Source of the DNA: Eledone cirrhosa
Lineage: Eukaryota
Assembly: GCA_964016885.1 (NCBI GenBank)
Contig: OZ024743.1
Location: 13,020,001-13,084,000, forward strand
Reading direction: 5' to 3'
Length of the DNA stretch: 64,000 bases
Below, one piece after another: positions 1 to 64,000 of the stretch. The notes beneath the pieces are model-generated. The model did no database searches. It was not told where the DNA came from and saw only the letters and a program-made list of their open reading frames with translations. A program made the translations under genes and the position numbers. Every line of letters begins with the position of its first letter. The stretch's first letter is position 1.

Positions 1-940
1 GTTCTGGGGAAAATATCCAAAGTTTTATGACTCAATTTATTGCTACCATATATATTGACTTCAAGATGTATGTCAGTACATCATATCGAACGTCACAAAA
101 TCCATTGTAAAAGACAACAGAAGTAATAGTCTATTGTTATTCAGTTTCCCTACATTGCTTAGAAGTATAATTATTGTTAATATTGTTACACAAAGTGATC
201 AATGCACTATTATTGTTCATTTGTTAGACGTAGACTCCGTTTCTAAATTGATGTTACGTAAAATGTTTTGGCTATCTAATCCAACCTCAATCTTAGGTGG
301 GCTCATTTACTGTGAGCGTGTTCCCATAACATTTTACGTTATTTGAATGTATTTATTACCTTTACTTCATTCTCTTTATCACTTTTCCCATCCTCCCACA
401 GTCTAGCTTGCTTTCTTACCTTATATATTTCTATTTTATCTTATATTATATAATTTTATTTCATTCTCATATTTCATTCTATTTTTTAGTTCAAATCTTA
501 CCGAGGAAACTTTGCATTTCATAATTTCGGGGTGGATAAAATCAGTACGGGGGTCGATATAAATGCCTGTCCTGCCTAAATTGCTGGCATTGTGCATAAA
601 TTTGAAACCATTCTTCCAATATATTTCTTATGGTTTTCATTTATACATCAAATTATGTCCCGGGTAACATGCCATAATAATAATTTCCTAATATGCCAGA
701 ATATTTAAAAAAAACTTTCATAGCAGTAGCAAAGAAAACTCGAATAAACAAGTTATCAGATGGTCATCTAACTAACCAATAATTAAGACACGGATCTCGG
801 TTAGTTATACTGCTTTGTAAATACACACATATACATATAAAATACACACACATGAAATAGATGGTAAAATATTAATGTTCTAAATATAAATTATATATAA
901 AACAAATATTCAGACTTAACCAATATAAACAAAAATGTGT

Positions 941-941
<1 letters not shown>

Positions 942-1014
<73 letters not shown>
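942..1014. repeat. (ATCT)n microsatellite
   Basis: Direct tandem ATCT run. It supplies the artefactual SIYL repeats at the start of ORF 935..1732. Confidence 0.95.
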
Positions 1015-1062
1015 GTCAGTCCCTCTCTCTCTTTATCTATTTAACTATCTATCTATTTCTCT

Positions 1063-1964
1063 GTCGGCGATCAGTGGAGACTCCACTTCGACATTCTATA
1101 GATGGCTGGTCCGCAGCAAGTGCGACGACACGCTCGGAGAAACTCTAGGCGTAGAGGAGGACGAACTGGCCAGTCTGTTCGGTAGGACCTTCCGCCCGGG
1201 ACCAATGGACAATTTCCAAAAATCCCTGGCTTGGAAGTGCTACCGAGGAGCTCTACCAGTTCGAGACAAGCTCTACAGACATGGGCGCCCGGGCAGGGAC
1301 CATTCGAAAAAGATCTGTCCGAGATGCGTGCGCGACGAGGAAACCGTCGCGCACGCATTTGTACACTGCCCGGGCGTTACCGACCTGTGGGGCTATGTAG
1401 AACGACTATTGTCGCGGGTGGGACCAATCCAGTTGACCACCGAGTCCATTGTCATGATCAAACCGTCACCCTCCTTCAAAAACGAGCGAGAGGCGGTTTT
1501 CCTATGTGTTATGGATATGGTGAAAGAGGTTATATGGTGGACGAGGTTAAAAGGGCTGAGGTCAGATACCTTTCTATCCGGCGAGCAACTGATTCGTTTT
1601 TTCAAATATCATTTTCGAAGAAGAATCAGGATGGAGAGAGAGGTGCTGTACCACAGCAAATTTTATAAAAAGTGGGTGAATGTGGCAAAGATGGCCCGAG
1701 TGGTTGGGCCTTCTCTCTATATAAGCCTGTAGGTTGAGGAAAAAGAGGAAGAGAGGAAGGGAGTACTCACTCTGGTGATCCTGGAGATAAGGGTTGTACA
1801 TTTTTTCGGGGTGTGTACAACTCCTGTGTAACGCCTCCCCCCTATTGGGGATATTAATTGTTATTTGTTATTTTATTAATAGTTTTATTTTCATATACCT
1901 GTATGTAAACTCCCCATTTGTATTTGTCCCCTTCTTTTGTGCCATTTTGGCTAATAAAGAAATT
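1063..1964 (+). mobile_element. 5'-truncated L1/Tx1-group LINE (ORF2 C-terminus with Zn-finger plus 3'UTR)
   Basis: Translation (MDNFQKSLAWKCYRGALPVRDKL..CPRC..HAFVHC..WVNVAKMARV) matches the C-terminus of ORF2 35147-38566. It ends in a hairpin plus AATAAAGAAAT. It is flanked by a 19-bp direct repeat TATCTATTTCTCTGTCGGC (1050-1068 and 1965-1983). Confidence 0.92.
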
Positions 1965-1978
1965 TATCTATTTCTCTG

Positions 1979-3597
1979 TCGGCCTATGCCGACGACATAA
2001 CCGGAATGGTGTCGAAAACCTCGGAAATCGGGGTAATCGGCAACCTATTACAGGAATACGAAGCGTTGACAGGAGCAAGACTAAACCCACACAAGTCTGT
2101 CGGTTTGCAACTCGGCACATGGAGAGGCAAACCCATGCCTTCCGACAGTGTCTTTGGACGCTGGGCGGAAGGACCGGTGAAATTGCTCGGGGTCTGGTTT
2201 GGTCCAGACCTCCAGGTGGACAAGAACTGGAACGAGGTCACGGCGAAGTGTTTGCAGTCACCCAGAAGTGGACTGAGTGAAAACTCTTCTTGAAAGGTCG
2301 AGCGGAGGTGGCGAACACTTACATAGCGTCTGTCATCTACTACCGCTTGACAGTCGTGCCTTGCCCCCGCGAATACCTTACCAAAATGGAACGCCTACTC
2401 TTCAAGTTCCTCTGGAAGAAACAGGCTCTATTGGTGAGGAGATCCATCTGCTGTCAACACCCTTCTAACGGAGGGCTGGACATGCCGTGGCTGATGATGC
2501 GCAAACACGCGCTGAGGCTACGCCATCTCCAGGTATTCCTGACAGGTGAACCGGTGTGGCTGTCGTTTGTGAGACAAGCTCTTCCACAACTCGTCTCACT
2601 AACAGAGCTGCAGTCCTGGGTCAGGCGAAGACCGATAATGAGTTCCTGGCACCTCTAGTGCCTACAGGCGCTCGCAGCCCTCTACCAAGCGGAAACGGCA
2701 ATCAGCGGAGACTCCACTTCGACATTCTATAGGGTATTAGTGGAGGATAAGTGCGACGACGTTCTCGGGGAAACTCCAGGCATCGAGGAGGACGAACTGA
2801 CCAGTCTGTTCGGGAGGACTTTCCGTCCAGGGCCTATGGATAACTTCCAGAGGTTTCTGGCATGGCAGTGCTACCGAGGAGCTCTACCAGTTCAAGACAA
2901 AATATACAGGCACGGACGCCCTGACAGAGATCCTGTCCAAGATGCAAGCAGGACATCGAAACCGTTCTGCACGCAATTGTTCAGTGCCCAGGGGTGACCG
3001 ACCTGTGGAATTATTTCGAACAGCTGCTGTCACGTGTGGGACGCATCCAGTTGTCAGCCGAGTCTATCGTTAGGATCATCCCGCCGCCTTCATTTAAGAA
3101 CGAAGGAGAGGCGGTTTTCCTCTGTCTAGTGGCTATGGCGAAAGAGGTAATATGGTGGACGAGGTTAAAAGGACTGAGGGCAAACACGTTTCTCTCTGGA
3201 CAACAACTTATCCCCTTCTTTAAGTATCACTTCAGAAGGAAGGTGAGAGTGGAGAGAGAGGTGCTACACCCCAGTAAATTTGCTGAAAGGTGGGTGAATG
3301 TGGCGAAAATGGCCCGAGTGAATGGGCCTTCTCTGTATATAAACCTGTAGGTTGGGGAAGATAAACGGAGGGAAGACAGGAACACCTACAAAACGTGTTC
3401 CTCGTGTTGAGGGTTGTTCTATCCACGGGGTGTAAAACAACCCTGCAGTAACGTTCCCTCCTATTGGGGATTTCAATTGTTATTTTATTATATATAGTTT
3501 ATTGTTATTTATTAATGTTAAAGTTATTTGTATGTAAAATCCGCGCCGTCACGTCTTGTAATGTCCCATTTTTGTACGCCCCTGTGGCAAATAAAGA
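1979..3597 (+). mobile_element. 5'-truncated, frameshifted L1/Tx1-group LINE (from the RT YADD motif to the 3' end)
   Basis: It starts at codons for SAYADD. ORF pieces 2006..2293, 2290..2658, 2740..2997 and 2994..3350 are collinear with ORF2 35147-38566. It ends GCCCCTGTGGCAAATAAAGA followed by TATCTATTTCTTTGTC (3598-3613). Confidence 0.92.
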
Positions 3598-4095
3598 TAT
3601 CTATTTCTTTGTCTGTCTGTCCGTTCATTGGTCCGTCTGTCAGTCTATCTAGCCCCCCCCTCTCTCTATATATATATATTTCTATCTATCTATCAATCAA
3701 TCAATATATCTATTCTATTCTACGATATATTTGTCTTTCACCGATGTTCCTGTTTGTCCATTTTCATTCTCTTGCACAATACCTTACTCTTTTATAGTCT
3801 TATTTCATCTTCATTACTCTGTTTATCTTCTCTTTCATGATCCTTATAACCACTTCCGTTTCGTTGTTCAACTCCCATTCGTTTTCCTTTTCAAACTTAC
3901 GATTACATTATATTAGATACATTCCTGCTTTTTAATTGTTTCTATCTTTCATGTGACATTCCTCTTTCCCCCTCTCATCCTTACTATCTTAGAAGGATAT
4001 GTTCTACCTCTTCCACATTGCCACACCGTACTTCTCGTCTTTATCGTTCGTAGTAAAGCAATATATCTTTAGTAAACTGTCACATAAATCCTTGG

Positions 4096-4113
4096 TATAT
4101 ATATACACACGCG

Positions 4114-4201
<88 letters not shown>

Positions 4202-4218
4202 TACATATATACATATAC

Positions 4219-4249
<31 letters not shown>

Positions 4250-4288
4250 CATATATACATATACATATATACATGTATGTATACATAC

Positions 4289-4352
<64 letters not shown>

Positions 4353-4546
4353 GTATATATATTTATTTATATATATATATATGTATGTAGGGATAGATGG
4401 ATATATATAGGCTCAACATTTTCGGTTTCTGCAAAAGTCCAACTAATCCTTGGACTTTCGGATGGCTTAGCTGAAAGAAATATTTTCATAGTCATACAGC
4501 TTTTGGTGGAGTAACATTAATCTCTATGAAACAAACACATACGCAC

Positions 4547-4607
<61 letters not shown>

Positions 4608-4724
4608 CAGATAGAGACAGAGAGGGATAGAGAGAGAAAGCTATACATGTATAAAGCATAAAACATCTCATTCTCTTTCCATATATATATATATATATAT
4701 GTACACACACACACACACACACAC

Positions 4725-4800
<76 letters not shown>

Positions 4801-4822
4801 GTATATATATGTATATATATAC
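4096..4822. repeat. Compound (TA)n/(CA)n/(GA)n microsatellite cluster
   Basis: Direct inspection. A short unique island lies at about 4386-4530. Confidence 0.9.
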
Positions 4823-5260
4823 ATGCCTGTTTACATTCTCACACATAAACGCATACACACCCACACATATATGCACACATTTACATTTAGGCAAATACTC
4901 ATAGACAATTATACGCACATTCCTATATGCATCTGGGCTTATATACACTCACTTATATTTGCATAAGATATTTGATCTCATTTCACGAGTAGAAAATAAT
5001 GAATAATTTAAGGTAACAGAATTTGTGCCCAGGTTACATTTGATCCTTGACACACACACATACGCGCGCACGCGCAAGCATACCAATTCATAAATATGCA
5101 CATATACAATATAACGGAAATCTTTTTTTAAAAATGATCATACTAGTATGTGCCATATATATAGCGGGAACGGGCGAAGGCTTCAAGAACATCATCTTTG
5201 TCCATTCCCTTGTTGTTTTAATTTGGATTGCCTCGAGGACGTAACATTATTATGTAAGAA

Positions 5261-5335
5261 GCTGTCTGATGAGATCATGGCACTGGGTACGTGGAATCGC
5301 GTGGCCACTGTCGCTATTGAAATATGTATCACAGC
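5261..5335 (+). ncRNA. Type I hammerhead ribozyme motif with long helix II
   Basis: GCTGT-CTGATGA-(46-nt hairpin)-GAAA-TATGTA-TC^ACAGC. The core is intact, helix I is a perfect 5 bp (GCTGT/ACAGC), helix III is short and near-palindromic, and the cleavage triplet is AUC. Confidence 0.75.
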
Positions 5336-5486
5336 CATATGAATATAGTACTTTAACATGAAACTACTTCGCATTTTCTTATTCTAATTATACTCCTACA
5401 TTCGTATGTGGAGAAAGTATCTTGAGTGCTTGAATTGAATTGCATCAATATTTACCGTAAGTATACAAATATATATACATATATCT

Positions 5487-5750
5487 CCTTGATCACCTTG
5501 ACCGACCAGTCTGTCGGGCGCCAATCGGCGCAGCTGGACACAGCACGTCGTGCTGTTTTAGCCATAAGATAACGCCCTCCCACTGGCTGGGCGGGCAGGC
5601 CGGTACTCATTTCTACAGCTGAGTAAACTGGAGCAACGTGAAATAAAGTGTCTTGCTCAAGGAAACAACACATCACCCGGTCCGAGAATTGAACTCACAA
5701 CCTTTCGATTGCAAGCCAAATGCTCTAACCACTACGCCATGCGCCTTCAC
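5487..5750 (-). mobile_element. tRNA-derived SINE, family B (CORE-like central block)
   Basis: The minus strand has A-box TGGCGTAGTGG and B-box-like GTTCAATTC, then TCCTTGAGCAAGACACTTTATTTCACGTTGCTCCAG..CTCAGCTGTAGAAATGAGTAC. The head and centre are shared with 41719-42041. Confidence 0.75.
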
Positions 5751-5855
5751 ACACACATTTCTACCTATACGTAGAATTTAATTACCCTCGAAATTCCATG
5801 AAGAAAGTACCAATAGCGATAATATAACGTGCAGCCTTATAATGCCTTATATAAA

Positions 5856-6246
5856 TAATTGTTTCTACTTTTGGCACAAGGCCAGCAATTACCTCAGTAC
5901 ATTACTGGTACTTTATTTTATCGACCCCGTAAGGATGAAAGGCAAAGTTAACCTCGGCGGGATTTGAAGAAAGAATGGCAAGGGCCGTAACTCTATGCGT
6001 CAAAGCATGGCGTCCGACCATCTACCGAGACTGCCAATCCACCGTCCCTTATATAAATAATTGTTTCTACTTTAGGAACAAGGCCAGCAATTATCCAGTG
6101 CATTACTGGTACTTTATTTTATCGACCTCCGTAAGGATGAAAGGCAAAGTCAACCTCGGCGGGATTTGAACTCAGAATGGCAAGGGCCGTAACTCTATAC
6201 GTCAAAGCATGGTGTCCGACCCTCTACCGATACTGCCAATCCACCA
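5856..6246 (-). mobile_element. Two tandem tRNA-derived SINE copies, family A
   Basis: Each is the reverse complement of GGTGGATTGGCAGTATCGGTAGAGGGTCGG..GTTCAAATCCCGCC..GCCTTTCATCCTTACGGGGTCGATAAAATAAAGTACCAG..GGCCTTGTGCCTAAAGTAGAAACAATTATT. CCTTATATAAATAAT precedes both copies. Confidence 0.9.
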
Positions 6247-6351
6247 AATAATGGTTTCTTATAATGTAGCCTTATAATAAAATAAGAAATATCTGAAATT
6301 GACACAAACGCACACACACACACACACACACACAAACAAACACATATATAT

Positions 6352-6436
6352 ACTTATGATAGTATCTACAGAGATTTTTAGCGCCAAATTTGCGTCGAGG
6401 GGCCAAGAGTTCGATATCTTTATATATCAATATTTA

Positions 6437-6516
<80 letters not shown>

Positions 6517-6601
6517 TAAATATTGATATATAAAGATATCGAACTGTTGGCTTCTCGACGCAAATTTGGCGCTAAAAATCTCAGTAGATACTATCATAAG
6601 T
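6352..6601. repeat. Inverted repeat, 90-bp arms around a (TA)n core
   Basis: 6352-6441 is the reverse complement of 6512-6601, with 4 mismatches counted by eye. Confidence 0.9.
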
Positions 6602-6871
6602 TCAACAATTTTACTGCCTAAAATAACTCATTAAACATTTAATCAATGAGGAGAATAAAATATTTCTTACATTATATTATCTATATATAGTTCTAAATGC
6701 CCAGACACCGTTGGTTCTGCTTCTGAAGAAACACAATAATCAACACAGTTAATTGGATAATTATTAACGTTAAGATTCGGACTTTAGTCTGCGAGCCAAT
6801 CTTAATTATTTAATTAATTAATTATACAAAACATTAACTGTAATTAGGTTTGAGTGCGGAAACAAACTCAG

Positions 6872-6933
<62 letters not shown>

Positions 6934-6939
6934 CACCTG

Positions 6940-6976
<37 letters not shown>

Positions 6977-7419
6977 GCGGACTGGCCAGGTTGCCAGGTT
7001 ACTCAAGGGCAAGTGGGCCCAAGGGGCTCACGGTGGCATTGCAGGAACCCACAGTAGCATTGCAGGGCCCACTGTAGTATTTTAGGAGCCAATGCTTTGC
7101 TTTCAAAAAATACCTGAGTCTAAGAGAAAGAATAAAAAAATAAAAAAATAAAACAATTAAGAAAAGCATTTGGTTAAACAATTCCCCAGGGAATTAATAG
7201 AAACCAAAATATATGATATTGCAAATAACTGGAATCAGTGGTTGTACATTCAACTGAGTTTAACGCTTAGTGTATTCATTCATGCATTCAAACATACATA
7301 TATAGACACAGACGCACAAGCATATATACCCCCCCCCCCCCCACATATATATATATATATATACTTACACATACACACGAACTACTGACCAAATAATGTT
7401 TGGTGAATTAGTGAAGGTG

Positions 7420-7460
<41 letters not shown>

Positions 7461-8267
7461 AACACATACATATACATATATATGTATACACACACACACA
7501 CACAGACACATACATACATATATATATTTATAACATACATATATATATTTATAACAGCAACTGCTTGTATACCTTTTACTAACCACCTGACCTAGTTTCA
7601 CCCCTAAAATAAGCTTCAATTACTACTATTTTACCATTTGGCCAATTATTAACTTTCTATTGGTTAATTCTAAACCTCTTACCAAACAGACAGAATATAT
7701 TAGATCTTTGTTGGTTTTATTCAATGAACAAATAAAATTATTTCTGAGGTCAACATAAGACCTATTTCTTCCCTAAAATAATCCTTCATTCATAATATTC
7801 TTTTCCATCCAAAACTGAAATCTACCTTCCTCTACCCATAATTTAAGGTTCTTCTACTACTATATTACTATCCTGACCCTCACTATCTCTCTATTGGTCA
7901 ATTCAAAACCTGTTCCCAAACAGACCTATTGTATTGAATCTTTGTTTTTTTCAATAAACAAATATCATTATTTCTGAAGACAGCATATATATGTGTAGGT
8001 ATGTATATTCCCTTTGATAGTTTGTATAAATATTGTACATTGATCTATAGAGTATGCATACCAACTCTAACACATATATATCCTAGAAACGATCGTATAA
8101 TGATGAATCTTTTTAATATAAGGAACTGTTTCTTTGTTTATTCATTATTTTATTAATTTATATATATGTATATATATAGTAAAAAATTGAACGGGAACAA
8201 AACAGAGAGGCAGTACGAACAAAGGTTTATTAGTTTCACGCTCTTGAGAGTGGGGTGGTGGTGGGGA

Positions 8268-8299
8268 ACGACGTTTCTGGCATAAGCCCTTCTTCAGGT
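8268..8299 (-). ncRNA. Minimal type I hammerhead motif of the Penelope-like element
   Basis: The minus strand reads AC-CTGAAGA-A-GGGC-TTAT-GCCA-GAAAC-GTC^GT. Helix III is palindromic ACGT, helix I is only 2 bp, and helix II has one mismatch. Confidence 0.65.
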
Positions 8300-8579
8300 G
8301 AAAAGTGTGTGGGAAGAGAGTTCCAAGGGTGTGTAGGGGAGTGGTGGAGAGACATATAGAAAAAAGGGGGTGAGAGGAAACGGTACAAATGAAATTAAAT
8401 ATAAAAGCATAATAAAAATAAAAATAAACATGAAGTAAAACAGGTGGTGGAAGGGTGTGGGGCGTGTAGGGGTGGTGGAAGGGTGTGGGGCGTGTAGGGG
8501 TGGTGGCGGGTGGAGTGGGGAGAGGGAGGCGGGGTGTCCGAGCAGGGAGGGCTGAAGGTGGTGTGTGTGTGTGTAGGTG

Positions 8580-8623
<44 letters not shown>

Positions 8624-9855
8624 AAAGTAAGAGTTGGGGGAAGAAAGGGGTTGCATGTTCAGGAAGAGGTGTGTGTGGGGTGGGGTGTAGGTCGGTGTGA
8701 ATGTGCGTGTGTGGATGCGGAGGGGTCAGAGGGGTGGGGGGAGAGGATTGCGGAGGCTGAGTGTGTAAATATGTGGTGGTACGCACGTGTGTGGTGTTTA
8801 TGCGTGTTATGGATGTAGGTGGCGTGTGGGAAAACATATTTTTTTAGTGTATGTCAGTGGGTGAGTCCTTAAGGTAGTTCCGTAGAGGATGTGGTGGAAT
8901 GCTGGGTAATATCCTTGGGATGTGGTGGATTCTAGGGATCGATGTTCAATATGTGTAATCCGTGGTTGGTCAGAAGAGGGGAGATGTGGGGTGCGCGCGC
9001 AACAGGAAGTGGTCAGAGGGTCAAGGCAGGACAAGGGTTGTGTGTCTGTGTGTGCGGGGAGGTGGTCAGAGATAAGGGCATAGCAGCAGTCGGGTAGAAT
9101 GGTAAGTGAAGAAAGTCGGTGTGTCAGTGTGTGCGGAGGTGAGGTGGACAGGGGAGAGGATGGGTAGGTGGGAAAGTTGGAGTGAGGAGGGGGTGTGTGT
9201 GTATTAGTAGAGGTATTAGTGGGATGTGTGTGTGTGTGTGAGAAAGGGTGTGGGTGGAGCGGGAAGAGAAGGGTGTGGGGGCCGGTGGAGGGAGTGTAGT
9301 GTACTGGTGTGTGTGTGTGCTTGTTTGGATGAGTGTATGTGTGGTGAAAGGGGTGTTAGTGGGTGGTAGTATACTGGAGGTGGGGAAAGGGTTGAATGCG
9401 GGTGTGCGTGGGGGTCAGTGGTGGTAGGGTGTGTAGAGTGGGTGGTGTAAGTGGGTGTATGTGTTCGTGTGCGTAGGGTTGGGGGGTGTTAGTGATGTTA
9501 GTTGCGTGTAGAGTGGGTGGTGTAAGTGGGTGTGTGTGTTCGTGTGCGTGGGGTCGGGGGGTGTTAGTGATGTTAGTTGCGGGGTGGTTGGGTGGATGTG
9601 TGGGGGTGAGGGTTAGTGGTGGTAGTAGGGTGTGTGTTTAGTGTGAGCGCGTGTATATATGTACCGGTAGGTGTGTGCGTGTGATAAGGGGAGGGGGGAG
9701 AAGAAGGGAGGGATGTTAGTATGTTAGTTGGGGAAGGGTGGTCGCGTGTGGGGTAGAGGTGTTAGTATTGTTAGTTGTGGGGTGGGCGGTGAAAAGGAGG
9801 GCTGTGTTGGTGGTGTTAGTGGGGGATACGTGTGGGGGAGGGAGGCGGTCGAAGG

Positions 9856-10250
9856 CTAAAGGAATAAGGGTGGTGAGTTCAGGCCGGGGGGAGTGTGGGT
9901 CTGTAGGGTGAAGATGGTTCGTTGTTCGACCCTGAGGAGAGTGGCGGGTGTTCCGTGGCATTGGAGTAGGCCACAGACTGTGAGGTGGTGTGAGGAATGT
10001 CCAGGGGCACCAAAGTGGCGGGCGATGGAGGAACTACCACCGAGACGAATATCTCGGAGGTGTTCGGTAAACCGGTCCGCCAGGCGACGTCCAGTCTGTC
10101 CGACGTAGGTTGCGCTGCACCCCGTGCAGCGAAGTCCGTAGACTAGGTTGGAGGAGGTGCAGCGGAAAGCATGCCGGACAGAGAGAGAGAGTGGCCGTTG
10201 GAACCCTGGAAGGTGGTTGTGTTGGTGATGTGGGGACAGGTGTTGCAGCA
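9856..10250 (-). pseudogene. GIY-YIG endonuclease domain fragment (Penelope-like retroelement)
   Basis: VYG..YVG motif pair with intervening CxxC, conserved R..EH and terminal GLN. The RT domain is absent. Confidence 0.85.
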
Positions 10251-10378
10251 TATTTATATATACAATGTCAATTAGATCTCTTGGGAAGTTGAAAACATGT
10301 TATGTGTACATATAAATCTATACATACATATTTACATGAACACACTCCCATATATATAGTGAGTGTGAAAGACCAAAG

Positions 10379-10997
10379 GTACCAGTAATGAACTGGGTAA
10401 TTGCTGGCCTTGTGCCTAAAGTAGAAACAATTATTAAAAGTCTCTTTCATCCTTACGGGGTCGATAAAATAAAGTACCAGTAATGCACTGGATAATTGCT
10501 GGCCTTGTGCCCAAAGTAGAAACAATTATTTTAGTGAAAATGACGGTGGATTGGCAGTATTGGTAGAGGTCGGACGCCATGCTTTGACGTATAGAGTTAC
10601 GGCCCTTGCCATTCTGAGTTCAAATCCCGCCGAGGTTAACTTTGCCTTTCATCCTTACGGGGTCGATAAAATAAAGTACCAGTAATGCACTGGGTAATTG
10701 CTGGCCTTGTGCCTAAAGTAGAAACAATTATTAAAAGTCTCTGTATTTTGCAAAATACGTAATATTTTTTGTTGGAGAAGGTAAGATATTTTTCCGCAAA
10801 AATTTGATTGCACTGTTTTGTTTCCACTCATGTATTTTTTGAAAATACTATTCTAGCATAGTTACGTCCCTTTACAGTCTGAGTTCAAATCCCGTCGAGG
10901 TTAACTTTGCCTTTCATCCTTACGGGGTCGATAAAATAAAGTACCAGTAACGTACTTGGTAATTGCTGGCCTTGTGCCTAAAGTAGAAACAATTATT
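10379..10997 (+). mobile_element. Cluster of four family-A SINE copies (three 5'-truncated, one full at 10542-10732)
   Basis: Repeated ..GGCCTTGTGCCTAAAGTAGAAACAATTATT 3' ends. Target duplication ATTATTAAAAGTCTCT lies at 10430-10445 and 10727-10742. Confidence 0.9.
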
Positions 10998-11086
10998 TAA
11001 TCATTATAAAAATTAAATGATATCATTCTATATGTAGGTGGGACCCCTTCATCTCCTGGCAAACTATTTTTAGACCCAGTCCGTCA

Positions 11087-11129
<43 letters not shown>

Positions 11130-11131
<2 letters not shown>

Positions 11132-11581
11132 TATTGTTATACTTTGGGAGGGTCATGTTGCCAATAAGAAACACACACACCAGTTGCTTTCACTTCAATT
11201 TATTATAATAAATTTATAAATTTAGGAATTCATAAATTTCCGGTTGGTTGGTTGGTTCCACAACCAGATGATTGTTTATATATTGTCAAAGTTCTTTCGT
11301 TACACATTCCGTGACCTCTTCAGTGACTGGGATCCTTTTCTTTATTTTTGTGCCTCTCCTTTGTTCCGTCCTACGCCATCTTGTTTTTTCTCGGGGCCCT
11401 GACTCTTTTCCTCTATATATTGAGTGAGTGTGAAAGACCAAAGGTCCTTATTGAAAGTCTCTGGATTTTGCAAAATATATAACGCACCAGAGTACTCGAC
11501 ACTTGGGGTAGTAGAGTGGGTAATATGAAAAGATTGAGGACCCCAACGGCTGAGCTCCGGCCGATTCGACAGATCCGACAC
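11130..11581 (-). mobile_element. About 450-bp non-coding hammerhead-bearing element between (TA)n tracts
   Basis: Unique island bounded by (TA)n, containing a hammerhead followed by AATAAA. Pieces of it recur at 10358-10380/10727-10760 and 54672-54719. Confidence 0.65.
11285..11327 (-). ncRNA. Type I hammerhead motif
   Basis: The minus strand reads GTCA-CTGAAGA-G-GTCAC-GGAATGT-GTAAC-GAAA-G-AA-C-TT^TGAC. The core is intact and helix I is 4 bp (GTCA/TGAC). Confidence 0.7.
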
Positions 11582-11742
11582 ATATATATATATATATTAA
11601 TATATATATATATATATTAATATATATATATATATATATATTAATATATATATATATATATATTAATATATATATATATATATATTAATATATATATATA
11701 TATTAATATATATATATATATATATTAATATATATATATATA

Positions 11743-11817
<75 letters not shown>
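11582..11817. repeat. (TA)n with periodic TTAA interruptions
   Basis: Direct inspection. Confidence 0.95.
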
Positions 11818-11820
<3 letters not shown>

Positions 11821-11943
11821 AAAATGTGTGAGATCCTTGGTATAGTTAGGTATGTTTGAAAAGAAGGAAAAGAATGATTTATTGGAAAAGAATGATTTAT
11901 TGTTATAATATTATAATACTCATAATATTATAACATTAATTAC

Positions 11944-12100
11944 AGGGCGGTGGATTGGCAGTATCGGTAGAGAGTCGGACGCCATGTTTTGCAGTACAGT
12001 TACGTCACTTTACGGACTGAGTTCAAATCCCGCCGAGGTTAACTTTGCCTTTGATCCTTACGGGGTCGATAAAATAAAGTACCAGTAATACACTGGGATA
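11944..12100 (+). mobile_element. Family-A SINE, 3'-truncated
   Basis: GGGCGGTGGATTGGCAGTATCGGTAG..GTTCAAATCCCGCC..GTACCAGTAATACACTGG. Confidence 0.88.
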
Positions 12101-12121
12101 AGTCATTTTTTTCCTTTTTTT

Positions 12122-12162
<41 letters not shown>

Positions 12163-12667
12163 TTGTATGTGTGTGCGTGTGTGTGTCTACATTTTTATTA
12201 TGAACCATATTTCAACGCTTATGCTGCACTCCTCCTATTCAAACCTGGATATCTACCCGGAAGCTGGAGACTCTACCCGTCTACCCTTCGGATCACCAAC
12301 AGATTACCTATACACTTTGAATTACTGGATGTTTTGAACTAATCTTGCACTGCATTACATTATAATGAGAGTCCACATCGTCAATAGTGACTGGGACGAA
12401 AGAAAAAGTGCTTATCCAGTACATTCTTTGATGAAGCATCATTTAACTACGCTTGTCTTTATTACAACGACAGGTTACGAGACCGTGGATTCAAAGATAG
12501 GATTATTCCACACATTATATAGCCGTCATGATATTTTAAACCTGGTGTTGACCACCGTCATTGTAGCTGATTTATTGCTGAGAGAAAAAGCGAAATAGTG
12601 TGAGCACACATTTGTGTGTGTGTGTGTGTGTGTGTGAGAAAGAGGGGCTTAGAGAAAGAGAGAGAGG

Positions 12668-12707
<40 letters not shown>

Positions 12708-14640
12708 GAGAGAGAGTGAAAGAATCTGGGAGCGAAATAATTGTGAAGTGAACTTTTTAAACATTCGTTCATTATTTATGGATAGATAGATAGGTGGGTA
12801 GATATATATATAGAGAGAGATATATAGATAGATAGATAAATATGTGTATTTGTATAGATAGAGAAAAGGAAACACCGATTACAATAATAATAACAACAAA
12901 AACCTATTAGAGAGAGTTCACTGCATAAAATAAATCGATATCTTCCGGTGTGGTTGCCGTACTAGGGATACTTGAGACTCAGATGATATCCAAGAAATAG
13001 AAATAAAAATTTGAAATAAAAATAAAAATCCGAATTTACTGAAGCAACATCAAGATATTGATGGAACCACAGAAATGCCCTGCGATATTTTGTACTCTTG
13101 CGCGTGAAACATAATTCAAACTTATTGGTGCAAACTTTCGGATGTCATAACCACACACCTCCATAGTTTATGTAATTTACAATTGCTAGTGAAAAGCCGT
13201 CTTGGTTATTACGTACATCTCCACCATATGCTATACACTACGATTGTCTCGATGCCTGCTTTCATCCTCTACGATTCTATTGAACTTGTGGACTTGGAGG
13301 AAAGATACAGTGTGTGGTTCTCCCACGTCCTACTTACAGCGCATCGCACCCGAGGGATAGAAGAAAGTGAGAAAGAATGAAAGAGAAAGGGGGAGGGAGA
13401 GAGAGATTTACGCTTGTATATGACTGATACTTTACTCTATCGAGTAGGAGAGGCAAATTTGACTTGAACACAAGAAGCTTTATACGGTCGTTTGACCTAA
13501 TAGAATTAGCAGCACAATATACCTCAAATTTATCTTATTCTCTTTAAAATGATGTGGTCCTAAAGACACAGCAGTTAATTTCTTATCGGGTATAACAATA
13601 TAAGAAAAATATTATTACATTGAATTAGCAGGAAAGCTAACCGAGGGGCGAAATATATACCTACAAACCAAAGAAAGGAATATTGCTGGAATATATCAAC
13701 CATAATATCAGTGAAATATAAAAGGAAGAGGCTATGTAGTCAGTCCCGGTAAAATAGACTTCCAGGCTATGTAGCAGGTAAGAGTGTCAGACACCATTTG
13801 TTGCGGCTTTTTACGGTCTGAGTTAAAACAATTTGAAATCTTTTCCACCGTGAATTGTTAAAAAACAAGTTAAAATCATTTAGTCGTCCATTCGTAACAC
13901 ACGTAACGCTTTAGTTACATACACACACATCTACATGTAAATACACAAACAGATACTGACAACAGAAGTGCACCCCCCACACATATTTACTCATACATAT
14001 TCATAAATCGACAAATACAAAATAATTATTACATACACACACATCAATGAATGATTGAGGAAGGAAGGGGCTGGTGAAACACTATAGCGATATGTGTGTT
14101 GCGTCCCTTTAGGATTTACCGACTACATAGCCTTTTCGAATATAGAACAGCAGGAAAATTCGTAACAAAGGGAGCACAAGAGCTGAAAAGAAAGAAAGTT
14201 TCAGCAGTGGGGAATTTGTTAAGGCTCTCACTAGACAAGTGTGATAATGATATAGTTTATGTCCAGATTAAACACTAGGTGGTTCACGCAGTCAATGACC
14301 TATTGTTAGTCCTCATAACCAAAGTTTGTGTGCAACTACTTGTATCCAACACCAAGAATACATCATCATTATCCTCAACCTCGAAGTTATTGCCACTCAC
14401 ACCAACCTCACCAACCTCACCAACACCATTACCACCACCGTTATAATTACATTCATCTTTCTTATAGAATTGTAATGAGAAAACTAGTGTGTTGAAAACT
14501 TCCTTGTTCCCACTGTATACTAACACTTAAAACGTTATAGTTTCTAATTGAATGAAATACTTCTACTTCAAATTTGTCTTCGCTTTAATGTTGCAATTAT
14601 ATTTTCAGACAGTTAAGTGCTTTCAAATCCGAAGGAGACA

Positions 14641-14687
<47 letters not shown>

Positions 14688-14814
14688 TATGTGTGTAGGT
14701 GTGTTTGTGATTGTATGTGTGTTCGTATGTATGTTAGACTTAACTGCCATTGTTTCCTTATTGTAATTAGGTAATTATACATGGATAGCCTTTGATTGCA
14801 TAGACACCCTACAG

Positions 14815-14853
14815 GCATGTACACACACAAACTCACACATGTGTGTATGTATG

Positions 14854-14893
<40 letters not shown>

Positions 14894-14899
14894 TGTGTG

Positions 14900-14986
<87 letters not shown>

Positions 14987-15068
14987 AAAATTAAATTAAT
15001 TTACAAATTATCCCCTACAATTGTTTCATGTGTACATTTTAGATATATATATGCCAATCAATTTCTAG

Positions 15069-15106
<38 letters not shown>

Positions 15107-15276
15107 CATACATATATTTATCCTTTTTGTTTTGCAAGAGTCCTGTGTGAAACCGTGTTTTGATGAATAAGATATATATATATATATATATCAACTAGAA
15201 ATTGATTGGCATATATATATCTAAAATAAACACATGAAACAATTGTAGGGGATAATTTGTAAATTAATTTAATTTT

Positions 15277-15355
<79 letters not shown>

Positions 15356-15358
15356 TAC

Positions 15359-15397
<39 letters not shown>

Positions 15398-15435
15398 AAT
15401 ACATACACACATGTGTGAGTTTGTGTGTGTACATG

Positions 15436-15436
<1 letters not shown>
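14815..15436. repeat. Inverted duplication (arms about 270 bp including their microsatellites, spacer about 70 bp)
   Basis: GCATGTACACACAC..ATCCAAAATTAAATT..CAATTTCTAG(C/T)TGAT is mirrored on the other strand. The ORF track shows the same peptide on both strands. Confidence 0.9.
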
Positions 15437-15493
<57 letters not shown>

Positions 15494-15529
15494 TTACAAT
15501 AATCAAAGTTCAGTTTAAATCATTTATTT

Positions 15530-15574
15530 GCTTACAATTGTTTCCTCCAAACCGAGGTTTGGATTCTTCGGAGC
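15530..15574 (-). ncRNA. Type I hammerhead motif with one core substitution (U4C)
   Basis: The minus strand reads GCT-CCGAAGA-A-TCCAAAC-CTCG-GTTTGGA-G-GAAAC-AATT-GTA^AGC followed by AAATAAA. Helix II is 7 bp and helix III is palindromic ACAATTGT. Confidence 0.7.
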
Positions 15575-15719
15575 GACTATTTAGTGATCTATAACGTACT
15601 TGACCTCCTTTTCAACACAAGAGACATATAAAACATATGCACATATTGATCCACAGTGGGATGACATCCATCAAAATGATATAGCATGGCAATTTACATA
15701 TAAAGGTTAAAGGATAAAA

Positions 15720-15842
15720 AAAAAAAATAAAAATAAAAATAAAAATAAAAATAAAAATAAAAATAAAAATAAAACTAAAAATAAAAATAAAAATAAAAAT
15801 AAAAATAAAAATAAAAATAAAAATAAAAATAAAAATAAAAAT
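15720..15842. repeat. (AAAAAT)n hexamer repeat
   Basis: Direct inspection. Confidence 0.95.
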
Positions 15843-16617
15843 GAAGCATTGGCTGTTTATGAAGATAAAGCAAGAGGAAAGTTTAGAGTAGTCAGTGTAT
15901 GAAACAATCTCACGTGTAGCATGCACGCGTGTCTTATTTATACAGATTAGAGTGCGTCAGAATGTTATTTGCAGGGTCAGGCAGTTGAAGCGGGCAATCG
16001 ATATTATTATGTGGGCTGAATTATTAAATCATTTTTTCGCATACACCTGTATGATATACAGTCCCGAATGTAGAGAAACACCAAAAATATCAAAAATTTC
16101 AAACATATTATAAACCATATTATATCGTAGGCAAAACAGTACCACTGTCTTTGCTCACACCACCACTCACATAATCCATGAGACGCAATATATAGACCAC
16201 GGGTCTATCATATAATTCACGATGGTTCAGCATATAACCAAGTTATAAACCGTATCTTGTCGATTCTTAATTAATAGGTCATGTTGTTTAGTTTTGTGTG
16301 ATGGTATTATATTCCGGAAGTGTCTGTATGACCAAGGGGAATTAATGCGTAAGGGGAGGTAACTAGCTGGTTTTCTTAGTTAAATTTATTATCCTAAATT
16401 ACATTAATGCAAATAAATGATTTCAACTGAACTTTGATTATAGTAATCTCTATATAACTGCTCTGTAAAACAACCGATGTTATTACATTGAGCTATTTAT
16501 CTTACTGGTAATAAGATAGCAATTAATGACTATCGTTCACTATTTAGGGTTTGTATAAAAAATATATAACTATAAAAGGTTTTATTACATACATAACCAT
16601 AAATAGTATCCTTAATA

Positions 16618-17027
<410 letters not shown>

Positions 17028-17029
<2 letters not shown>

Positions 17030-18274
17030 GTGTACGATAAACACGAAATGTGTTTACATTGCAACAGACAAAGTTAGCTATTAATGAAATAAACTAATAA
17101 AAGTGAATACAATTTGTCTGTCTCGATATAAGTCAATAAAGACAATATTATATTGGCAACTGCCATGATTCCTGGACATATTTAAATTTCAAAATTCAAA
17201 CCTGTTCTGTAGACGAATTTGAACCTCGAAACCCAAATAAGTTTCGCAACGGTGGAATGTGAATTGAAAAATAAAGAGAATCGAAATGGAATAGAAATAA
17301 AAGAGTGAGATACCCAAATCTTCTGTGCTTATCAACAGGAATCCAGTAAGATTAGTCTATATCACATCAAAAATTTTGCAGGACTGACTACACGTGGGTA
17401 GGCAGGCCAAAACTAGCTATCCCACATTCACGGTGCTAGAAATAACAGCCGCTTATGCAGGATTAAGGATCAGCTCATACAATAAAGGAGCAATACATTA
17501 TATTATATTTTGGCAGTTGCCAATATAATATTGTCTTTATTGACTTATATCGAGACAGACAAATTGTATTCACTTTTATTAGTTTATTTCATTAATAGCT
17601 AACTTTGTCTGTTGCAATGTAAACACATTTCGTGTTTATCGTACACTATTGACTGCTCGGAAGAGCCCCTTCCTGGAGCTTAATTATTGTAAACGACTGA
17701 GAGTTTATTCTCAAAATATAATATAATGTATTGCTCCTTTATTGTATGAGCTGATCCTTAATCCTGCATAAGCGGCTGTTATTTCTAGCACCGTGAATGT
17801 GGGATAGCTAGTTTTGGCCTGCCTACCCACGTGTAGTCAGTCCTGCAAAATTTTTGATGTGATATAGACTAATCTTACTGGATTCCTGTTGATAAGCACA
17901 GAAGATTTGGGTATCTCACTCTTTTATTTCTATTCCATTTCGATTCTCTTTATTTTTCAATTCACATTCCACCGTTGCGAAACTTATTTGGGTTTCGAGG
18001 TTCAAATTCGTCTACAGAACAGGTTTGAATTTTGAAATTTAAATATGTCCAGGAATCATGGCAGTTGCCAATATAATATTGTCTTTATTGACTTATATCG
18101 AGACAGACAAATTGTATTCACTTTTATTAGTTTATTTCATTAATAGCTAACTTTGTCTGTTGCAATGTAAACACATTTCGTGTTTATCGTACACTATTGA
18201 CTGCTCGGAAGAGCTCCTTCCTGGAGCTTAATTATTGTAAACGACTGAGAGTTTATTCTCAAAATATAATATAA

Positions 18275-18275
<1 letters not shown>
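17028..18275. repeat. Inverted plus tandem copies of a 548-bp unit between two long (TA)n tracts
   Basis: Unit 17511-18058 restarts at 18059 (TGGCAGTTGCCAATATAAT). Segment 17028-17510 is a near-identical reverse complement that crosses the unit junction. Confidence 0.9.
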
Positions 18276-19633
<1,358 letters not shown>

Positions 19634-20176
19634 TATTTACGTATCGAGAAAGAGAAAAAAAGGGGAAGATAGGTGATACAAATAGTTATTTGCCAAGTAG
19701 CGTATGCCAAAGGTGCTCGATACTAGTGCCGGCAGTATTAAATATTCGAAGTATTAATATTTAGTGGGCTAGAGAGTTAGCAGAGCGTAAGCACGTGGGA
19801 AAGTAAAAAATCGGAGTATAGACCGTTAAAACATGTTTATTTAAAACAGCACCTACGTACGTTTCGCTCAGTTGGGTTTCTCATGGGCATAAATAATCAA
19901 AAGTGTTACTTATATTGCTCGGAAAGAGTTTTTGGGGTTAAATCCACATCAAGGTTCATTGCTCGCAAGTATATATATACAAGTATATATATATATACAT
20001 ACAATATATCAATAAATGGAAACTATATTTATAAAACCATAATTATTTTATTATATATATTTCAAGGGCAACCAAGGCAAAATACGTTCGCGAACTTCAA
20101 CCGTTATGGTTGTTTTTTAATTGTGATTAATCTCATTTGTATATGAAGCTGCATAAGTTGGCTCAACTTATAATAA

Positions 20177-20348
20177 AAAAGAAATAGGATTTCGCTTCAA
20201 GCATAGCTTTATACAATATGTATAAATATTTCGTATCTCCAAAGAAATACAGTTTTAGGAAGCCGTCGAAAACTGTATTTCTTTGGAGATACGAAATATT
20301 TATACATATTGTATAAAGCTATGCTTGAAGCGAAATCCTATTTCTTTT
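20177..20348. repeat. Perfect 80-bp inverted repeat with 12-nt spacer
   Basis: 20177-20256 is the exact reverse complement of 20269-20348, and (TA)n follows directly. Confidence 0.93.
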
Positions 20349-20564
20349 ATATATATATATATCGAGAGTAATTAACTAAACTACCAGCTCTTCACAACGC
20401 CTGAATAACTCACCCCTGAAGCCACTACATTAGGTATAAACAGTTAACCTTACAATTTATGAAAAGTACTCATGGCAATCATATATCACAAAGTCAATAC
20501 TAGATCTATCCAAAAGATTAGACTTCATTTTCAATGCACAAAATACTTCAGTCTCGAAGTGTTT

Positions 20565-20800
20565 GTACGCCGTGACATAGTTGTTAGGGTGCTGGATTCA
20601 TAATCATAATATTGTGGGTTAGAATCCCAGATCGGGCGGCGCGTTTGTCCATCAGAACTACGTTAAGGGCGTAGTGTCTCTGGAATGATCAGCCACTTAA
20701 ATGTTAATTTCATGAGCAGCCAGTTTTGTTGATTATATCAGTTGGAGCAATCATCGTCGGAAACGATAGAGCTCTAATAACAACAACAATAACAACAACA
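20565..20800 (+). mobile_element. Degenerate, internally deleted family-B SINE with (AAC)n tail
   Basis: tRNA-like head, then AGAACTACGTTAAGGG..GGAATGATCAGCCACTT..GTTAATTTCA shared with 41910-41980. Confidence 0.65.
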
Positions 20801-21929
20801 AAACACATATATTCTTACGTGTGCATTCCGAAAGAAACTATTGCATTATATATTTGCAATGGTTCATGTACCTATACGCATACATACACACAAATATGAT
20901 ACAAACACGCATAATCTTGACTACATTCAAGAGGGGAAAACTTTCACTTGCTAGCAAAAGTAATTGATATAATCGACTTATGTTATCAATGGAGGGTGCA
21001 CAGAATCAAAATTGATATAGTTAAATACTGCAATTCAATGTGTCCAGCTCGCTACTGTTTGTGTAATCAAATAGGAGAGTCAAATAGATGTAAATTAAAT
21101 ATGATGGGTATTTGTGAATAGAAGACTTATAGAATTTATGTTGCTATATAACTCTAATCCTAATCGTAAATCTAACTCTACTAATAATCTACAACATCTA
21201 GCTTCTTCTTGCTTATGAATTATCTCAGGTTGTTGTAGTTTGCCTGATTGTAATAAAAGATTAGTGATCAGATTGCAAGACCCACCATGGGGTGGTCGAC
21301 AAACGTAGGTCCTCTAGCTGAGTGTCAACATTTGGCCTAATTCTGTTTCTCTACCTCAAATACAAAGTATACCGTTTTTCTATTTCAATCTGCAACTACA
21401 CCTACATGGTATACTTCACTATCTCGTTTTGTTCTTTTACTTTATCCCAGTCCTCGGCATTATGGTAGTTGTAATTCTTCAACATCTCTCCCATAATTGT
21501 CTTCAAACCACAAAACATTAAATCACTAAGAAATCTTCAACATTGAGCCTCCACTAAGGACATCTCTCTGTCAAGGGATCTTCATCAATGATATTGTTCG
21601 CGACCTCTATAGGCTTTAGCATTGCTCTCCAACTGATGTTGCTGGTGCAAGGTCGAACATTTAGCAATGCGTATCTCTACAACAATTAGAATCATACCTA
21701 CATACATCTCTTACCGATACACAGAGTCACTAAACACACCTAACCTCTTTCATATTTTTCGGACTCTTTTCCGCCACATAGCAGACCATTCGACCACCAA
21801 CTAAAAACTTAATAACACAGTTTGCTAGCTCTTTCGGACAAACTTTCTGGTATTATGTCCAAATGATCTTTACCAACTCTTTGTGCTCTCCAACTAAGAT
21901 TGGTCCGTAAGCATTAAACCCACGGAGTT

Positions 21930-22270
21930 ACGATGTTAGCTGCATGATTTTCACCCAGTAATGCTACTCGATATAATGCGTAGCTGAATGATCAGAGAGT
22001 CGCTCCAGGTAGAGCCGCTATTTCTCCAAATTGAAAGATCACAGCTCCGACAATACGGGCATGTGGTTAGAATGTCTCAGGAAATAATCGCTGGACAGAT
22101 TTCACTGGCGAAACCAGCCGGCAAGAGACCCAGGGGTAGACCCCGAGGAAGATGCTGGTCTCGTTTGCAGAAAGGGTTGCTTGTGACAAGACCTGTCGTC
22201 AGAGATGGTTGAGGATTGTGTCTCCACGAACCTCCAGGAATAATTATGCGAAGAAGAAGACGAAGAAGAA
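21930..22270 (+). mobile_element. RTE-clade LINE 3'-end remnant
   Basis: IRESLQVEPL..IERSQLRQYGHVVRM..GKRPRGRPR is the typical RTE ORF C-terminus. A (GAA)n tail follows. Confidence 0.75.
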
Positions 22271-22890
22271 CAACAAAAAGTAGGAAAAAAAGAAGAGGAA
22301 GGAAAAGAAGAATTTACAGGCTTATCATAAAAAAATTATGAAAATACATAAAAATTAAATATTAAAATGAAAATATAAAAAAAAAGCTAAAATAACGGGT
22401 TGCATATCATGTCTAGAAATCGATTTGTAATCAATAAGAATTACGCGCAAAAACATTTATTTCTTTTTCTTACATTGCTTACACAGGAAAGGCAAATACA
22501 AAATATATTTAATAAAATCTTTATAAAATTGAACGAGGCCTGAATTTGTCTTTCGCAATATAACTCAGAAAGTTTAATTTTTCATCTCAGTACAGAAAAC
22601 TTAGAAATGCTAAGCAACAAGGTTAGTACCGATCTATAAAATATAAATAACTTCATAAACATATCTGCCTATATTTTCAGAATGTATATTTTCTTTTCAA
22701 GCAACTCACGTTTTCTTTAACTATCAATTTTTCTCAATATTTGTTAATCTCATACATCATTGATTTTTGAGAAAAGCATATTCTATCAACACCTGATTGA
22801 CTCTGAATACAATTCGTCTTATGTGAGAAATTATAATTAAAACTGCAGAATGCGGCATTAGTTTATTTTTCATTATTTATATCTAGTTTT

Positions 22891-24090
22891 AGGGCGGTGG
22901 ATTGGCAGTATCGGTAGAGGGTCGGACGCCATGCTTTCCAGCATAGTTACGTCCCTTTACGATCTGAGTTCAAATCCCGCCGAGGTTGGCTTTGCCTTTC
23001 ATCCTTACGGGGTCGATAAAATAAAGTACCAGTAATGAACTGGGTAATTGCTGACCTTGTGCCTAAAGTAGAAACAATTATTTATATCTAGTTTTATATC
23101 AAGGGTGGTGGATTGGCAGTATTGGGAGAGGGTCGGACGCCATGCTTTGACGTATAGAGTTACAGCTCTTGCCATTCTGAGTTCAAATCCAGCCGAGGTT
23201 AACTTTGCCTTTCATCCTTACGGGGGTCGATAAAATAAAGTACCAGTAATGCACTGGGTAATTGCTGGCCTTGTGCCTAACGTAGAAACAATTATTTATA
23301 TCTAGTTTTGTTCTGATTTCAAATCCCATCGGTAACGACTTAATCATTCATCTTTTTGTAATTTGTATAGATAATTTCAATTGACTATATCAACCTCATA
23401 AAAATTTATGACAATGAGCCAGTGTAAGAAATCGTCATCTTCATCATAAACATCGTAGTTATTATTATTACCATTATCATTGAGAGTGGCGGATTGGCAG
23501 TATCGATAGAGCGTCGGACATCATACTTTGCAGTATAGAGGTATGGTCCTTTACGTTCCGAGTTCAAATCCCGCCGTGGTTAGCTTTGCCTTTTATCATT
23601 ATGAGGTCGATAAAATAAAGTACCAGTAACGCACTGGGGTCGATTTAATCGACTTTCCTCCCCCTTCAATTTGATGGCCTTGGGCTTAAAGTAGAAACAA
23701 TTATTATTATTATTATTATGACGGTAGTGGATGGGCAGACTTCAAATCACACCAAATTGAGTTTTGCCTTTCATTTTTACAAGGTCGATAATATAAAGTA
23801 CCAGAAACTCACGGAGATCGATTTAATCAACTTTTCCTCCCTCTAGAACTGTGGCCTTGTATCTAAATCCGAAAACATTATTATTATTGTTATTATAGGT
23901 GGTGGATTGGCAGTATCGGTAGAGGGTCGGACGCCATGCTTTCCAGCATAGTTACGTCCCTTTACGATCTGAGTTCAAATCCCGCCGAGGTTGACTTTGC
24001 GTTTCATCCTTACGGGGTCGATAAAATAAAGTACCAGTAATGAACTGAGTAATTGCTGGCCTTGTGCCTAAAGTAGAAACAATTATTATT
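22891..24090 (+). mobile_element. Array of five co-oriented family-A SINEs
   Basis: Copies lie at about 22891, 23102, 23485 (long variant), 23722 (degenerate) and 23897. The 19-bp target ATTATTTATATCTAGTTTT occurs three times, and the later copies are separated by (ATT)n. Confidence 0.92.
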
Positions 24091-24199
24091 ATTGTTATTA
24101 TTTGCTACGACATAATGTGTTAAATCGCTTCGTAAGTTTGTTCCTTTTTTACATTTATATACAACGTTTTATAATGGTAATGTGTTACTGCTTTGTAAT

Positions 24200-25050
24200 T
24201 AACTAAGCAGGATCTTCGCGAATTGGCTGGCTTTTCTCTAATTGTAACTCTTGCATAAATTCGAGCACTGAGAAGGATTGCTGATGAGATCAGAAAATTA
24301 AATAGAGAAATGGCTTTCATTTTTATCGATTTAAAAAAGGCTTTTGACAGCATAAACAGAGATATTTTCTTTCAAATTATTCCACTTTATGACAAACTAC
24401 CAGGATTATGGAAATGAACAAGGTTCTTTATGAGAACACTATTGTAACTATTATCACACATGACAGCCCATTCGACTTGTTTGAAATCTTTTCAGGTGTG
24501 TTGCAATGTGACACACTTGCCACATTCCTATTTGGTATTGCCTTAGACTACGCCCTAGGACACAATCAATGATAAAGGCATTACCATCAAACCACGAAGG
24601 AGGTCCAGGCTCTCCTCACATATCTCGATTTTCCTGATGATATTTCTCTTCTAGCAGACTGTATGGAGAATACCCAACATTTCCTTATTTCACTCCATGA
24701 AGCAGCTACTCTCATCGGCCCTCACTTTAATGAAGGCAAGCAGGAATACATCTCTAACTCTTCATCTGAATTCATCCTCAAAGTTCAAGATGGCAGTACT
24801 CTCAAAAAAGGTCGAAAACTTAAAGTACCTCGGGTTCTGGATCATAGATTCTGGGAAGGTCTTTACCACCAGAAAAGCCCAAACATGGTAAGCTTTCAGC
24901 AAGTAGATTGTATTTGGAGCTCCAGTCTTCTTAACTCCTCCAAAGTAAAGCTTTTCCAAGCCACAATCCAGCCAATACTATTCGATGGTAGTGAGATTTG
25001 GATACTCTCAGCCAAATAACACATACGTCTTGACGGAGCCTATACATCCC
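24200..25050 (+). mobile_element. Degenerate RTE-like LINE reverse-transcriptase fragment
   Basis: Broken frames give FIDLKKAFDSI, GVLQCDTLATFLF, DFPDDISLL, VENLKYLG and KLFQATIQPILFDGSEIW. Confidence 0.75.
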
Positions 25051-25068
25051 TTATCTGACCTCAGAAAC

Positions 25069-25476
25069 TTTGCTTGTGGATGTGGATGAAAGGATTGAAG
25101 ACAAACATTTTCCTCTTCAGTCAAACCCTCATCAATTTTTTCAAGTTCCACTTAGATAGGAAGGTGAGGTTGGGATGGAAGTACTCCCCCCCAGTACATT
25201 TATTTAAAGGTAGGTGAAAGTAGCGAGGATGGCCCAAGTATATGGGCCGATTCTGGCTATGCGCCTGTAGATTGAAGATTTTAGAGAGGGAAGGGGCGCT
25301 TTGGAGATTATGGTGGTTTATTATCTGCAGGCTTCCTAAGTAACCCCTAGGTAGTGCTCCCCTTATTGGGGAATTTTATTGATATGATTTTATTCTTATT
25401 TGTAATCTGTTATCTTTTTTTTACCCTGTCTTTTATATTGTCCTACATATTTCGGCCTTTGTGGCCAATAAAGAAA
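25069..25476 (+). mobile_element. L1/Tx1-group LINE 3' fragment
   Basis: Homologous to 38365-38822. It ends GGCCTTTGTGGCCAATAAAGAAA and runs straight into a SINE at AAATCCCGCC. Confidence 0.85.
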
Positions 25477-25790
25477 ATCCCGCCGAGGTTAGTTTTGCCT
25501 TTCACCTTTACAGGGTCGATAAAATAAAGTACCAGTAATGCACTGGGATCGATTTAATCGACTTTCCACTCTTCCAAAATTGTTGGCCTTGTACCTAAAG
25601 TAGAAAGAATTATTGTTAAATAGGGCATATATTTACGTCCTTTTACGTTCATATCCCACCGAGGTTAGCTTTGCTTTTCCTCCTTACGAGGTCGATAAAA
25701 TAAAGTACCAGTCACGCACAGGGGTTGATTTAATTGACTTTCCTCCCCCAAAAATTACTGGCTTTGAGCCTAATTCAGAAACCATTATTA
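25474..25790 (+). mobile_element. Two 5'-truncated family-A SINEs (long variant)
   Basis: CCGAGGTTAG.TTTGC.TTTC..GGTCGATAAAATAAAGTACCAGT..GATTTAAT.GACTTTCC occurs twice. Confidence 0.8.
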
Positions 25791-26199
25791 TGATTATTTT
25801 TGAAAATGCATCAGAAAAATTCTAGATTACAGCTAGTATCTTGAGAGACTTTTTCGTAATTCGTGTTGTAATAAAATCTTAGTAAATGATATTTTCTTTG
25901 AGTGGATTATGATACTGCTTCTTTTGTTTGTGAAAGGATAGTAATGGGGTGGAACTTCATATATTAGAATGTTTACAGGTATCTCTTATCAACTTTCAGG
26001 AAAGGAAAGACAAAAGTCTATTTCGAAATGAATACCTGACAGTAAGAAGATGCCACTTCAGAAAGGAAAATACCCGAGGTTTTAGTACATTCCTTCTTTA
26101 CTATCTGTATTTTTATACTACAATATAGGAAAAATTTCAAAGAGTGCATGTGAATATGAAAAAAAACATACACGGCACAAAAAGATACACAGAGACACA

Positions 26200-26321
26200 G
26201 CAACATACACACATACATACACAGACAGACACAGACACATGCACGCACACATACATAGACACAGACACATGGACGCACACATATATACACACATACAAAC
26301 ATATATGTGTGTGTGTGTAAA

Positions 26322-26362
<41 letters not shown>

Positions 26363-26367
26363 TGTAT

Positions 26368-26425
<58 letters not shown>

Positions 26426-26682
26426 ATACATATATATTATATATATATATACACACATTTACACACACACACGCACACATATATTTATATATATAAACAC
26501 ACATGAATATTTTATGTAAATATGTACATAAAATATTTATATATATATGTGTGTGTGTATGTGTGTGTGTGTGTGTGTGTGTATAGATAGATAGATATAC
26601 ACACATTCAGACACACACACGCACAAATATATTTATATATATCAACACGTAAGTATTATATGTAAATATGTACACACAGACG

Positions 26683-26715
<33 letters not shown>

Positions 26716-28210
26716 GTGTGCGTGTATATATATATATATATATGTGTGTGTGTATATATATATATATATATGTTATATGTGTGTATATATATATATATGT
26801 GTGTGTGTGTATATATATAAGCTATATGGATACGAGGAAATGGCGCATGTGTAAAGAGACAAAACATGAATAGAGTCAGTACATAATGATGTTCAAATAT
26901 TGCTATGCAAATATACCCAAGCATATGCAAATATTTATGAGCGTATGCTTTTATAAAGATATTCAATTGGGGTTCACATTGTTTTCTGTTGTTTTTTTCT
27001 TCTTAATTTATATTCATAAAAATACTAGGCAGTATACACTGTGTATACGTAGATATGTAGATATGTTAACACGTACATAGAAAATAACGCATACATGTAT
27101 GAAACAAACAAAACCTGGAATAATTACACAGTGATATTATTACCCTTCATGAAAGAGATCATACACACATGCATACGTAAAGCAAATAATACATACATAC
27201 AGACAGACAGACATGCATACAGACATGCATACATATATACAGACAGACATGCGTACATACATGCATACATATATATAAACATGCATACATGCATACATAC
27301 ACACAGGCATACATACATACATGCATACATACATTCATAATGCATACATGCATACATATATGCATACATACATTCATACATATATGCATACATACATACA
27401 TATATGCATACATACATGCATGCATGCATACATACATACATTCATACATTCATACATACATATATGCATACATACATACATGCATGCATACATACATACA
27501 TGCATGCATACATACATACATTCATACATACATATATGCATACATACATACATACATACATACATACATACATTCATACATACATATATGCATACATACC
27601 TTCATGCAAGTATGCGTGTATGCTTTCATACGTCGAAGATATAACAGCTACATATATAAAAATGTATATACATATATAGCAGATACATATTACAAATACG
27701 CCCCACACAACCACACACGCACACACACAAATACATACATATACATAGAATGCCTGCATGTGTGCGTTTCCATTTCGCTGTGTGTGTTAGATTGTGCATG
27801 TTTGTGTTTATGTGTGTGTGTGTGAGCGTGTGTATGTGTGAGCGTGAGTGTTTATGTTCGTGTGTGTGAGAGCGTGTGTCTGTGAGAGCGTGTGTATGTG
27901 TGTGTGTGTGAGCGTATGTGTGTGAGAGCGTGTGTGTGTAAGAGCGTGTGTGTGTAAGAGCGTGTGTGTTCATGTGTGTGTGTGAGCGTGTGTACGTGTG
28001 CGTTTATGTGTGAGCGTGTGTGTTTATGTTCGTGTGTGTGTGAGAGCGTGTGTCTGTGAGAGCGTGTATGTGTGTGTGTGTGTATATGTGAGCGTATGTG
28101 TGTGAGAGCGTGTGTGTGTAAGAGCGTGTGTGTTCATGTGTGTGTGTGTGAGCGTGTGTACGTATGCGTTTATGTGTGTGTGTGTGTGTGAGCGTGTGTA
28201 TGTGTGCGTG
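26200..28210. repeat. Compound microsatellite zone: (TA)/(CA), (CATA)/(CATG) at 27190-27600, (GT)/GAGCGT at 27800-28210
   Basis: Direct inspection. The GT block contains an internal duplication of about 170 bp. Confidence 0.9.
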
Positions 28211-28574
28211 CTGAATCTTGAAATTAACTGAAATTGAAGATATGTTAAGAAAATTGCTATGAATAGAAACGTATGAAGCTGACTAAAGGCATTATATAAT
28301 ATTTGGTGAATCTATAGAGAATGAGAATAACTTCTCTTTAGAATTTACAGGAAGTTGAAGTATAACCGGAAGTTAATTTGTAATGCAATATGTAACACAA
28401 TGAAAAGAATAGAGAAACATAAGCCTCATGCATCACAAATATTGATATATTTTGACTCGTCAAATGGTTAAATTTCGTTGGGAAATGGTAACGCTATATA
28501 CACACTACATACATATATATATATGTATGTATGTATATGTATGTGTATAGATATATATGTATACACACACACAC

Positions 28575-28605
<31 letters not shown>

Positions 28606-29070
28606 CATATACATAAATATTTACATGCATACATATGAATATGCATACGCACGCATGCGCACACACACACATATATATATGCCTATATATACACACACAC
28701 ACATATATATGAATATATATACGCTCATAAATATATGCATTAAAATAAAACATAAGAATTGTGTGTGTCTAGGAAGTGGTGCAATAAGACAAAAAATTGT
28801 TTTTCACAAAATTTTCACTCTTCTGAAAAATGAGCCAAAATTCCTAATGCTGCTGCTGTTACTATTACCACCAGCACCACCACCACCACCACTACTACTA
28901 CTACTACTACTGCTACTGCTACTACTACTACTACTTATTATGCTGCTGCTATGGTCGTGGGAATGAAGTCATGAGGAAAAACCGATTGTTTTGGTAAAAA
29001 GAGGAGCAATCAGGAGAAAGCTCTCAACATTCGTAGTTTGTAGTTACAATGGAGATTCGGTATAATAATG

Positions 29071-29423
29071 ATTTCATTTATTGGCCACAAGGGCCGACAT
29101 ATAGGGGACAATACAAAAGACTGGGACAGTGGGGTTTTACAGAAAAATAGAGTAAACAATATGAATAACAATAACAAAGTAACAATAAAAATACAAGAAA
29201 AATTCCTCAATAGGGGGCATGACCACCCAGGGTTCGCTCAGGTACCCCACCAATTCTGAACGACCCGACGCTTCGAGAGCACCCTGGAAGGGCACGTCTC
29301 TCCTCAAATTTACCCACCTACAGGCGCATGATCAGAGTAGGTCCACTGACACGGGCCATTCTCGCCACATTCACCCACCTTTCAGGAAATGTACTTTGAG
29401 GCAGCACTTCTCTCTCCACCCAA
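29071..29423 (-). mobile_element. About 350-bp 5'-truncated L1/Tx1-group LINE with target-site duplication
   Basis: Reverse complement of the last ~350 bp of the full element. It is flanked by GAGATTCGGTAT(A/T)ATAAT at 29052-29069 and 29424-29441. Confidence 0.92.
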
Positions 29424-29989
29424 GAGATTCGGTATTATAATAACATTAATAAAGATGCTGATGTTACATAAATCGTTTATTCATTATAATTATTTCAACG
29501 GCTCTCCCTTGAATTCAATATGTAATTCATGTATTTGTTGTTATGAGAACGGTATCCTCAGATGAAATTCGATTTTGTGATATGCTGCAGGCAGGAAAAA
29601 CACGTCCTTCTGCTCGTGCGCTCGGCAGACATATGAGCCCTTAAAAGGGTCTGTCAGCCGTCGTGTTTACTGGAGTAAAGTGCTATACATGTGTCAATTA
29701 GCGAAAGCAGGATTCACGCACCCCCACGGAATTAGAGTCGTAAATAAACAAAGGTGTAATTAATCAAGTGTCGGTGTTTGCTGTTGTTGCTATTGTTGTT
29801 GTAGCTGTTGTAGCTGTTGTCTTGAATGTGGCTGTCAACAAAATATATACCTCACCCTCCCTCAGAGTTCCGTTTATTGCTTCCACTATCTGCTGGATTT
29901 TAGCTACACATAGACTATAGTTTTGTACAGACCAACACAACACCCTTGAAGAGTAACCCTTTTGTTGATTTACGACTCTAATTCCGCGG

Positions 29990-30369
29990 TGGGTGCGTGA
30001 ATCCTGATTTCGCTTATTGACACATGGTTACCACTTTCCCTCAGAAAATCGTTTAAACCATTGTAGAATCTTGCTTTGCTAATCAACCCCCCATAGGTCT
30101 CCTCTAACATTCCATGGGCTTCTTGTTTAAATTTAACACATGTGATAGCGTAACGTTGCTCCATGTTTCCCTGCATCTTTCCACGTGTTGAAAGATTGGC
30201 GACCGGATCAGACTGGTTCCATTATATGCACCTCTGTGCTCCACCTTTGGCAGATAGTTTATCACTTTATACATTATGTGTAAGTGTATTTCACCATGAA
30301 GTAGTATTATAATTGAATGATAATTAATGCCTCTCCTGAAATTTTCTCATCACTTGAACATATTTCGTA
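29990..30369 (-). mobile_element. Mariner-like transposon 5' remnant
   Basis: MEQRYAI.CVK..EAHGMLEETYG..SKARFY resembles the N-terminal HTH of mariner transposases. A degenerate TIR-like end ..TTGAACATATTTCGTA lies near 30369. Confidence 0.55.
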
Positions 30370-30603
30370 TGTGTGTAAAAAAACATCAATAACAATTGAG
30401 TGATATCTTGTGAAAAAACAACACTGAGGTTAATTTCGCAGAGACATGAGCATTAAAAACAAACAGTATAATATATATATATAGGTAAACATATTTTACA
30501 AGGCGGTGAATCGGTAGTCATAAGTGCGTCTTCCATCTTTTGGCGGTCGATAAATAAAGTGTTCGTTCAGTACTGAGGTCGATTCCTCCTCTGAATCTCT
30601 CAT

Positions 30604-30795
30604 TGTGGTGGATTGGCAGTATCGGTAGAGGGTCGGACGCCATGCTTTGCAGCATAGAGTTACAGCCCTTTATGATCTGAGTTCAAATCCTGCCGAAGTT
30701 AACTTCTTTTTTCATCCTTACGGAGTCGATAAAATAAAGTACCAGTAATGCACTGGATAATTGCTGGCCTTGCGCCAGAAGTAGAAACAATTATT
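30604..30795 (+). mobile_element. Family-A SINE, full length
   Basis: A/B boxes, central block and ..GTAGAAACAATTATT tail. Confidence 0.9.
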
Positions 30796-31385
30796 TTTTA
30801 AGACATTGACTTGGGTAGTGATGGGCTCAGTCAGGTTTAACTATCCAGGCCACACAATTTGTTTTAAGGCCCCATGGTATGGTATGGTTGAAAAAATTTA
30901 AAGCTGTGCAAAAATTCGAATTCTAAATTCTATGCCACCCAGAGTGAGGATTAATTCGATGACTAATATTAGTTTTATCATTTCAGCCACAAACACTTCT
31001 TTAATATTCGTCACCACACTGCTTTCGTTTTCTTGCTGTATAAATGTTTACAAGACAAAATATATTTACCATTAAGCAGCGAAATATAGATCTCATGAAA
31101 GAAGTAACTATTAACTTCCGGTTGTTGAGGGTTAAAAAATGGCAGAAAACTTACAAAAGGAAATAGGAAGAAAGAAGAAAAATTATAAATACATATATGT
31201 ATACATGGATTCTCTCTCATACGTACCTATGTATGTATTCATGTATATATGGAAACACTTATGTACACATAATCACTCATATAAACTAACACACACACAC
31301 ACACACAAGCATACATATATATACACACACACAAACGTATACATACACACATATACAAACATATAAATATAGATACATACATATA

Positions 31386-31527
<142 letters not shown>

Positions 31528-31682
31528 CATAGAGAGACATACATACATACACACACATGCATTACATATCAACAAAACACTAATTTAGAAGGAAGTTGTA
31601 CGTTTGCTTGTCCGGTTTACTAATCAGTACAAAAGAATGAAGGAAGCAGCGCTTAATATCTAAAATTAGTAGTAGTGGTTGT

Positions 31683-32849
31683 TGTCCTAAACCTCGCCTG
31701 ACTGCGCTGGAACGTTTGCACTTTCGCTTTTTGTGGAAGGGACACGCTCCGATGGTCAAGCGGTCCTTCCGCAACATTGAGGGCTGAACATGCCGTGGCT
31801 GACGATGCAAAGACACGCGTTCAGGCAACGACATCTCCACCTCTTCCTCTCGACGGTGATCAGGTGTAGTCGCCGTTTGCTAGACGCGTGTTTCCCCAGC
31901 TCGTCTCCATGACGGAGCTGCAGTCCTGGGTCAAGCGAAGACCGAGAGGGAGTGCTTGGAGACTGGAATATCTCCAGGCGCTCACAGCCCTCGACCAGTC
32001 GGGCAATGCGATCGGTGGAAACTCCACCCTGGCGTTCTATAACGAAAATCAACTAGCCAATCCCTTCGGAAGAACTTTCGGGCCGGGGCCTATGGACAAC
32101 TTCCAGAAATCCCTGGCCTGGCAGTGCTACTGAGGAGCTTTGCCAGTTCGGGATAAACTCTATAGGCATGGAGGTGCCGTCAGTCGGGCATGTCCGAGAT
32201 GCGCGCAGGGCGATAAATCGTCCTGCACGCACTCGTCCAGTGTCCGAGCATTGCTGACTTGTGGGTTTATGTCGAACACCTGCTGTCGCGTGTAGGATGG
32301 ATCCGGCTATCAGCTGAGTCCATCGTGAGGATTGCTCCGCCATCTTCCTTTAGCCGGGAAGGGCAGGCAGTTTCTATCTGTCTGGTGGCCATGGCGAAAG
32401 AGATAGTGTGGTGGACGCGTTTGAAAGGGCTGAAGACGAGCACTTACCTCTTCGGGGATGCCCTGATTAACTTTTTCAAATTTCATTTGAAAAGGAAAAT
32501 CAGGGTTGAGAGGAAGGTGCTCTTTTCCTAGCATTTTGTTGAAAGATGGGTGAGAGAAGCAAGAATGGCCCGAGTGAATGGACCTACTCTGAGTATGTGC
32601 CTATAAATTGAAGGTGGAAAACTGGGAGAGGGCACTTGCCCTGGTGGTCAGGGTCACCGTGGCTTATTTAATGGGCTCTCTCCACGATGGCCCTCGGGGC
32701 CATATTGGGGAATTTTTCATTGTTATTTTTTGTTACATCCTCTGTTTTTGTTTTTTACACGCAGAAATGCCCATTTGTACCGTCCTGTATTGTCCTGCAC
32801 TGTCCTTAATGTCTACTTTATGTAAACCCTTGTGGTTAATAAAGAAATA
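31683..32849 (+). mobile_element. Degenerate 5'-truncated L1/Tx1-group LINE with target-site duplication
   Basis: Collinear with ORF2 from about 37575 onward (FPQLVSMTELQSWVKRRPR, MDNFQKSLAWQCY). It is flanked by ATTA(G/T)TAGTAGTGGTTGT at 31665-31682 and 32850-32867. Confidence 0.9.
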
Positions 32850-32993
32850 ATTATTAGTAGTGGTTGTGGTGATAGTAGTAGTAGTAGTAACATCATTAGT
32901 AGTAGTAGTAGTAACAACATTAGTAGTAGTAGTAGTAGCAGTGATATTAGTAGTGGTAGTAGTAGTAGTAACAACATTATTATTATTATTATT
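32850..32993. repeat. (AGT)n/(ATT)n trinucleotide tract between two LINE copies
   Basis: Direct inspection. Confidence 0.9.
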
Positions 32994-33206
32994 GACGAAA
33001 GTGGATGTACGTTTTTTGAAGCTCCGTGAGTAAGCAATTTTTGAGGATTAATTGTAGAGAATTGTTTATTTTTTGTACCGCTGAAGCATTATAAGACATT
33101 AATTTGTATCCTGTGAAGGAATAACTCATAATATTTGGGCCTTTTGGCCCAAATATTTGAACTTTATTTTGAAAAAAAAAAATAATAATTTTTTTCTCAA
33201 AAAAAC

Positions 33207-35117
33207 ATGGCGGAGCCACGCCCCCTAGAGGCGGGTCTGCTGTCGTGCAACGGCGACTTGAGCGTTGAGAGGAGAGGTGAGGCGAGGAGCGCCACCAGCA
33301 CGAATGTGAGCAGCGACAGTGCCAGCACCAACGGGCCGAGCGGCGCGGAAGGTGGTAACAGCGACAACACCAACACCAACAAGCCGAACAGCGCAGAAGG
33401 TGGTAATAACGAGAGCACCAACAAAACGAACAGCACAGAGAGTAATAGTAGCGACAGCAGCAGCACCAACAAGGCCAACAGCACAGAAGGTAACCACGAC
33501 ACAGGGGAGAACAACAACAGCAATAGCAGCAGCAACACCAACAAGAACAACAACAGTGACAACACCAACAAGAACACTTTCGCTGCTGTGGCAGCGGCTA
33601 AAAGGAGACCATGCTACAGCATCGACTTAACCAACAGAGAGGAAAAGTTGGCCCAGGCCTGGAAAATCATAAATCAAGAGCAGACCTGGGCAAACTTAAC
33701 TGTCCCGGCAGAAGCCATTGAGGCAGTGGAAAAAAGAACGGTGCATTTCAGATGCATCTCAGTAGAGACAAAGAGGGCAGCGATAATCGCCCAAGCTGAC
33801 ATAGAAGCCGCACTGAAATACATCAGAGAGGACACAGACTTCATAGAGAGGGGCAGGCAATACGGCACCGTTTCGGTGCTGTTCAAGTCTGAAGCCCTCG
33901 CTGTGAAGCATTCAATGACCCCTTGCAAAACCAGCAAGGTCATAATGTACCCCTCCCACATGGGAAAACGAATAGCACGTGTGCGCATTCCCAGGATTCC
34001 ACCAGGACTTGATATGTGGTGGCTCCTGGGTTGCGTAATCGTGGAAGGAACGGATACAGTCCCGGTAGAGGCAACGAGAACTGCCAGGGACGACTGGTCC
34101 GGGGTTGATCTGGAGATACTGCTCCAAATCAGACCCGAAAACGTAAAAACAATCCCGGACCACATCCGCCTCCAAAACGGGAGGGTGTTGCATATAATGA
34201 CTGAGGGCAAAAGGCCGCATTGTTTCCTTTGTGGGGAAACGACACACTTGCGAGCCTTCTGCCCTCAACTGCCGAAAAGCGCAAGGGGTCGAAAGATTCC
34301 ACTGCTGGCGACGCCGGGACAAGGACCACCAGCAACACCGTCAACAATGGAACCACCAAAATTGCACACCCAGGGGGGAAACGAGGAAAGCTCTCCCATT
34401 CCCCCTCCCCTCAAAAATACACACACGAACAAGAACATAAACACTCACTCAGACACAAACACGCTCACAGCCACAGACCCCTCATCCTCCAGCAGTGAAG
34501 ATGAGGGAAAACCAAAGTCCCCCAAAATACAAAAAACAAAACACAAAAAAAAAAGAAATCCACAAAGCACAAACACCCCCACAAAAAAAAATACACACAC
34601 CACCCACACAAACATTTTCCCCACAGCATCACCAACACAACCACCAAAATCCCCCAAACGCAAACAAGCTAAACAGACACAAGAACAAATAGACACACAA
34701 ACATCAGAAACTACAGACACCCCACCCACAACAAACGCAGACACAATAGAAACAACACTAACAAAGCTATCACCACCACAATCACACGAACAAATAAAAC
34801 CCGAGCAACAAAACATTAAAAACTTCGTGCTTGCCAGAAGGGCCAACAAGGAATTGATGGCCCATGTAGCACGAAGCACAAACATCGAAAAAGACGGGGA
34901 AACATTTGAAGCGAGCACATTTCGCGTACCAGATAATTTGCTTCTGATGCGAATGTCGCTCGCTTCATACAAAGAAATTCGAAAGAGCTTTCCTCGGGAT
35001 GTGGGAACCCCGAACGTAAAACCCACGTCAAGACTATTAAAGGGGTTCCCAAAAGAAACCCCACAAACCATGGAGGTCGAACCACCCGACCTTCACAAGA
35101 CCCCGGAAGGTAAGTAA
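33207..35117 (+). CDS. LINE ORF1 (gag-like nucleic-acid-binding protein), 636 aa
   Basis: Single zinc knuckle CFLCGETTHLRAFC (CX2CX4HX4C), Asn/Ser-rich N-terminus and Thr/Lys/Pro-rich region after the knuckle. It lies immediately upstream of ORF2. Confidence 0.88.
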   Translation: MAEPRPLEAGLLSCNGDLSVERRGEARSATSTNVSSDSASTNGPSGAEGGNSDNTNTNKPNSAEGGNNESTNKTNSTESNSSDSSSTNKANSTEGNHDTGENNNSNSSSNTNKNNNSDNTNKNTFAAVAAAKRRPCYSIDLTNREEKLAQAWKIINQEQTWANLTVPAEAIEAVEKRTVHFRCISVETKRAAIIAQADIEAALKYIREDTDFIERGRQYGTVSVLFKSEALAVKHSMTPCKTSKVIMYPSHMGKRIARVRIPRIPPGLDMWWLLGCVIVEGTDTVPVEATRTARDDWSGVDLEILLQIRPENVKTIPDHIRLQNGRVLHIMTEGKRPHCFLCGETTHLRAFCPQLPKSARGRKIPLLATPGQGPPATPSTMEPPKLHTQGGNEESSPIPPPLKNTHTNKNINTHSDTNTLTATDPSSSSSEDEGKPKSPKIQKTKHKKKRNPQSTNTPTKKNTHTTHTNIFPTASPTQPPKSPKRKQAKQTQEQIDTQTSETTDTPPTTNADTIETTLTKLSPPQSHEQIKPEQQNIKNFVLARRANKELMAHVARSTNIEKDGETFEASTFRVPDNLLLMRMSLASYKEIRKSFPRDVGTPNVKPTSRLLKGFPKETPQTMEVEPPDLHKTPEGK

Positions 35118-35146
35118 ACCTTTCCTCTCCCATTCATCCTGCCAGC

Positions 35147-38100
35147 ATGGCCATAAGAGTAGGAAGTTTAAATGTTCGTGGCCTGGGGTCGCCCTGGAAG
35201 CAAGGTCACTTGCTCAACGACCTCAGGTCACTAGGAATAGATGTAATTGCCATCAGCGAGACCAGAATTTCCGACACACGCGCACTGGCGCCGATTTTCG
35301 ACGATTATCAGATCTTTGCATCTGTTAGTCGGCCGGGAATGGGAGGTGGAGTGGCTGTGCTGTTTAGGAAATGTCTGGATCTCGAGGTAAGGTCAATCTT
35401 CCGGGATCCTGACGGAAAGTTGGTGGTCCTGGACGTGAGCAATAGCGAAGGTGGTGCCTTTAGACTGGTGGCCGTCTACGCCCCTACTGGGGCCGGTCGG
35501 CCGGACTTCTTTAGGCGCCTGGAAAACTTTCTGCTTACGTCTCGCCCTTTACTGTTAATAGGGGATTGGAATGGCATCTTAGAAGCACGCTGGGATTGTG
35601 TGGGAGTATCTGATAGGAGCGGGGGGTGCAAAAGCCTCAAGTACCTGATCAGCCAGTTTCAACTGTCTGACAGGTACCGACTAGATTTCCCTAATGCGCC
35701 AGTATGGACCTGGACCAATCGCATAGGGTCATCTAGATCGTACATAGATAGGATTTTCATTAGGAAAAGAGATAGAAATAGTGTAGGATGTCCACATTTT
35801 AAAACGGTTGCCTATTCAGATCACAAGCTTGTGATCTGTATGGTCGACCTAGATAAGACACGTAGGTTAGGACCTAGCTACTGGAAGCTAAACATGTCGT
35901 TTCCGGCACGTAAAGCTTACAGGGACCGGGTCAACAACTTAGTTAAGCAAAAGTTGACAGGGGGGGTTGTCAACAACAGGTGGTGGGGGGCACTCAAAAG
36001 AGAGATTAGAGCAACCTCGATAGGATTTAGCAAAGAAGTAGCAATAGAGAAAAATAGAAAAGAGGAGGGGCTGATAGCTAAGTTAGACGAGGCTATTTGT
36101 AGTGGCATTGCAACAGACGTGCTAGCGGCGAGAATGGCACTAGACCATTTCTTCAATGCGAAACACGAAGGTTGCATTGTCAGAGCTAAGGCGCGTGCTC
36201 TGAGGAACGAGGGAACCAAAGCTGCCCGATGGGCTCGCTTTGCAGAGACGCAGCGTGGAAATAAAACCACAATTCGGTCTTTGACGGATCGAGATGGACA
36301 CGAACTGAGCGATTCCAAGCAGATGTGTGAGGCCTTTCGCCAGCACTTTGCTCGATTGTTCGGGAGGATGGGTGAGTCGGAGATGGCGGCGGACTTCAGT
36401 CCCTACCTCGACGGCTTGCCACGCCTCTCGACGGCCGACGCTGAGCGCTGCGAAGAGCCGATAACATCAGCCGAAATTCAGGACGCCCTTGTCGGCTGCT
36501 CGAGTCGCAAGTCACCCGGTTTGGATGGTCTGCCCTACGAGCTTTACGTAAATATGCCAGACTTGTTCTCCGATCTCCTCGAAGCGCTCTACTGCAACTG
36601 GCAGCAGAACGGGAGCATTCCCAGTTCTGTGAGCCGTGGCGTAGTGACGCTGATAAGGAAAGACGAGAACAAGAGGGACACACTAGATAATTTCAGGCCC
36701 ATAACCCTGCTCAACACAGAGTTTAAGATTTTGGCCAAGGTGTTAGCGAAAAGGTTGGCGCTTGTCGTCAAAGATTTGGTTGGGGAGGCGCAAACTTGCG
36801 CAATCCCGACCAGGTCCATACACGACAACCTCCACCTCATGCGATACATCATAGAGAGGGTTGGGTGCAAACCTGGCTTCGGTGGGGCTCTGATCAATTT
36901 AGATCAATCGAAAGCATTCGATAGGGTCGACCATCGGTACTTGGAGGCTGTCCTCGAGGCGGCTGGCTTCGGCCCCGTCTTCAGAAGCTGGATCGCTGCA
37001 ATGTACAGCGGCATCCGCTCGGTGGTCAAAGTTAATGGCCACCTCTCGGAACCGTTTCAGATCTCTCGATCGGTCCGTCAAGGGTGCCCTCTCTCCTCAC
37101 TTCTGTACGTATTGACTCTTGAGCCTCTACTGCGGAAGCTGGAGTTGTTGCAGGGCATCCCGCTCGAACCGGGACGTAGAAAGGCTGCGTCCGCTTATGC
37201 GGACGACATCACCGTGATGGTGTCGGACACCTCGGAAATCGAGGTGATCCGCACCCATTTGGAGGAATATGAAAGGTTGACGGGAGCAAAACTTAACCCG
37301 GAAAAGTCGGTGGGCTTGCAGCTCGGCACCTGGAGAGGCAAGTCCATGCCGTCCAACAGCGTCGTTGGGCGCTGGACAGACGGACCGGTAAAGTTGCTCG
37401 GGGTTTGGTTCGGACCAGACCTCCAGGTGGATAAGAATTGGGACGAGGTGACGAGCAGGATAGCCAACCTCACCCAGAAATGGGCTGAGAGAAAGCTATC
37501 ACTGAAAGGGCGGGCGGAGGTGGCGAACGCGTACATCGCGTCCGTCATCTACTACCGCCTGACCGTCGTGCCTTGCCCCCGTCCACGCCTCGCCAATTTG
37601 GAACGGCTCCTTTTCAAATTTTTGTGGAGGGGACGGGTCCCGTTGGTGAGGCGGTCCATCTGCTGCCAGCACCCTCTTCGTGGAGGGCTGGGCATGCCGT
37701 GGCTAATGATGCGCAGACATGCGCTGAGGCTGCGACATCTCCAGATATTTTGCCTAAACGGTGAACAGGTGTGGTCGCCGTTTGTTAGACGGGCCTTTCC
37801 GCAGCTCATCTCTTTGACTGAGCTGCAGTCCTGGGTCAAGAAGAGACCGAGACTGGGCGACTGGCATCTGGAATGTTGCCAGGCGCTCACTGCACTCTGC
37901 AAGGTGGGCAATGCGGTCAGTGGAACTTCCACTCAAGATTTCTATAGAGGATTAGTGGAGGGCAAGTGCGATGACGTACTAGGAGAGGCTCTGGGCGTCA
38001 ACGAAGTAGAACTGACCAGTATGTTCCGGAGGACTTTCGAGCCGGGGACGATGGATAACTTCCAGAAATCCCTCGCTTGGCAGTGCTACCGGGGGGCGCT

Positions 38101-38566
38101 GCCGGTTCGGGATAAACTCTACAGGCACGGAAGTGCTGTCAGACGAACCTGCCCGAGATGCGCGCAGAGCGACGAAACCGTTCTGCACGCACTCGTCCAG
38201 TGTCCGTGCATTGCTGACTTGTGGGGTTATGTCGAACAGCTATTGTCGCGTGTAGAACGGATCCGGCTATCGTCCGAGTCCATAGTGAAGATTGACCCGC
38301 CGCCTTCTTTTGGTCAGGAAGGGCAGGCAATTTTCCTCTGCCTGGTGGCAGTAGCGAAAGAGGTTGCATGGTGGACCAGGTTGAAAGGACTGAAGACAGA
38401 CACTTTTCTCTTCGGCCAATCCCTCATCAACTTCTTCAAGTTTCACTTGGAAAGGAAGGTGAGGGTGGAGAGAGAAGTGCTGCCCCCCAGTACATTTACT
38501 GAAAGGTGGGTGAATGTGGCGAGAATGGCCCGCGTGAGTGGGCCTACTCTGATCATGCGCCTGTAG
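35147..38566 (+). CDS. LINE ORF2: APE endonuclease + reverse transcriptase + C-terminal Zn-finger, 1139 aa
   Basis: EN motifs SLNVRG, ISET, VYAP, GDWN, IDRIF and SDH. RT motifs KSPGLDG, FRPITLLN, LDQSKAFDRV, VRQGCPLS and YADD. Zn-finger CPRC..HALVQC. No stops or frameshifts. Confidence 0.96.
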   Translation: MAIRVGSLNVRGLGSPWKQGHLLNDLRSLGIDVIAISETRISDTRALAPIFDDYQIFASVSRPGMGGGVAVLFRKCLDLEVRSIFRDPDGKLVVLDVSNSEGGAFRLVAVYAPTGAGRPDFFRRLENFLLTSRPLLLIGDWNGILEARWDCVGVSDRSGGCKSLKYLISQFQLSDRYRLDFPNAPVWTWTNRIGSSRSYIDRIFIRKRDRNSVGCPHFKTVAYSDHKLVICMVDLDKTRRLGPSYWKLNMSFPARKAYRDRVNNLVKQKLTGGVVNNRWWGALKREIRATSIGFSKEVAIEKNRKEEGLIAKLDEAICSGIATDVLAARMALDHFFNAKHEGCIVRAKARALRNEGTKAARWARFAETQRGNKTTIRSLTDRDGHELSDSKQMCEAFRQHFARLFGRMGESEMAADFSPYLDGLPRLSTADAERCEEPITSAEIQDALVGCSSRKSPGLDGLPYELYVNMPDLFSDLLEALYCNWQQNGSIPSSVSRGVVTLIRKDENKRDTLDNFRPITLLNTEFKILAKVLAKRLALVVKDLVGEAQTCAIPTRSIHDNLHLMRYIIERVGCKPGFGGALINLDQSKAFDRVDHRYLEAVLEAAGFGPVFRSWIAAMYSGIRSVVKVNGHLSEPFQISRSVRQGCPLSSLLYVLTLEPLLRKLELLQGIPLEPGRRKAASAYADDITVMVSDTSEIEVIRTHLEEYERLTGAKLNPEKSVGLQLGTWRGKSMPSNSVVGRWTDGPVKLLGVWFGPDLQVDKNWDEVTSRIANLTQKWAERKLSLKGRAEVANAYIASVIYYRLTVVPCPRPRLANLERLLFKFLWRGRVPLVRRSICCQHPLRGGLGMPWLMMRRHALRLRHLQIFCLNGEQVWSPFVRRAFPQLISLTELQSWVKKRPRLGDWHLECCQALTALCKVGNAVSGTSTQDFYRGLVEGKCDDVLGEALGVNEVELTSMFRRTFEPGTMDNFQKSLAWQCYRGALPVRDKLYRHGSAVRRTCPRCAQSDETVLHALVQCPCIADLWGYVEQLLSRVERIRLSSESIVKIDPPPSFGQEGQAIFLCLVAVAKEVAWWTRLKGLKTDTFLFGQSLINFFKFHLERKVRVEREVLPPSTFTERWVNVARMARVSGPTLIMRL

Positions 38567-38825
38567 GCTGGTGAATTCGAGAAGGAGAGGGGTGCCCTTC
38601 CCGGGTGCCCTAGGAGCGTCGGGTGGCTCAGGACTGGTGGGGTGCTTGAGTCAACCCTGGGTGGTGATCCCTCTTATTGGGGAACTTTCATTGTTGTATT
38701 TTTATTGTTATTTTGTTTTTGTTTTTTTGTTATTTATACTTACTCGATCTCTATGTAAACCCCCACTGTCCCTGTCTATTGTGTTGTCCCCTATATGTCG
38801 GCCCTTGTGGCCAATAAATGAAATC

Positions 38826-39503
38826 ATTATTAGTAGTAGTAGTAGTAGTGGTTGTGGTGGTGGTAGTATTAGTGGTGGTGGTAGTAGTAGTAGTAGCAGT
38901 GGTAGTAGTAGTGGTGGTGGTGGTGGTAGTAGTAGTGGTGGTAGTCGTAGTAGTAGTAGTTGTGGTGGTGGTAGTAGTAGTAGTGGTGGTGGAAGTAATA
39001 GTAGTAGTGGTGGTGGTTGTAGTAGTAGTAGTACCAGTTGTAGTAGTGGTGGTGGTGGTGGTGGTAGTAGTAGTGGTGGTAATAGTAGTAGTATTATTTG
39101 TGGTGGTGGTAATAGTAGTAGTGGTGGTGGTTGTAGTAGTAGTAGTACCAGTTGTAGTAATGGTGGTGGTGGTGGTAGTAGTAGTGGTGGTAATAGTAGT
39201 AGTAGTATTTGTGGTGGTGGTAGTAGTAGTAGTGGTGGTAGTAGTAGTAGTAGTGGTGGTAGTAGTAGTGGTGGTAGTAGTAGTAGTAGTGGTGGTAGTA
39301 GTAGTAGTAGTAGTAGTAATGGTGGTAGTAGTAGTAGTAGTAGCAGTGGTAGTAGTAGTGGTGGTGGTGGTGGTGGTAGTAGTAGTGGTGGTAGTAGTAG
39401 TAGTAGTGGTAGTAGTAGTAGTTGTAGTATTGGTGGTGGTAGTAGTAGTAGTAGTGGTAGTAGTAGTAGTAGTGATGGTGGTGGTGGGAGTAGTAGTAGT
39501 AGT
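38826..39503. repeat. About 680-bp compound (AGT)n/(GGT)n array with higher-order repeats
   Basis: Direct inspection. It gives the artefactual poly-S/G, V, T and L/P ORFs. Confidence 0.95.
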
Positions 39504-41283
39504 ATGACTTGCATATTTCCGGAGAGACAAATAACGAAGGAAAGGATGAAAAAAAAACTACAAAGAGAAATACACACACAAATGAATGTACTCATAACAC
39601 AGCCAGAGTCACACACACACATTCACACACATTCATATAAACACGCACACACACACGAATGTTCCCACATACACATACATACATACACAGACACACGCAT
39701 ATATACGTACACACAGGAATGCATTCATTTTCACTCTCATTTACACAAACACCCTCAGGCATACGCATATATACGTACACACACAGATTCATTCGTGTAC
39801 ACTTTCGTACACACACACACACACCCACACACACACACGCACAGACACACGCATATATACGTACACACATGAACGTACAGACATACACCATCAGGCATAT
39901 GCATCACGTACACACAGGAATGCATTCAGATACACTCTCGTACACACATACACCCTCAGACATATTCATATATACGTACAAACACACGGATGCATTCATG
40001 TACATTCACGTACACACATACTCCAATGTACACTCACACACACATAGACAGAGCGGAGCTCTTCGTCTTCATTGTCAGTATTTATAGTAGCACTGACGTC
40101 AAACAATAACCAAGTGTCTCAAACGGTTTATTTGGAGTTCTTGTTATTTGGCTATTGTTTATGATGTAAGGTGTCACTTCTGTCAAATGATTGTATCTAT
40201 CATCATAAGTCATAGAATATGTTCAGTGTATGTGTTTGTGTGTCTTTGGATGTCTGCCTATGTTTGTGTGTGTGCCTGTGTTTGTGTGTGTGAAGTGTGC
40301 GTGGGATGTCGTGCATGTGTGTCTGTAGAATGTGCAGTTTGGGGTGTGTATGTATGTTTGTGGAATGTGCGGTGAGGTGATGTGTATGTATGTTCTGTAG
40401 ATGTAGAAGGAGAGTGTTAACTGTGCCATCTTTGCTTGGTGCTTCATGTTATATTTGTGTACAGAGAAAGATAACATTAAACGTTTCCCAAGAAAACTAG
40501 GGAGACTCTAGCTCGTCGTTCAATCTGAGGTGGTTTCTTATTTAGGCACAAGATGAACAGTTTTGGAGGAAAGGGACAGTCCACCCAAGTGTACTTCGTT
40601 TTATCGACAACGGAAGGATGAAAGGCAAAGTAGACATTGAAGGGATTTGAACTCAGAATGTATAGAGCAAGGAATTTGTCCGATACATCACCGATTCTCT
40701 CACTCCACCCCCTTCAATATGAAATACCAAAAAAAAAGAAGAAACAAAAAAGAAATTAAAAATAGATGCAGAGACAAATTTTACAATGTCGCCTTAGATA
40801 TGCAGTTTGAAATAAAATGAAGGGCTGGTAACGACTGCAACGCATTTAAAAGCATGCGTTTCAGATTAGGGCTAACTAGTGATAAATAAACAACAGCCAC
40901 ATTAAATGTCTCACGAACCAAAAACAGAACTTCTATGTAGTCGATCCATCTGTTAAGAATAGCAATCAAATCTTCCTCAAATCACATATAAATGTCTCGA
41001 AAATCTTGTCCAAAGCACATTGTTCCTACAAAGAACAAAAGAAAACAACAACGAAGATAAATAAAACTGCTAAATTCGTGTGATTGCTGTTCATTAATAT
41101 GAAAGACACACGTAGGAGGCTAACTTAGTTGTGATTTTAGAAGATACTAGATCACCCCTGACCCGTTGGATCACATTCACTTAAAAACATTAAAAAAAAA
41201 ATCATGTTCACTTAAAAATAATTTTTAACTAATTAAAATATACACAGACGTATATAAAGTAAAATGAAATTGGAAGGCCCATA

Positions 41284-41335
<52 letters not shown>

Positions 41336-41577
41336 TGTGTGTGTGTATTTATATGTGTGTGTGCGTATATATATATGTGAGTGTGTGTGTCTTTATATAT
41401 ATATATATGTGTGTATGTGTTTATACATATGTGTGTGTGTGTTTATTTGTATGTATGTAAGTGTGTGTGTGTGTTTATATATGTTTGCGCGTGTGAGTTT
41501 ATACGTGTATATGTGTGTGCCTGTGTGCTTGTATATGTGTGTGCCTGTGTGCTTGTATATGTGTGCATGTGCGCGTG

Positions 41578-41614
<37 letters not shown>

Positions 41615-41718
41615 TTGTATATATATATGTGTGTTTATTTATATATATGTATATATACATAGATATGTGTGTGTATGTGTTTGTTGGTGAGTATATATAT
41701 ATATATGTATTTATGTGT

Positions 41719-42041
41719 GTGAAAGCGCGTGGTTAGTGTATTTGCTTCACAATTGTAAGGTCGTGAGTTCCATTCCCGCCGGTTCGTTGTGTCCTTCAGC
41801 AAAACCCTTTATTTCACGTTGCTCCAGTTCACTCAGCTGGCAAACATGATTTGTACCTGTAATTCGAAGGCTCAGCTTTGTCACACTATGTGTCACTCTG
41901 AATCTCCCTGAGAACTACGTAAAGGGTATACGTGTCTGTGGAATGCTCAGCCACTTGCACGTCACGTTAATTTCACGAGTAGGCTTTTCCGTTGATAGTA
42001 TCAGCTGGAACACTCGTCGTCGTAAACGACGGAGTGACTCC
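41719..42041 (+). mobile_element. Family-B tRNA-derived SINE, near full length
   Basis: tRNA-like head plus GTGTCCTTCAGCAAAAC..TTTATTTCACGTTGCTCCAGTTCACTCAGCTG as in 5487-5750, but with a different 3' half ending in the hairpin CGTCGTAAACGACG. Confidence 0.75.
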
Positions 42042-42055
42042 ATTTATATCTGTGT

Positions 42056-42094
<39 letters not shown>

Positions 42095-42120
42095 GGTCTA
42101 TGTATCTATAAATTTATATA

Positions 42121-42194
42121 CAGGGTGTCCCAAAGAAATGTATACATTAATTAGAATGCTGTTGATGTGTGTATACATTTTTGGGGACACCCTG
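42121..42194. mobile_element. 74-bp Tc1/mariner-type MITE
   Basis: TIRs are CAGGGTGTCCCAAAGAAATGTATACA and TGTATACATTTTTGGGGACACCCTG. There is TA on the left flank and TG on the right. Confidence 0.75.
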
Positions 42195-42385
42195 TGTATA
42201 TATATATACATGAGTGTGTATGTACATGTATATATTTATTTATCTATTATATACATGTCACTATATTCCACTACATAACTCTTTCTCTCTCACTCTCTTA
42301 ACTCCCCCTCTCTCACTAGGCCAATAAAATCGCACCCCTCTCTATAAGATGCGAGACAAACGACAAACCCTCCATCTCAATTATG

Positions 42386-42421
42386 CTTTTGAAAAGTATA
42401 AGAACTGCGAAACCGGTAAAG
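42386..42421 (+). ncRNA. Minimal type I hammerhead candidate, U3-A8 core variant
   Basis: CTT-TTGAAAA-GTA-TAAGAAC-TGC-GAAAC-CG-GTA^AAG, then AATAAA and (TA)n. Helix III is palindromic ACCGGT. Confidence 0.5.
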
Positions 42422-42474
42422 GAAATAAATAAATTTTTTAAAAAGAAGCCAGTTGCATTTAGGATTTCTTTTGC

Positions 42475-42538
<64 letters not shown>

Positions 42539-42946
42539 AAATGTGTGTAAGGCAAAAGTAAACGGAAAATAACGAAGGAAACAAAACAGTACAATGAAGA
42601 TATATATCAGTTAACTCTTTTGTATAGTAGGCTTCTGACGCTAGTTCTTCAGCTGAAGATAGCATAAGAAATAAAAGATGAAATAGAAATATAGAGAAGT
42701 GAGAGATAAGGGATAAACTGAAAAAAAAAAGACTTTTGCGGAAAAAACACGTCCGCATTCAGTCAGGCGATATATATATGTATGTACACATGCATGTACA
42801 CATACGCTTGTACACATCTGCACTCGCATCATCTGTACTAAATCAATATAAATATCAATTAGAATAATTAATCACCTATAAAATCAAATCATTACCATTA
42901 GCTACGAGCAAACAGCTTGGATATTACGTTTGACTCTTTCCAAAGA

Positions 42947-43292
42947 ATTAACCTCGGCGGGATTTGAACTCAAACCGTAAAGGAGTGTAACTGTATGCTG
43001 CAAAGCATGGCGTCCGACCCTGTACCGATTCTGCCAATCCAATGCCCTTTTAGTAGAAGTAATGATATTGAATAATGGTTTCTTATATAGGCACAATGCC
43101 AGCAATTTTGGGGAAGGTGAAAGTCGATTAAATCGACCCCAGTGCGTGACTGGTACTTTATTTTATCGACCTCATAAGGATAAAAGGCAAAGATAACCTC
43201 GGCGAGATTTGAACTCAGATCACAGAGGACCGTAACTCTATGCTACAAAGCATGGCGTCCGACCCTCTACCGATACTGCTAATCCAACGCCC
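42947..43292 (-). mobile_element. Family-A SINEs: 5' half (42947-43042) and full long variant (43071-43292)
   Basis: Reverse complement matches to the family consensus seen elsewhere in the window. Confidence 0.88.
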
Positions 43293-43293
43293 T

Positions 43294-43984
43294 TATACAA
43301 AAATATATTCAGTGGATGGAAGAGAGCAAGCGGGGACTAAATTCCAGGACACTGAAAAAATCACTGCCTTCTTGTTCGGTGGCAAATTCAAAAGAATCAA
43401 TCACGTGACATCGAGGTTAATCAGTGAGGAGTGGAGTGTTAAAAAGACAGTAGCGAAGCTGTTACTATGAACTATAGTAGTAATTTTGGCAAATTTTTGC
43501 TCAACAAAATAATTTGGAGATAATTATAAAGAATTAGTATATCTAACAACATATATATACAGATGTATACCTATGCAAGCAAATATATAGGTTTTGTCTT
43601 AGTAACTTTGTGGTTCAATGCAAGGGGATGCAGAAAAATTATACGAAAAACGTAAAATAAGAAAATTATAGTAATTAGCTTACTTACTTAAATTTCAGTC
43701 CAACTAATTAGTTTCTGAAAGGGAATATACATGGAGAACATGGAGAAACCTTTTCAGTGTCCTGGAATTTAGTCCCCGCTTGATCTCTTCCATCCACTTA
43801 ATATATTTTTGTATAGGTTCCCTCTGTCCACGCATCGCCAGGTATCTTAGCTGAGAATTGACTCCCTGATGACGAAAAGGTTTCTCCATGTTCTCCATGT
43901 ATACTCCCTTTCAGAAACTAATTAGTTGGAGTGAAATTTAAGTAAGTAAGCTAATTACTATAATTTTCTTATTTTACGTTTTTC
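43294..43984. repeat. Two interlocked inverted repeats
   Basis: 43294-43358 vs 43751-43815 (65 bp) and 43645-43755 vs 43874-43984 (111 bp). The structure ends at a (TA)n tract. Confidence 0.85.
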
Positions 43985-43986
43985 AA

Positions 43987-44046
<60 letters not shown>

Positions 44047-44121
44047 GTATATATGTATATGTATATATATATGTATATATTTAAATATATATATGTATAT
44101 GTATATATATATGTATATATT

Positions 44122-44225
<104 letters not shown>

Positions 44226-44254
44226 CATATATATACATATACATATATATACAT

Positions 44255-44297
<43 letters not shown>

Positions 44298-44322
44298 TAT
44301 ATATATATATATATACATACAT

Positions 44323-44358
<36 letters not shown>

Positions 44359-44518
44359 TAGAATTGGAGCTCTGAAATAGCAATATATATATGGATGTAT
44401 ATATAATGTATTTTGCAATACACTTTATGCTTAATTAAAAGCATTTTGAAGACCGTAAGCTATTGTTTTAAAGTAGTGACAAATTCACTCACTTTGATCT
44501 CAGCAAACAGGGGAGATA

Positions 44519-44562
44519 ATCCGACAAGTCTTGTTTCGCTTTGGTTGAAGCTTATCAAGGCC
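44519..44562 (-). ncRNA. Type I hammerhead, U3-A8 variant (copy 1)
   Basis: The minus strand reads GGCC-TTGATAA-GCTT-CAACCA-AAGC-GAAAC-AAG-A-CTT-GTC^GGAT. Confidence 0.72.
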
Positions 44563-44836
44563 AACTACCCCACCTGTTTACTGAGATCATTGATGTTATA
44601 TTCTTATAGAAATCTAGTAAATAATCAGGAGCTGATTATGCAGAGCGGTTGTTGGTCAGGCAGAAATTAAAAATTAGAATTGGAGCTCTGAAATAGTAAT
44701 ATATATATATGGATGTATATATAATGTATTTTGCAATACACTTTATGCTTAATTAAAAGCATTTTGAAGACCGTAAGCTATTGTTTTAAAGTAGTGACAA
44801 ATTCACTCACTTTGATCTCAGCAAACAGGGGAGATA

Positions 44837-44880
44837 ATCCGACAAGTCTTGTTTCGCTTTGGTTGAAGCTTATCAAGGCC
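44837..44880 (-). ncRNA. Type I hammerhead, U3-A8 variant (copy 2)
   Basis: Identical motif 318 nt from copy 1. Confidence 0.72.
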
Positions 44881-45760
44881 AACTACCCCACCTGTTTACT
44901 GAGATCATTGATGTTATATTCTTATAGAAATCTAATAAATAATTAAGAGCTGATTATGCAGAGCGGTTGTTGGTCAGGCAGAAATTAAAAATTAGGGCTT
45001 ATCTCCCCTGTTTGCTGAGATCAAAGTGAGTGAATTTGTCACTACTTTAAAACAATAGCTTACGGTCTTCAAAATGCTTTTAATTATATGCTTTTAATAT
45101 ATGTGTGTGTGTATATATATATATATGTATATATATATGTATATATATGTATATATATGTATATGTATATATATATGTATATATATGTATATATATGTAT
45201 ATGTATATGTGTATATATATATAGACCTGTGCGAAATTCCTTCCTTGCTCACATTTCAACCAGGTTTGATGGTCTTTATTCTCTCTCGTTCACGATTTCA
45301 CCGAATTTAAATTCATAGAAATTTGGGACTTGACTCCTTCTTCCTCATTTTTCGTTGCTTCACCATTTAGGTTTGTTTACACTCGTATCCCGTTTATTTA
45401 CGTGTCCCAACGACTTTTTTTTAGCCGTTGCTCGCACCAGCCGGAGGTATATGGTCTTTAAAGCGATGAAATACCAATGATAGTTGGAAGATCACTGATG
45501 AAGGACTAACTTTATTCATATGTACCCATTAGCAACCCGCAGCACGTTTATTCTCATATTTACACATATTTTTCCCCCTGCTGTTACCCGTCTATTTCGT
45601 TCTTACTGCTTCCTCTTTCTCTGTATCTTTACCCTCTCTAGCAGTCACTCTCTCTGTTAGCCTCTTCCTCACCCTTCACTCACTCATTCTCGGCTGAGCC
45701 GTTAATTTTCATAAGGAAAGTATATACTTTCGAACGTTCAACTATCTGGCAGAAGGGTAT

Positions 45761-45803
45761 ACGGTGCTGATGATAGCTAACAAGCTTGAAACTAGTATAT
45801 CGT
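45761..45803 (+). ncRNA. Minimal type I hammerhead (copy 1)
   Basis: ACGGTG-CTGATGA-T-AGCT-AACA-AGCT-T-GAAAC-TA-GTA^TATCGT. Helix I is 6 bp and helix III is palindromic ACTAGT. Confidence 0.78.
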
Positions 45804-45962
45804 TCCTGTGTCAGTGTTGAACAAAAAGGTGACGTGGTTGCCTTAACACCGTACGGCATAAAATTCAGGCTGTTCAGTTTGTTTACAAACGAATAAAGCG
45901 GCGTTATAATAAGCATCTGCTAAACTGATACGTGCATATATGTATGTGTACCTGTATGTATA

Positions 45963-46032
<70 letters not shown>

Positions 46033-46270
46033 CATGCTACTGTACGTCTGTATACATATATGTATGTACGTATAGACACATACTTACATTTAAGTAAGTG
46101 CCGTACTAAGAGTGAGAAATGAAATTTCGTTTTCATTTTATTTCAACTTATCGTTTTCGGTATGCCTGACCGAATTAACTCACTCGATATGCAAATTAGG
46201 CTGCTCAGCCGTTAATTTTCATAAGGAAAGTATATAATTTCGAACGTTCAACTATCTGGCAGAAGGGTAT

Positions 46271-46313
46271 ACGGTGCTGATGATAGCTAACAAGCTTGAA
46301 ACTAGTACATCGT
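46271..46313 (+). ncRNA. Minimal type I hammerhead (copy 2)
   Basis: Same motif with helix I ACGGTG/CATCGT. The single difference in the motif (G-U vs G-C) preserves pairing. Confidence 0.8.
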
Positions 46314-46607
46314 TCCTGTGTCAGTGTTGAACAAAAAGGTGACGTGGTTGCCTTAACACCGTACGGCATAAAATTCAGGCTGTTCAGTTTGTTTACAAAC
46401 GAACAAAGTGGCGTTATAATAAGCGTCCGCTAAACTGATACGTGCATATATGTATGTGTACCTGTATGTATATATATGTATATATATATATATATATATG
46501 TGCATGCTACTGTACGTCTGTATACATATATGTATGTACGTATACACACATACTTACATATATATATATATATTTTACATATACATATATACATATATAT
46601 ACACACG

Positions 46608-46675
<68 letters not shown>

Positions 46676-46762
46676 CATATATATATATATAAATACATAT
46701 ACATATATATATAAATACATATATATATATATATAAATACATATACATATATATATATATAT

Positions 46763-47490
46763 AATAAAAAATTGAACAGGGACAGAACAGAGAGGCAGTA
46801 CGACAAATGTTTATTAGATTCACGCTCAGGAGAGTGGGGGGTAGGTGGAGGACGACGTTTCGGGCATAAGCCCTTCTTCAGGTAAGAGTTCAAAAGGTGT
46901 GTAGGGGAGTGGTGGAGAGACATATAGCGAAAGGAAACGGTGCGAATGAAAAATTAACAAATAAAGACAAAAATATAATAAATAATAAATAAAAATAAAG
47001 CATGATCAAAATACAAGGAATGAGAACATTTAAAAATAAAGGCATGATCAAAATAAACTGAAATTAAAAGGTGGGGTAAACAGGTGGTGGAAGGGTGTGG
47101 GGTGAGTAGAGGTGGAGGCGGGTGGAGTGGGGAGAGGGAGACGGGGTGTCCGAGCGAGGAGGGCTGAAGGTGGTGTGTGTGGTTAGGTGTGCGTGTGTGT
47201 GTGTGTATGTGAAAGTGAGGGTTGGGGGAAGAACGGGGTTGCATGTTCAGGAAGGTGTGTGTGGGGGGTGTTTTTGTGTGTCAGAGGGTCTGTGCGTGTG
47301 TGGATAGGGGGTGGGGGGAGAGGAATCAGGGGGCTGAGGGTGTAAATATGTGGTGGGAAGCACGTGTGTGTGGTTTAAGCGTGTTGTGGGTGTGGGTGGC
47401 GTGTGGATAAAACAATTTGTTTTGGGATGTGTGTGTGGGTGAGTTATATAGGTGATGGTGTTAGAGGATGGTTGAAAAGTGGTAAGTTAC
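46763..47490 (-). mobile_element. Second, shorter copy of the Penelope-like 3' region
   Basis: Collinear with about 8178-8900 and bounded by (TA)n on both sides. Confidence 0.85.
46852..46883 (-). ncRNA. Minimal type I hammerhead motif
   Basis: AC-CTGAAGA-A-GGGC-TTAT-GCCC-GAAAC-GTC^GT. Helix II is perfect and helix I is weak. Confidence 0.7.
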
Positions 47491-47520
47491 ACGGATATAT
47501 ATATATATATATATACATAT

Positions 47521-47619
<99 letters not shown>

Positions 47620-47623
47620 TATA

Positions 47624-47665
<42 letters not shown>

Positions 47666-47684
47666 TATATATATATCAGCGTGT

Positions 47685-47734
47685 TCTTGTCTAATGACCC
47701 AGTGATAAACAGACGAAACTCCAGAGTAACAAGA
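47685..47734 (+). ncRNA. Degenerate type I hammerhead (G5A, eroded helix II)
   Basis: TCTTGT-CTAATGA-..-GAAAC-TC-CA-GA-GTA^ACAAGA. Helix I is a perfect 6 bp and helix III pairs. Confidence 0.55.
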
Positions 47735-49179
47735 CAGTGTTTAGCCTTAACACAATTAATATATTCGTATATATACGCTTGCAAACGAATTGAACATTAA
47801 TAATATTATAATAATATTATTATTCGATCAAAAAACATATGAATGCATATATATATATATATACTATACAACCGCGCGTACACACACACACAAATACATA
47901 TATACATATTACTGTATATACATATGTTGTATATGTAATATATACATATATTGTATATGTAATATATACATATGTTGTATATGTAATATATACGTATGTG
48001 TGTTCGAATATGTAGATGTATGTATTTGGAAGTAAATACTCCAACGCAAAAGACAACATTCACCCCCACCTCACAAACTCACACAAAGAAGAAAAATTTC
48101 TTTAGGTCAACTAACTTGGTTCCATTGCAAAGTTTGTAGCTTTATCTAGAATAACATAATCAGAATTTGCATTATATGATACCAGGTAATATATAAAACT
48201 CTGGAGAGATTTTTGCTTATAATAAAAGGAATTTCGAAATTGGCAGCTACCTACTTTATGTGGCTGTAGTGAGTAATTCATAAAATTGCTTGGAGCCAAT
48301 ACTGGTGTTACATCATTATCTTATTGACTACTTCTCAAGATTATTTGCTACTTACCATTGAAGTGTCGTATCGCATTCAAACTGATTAATTTCCCTGGTG
48401 ACCACTGTACACGGCGTTCAAATGCTTCACTGCCATGTTAGTTAACTCTTAAGACGTATTCCGATGTTAATCATGTAAAAAAAAAAAAGAATAACAAAAT
48501 TCATTGTGAAAGCAACATGAATAGACAGTAATAACATCAGTAATAATGTCAACAAAATCAATAAAATAAGATGTAAATGAATAAATAAATAAATATGTAA
48601 TAAAAATAGTAATGAGAATCGTAAGAATTTCTTTTCTTCGATTTAGTACAAAGTCGTTTCTTGAAAAGAAATGCAATATATTCATTTGAATTAAAACGAT
48701 GATATTACTGGTACGTGTTTTGTATATCGTGAATTTGTGAAATTCAGAATAGTACCACACCTACTATGAAAGGTATATTAAAATTGTCTACAGTTATATC
48801 TACACTACTACTCCTACCAGTTTTTATGTTAGGCAAAAAACCAATAATTTGAGCGGGGGAAAATGCGATTATGTTCGCTCCAGTACATGAAACATAACTG
48901 GATATTAATCAATCCTGGAAGAATGAAAGGCAAAGTTTATCATGTCGGTATTTGAATTTAAAATGCATAGGTACATAACAATATATACAACCGTTCGTTA
49001 GCTAAAAATATTAGACAAATCGTTGTCAAATTATACATCTACCTGACAGAGAAGAGGTAAGCTAAAGTGCAAATATATAATGATCCAGAAGGTTTTGACA
49101 AGAAGCCGAAACGGCGAAACAGATTCTAACACCAAATGAAAAATGTGCAATCAACACAATGAAACGGTTGACCACACCA

Positions 49180-49640
49180 TATCACCTTCGGCTGCTCTGT
49201 CCTTGTCAAGTATGTATATATACACTGACATTACCAATTTCTGAACTATATCCATTGGGAAACATGCCAACACTTCGATGTGAAAACAAACAAGAAATTA
49301 TATAGCATGTACCCAACACAGTACATGACAGCAAACTGGTAACAATCATATGGAATATGCACATACCCAAATGGACTAAGAAATCAAGACAACTCTCCAG
49401 ACACAATAATATCCAATGACAAAACTTAACATGTGCTAATAGGCATAACAATCCATTCTAACCAAAATAACACCAGTAAAGACGTGAGAAATGTTAATCT
49501 TAAAATCGAAATATACATGATATAGGGAATGAAGGTAATATCAGTCCTAAATTTAATTGGAGTACTAGATATGATGATAAAATATGAACAAAAACTTAGA
49601 AGACATACCAGGATACACAGCACTACACTGTTTCCGGAAA
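49180..49640 (+). mobile_element. Degenerate R4/Dong-like non-LTR element remnant (restriction-like endonuclease region)
   Basis: Broken frames give HVPNTV..VTIIWNMHI, SPDTII, LKIEIYMI*GMKV..LIGVLDMM and IPG, the order typical of the RPD..D..E.K REL domain. Confidence 0.55.
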
Positions 49641-50264
49641 ATAGCTTTGCGTGTAACAGCCTACAACCTGAACATGGCATTATCGATTCAATATCCCGAT
49701 CATATAGAATAATTTTCACATACAACTCATATCTTATATAATAAGCACATAATAAAATAAAACAACGCAACTCACAAAATAAAGTTCTCAGACCAAATAG
49801 AACAATCTTCACACACAACACATACCTTATACAATAAGTACCTAATAAAATAAAATAACACAATTCCTTTATCGTGCACGGCAGAACAAACACAAGAAAC
49901 TACAAGCTTAACCGCATAACAAAATAAAGGTGATAAAATAAACTAACATGAGATGTCTATGCTCTCGCATCCTCTACAAAAAGAACAGAACGCTGAAACT
50001 CCTCAGGAATACGGAGGAGAACTAGAGGATTCAGGATAAACTCGTACGAAACCATCAAATAACTAATGCGCAAGGCCAACAATTTTTGGAGGTGGGAAAG
50101 TCGATTGTATCGACCTAAATACGTGACTGGTACTTTTTTTTATTCGAATGATAAAAGGCAAAGTTGACCTCAGAAGGGAAAAAGCCGGAATAAATGCCTG
50201 TTAAACATTTGCCCGACTCTCTAACGTCTCTGCCAGTGCACCACCCTCACAGATTAGTTAGTAA

Positions 50265-52100
50265 CACTAGGGAACAATGTTTGGTTCCCACGATGTTATA
50301 CTGGTTTCAGGGTATACCGTGGACCCAGATACTAAATGTGACATGCGCAAACAACAGAAAAATTCATTTTTAATAAGACATCTTATGCAAACAAAGTTTT
50401 GTGGATTTCCCGCGATAAAATATGCCTCGACATTCACGGTGGATGATCAATCAGTAATCTGCCATCATAAGAGTACCCATCGTCCGCAGTACCGTTCATC
50501 CATGGTTCTTACTTCTTGGTGAAATCGCTCACCCTTTTCCTCACTTAGATTCTTGAGGTTATCTGGGAAACGATCCAAATGAATGTGGAGGTAATACAGT
50601 TTGATGCTCACTTTACAGCCAAGTTTACAAAAGGAAGAGAGCGTATTCTTCACAAGTTCATCATAGTTCACCATAGCCTTATGATTCTCAAGGAAATTCT
50701 TTACAACCATATTCAACAATGACCATGCACATACTTTAATGTTGTCCATTGAATCTGGGAAAGGTATGTCTTCCATGGATTCCTGGGATTGCGGTCAATC
50801 ACAAATCCTTGCCTTCAGCCTTTCCATGCTTATGTAAGAATATGACACATCAATACCCAGAACATTTATAAACTGCTTAATCAAACTAGTTTGATGGGTG
50901 GTCAATCAAATGTTCATTGATGATATTATTTTATCAATTCACAATGTTTTCTCTCAGAGGCAGAGGCCACTATCGTCTCCAAGAGACCACAATGTCTCTC
51001 TGAGACCACCACGTTTTCTCTCAGGAGCCACTGTCTTCTCATCCTGTGTTCATCTTTGGCTCTACTGTCCAAGAGACATATAAGCACGGATAGTGTATTT
51101 TGATATGCTTAGTTTCATTAGCAATCCTTACACGTTGTTGCAGAAAACAGTCATTATCGTTTGAGAAGAAGCGTAAGAAATCTTTTTCTTTGTCACGATA
51201 TAACTCGATTTTAGTTCCTTGTAACAGTATAGGCCTTACACCGAACCGAGAAGCTAACAACCCAGACAATTTATTCGAAAGATTTATGAATGAGGTCATT
51301 CAATTGATATTGACTAAAACGTTCTGCAACTGATTATGGTTTTTTGAAATCAGTAATTTTGTCCACATGCTTTCTTTGTCAGTAGTTAATTAATCAGCTT
51401 CTTTAAGGAGCACTAGTATATGGATTTCATCTGAATGTGCGATAGGCCGTCTAGCTGAGTCTATATTAGGGGACGTCAATTTACCCTGGTTACATCAATT
51501 GATGCCCTTTATATTCACCGAACAAAAGTAACAGTTGCCACTTTGTTTTTATGTTCTCTTCATATCATTTTAATACCAAGTTTCAGGCCTGTCCTCTTTC
51601 CGTTGGTCAATTGCCACAGATGCTCTGTTCATATTTTACATACAATATGAGCAGCTCATTTCTTCTTGGTTCTGTAGCTGTAGTTTGAAGTAGGCCAAAT
51701 GCGCTCTTTTCCCAAAATTGCGAATAATTTTATCTCTGTTCAATAAATGAACACTTTCTGCAATTAAAACAAAAACATATCTGGATGATTCAAACATTTT
51801 CTTACCTATGACGTTATATCAACGCATGCAGCAGGAAATAATTCATGATAGTACATGTACAATGCACATTCAAGACAGCAAAACCATAACTTCAATTTAA
51901 TTATAGATGCATTTAGATTTACGAGCAACTCAAGACCGTTCTCATAAGGTAATATATTAAGCAATGTGTATGCAATATCTAAATGTAAATACAGCTGGAA
52001 CAGAATGAATGTTATTTTATGAATCAGCAGCATGCAGATACCCAGAATTACTTCTAAAATCCTAGGTACAGAAAAAAAATATTTTCTTTGGCCACCAATG
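50265..52100 (-). mobile_element. Degenerate Chapaev3-like (CMC) DNA transposon
   Basis: The minus strand has RKCLNHPDMF and CYFC in the N-terminal region and AW..VVKNFLENHKA..KLGCKVSIKLYYLHIHLDRFPDNL..SEEKGERFHQEV..ERY.GRW at the C-terminus. The left terminus is TAA|CACTAGGGAACAA and the right terminus is degenerate. Confidence 0.75.
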
Positions 52101-52105
52101 TATTT

Positions 52106-52315
52106 ATTGTTTCTACTTTAGGCACAAGGCCTGCAATTTGAAGGGGAGCGGAAAGTAGATTAAATCGACCTTCAGTGCTTACTGTTACTTTATTTTACCC
52201 ACCCCGTAAGGAGGAAAGGCAAATATCACCTCGGCGGGATTTTAACTTATAATGTAAAGGACCGTAACTCTATGCAACGAAGCATGTTGTCCGATTATCT
52301 ACCGATACTGCCAAT
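52106..52315 (-). mobile_element. Family-A SINE (long variant)
   Basis: Reverse complement match to the family. Confidence 0.85.
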
Positions 52316-52407
52316 TGAAAAACAGGGACAGTGGCGATTTTTATTAAACGTGTAAAAAAAAGATAACAGGAAACAATGAACAAGAAATTAATAATAATAA
52401 AATTCAT

Positions 52408-52535
52408 CAGCTCCAGCTTCGGCACCAGTGGCTCGAATGTCAGTGATCTGGAACGGTTCTGAAAGGTGGCCATTTACTTTTACCACCGAGTAGATGCCGC
52501 TGTGCATTGCAGAGATCCAGATGCAGATGATTCGA
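52408..52535 (-). mobile_element. Small internal fragment of the L1/Tx1-group LINE RT
   Basis: WISAMHSGIYSVVKVNGHLSEPFQI matches ORF2 WIAAMYSGIRSVVKVNGHLSEPFQI. Confidence 0.8.
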
Positions 52536-53366
52536 AAAACTGGTTGGCTAACGGAGAGCGAGTTGGAAGAAATAAAAAGGAGAGATATATCCATAGAAGT
52601 CACAGCTGAGCATGAGGATCATAAGACTGGCGAATTTATGACGAATGAGGTGAACGAGTGAGAGCTTGAGAAAAAGTGGATGATCAGTGTCCTAGAGTGA
52701 AAGGAGTGAAAAGATTATTGAGATCATGAAAGGGGGAAATCTGAACTAGCTACAGGGACTGCAGAAGGCGGACAGAACATGACTGATTGGATGAACATAA
52801 AGAGTGAATGAGTTACTGAAAAATATTTGAAAGGACAATATATCTGAAACAAATAAATTTATTGGTGCTACGGATGTTTTTGTTGCCAGAGGGGGAACCT
52901 TTACAAGAATGTCGGAGTATATGCGTTTTGATAATGTGGTCCGGAAATCCACAATTGCGTTGGGGAATTTTATTTTTAAAGTAGTATATGTTTCTTGTGT
53001 GATGCTATATGTATGTGGGGGAGTTTAAGTTTTTGGGGTAATGTAATCCATTTCTGTAGATTGTGTGGGATTCCTGTGAAGAATATATTGCATATTATCA
53101 GCGGCTGAGAAAAATTAGCACACAAAGAATACACATGGAAGCATGAAGTATGGTATTGATATTATTGAAAATGGTTCCAGCACACACCAAAATCTTTGGT
53201 AAAAAACGAGTGTTAAGATATTGTGGGGTATGAGCATTCAAACGTATAGAGAGATCAAATACAGACGACCTGGCATAATAGTGATTGAGAAAATGGCAAA
53301 TAAGGGTTTCATAATTGGCATAGCCGGTATACATTGAATATGTTAGTCAACACTTAACTATGAGTT

Positions 53367-53550
53367 TTGGCAGTATCGGTAGAGGGTCGGACGCCTTGCT
53401 TTGATGCATAGAATTACGGCTCTTGCTATTCTGAGTTCAAATCCCGCTGAGGTTAACTTTGCCTTTCATCCTTACGGGGTCGATAAAATAAAGTACCAGT
53501 AATGCACTGGGTAATTGCTGGCCTTGTGCCGAAAGTAGAAACAATTATTA
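53367..53550 (+). mobile_element. Family-A SINE
   Basis: Near-full copy ending GTAGAAACAATTATTA. Confidence 0.9.
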
Positions 53551-54759
53551 AATTTTCTATTTTCAAGTCAAACTAAATGATATCCTGGAATGTTTACTTT
53601 GAACTTTGCCTCTGATATGATGCGATATGAGTTATTGTCTCCAGTAAGTGAATACATAATACAATGCAAGTTTTCTAACTATTTTCTAATTTCAAACATT
53701 AATTAAATACTTGTACACATTTTCTGATCAGGTGTCAGGTGTTCTGAACACGTACGTATTGTTTTCCATATATACATCTGTGAAATAAATTAATATGTTT
53801 TCTATTTAATATGTGAAATAAATTACTATGTTTTCTATTTAACAATGGCATACATTCATTAAGCAATAATCATATTCATTGTGTATGGAAACTTCCTTCA
53901 TAAACATCCGTTAATTTCTCAGCATTGTTTAGAATAAAGGATGGCAATTACAGAAATTAAAATCGTATAATTATTGCATTAGGAATGGGATTAAAACAGT
54001 TGTAGATTTCATATGAATTTGGTAACAGACATTCTTAATTATTTAGCATATATTTACAAATATACGAAACCCATGACATATTTGGTTTTAATTTTATTAA
54101 TAATTTTATTCTATATTACACTTATTCATAACCTGGCGGTGGATCAGGCAGTATCGTTAGAGCGTCGGACAAAATGCCTTGCAGAATTTTAATTGCACCT
54201 CTTTACGTTCAGAATTTGAATTCGCGGAGCTCAATTTTCGAGGCCCATTTAGTTTTCGTTTATGATGTTTCGTTGTTGATTAACTCCAAATCTCCCATTG
54301 TCAGGCAGCCGTATCGTAAGAATTCTCGCTTTGATGATGTCATCATTTCTTCAAGCATAGAGGATCCATTTATCCAAATAAAACTGCTACATTTCAGGAG
54401 ACTGGTGACTTCTTTCTTCAGTATGGAAACAGTATGGAAGCATCTGACATTTCTGTCAGCTGCAACACTGACTCTTAAATCTATTTACACTCTGTACACT
54501 ACAGCCGTAACACTGGAATACAACCCAAACGATACGGACCTCGTAAAAGTATTGAGTGCTTCGAACGGCCCGCCACCTGAAACTGGTGTTACACAGCTAA
54601 CACACACTCACAATAACACGAACACACAATAAAACACACACACAATAACACACACACACACACACACACACTGTTCGGATCTAGCTATCGAAACGGCCGG
54701 AGCTCAGCAGTCGGGGTCCAGACTCTCTTCTTATATATATATATATATATGTATGTGTA

Positions 54760-54831
<72 letters not shown>

Positions 54832-57800
54832 TACACACACACACACACATATATACATTTATATTTAATCGCAGCAGAACACATATATTTATACGAATGG
54901 CTCTTACTACGATGTTCTGCTGTATTAAATATAAATGTATATAATCGTTTAACATTTCCAGTAAAGAATCAAGATTAAAGTTATTCTAGAATTAATTAAA
55001 ATAAAATTTTTGAGAAGCAAACGGGGAGATCGAAAAAACCCCCATCAAAAAGTGGAATAAATTAGGGAGAGTAAAAAGAGAGATGGACATGATGTAGAAG
55101 AGAACCAAAGAGAGAAGAAGATAAAGTTTTTAAAAAATGTTTTTAAAAAAAAGAGAACAAAACCCACATACACAGAAAAATTGCAACATTTGCCTTGTGC
55201 GGCTGAAATCTATTCTTGTTTATTTAACATTAACTCACGCTATTTTCACGATTTGCATATTAGGCTTTTGGTCTTTATATATTTTATCCTCTGTCTAATG
55301 TTAAAAGAAGACATTTCTATTAATTTCGTATGCAGATAGCGAATTCATTAAATTTAGAATTATCAGCAGAATGTGTCGTTTTTGTTCGAAGTGTGTTGAC
55401 ATTTCGTTTTTATCTACTATTTAATTCTCTGTTTTCTATTTGAGTTTAGATACGTAATTCACTGCGTCAATAAAGTGTCGGACTACCGACTTTATCTTAT
55501 TTGTGTGTTTTCTTTTTGTACAGCTTGCTGTTAGCGTGTATCGAATATCATGTGTATGTGCGTGAATACTGCCTCAACATTTTAAATGGAAAGAGTTTTG
55601 ACTGTATAATTGGAAAATATCATATAGTTTTCTTGCGGTGGTGACTATAATTCTGTAGACGAGTATAGTATAACTGATTTAACTTGAATACGCTACGTGA
55701 AAATTTCATGTATTGGCCCAATTCACACTACGATTTATTGCAGACCTGTCAACTCACCTCGTCCGACAGGGAGATCTCCCAACTACTTTAGGGTGGATGA
55801 GAGGTGTCTTCTCTTGTGAAAATAGGTATAGCTTTCATTATGTAAAATATCCACATTTTGCCTCATTTCTCCCCGTTTTGGGACACTGTTTTTCATGATA
55901 CTTTAGGGTTTACGTTGGCAGGTCTTTTATTAGGACTCACTAATATAATCGTTACAATTATTCCATTCGGCCGTTCATAATCCATTACAAATTGAAACTA
56001 TGCAAATGTGCTTATTTTCAGCCTTTCCAACTAACCATCTTCTCCCAAATGAGTGTTTATGCGCCCATATTAGAAACACTTATTTGACATTACTAGACAA
56101 ACATGAACAAAATTAACTCCAAAAGAGACAAATGAAGATAAAAGATCATGTTGAAAATTTTTCCTTCTCCAAACAAGAAATTGGATGCGATCTGCAACGA
56201 GATAATAGAAAAAAAACAAACAAAAAAAAACAGAACAACCAAAACAAAAGAAAACCAGTAACAAAGGAAAAAAAAATGATTCTTTCTCGTCTCCGAAAAA
56301 AATTGTTAAAAATAAAACCGACTCGTCTAAGGCGTATTCATTTATCAATACTGATTCACTCGTTCATTGCTCTCTTGCGATTTAACATTCAATCTTGAAG
56401 CAAATTCGTTGGAAATTAGATACAAAAGCGGGATGTCAAGTTAATGGTAGATACAAAATAGACAAGAAGACATTGACAGATAGTTATGTTTCATCAACAA
56501 CTAACCTGAGGTCGCACAAAAATTCATGACCTGAATATATCAGGCTTGAGATGGATGCCAAGTAAGTTTTGATTTTCGATAGGATGTCCGACAAACATGA
56601 CATGTAGAACTTGAAGTTACTGGCTTTTATCTTCGAGTTTAAAAAAAAAAAATTTATTTATAGGTCTAAATGTCTAAATGCCTCTGATTTTTAATGGAAA
56701 ACACATAAGAAAAATAGGTGATCGTGGTATTCGTGTCATCTTTTCGCCAATGGTGTTAGCACTATAAGTGAGCTGATTATTTATCAATTAAATATTGAGT
56801 TTTGATAATATGTATAATGCTACACGATTAGGAAAAGCGTATTGCTGATTGAATTGATGTCTTTTTTAAGAGGTACATTTTACTTTTGTAACCAGATAGG
56901 TGTCACAAATATTGTTCAGAATTGAACACTAGACAAATATATATATAAAAAAATGACATATATTTAGCGGCGAGAAAATAGTTCATCTAACCATTTTTAC
57001 TGACCTTTGAGAGAAAGAGAACGAATATGGTCCTAGTGAGATTTGAATCGAGAAATTTGAGGTAGCAAACTAGTAGCTGTTAAACAATAAACTTAAGTCT
57101 GTACCACCTCAATTGACTGATATATTTAAATTATCCATTATCGTTTGATTAGGCATTAAACTATGAAGTCTCGATGTTTTATGTCCTGGGTATGACATAA
57201 AACTGCATCCAGGGGCAAGGCTCAAGTTCGGGAGTTCAGAAACCATGGGGAATGTGGAGTTACCCCTTAGTTGTTATCAGTCACAGATCTGCTCCGGCCC
57301 GGAGCAGTAGTACCTGTTAGGGCCCCATTTATAAGTTAAATAATTACCTTACTCGAGTGGCACCAGTAGGGTATTATCAGCCATTGAATAGAAAAGAAAA
57401 GAATGTTTAGTGCTCGTAAATAAACACCAGCGTTTTGTTAAATCCTTTTACCTTCTGAGTTCAAATCCCGCCCTGGTCAACTTTGCCTTTCATCTTCATC
57501 AACAAGAAAAAATAAGTTCCCCTCGAATTCACCGATTAGTTCCATCTCTCTTTATGTCTATTTTAGAAATGAACTTTGCTAAGTAGGAAGAGTTTGTGAT
57601 GTTCATTCATTAATGCATGACATAAGTGATATAAATGATATATATATTTATTCAGTAATCAAAACTGCATTCAATTACTATGTTGCTTATCTCCAAATAT
57701 ATTTTAATAAGCAGAATTTTATTAAAGGCATTCCAGTCATGACCATCGCGTCTTTATAAAAGTTTGTAGAACTACATTAGAAAACGTAACTTAGTCTTCT

Positions 57801-57985
57801 ATATAGAAGTATCGTATGATTTGTTATTTCTAGTGAGAAATCGCAAAGAGGTTCCCATCATTTGCTTGAAACAACATTGTTTTCTTATAAGCAAGTTAGC
57901 AACAGTATTTTTAAAGTAAGACCCCCCCCACACACACACATGTATATATATGCGTTTTTCGCTCTCTATCTGTGTCTGTTTGTCT

Positions 57986-58087
<102 letters not shown>

Positions 58088-58124
58088 TGAAAGCGAATAA
58101 GTATCCATATTGAAAGAGGAGTTA

Positions 58125-58610
58125 TAATATCGATCACCCCAAGTCTCTAATGTTGTACTGGAAGGAATCTTTAAAAAGCTTAACTAGGATGAAAAAGGAA
58201 TAAACAGAAATCGAGAATTCTAAAGTATTTTACGCTTTGTTGACGACACAATCCTCTTGTCATAATGCGCATGGACTGGAATAAATGTTAGATGAACTAA
58301 ACAATGAATGCAACATGATGGTCCTAAAAATATATATGAATAAGAGCCATACAACGAGTAAAGCCATCAAAGTCAACCACGATACTAGAATAACAAGTGA
58401 CAAATATATTTATCTTGAACAGCTGTTAAACGTTGAATACAACCATGCAGATGGAATATAAAGGCGAATCGAAGCTGGATGGTGTGCTTTTGGTAAAGTA
58501 AATGACATCATAAAATATGTCACTATACCCAAAGCACATTGTTCGCCCAGTGGATCATACGAGCAATGACGTATGAAGCTGTGATATGACCACATATGAA
58601 ACATGGAACA
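58125..58610 (+). mobile_element. Highly degenerate RTE-clade RT remnant
   Basis: RFVDD, YIYLEQ and RRIEAGWCAFGK in broken frames. Confidence 0.6.
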
Positions 58611-59039
58611 GAGGTTTTAAATAACACAAATGAGTATTCAAAAATATATATAAACAGAGTAAAAAAAGTGAAAGAAGTAGATAAGAATACTTACAAAAGG
58701 ACACATATATACCAACACATACACACATACAGTCTCACGCATATAGTGAATTGGAAACCCTTTCGAAAATGAGATTATCTGAGCAATTATTAGACAAAAG
58801 TGTCACCAGCAGTGTTTAAAATCAAACATGCAAAGATATATATGTGATGTAACCCCAAAAAGATCAGCTGATAGAAATTTGGGGATAGTATAGTTAATCC
58901 AGTTGGAGGGAATTTGGGCTTTAAGAATCATTAATATAAAGCAGCATGCATGTTTTGGTCTTATTAGATTTCTTAAGCGATCCATATGTTACTCAGTTAC
59001 CAAGACTAATAGTAAGCATTATATATAGACTAGGGAACA

Positions 59040-59219
59040 TAATTGTTTCTACTGTTGGCACAAGGCCAGCAATTACCCAGTGCATTACTGGTACTTTATT
59101 ATCGACCCCGTAAGGATGAAAGGCAAAGTAAACCTCGGCGGGATTTGAACTCAGAATGGCAAGGACCTTAACTCTATGCGTCAAAGCATGGCGTCCGACC
59201 CTCTACCAATACTGCCAAT
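59040..59219 (-). mobile_element. Family-A SINE
   Basis: Reverse complement match to the family. Confidence 0.9.
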
Positions 59220-60146
59220 GGAACATAATGATGGGTAATTATAAATATGAGTAGAGTTAAAAAAACGTGAAGTGGCAGTTTATACTTAATACAAAAAAGG
59301 TAAGGTATTACACAAGATATATAGTGAGTTGAAAAACTTCGGTCAATTGAAATTATCTGAGAAATTAGTAGAAAAAAGCTTTCTCTAGGTGTGTTAAAGT
59401 CTAAAATGAAATAGAAAAGTGTAACAATATTAATAAAGACTGTTGAGCGATTTTTTTGCATTAAATTACAATATAAATCTGAATGCATCTTGTCTATAAA
59501 ACTGATGAAGCGATGAAAATGTTTCGGTTTATCAAAACTCCTAAGTGAAACATGTATCCAGTTGGCAAGACTGTGTATGCATGTGTATATGTCTGTACTG
59601 ATTTTATTATTTTATACATTTTACCAATAGAGAGAGAGAACCAGTTTCTAACAAAGAAACAAGAATTTTTCATTAGAATTTAGTCAACATCAACTAGGCG
59701 AATAGGTATGTATGTATGTGTTTGTGTGTGCAGGTGTGGATCTATGTTTTGAGTTTTATGTCTGCACGTACATGTTTCATTGCAGTTATTACAGTTATTG
59801 CTGAATTTCTGACATGTTTTACATATTTTTACAGTTCCATTAACAGACTGACTTTGCAACTGCCTAACTAGCCGTGTTCTTTCTGATTCTCTGTAACATA
59901 TCCATGAAATGAAATAATCACAGGTACAAATGTAAAGGTATTATCAGGGTGTTGTATCTTAAGAATACTCAATAGTGCAGAATAAATGTTCTTCTTTTTG
60001 CTAATCTTTATCATCATGGAAAATGAGATTAGGAACGAGTTGAATCCGTGTGGGAGAAACGGTAGAATCACTATAATTTTGCCCTATTGCATTTAGATTT
60101 TGAATCCCACCGATGGCCACTCTACCTTTAATGCTTTTAGAGACCA

Positions 60147-61570
60147 CTAGCAGTGGTACCCGGCGTTGCACGGGATAAGGTATTTTGGAACGCGGGCCGC
60201 CAACAGACCTAATCGTGGAAATACTGCAAGTCTCGACAATATGTAATGAAAATAAACCGAATACTCTGATGGCTGGATAATCTTTAAGATTTTCCTCGAT
60301 GAAGCAGGAAAAATGCAGGTTTTCACCTAGGGCATCAAGAAAATGAATTTTTTCTATGTGCATAATATGCTTTGAAATTTCGGGAAAATCGGCTAGACGT
60401 AACGCCTAAAAGAAGCCCTAAAAAGTTGGATTTCCGTTGCTCATGGTATGAAGAAGAGACTGACTAATATATAGTTACAATTTCAAGGAAATCGGTCTGA
60501 CGTAACGCCTCAAAATACCCCTAAAAAGCTGAAAAAAAACGCAGTTTTTCATCTAATGCGGGCCCTAAGGGGAACAAATGCTAGTCATTTATAATTCTTA
60601 CAAAGTATAAAATTTACACACCAAAAAAATATACAATACTTTATTTCTTAAGTAATTCGCATAAAAATATAAAAACAAAAATATATAGAGATTTTCTACA
60701 ATAATATATATTATGTATATATATATTAGCGGTAAAATACTAAGCGGTAAAATAGTAACTTTTGTTCTCATCAAGGCACGTAAGTTAGCAACAGTGAAAA
60801 CTGAAGCTATTATAGCGATGTTTTTCTTTACCGGCTTTAATTTTTAGTGTTGTGTGAAATATATAACCTGCAAACCTGATTTTTGAATCGCACCAGGATC
60901 GACTTTATTTCACTTGCTCCACTAAAGGTTGAATTACTATATGAAGAAGAGACTGACTAATACATAGTTACCAGCCTTCACTTTTAGTGTTGTGTGAAAT
61001 ATATAACCGCCTTAGCTAAGCTTACTATTGCCACAACCACGGCTGGCAAAGAAGTAAGGGTCTGGTGGTACGTAAGTAAGCAACACTGTGGCTTAAAACG
61101 CGAGGAAGAAATTGTGTGCACTTACCAACTGTTTGGAGAATGAGTGTGAGATTTGTCTTAACAAGGGTGGCAAAATAACCGGAGGCAGTGGGCCGTAACT
61201 GATGTAATGCAGACACCAGACATACAGACAGATATTATAAGGACGCGTTCTGGACGCAGAGGGAATTGTAGGAAGTGACGTAATGCAGACAGCCAGACGT
61301 ACAGACAGATATTATAAGGGCGCGACGTTATATGTATGTATCTATCTAAAAAGAGAAAGACTAAGAATTATATATAGAGAGAGATCGCTAAATCGCCTAA
61401 TGCGGTCCCTAGGGCATTGAAAATTTGAAATTCTTTTTGCTCAGAACACTCCCTGAAACATAAGTATTACATGTGTAAAGTTTGAAAAGAGTCCGTTGGG
61501 TGTTTCTCTAGTTTTAGGGATTCAAACCCACACACACACAGACAGACATCCTCAGTTTTATATATATAGA
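60147..61570 (-). mobile_element. Non-autonomous Helitron (1424 bp)
   Basis: The minus strand begins A|TC(TATATATATA) at 61570. It ends with hairpin CCCGTGCAACGCCGGG (60159-60174), then CTAG|T at 60147. It is inserted between A and T with no TSD and has several internal direct repeats. Confidence 0.82.
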
Positions 61571-62504
61571 TAATAGGTTTGAGACAAGTAATATAGTTAA
61601 TTTAAACGAATTCTCAAGTTTCTGGTCATTGTCAAATTTAGAAATTCTCATTAACTCATGTAAAGTTAGTCACTGCACACACTTCCCGATAAATCTTGGC
61701 TACACACCCACCCAAATACATAGACACGCAAACCTATTTCTTTTGTATATACTTGCTATTGTTCGGTGGGGGTTGGAATGGGTGTGTATGTCAAATGGGG
61801 CGTTGGTAGATTACATGAAAGGCTCACATGAATTCAAGTTTAGTTTAAGCATCTAGAAAATGTAGCGTTATTTTGTCATTATTCATTTCCCGAAGGCATA
61901 GTATGATGGCCGAGCTCACTGATAGAAAGCAATGTCCCTTTCCTCTCTCTACAAACCCACGTTAACGCTTATTTTACTATCTTATTTAATTCGGTCTCAT
62001 CAAACCTAACTATGGTAAATCGAAATCGCACATTCCGTCATACATAAACCAACAAGCGCCCCCTATTATAAATGAGAGATTCCCTGGTATATTCAGTGAT
62101 ATACAAGTAGTTTATGTGATAGCAGTGTATCATCTGATGAGGTGAAATGAATGTCATTGAGAAGATCATAACGCATGGCCAGATGATATTTATTGGACGA
62201 CGTCGACTTTGATATTAAATTTATACATGAACATATACTGAATCGAAGAAAGCGAGGCTGTGTAAATATGTATAGAAATCTAAACATGTTTAATATATAG
62301 ACATGTACACATGTCAAATATTCATTTTCCCTGTAAATTGAAAATAAAATGATAAACGTCTCTAACCAGTTTTCAAACCTCGTTGGTATTCACTCAGAAG
62401 GCATGTACACCATCCGAACAAACAAAATGAAATACGTAATAGAGAGGCTTATATATCCTATCACTGTAGTATCCTGAAATTTACGTACTAATACTAATTG
62501 GACT

Positions 62505-62506
62505 GA

Positions 62507-62601
<95 letters not shown>

Positions 62602-62635
62602 GTATATATATATATACACACATATGTATGTATGT
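62505..62635. repeat. (ACT)n-(CA)n-(TA)n compound microsatellite
   Basis: Direct inspection. Confidence 0.9.
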
Positions 62636-64000
62636 GAATACATTCTATATTTAAGACTCCTACATATATTTGATCAAATGTTTATATAGCATACATACGC
62701 TGTTTTCTGTAGTCCCAACTCAGTCAGGCTTTGTTGAAGTTTGATCAATATATTCCCCCGCAATTTATTCGTTTTCTTCGGAAATAGTATATGTGTAGTG
62801 CTGGAGATAACATTTGCAGTACCCATGACCAATTTCAGGTCCTCCGAAATTTGTGGATGGGAAGGACGAAGTATCATCAAAATGATGACCTGTTCCGAAT
62901 AATTTCAACAGGGAAAACTGCATTTAAGAGAAATCAAACTCTGGTGATGGTGTTCAAGCAGGTGCCGGATTACATATACAGCCCTAGTAGGCAACAGCAA
63001 TGCTTGAAATTAGGACGCAGTAATTTGGGAGCAATACCGCAAATCATTTTGTCCTACGTTGCTGTGACCCCGACACTGCTAGAAATAGCAGTCTTATCTC
63101 AGAAATAGCAGTCTTATCACACTGTATAAGACAGTTGCATAATTTCAACTTCTGGATATAATAGCAGTTCCGTATTAACTCTTATCACCATGTAATGATT
63201 TAGCAGAAAAATATTTAAAAATGTATTTATAATACAAATGTTTATAGCATATTTACTGTTGTCAAAATCATTTTGAGGATTCGCAGTATTAATGTAAAGA
63301 GTTTAATTTTAAATGTAATGCCGTTATATTACTTAATTTTACTTTTCAGGAATGTTTAGCTATGGTTTCATGTGACGGAAAATTCTTTAAAGAACAGTCA
63401 CGAGATTGACGACAGGTAATTTCTTCTGTTTAACTGCAATCGGTGTCGTGTAAAGCTATCAAGAAGACAATATGTATTGTGAGTTAGGTGGTGATCGTAG
63501 ATTTTACAAAACGGCATAAATACCCGCATATATGTGCGATATCTAAACACAGGACAATGGACCTAATTGCATCTAGCAAACTATATCTTTGGTATATCAG
63601 CAATGACCTACAATTTCCACCATTCAATGTACGCATCAATGTTTTCAACATAGGAGTCAGCTAGGGTATCTTTAAATGATCAGTCGACCTACTATATATA
63701 GTATCTAAATCTCTCCAATCATGTTCTTCCACATGTTAGAATTTGTTGCATCGGAGGAAAGAGATATTATATGAGGTCTTTGGTGTATTTCGGACAACAG
63801 AACTAATTCTGAGATAAAGAGGGAGAGCCAGAGATAGCGAGAGAGATAGAGTGATAAAGTGAAAGCCAGAAAAAGCGAGACTGATAGAGAGACAGAGTGA
63901 TAGGTAAAGTGCACGCGCAAGCGAGAGAGAGATATATTACTCGACTAGAAATATATTTTATCGATCCGGAAATAATGAAATTCAAAGTTGACTGTGGTGG

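Follow-up and report, generated by a model that had tools for sequence, protein, structure and literature searches.

The window analysed here, a stretch of 64,000 nucleotides from Eledone cirrhosa, carries two hammerhead ribozyme motifs in close tandem at 45697–46559, which raises the question of what kind of element left them there and which machinery copied it. The locus is 1.8 head-to-tail units of a young non-LTR retrozyme, not a pair of LTRs flanking a spacer. Regarding its mobility, we consider it probable (roughly 0.8) that this protein-free retrozyme is copied into (TA)n by the reverse transcriptase (RT) and endonuclease of a Penelope-like element (PLE).

Structure of the insertion

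The features of the insertion and its immediate surroundings are as follows.

45108–45223, no strand: left (TA)n tract, likely target
45224–45691, + strand: piece of another tandem family (unit about 630 nt), joined to the array on its 5' side
45684–45705, no strand: 5' junction, containing an 8-nt fold-back of the unit's own sequence
45697–46206, + strand: retrozyme unit 1, 510 nt, with head, hammerhead, internal (TA)n, both 3'-end sites and the 'spacer'
45761–45803, + strand: core 1 (type I hammerhead), cleavage predicted after A45797, helix II base U-U
45947–46030, + strand: (TA)n tract inside unit 1, 84 nt against a family median of 54
46081–46092, + strand: short (S) 3'-end site, at which unit 1 does not stop
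46093–46151, + strand: tail of about 59 nt, ending at the long (L) 3'-end site, 46151
46189–46196, + strand: ATGCAAAT motif, located 88 nt upstream of the core and retained in sister families
46207–46559, + strand: retrozyme unit 2, which stops at the short (S) 3' site and runs into the (TA)n target
46246–46332, + strand: predicted extended helix I around core 2, about 23 bp with three bulges
46271–46313, + strand: core 2 (type I hammerhead), cleavage predicted after A46307
46457–46500, + strand: (TA)n tract inside unit 2, 44 nt
46560–46763, no strand: right (TA)n tract, likely target

The direct repeats noted in the preliminary description were recovered at 45697–46089 (393 nt) and 46207–46559 (353 nt) with a gap of 117 nt, and they differ by seven substitutions and a 40-nt change in the length of (TA)n. 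Thirteen ATG-initiated frames of at least 30 aa occur in the span, all of them short and mostly of low complexity. The two units differ at four shared-variant sites, and the junction between the array and the fragment of the 630-nt family occurs once genome-wide. Since the units represent different circulating variants and the 5' end is fused to another family, template switches are likely for this copy; the 5' fusion itself is likely due to template switching, with a later rearrangement as a possible alternative. The motif ATGCAAAT, which we take to be an octamer, is missing in front of unit 1, is exact in 271 of the 285 copies that cover the region 88 nt before the core (overlapping loci being counted twice), and is possibly a promoter element.

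The 630-nt family represented at 45224–45691 (and at loci L062–L080) is non-coding, tandem or inverted, and has 4,676 candidates in the genome; its two 3' ends lie about 45 nt from each other, and of a hammerhead core it contains just the first half. Farther upstream lies a 318-nt tandem family with an inverted arm (44357–45100). The retrozyme is indeed unrelated to the latter, as had been stated before, similarity being limited to TA-like bits. A descriptor search, which may be too strict, found no complete hammerhead in either the 630-nt or the 318-nt family. At 43590–43985 lies a palindromic insertion whose arms are unequal in length and whose centre resembles a degenerate hammerhead; it is likely another PLE-end insertion.

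The hammerhead motif

Two type I hammerhead motifs are present at the positions first reported, with cut sites at 45797 and 46307 (H17), 510 nt apart. Both repeats contain the same parts, namely ACGGUG, CUGAUGA, AGCU-AACA-AGCU, GAAA, CUAG and UA, and in core 1 the first pair of helix I is G-U. The motifs had been described as minimal hammerheads, a label that does not hold: a 6-bp helix I, a 4-bp helix II and a short palindromic helix III are the features of the canonical animal type I hammerhead as described in PMC4209133, while the minimal hammerhead of PLEs is characterized there by the lack of helix III, a long helix II and a short helix I. According to the same source, the canonical type acts as a dimer within tandem repeats, and the short palindromic helix III found here would suit dimeric cleavage. 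Folding predicts a longer, bulged helix I of about 23 bp (z = -3.6 relative to 300 shuffles).

The preliminary description did not mention a U-U mismatch at the base of helix II, which occurs in 100 of the 100 matches listed for a pattern leaving those positions free. The mismatch, together with a helix III of 1 bp, predicts a weak ribozyme. The Rfam match is weak (Hammerhead_HH9, 17.6 bits, E 0.11, gathering score 52), and across the whole window none of the 150 matches listed out of 306 reaches the gathering score, these being mainly microsatellite-driven miRNA matches. Eight of nine predicted Xenopus retrozyme dimers were reported not to cleave in vitro (bioRxiv 2026.07.22.740005); an axolotl hammerhead with the same U-U base was reported to cleave to 22% as a monomer and better as a dimer, and to give circles in vivo (PMC7229834).

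A young and dispersed retrozyme family

A search of the 3.0-Gb genome recovered 10,718 exact copies of the 31-nt ribozyme core and none of its reversed control, so the motif is not a chance occurrence; with neutral positions freed to include sister subfamilies, the count rises to 25,528 cores. The copies are dispersed on many contigs as head-to-tail arrays and diverging mirror-image arrays, and the best-scoring ones (best 40 of 2,364 candidates) are 98–100% identical. These numbers exclude a one-off local duplication and support the earlier proposal of an independent, dispersed retrozyme or Penelope-related family. The length of 510 nt is specific to this locus, since the unit consists of 426 nt plus a variable TA block with a median of 54 nt, giving a typical total of about 480 nt; the earlier view of 510 nt as the size of the family is thereby replaced. 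It had also been proposed to look for the repeat next to RT/GIY-YIG ORFs, and no such ORF belongs to the unit.

The family has the features of a non-LTR retrozyme, that is, one type I hammerhead per tandem unit, short dispersed head-to-tail units and no encoded protein. Viewed within the window alone, two repeats and a gap could pass for an LTR-type element with two terminal repeats around a 117-bp internal region, as in the 'LTR-like' interpretation given at first, or for a local satellite duplication. Both are extremely improbable, because the gap sequence is part of every full unit, the arrays comprise from 1 to at least 7 units and are dispersed with fixed ends, and the type I hammerhead found here contrasts with the type III of LTR retrozymes (bioRxiv 2026.07.22.740005).

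The median number of substitutions is 1 between units of the same array and 8 between units of different arrays. Among 88 adjacent unit pairs, 57 share every informative allele and 9 mix variants, the pair in this window included. A second subfamily is 82% identical, with G-U swapped for U-G in helix I. In addition, a third related retrozyme-like family (L232–L251) has a unit of about 433 nt and is 63–69% similar over about 120 nt; its helices I–III differ in sequence and mostly still pair, A-A replaces U-U in 21 of 21 motifs, the short-end motif is the same, the internal TA is absent, and a ATGCAAAT-type motif is repeated three to four times before the hammerhead. Helix changes keep pairing across the subfamilies and the third family, and within the family covariation is thin, with one pair changed on both sides in 6 sequences. 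As the loci were picked by similarity or by exact core match, conservation of the core cannot be demonstrated from them free of bias. Among the papers found in searches on retrozymes, hammerheads, cephalopods and Penelope-like elements, none describes this family, which may already be catalogued in Repbase, Dfam or supplementary data.

Fixed 3' ends and mirror-image insertions

Array ends were surveyed in 100 overlapping loci (L001–L060 and L081–L120) after de-duplication, and 109 of 224 anchors terminate. The ends fall at two sites about 60 nt apart, 270–330 nt past the cut site: 53 lie at or before the short site (seven of these calls being alignment breaks just upstream of it) while the other 56 reach the long site, some 59 nt downstream, with (TA)n adjoining 103 of the 109. 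All 35 diverging insertions scored combine one short and one long end (34 of 34 if one doubtful end is removed), for which the probability would be about 3e-11 if the ends were independent. The same combination was found in 8 of 10 diverging insertions of the 82%-identical subfamily, the other two having an unclassifiable end, and in 5 of 5 insertions of an ORF-bearing PLE of the same genome. One short and one long end per inversion is the 'tail' signature of Penelope elements, and an inverted 5'-truncated arm with a tail on one end, as in autonomous PLEs, is found in this family as well. None of the papers found in searches on retrozymes and Penelope-like elements describes such an end-pairing rule for a retrozyme.

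The mapped 5' ends are spread all along the unit, and 1 of 63 lies within 5 nt of the cut site, where 1.7 would be expected. Since they do not gather there, the template likely spans the cut site, and a linear cut-to-cut monomer is disfavoured as the main template. At inversion junctions the arms overlap by 1–7 nt in 17 of 26 cases. Opposite arms are at most 1 substitution apart in 33 of 54 pairs, compared with 591 of 12,543 between arrays, which indicates that both arms usually derive from one variant. Arms of two different families are joined in the mirror-image insertions L053, L099, L119 and L082; of four readable mixed-family insertions, three combine a short with a long end and one combines two long ends.

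TA repeats as cargo and probable target

TA repeats are the probable target of the family, and each unit carries such a repeat itself. The suggestion that it spreads TA microsatellites is correct for the internal tract, which is multiplied with each unit, and probably does not extend to the flanking tracts, which are likely pre-existing targets, given that the family without an internal tract and the ORF-bearing elements also end in TA. As for target-site duplications, array ends lie within (TA)n; the non-inverted 5' flanks are TA in only 10 of 21 cases. The array ends are not set by TA homology, because 198 of 204 units read through their own internal TA tract, and priming by pairing with the internal (UA)n is disfavoured by the same count. 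Construction of the tandems by insertion into the unit's own TA tract was rejected, as full units join tail to head. Other mobile elements are inserted in the unit's internal (TA)n at L031, L101, L108 and L118.

Candidate helper and other elements

The unit was compared with three ORF-bearing PLE families, namely the GC-rich family of this window (30 loci), one AT-rich Hydra-like family (45 loci) and a young Hydra-like family (30 loci), and in each comparison no common sequence was found beyond TA-like bits or neighbouring retrozyme copies. As no ORF-bearing PLE in these three families resembles the unit, homology does not identify the helper. One chimeric insertion, L082, has TA on both sides and joins the short end of the retrozyme to an open-frame PLE fragment and the long-end arm of that PLE. 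This PLE family (L082/L253) shows 98–99% identity among 2,590 candidates, terminates in TA and includes, in L253, an open frame of 793 aa; its resemblance to the description in PMC8557442 would place it in the Hydra clade. On the strength of this single chimera, the young Hydra-like family is a candidate helper, and the chimera could also be obtained by insertion followed by deletion.

Several coding elements were observed besides. The segments 46764–47480 and 8145–10299, both on the - strand, are 3' ends of the GC-rich RT and GIY-YIG PLE family, which has a minimal hammerhead, ends in TA and yields 27,295 first-look candidates, with 626 aa as the longest open frame seen. AT-rich Hydra-like families with long open frames are represented by L187 (2911–5160, - strand, 750 aa) and L253 (793 aa); a Pfam search with the 750-aa protein of L187 gave no match. 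An apparently intact two-ORF LINE occupies 33189–38566 on the + strand, with a first frame of 642 aa and a 1150-aa frame containing endonuclease, RT and zinc-binding domains.

Proposed mechanism and alternative explanations

In the favoured reading, a protein-free retrozyme moved by PLE proteins, the arrays would be transcribed, paired hammerheads would cut out monomers and a host ligase would circularise them. A dimer of the PLE protein would nick each strand of (TA)n, and cDNA would start at two internal sites, one per strand. Both cDNAs would extend past the cut site, the template being either circular or an uncut multimer, and the two would then be joined by short microhomology. A more detailed version is tentative and falls somewhat short of even odds: a ribozyme-made circle would be copied by both active sites of one Penelope dimer, starting at the two fixed points about 60 nt apart, one for each nicked strand of the TA repeat, and rolling into mirror-image arrays, the dimer would sometimes take two RNAs, the young Hydra-like family would act as helper, and each unit would deliver a fresh target microsatellite. 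A single circle does not explain the adjacent pairs that mix variants (9/88), and hammerhead cleavage was reported to be dispensable for PLE insertion in vitro (PMC11167929). It is possible, although rather unlikely, that the same element and PLE machinery operate with a weak or idle hammerhead, so that the template is an uncut read-through multimer and not a circle. The weak hammerhead architecture would agree with this, as would the in vitro results in PMC11167929, where unprocessed RNA was the dominant PLE substrate; the lack of 5' ends at the cut site fits equally well, and mixed-variant arrays could stem from mixed donors. However, the three families change only neutral core positions and swap the sequence of helices I–III while mostly still pairing, the axolotl hammerhead with a U-U base (PMC7229834) cleaves and gives circles in vivo, and most adjacent pairs (57/88) share every informative allele.

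Fold-back copying of the first cDNA, in place of a second priming event, is unlikely as the source of the mirror-image arm: self-priming has been proposed for PLE inversions (PMC3846280), palindromic overlaps of 12–29 nt occur at 3 of 26 junctions, and 18 of 23 insertions (25 rows minus 2 artefact rows) have one arm lying wholly within the sequence of the other, but in the remaining 5 neither arm is contained in the other, the longer arm is not always of the same end class (12 against 6), and some insertions join arms of two different families. Less probable again is an origin from an unsampled autonomous PLE, of which the copies would be ordinary 5'-truncated ends consisting of pseudo-LTR and tail. 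A tail and inverted arms are standard PLE traits (PMC3846280, PMC8557442), and a rare autonomous parent is possible since the best 40–150 candidates were scored per search; yet no ORF separates the tail of one full unit from the head of the next, the mapped 5' ends are scattered over the whole unit, the PLE ORF matches near arrays belong to families with unrelated terminal repeats, and the hammerhead is of the canonical type.

Comparison with known systems

The retrozyme class is already known, as is the one-end tail of PLEs. Which enzyme moves animal retrozymes, and whether the template is circular, has so far been argued from co-occurrence and terminal-repeat similarity (PMC7229834; bioRxiv 2026.07.22.740005), and the latter calls the mechanism of retrozyme mobility unresolved. 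The footprint of the Eledone family can be counted: there are two fixed ends, and each of the 35 mirror-image insertions scored combines one of each. This matches the two internal start sites, bounding the tail, at which purified PLE protein begins cDNA in vitro (PMC11167929). The end-pairing rule is useful evidence on how retrozyme-type elements move, and thousands of near-identical copies together with a same-age candidate helper carrying a 793-aa frame make the question of the mover directly testable. At 25,000 cores of about 480 nt, the family would amount to an estimated 12 Mb or so, 0.4% of the genome.

Like the non-LTR retrozymes of coral, mussel and axolotl described in PMC7229834 and bioRxiv 10.64898/2026.07.22.740005, the Eledone family consists of non-coding head-to-tail units, each with one canonical type I hammerhead, in thousands of dispersed copies. 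Two axolotl motifs in PMC7229834 share its peculiarities, HHR_Amex2 having a U-U helix II base and HHR_Amex1 a 1-bp helix III with a palindromic loop. The Eledone unit is longer than the expressed retrozyme circles of 170–400 nt and falls within the 51–972 bp range of the preprint. Unlike the animal non-LTR retrozymes in these two sources, it holds a variable (TA)n; moreover, the passages considered contain no description of paired 3' ends at fixed sites, of inversions or of TA targeting.

The Eledone family also resembles endonuclease-positive PLEs, especially the Hydra clade, for which PMC8557442, PMC3846280 and PMC11167929 report tandem and inverted insertions, a one-end tail, internal start sites and (TA)n targets. 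The Eledone unit differs from them in the lack of an RT or GIY-YIG ORF, in its canonical instead of minimal hammerhead, and in a tail of about 59 nt compared with 30–40. Chlamys elements such as MRC1 (PMC8557442) are also non-coding, multicopy head-to-tail elements moved by PLEs with a microsatellite bias, but, as described there, they are without canonical hammerheads and their 3' end resembles that of autonomous partners. Newt satellite 2 is a hammerhead satellite with an snRNA-type promoter (cited in PMC2220036), and the conserved ATGCAAAT upstream of the Eledone core may hint at a similar internal promoter.
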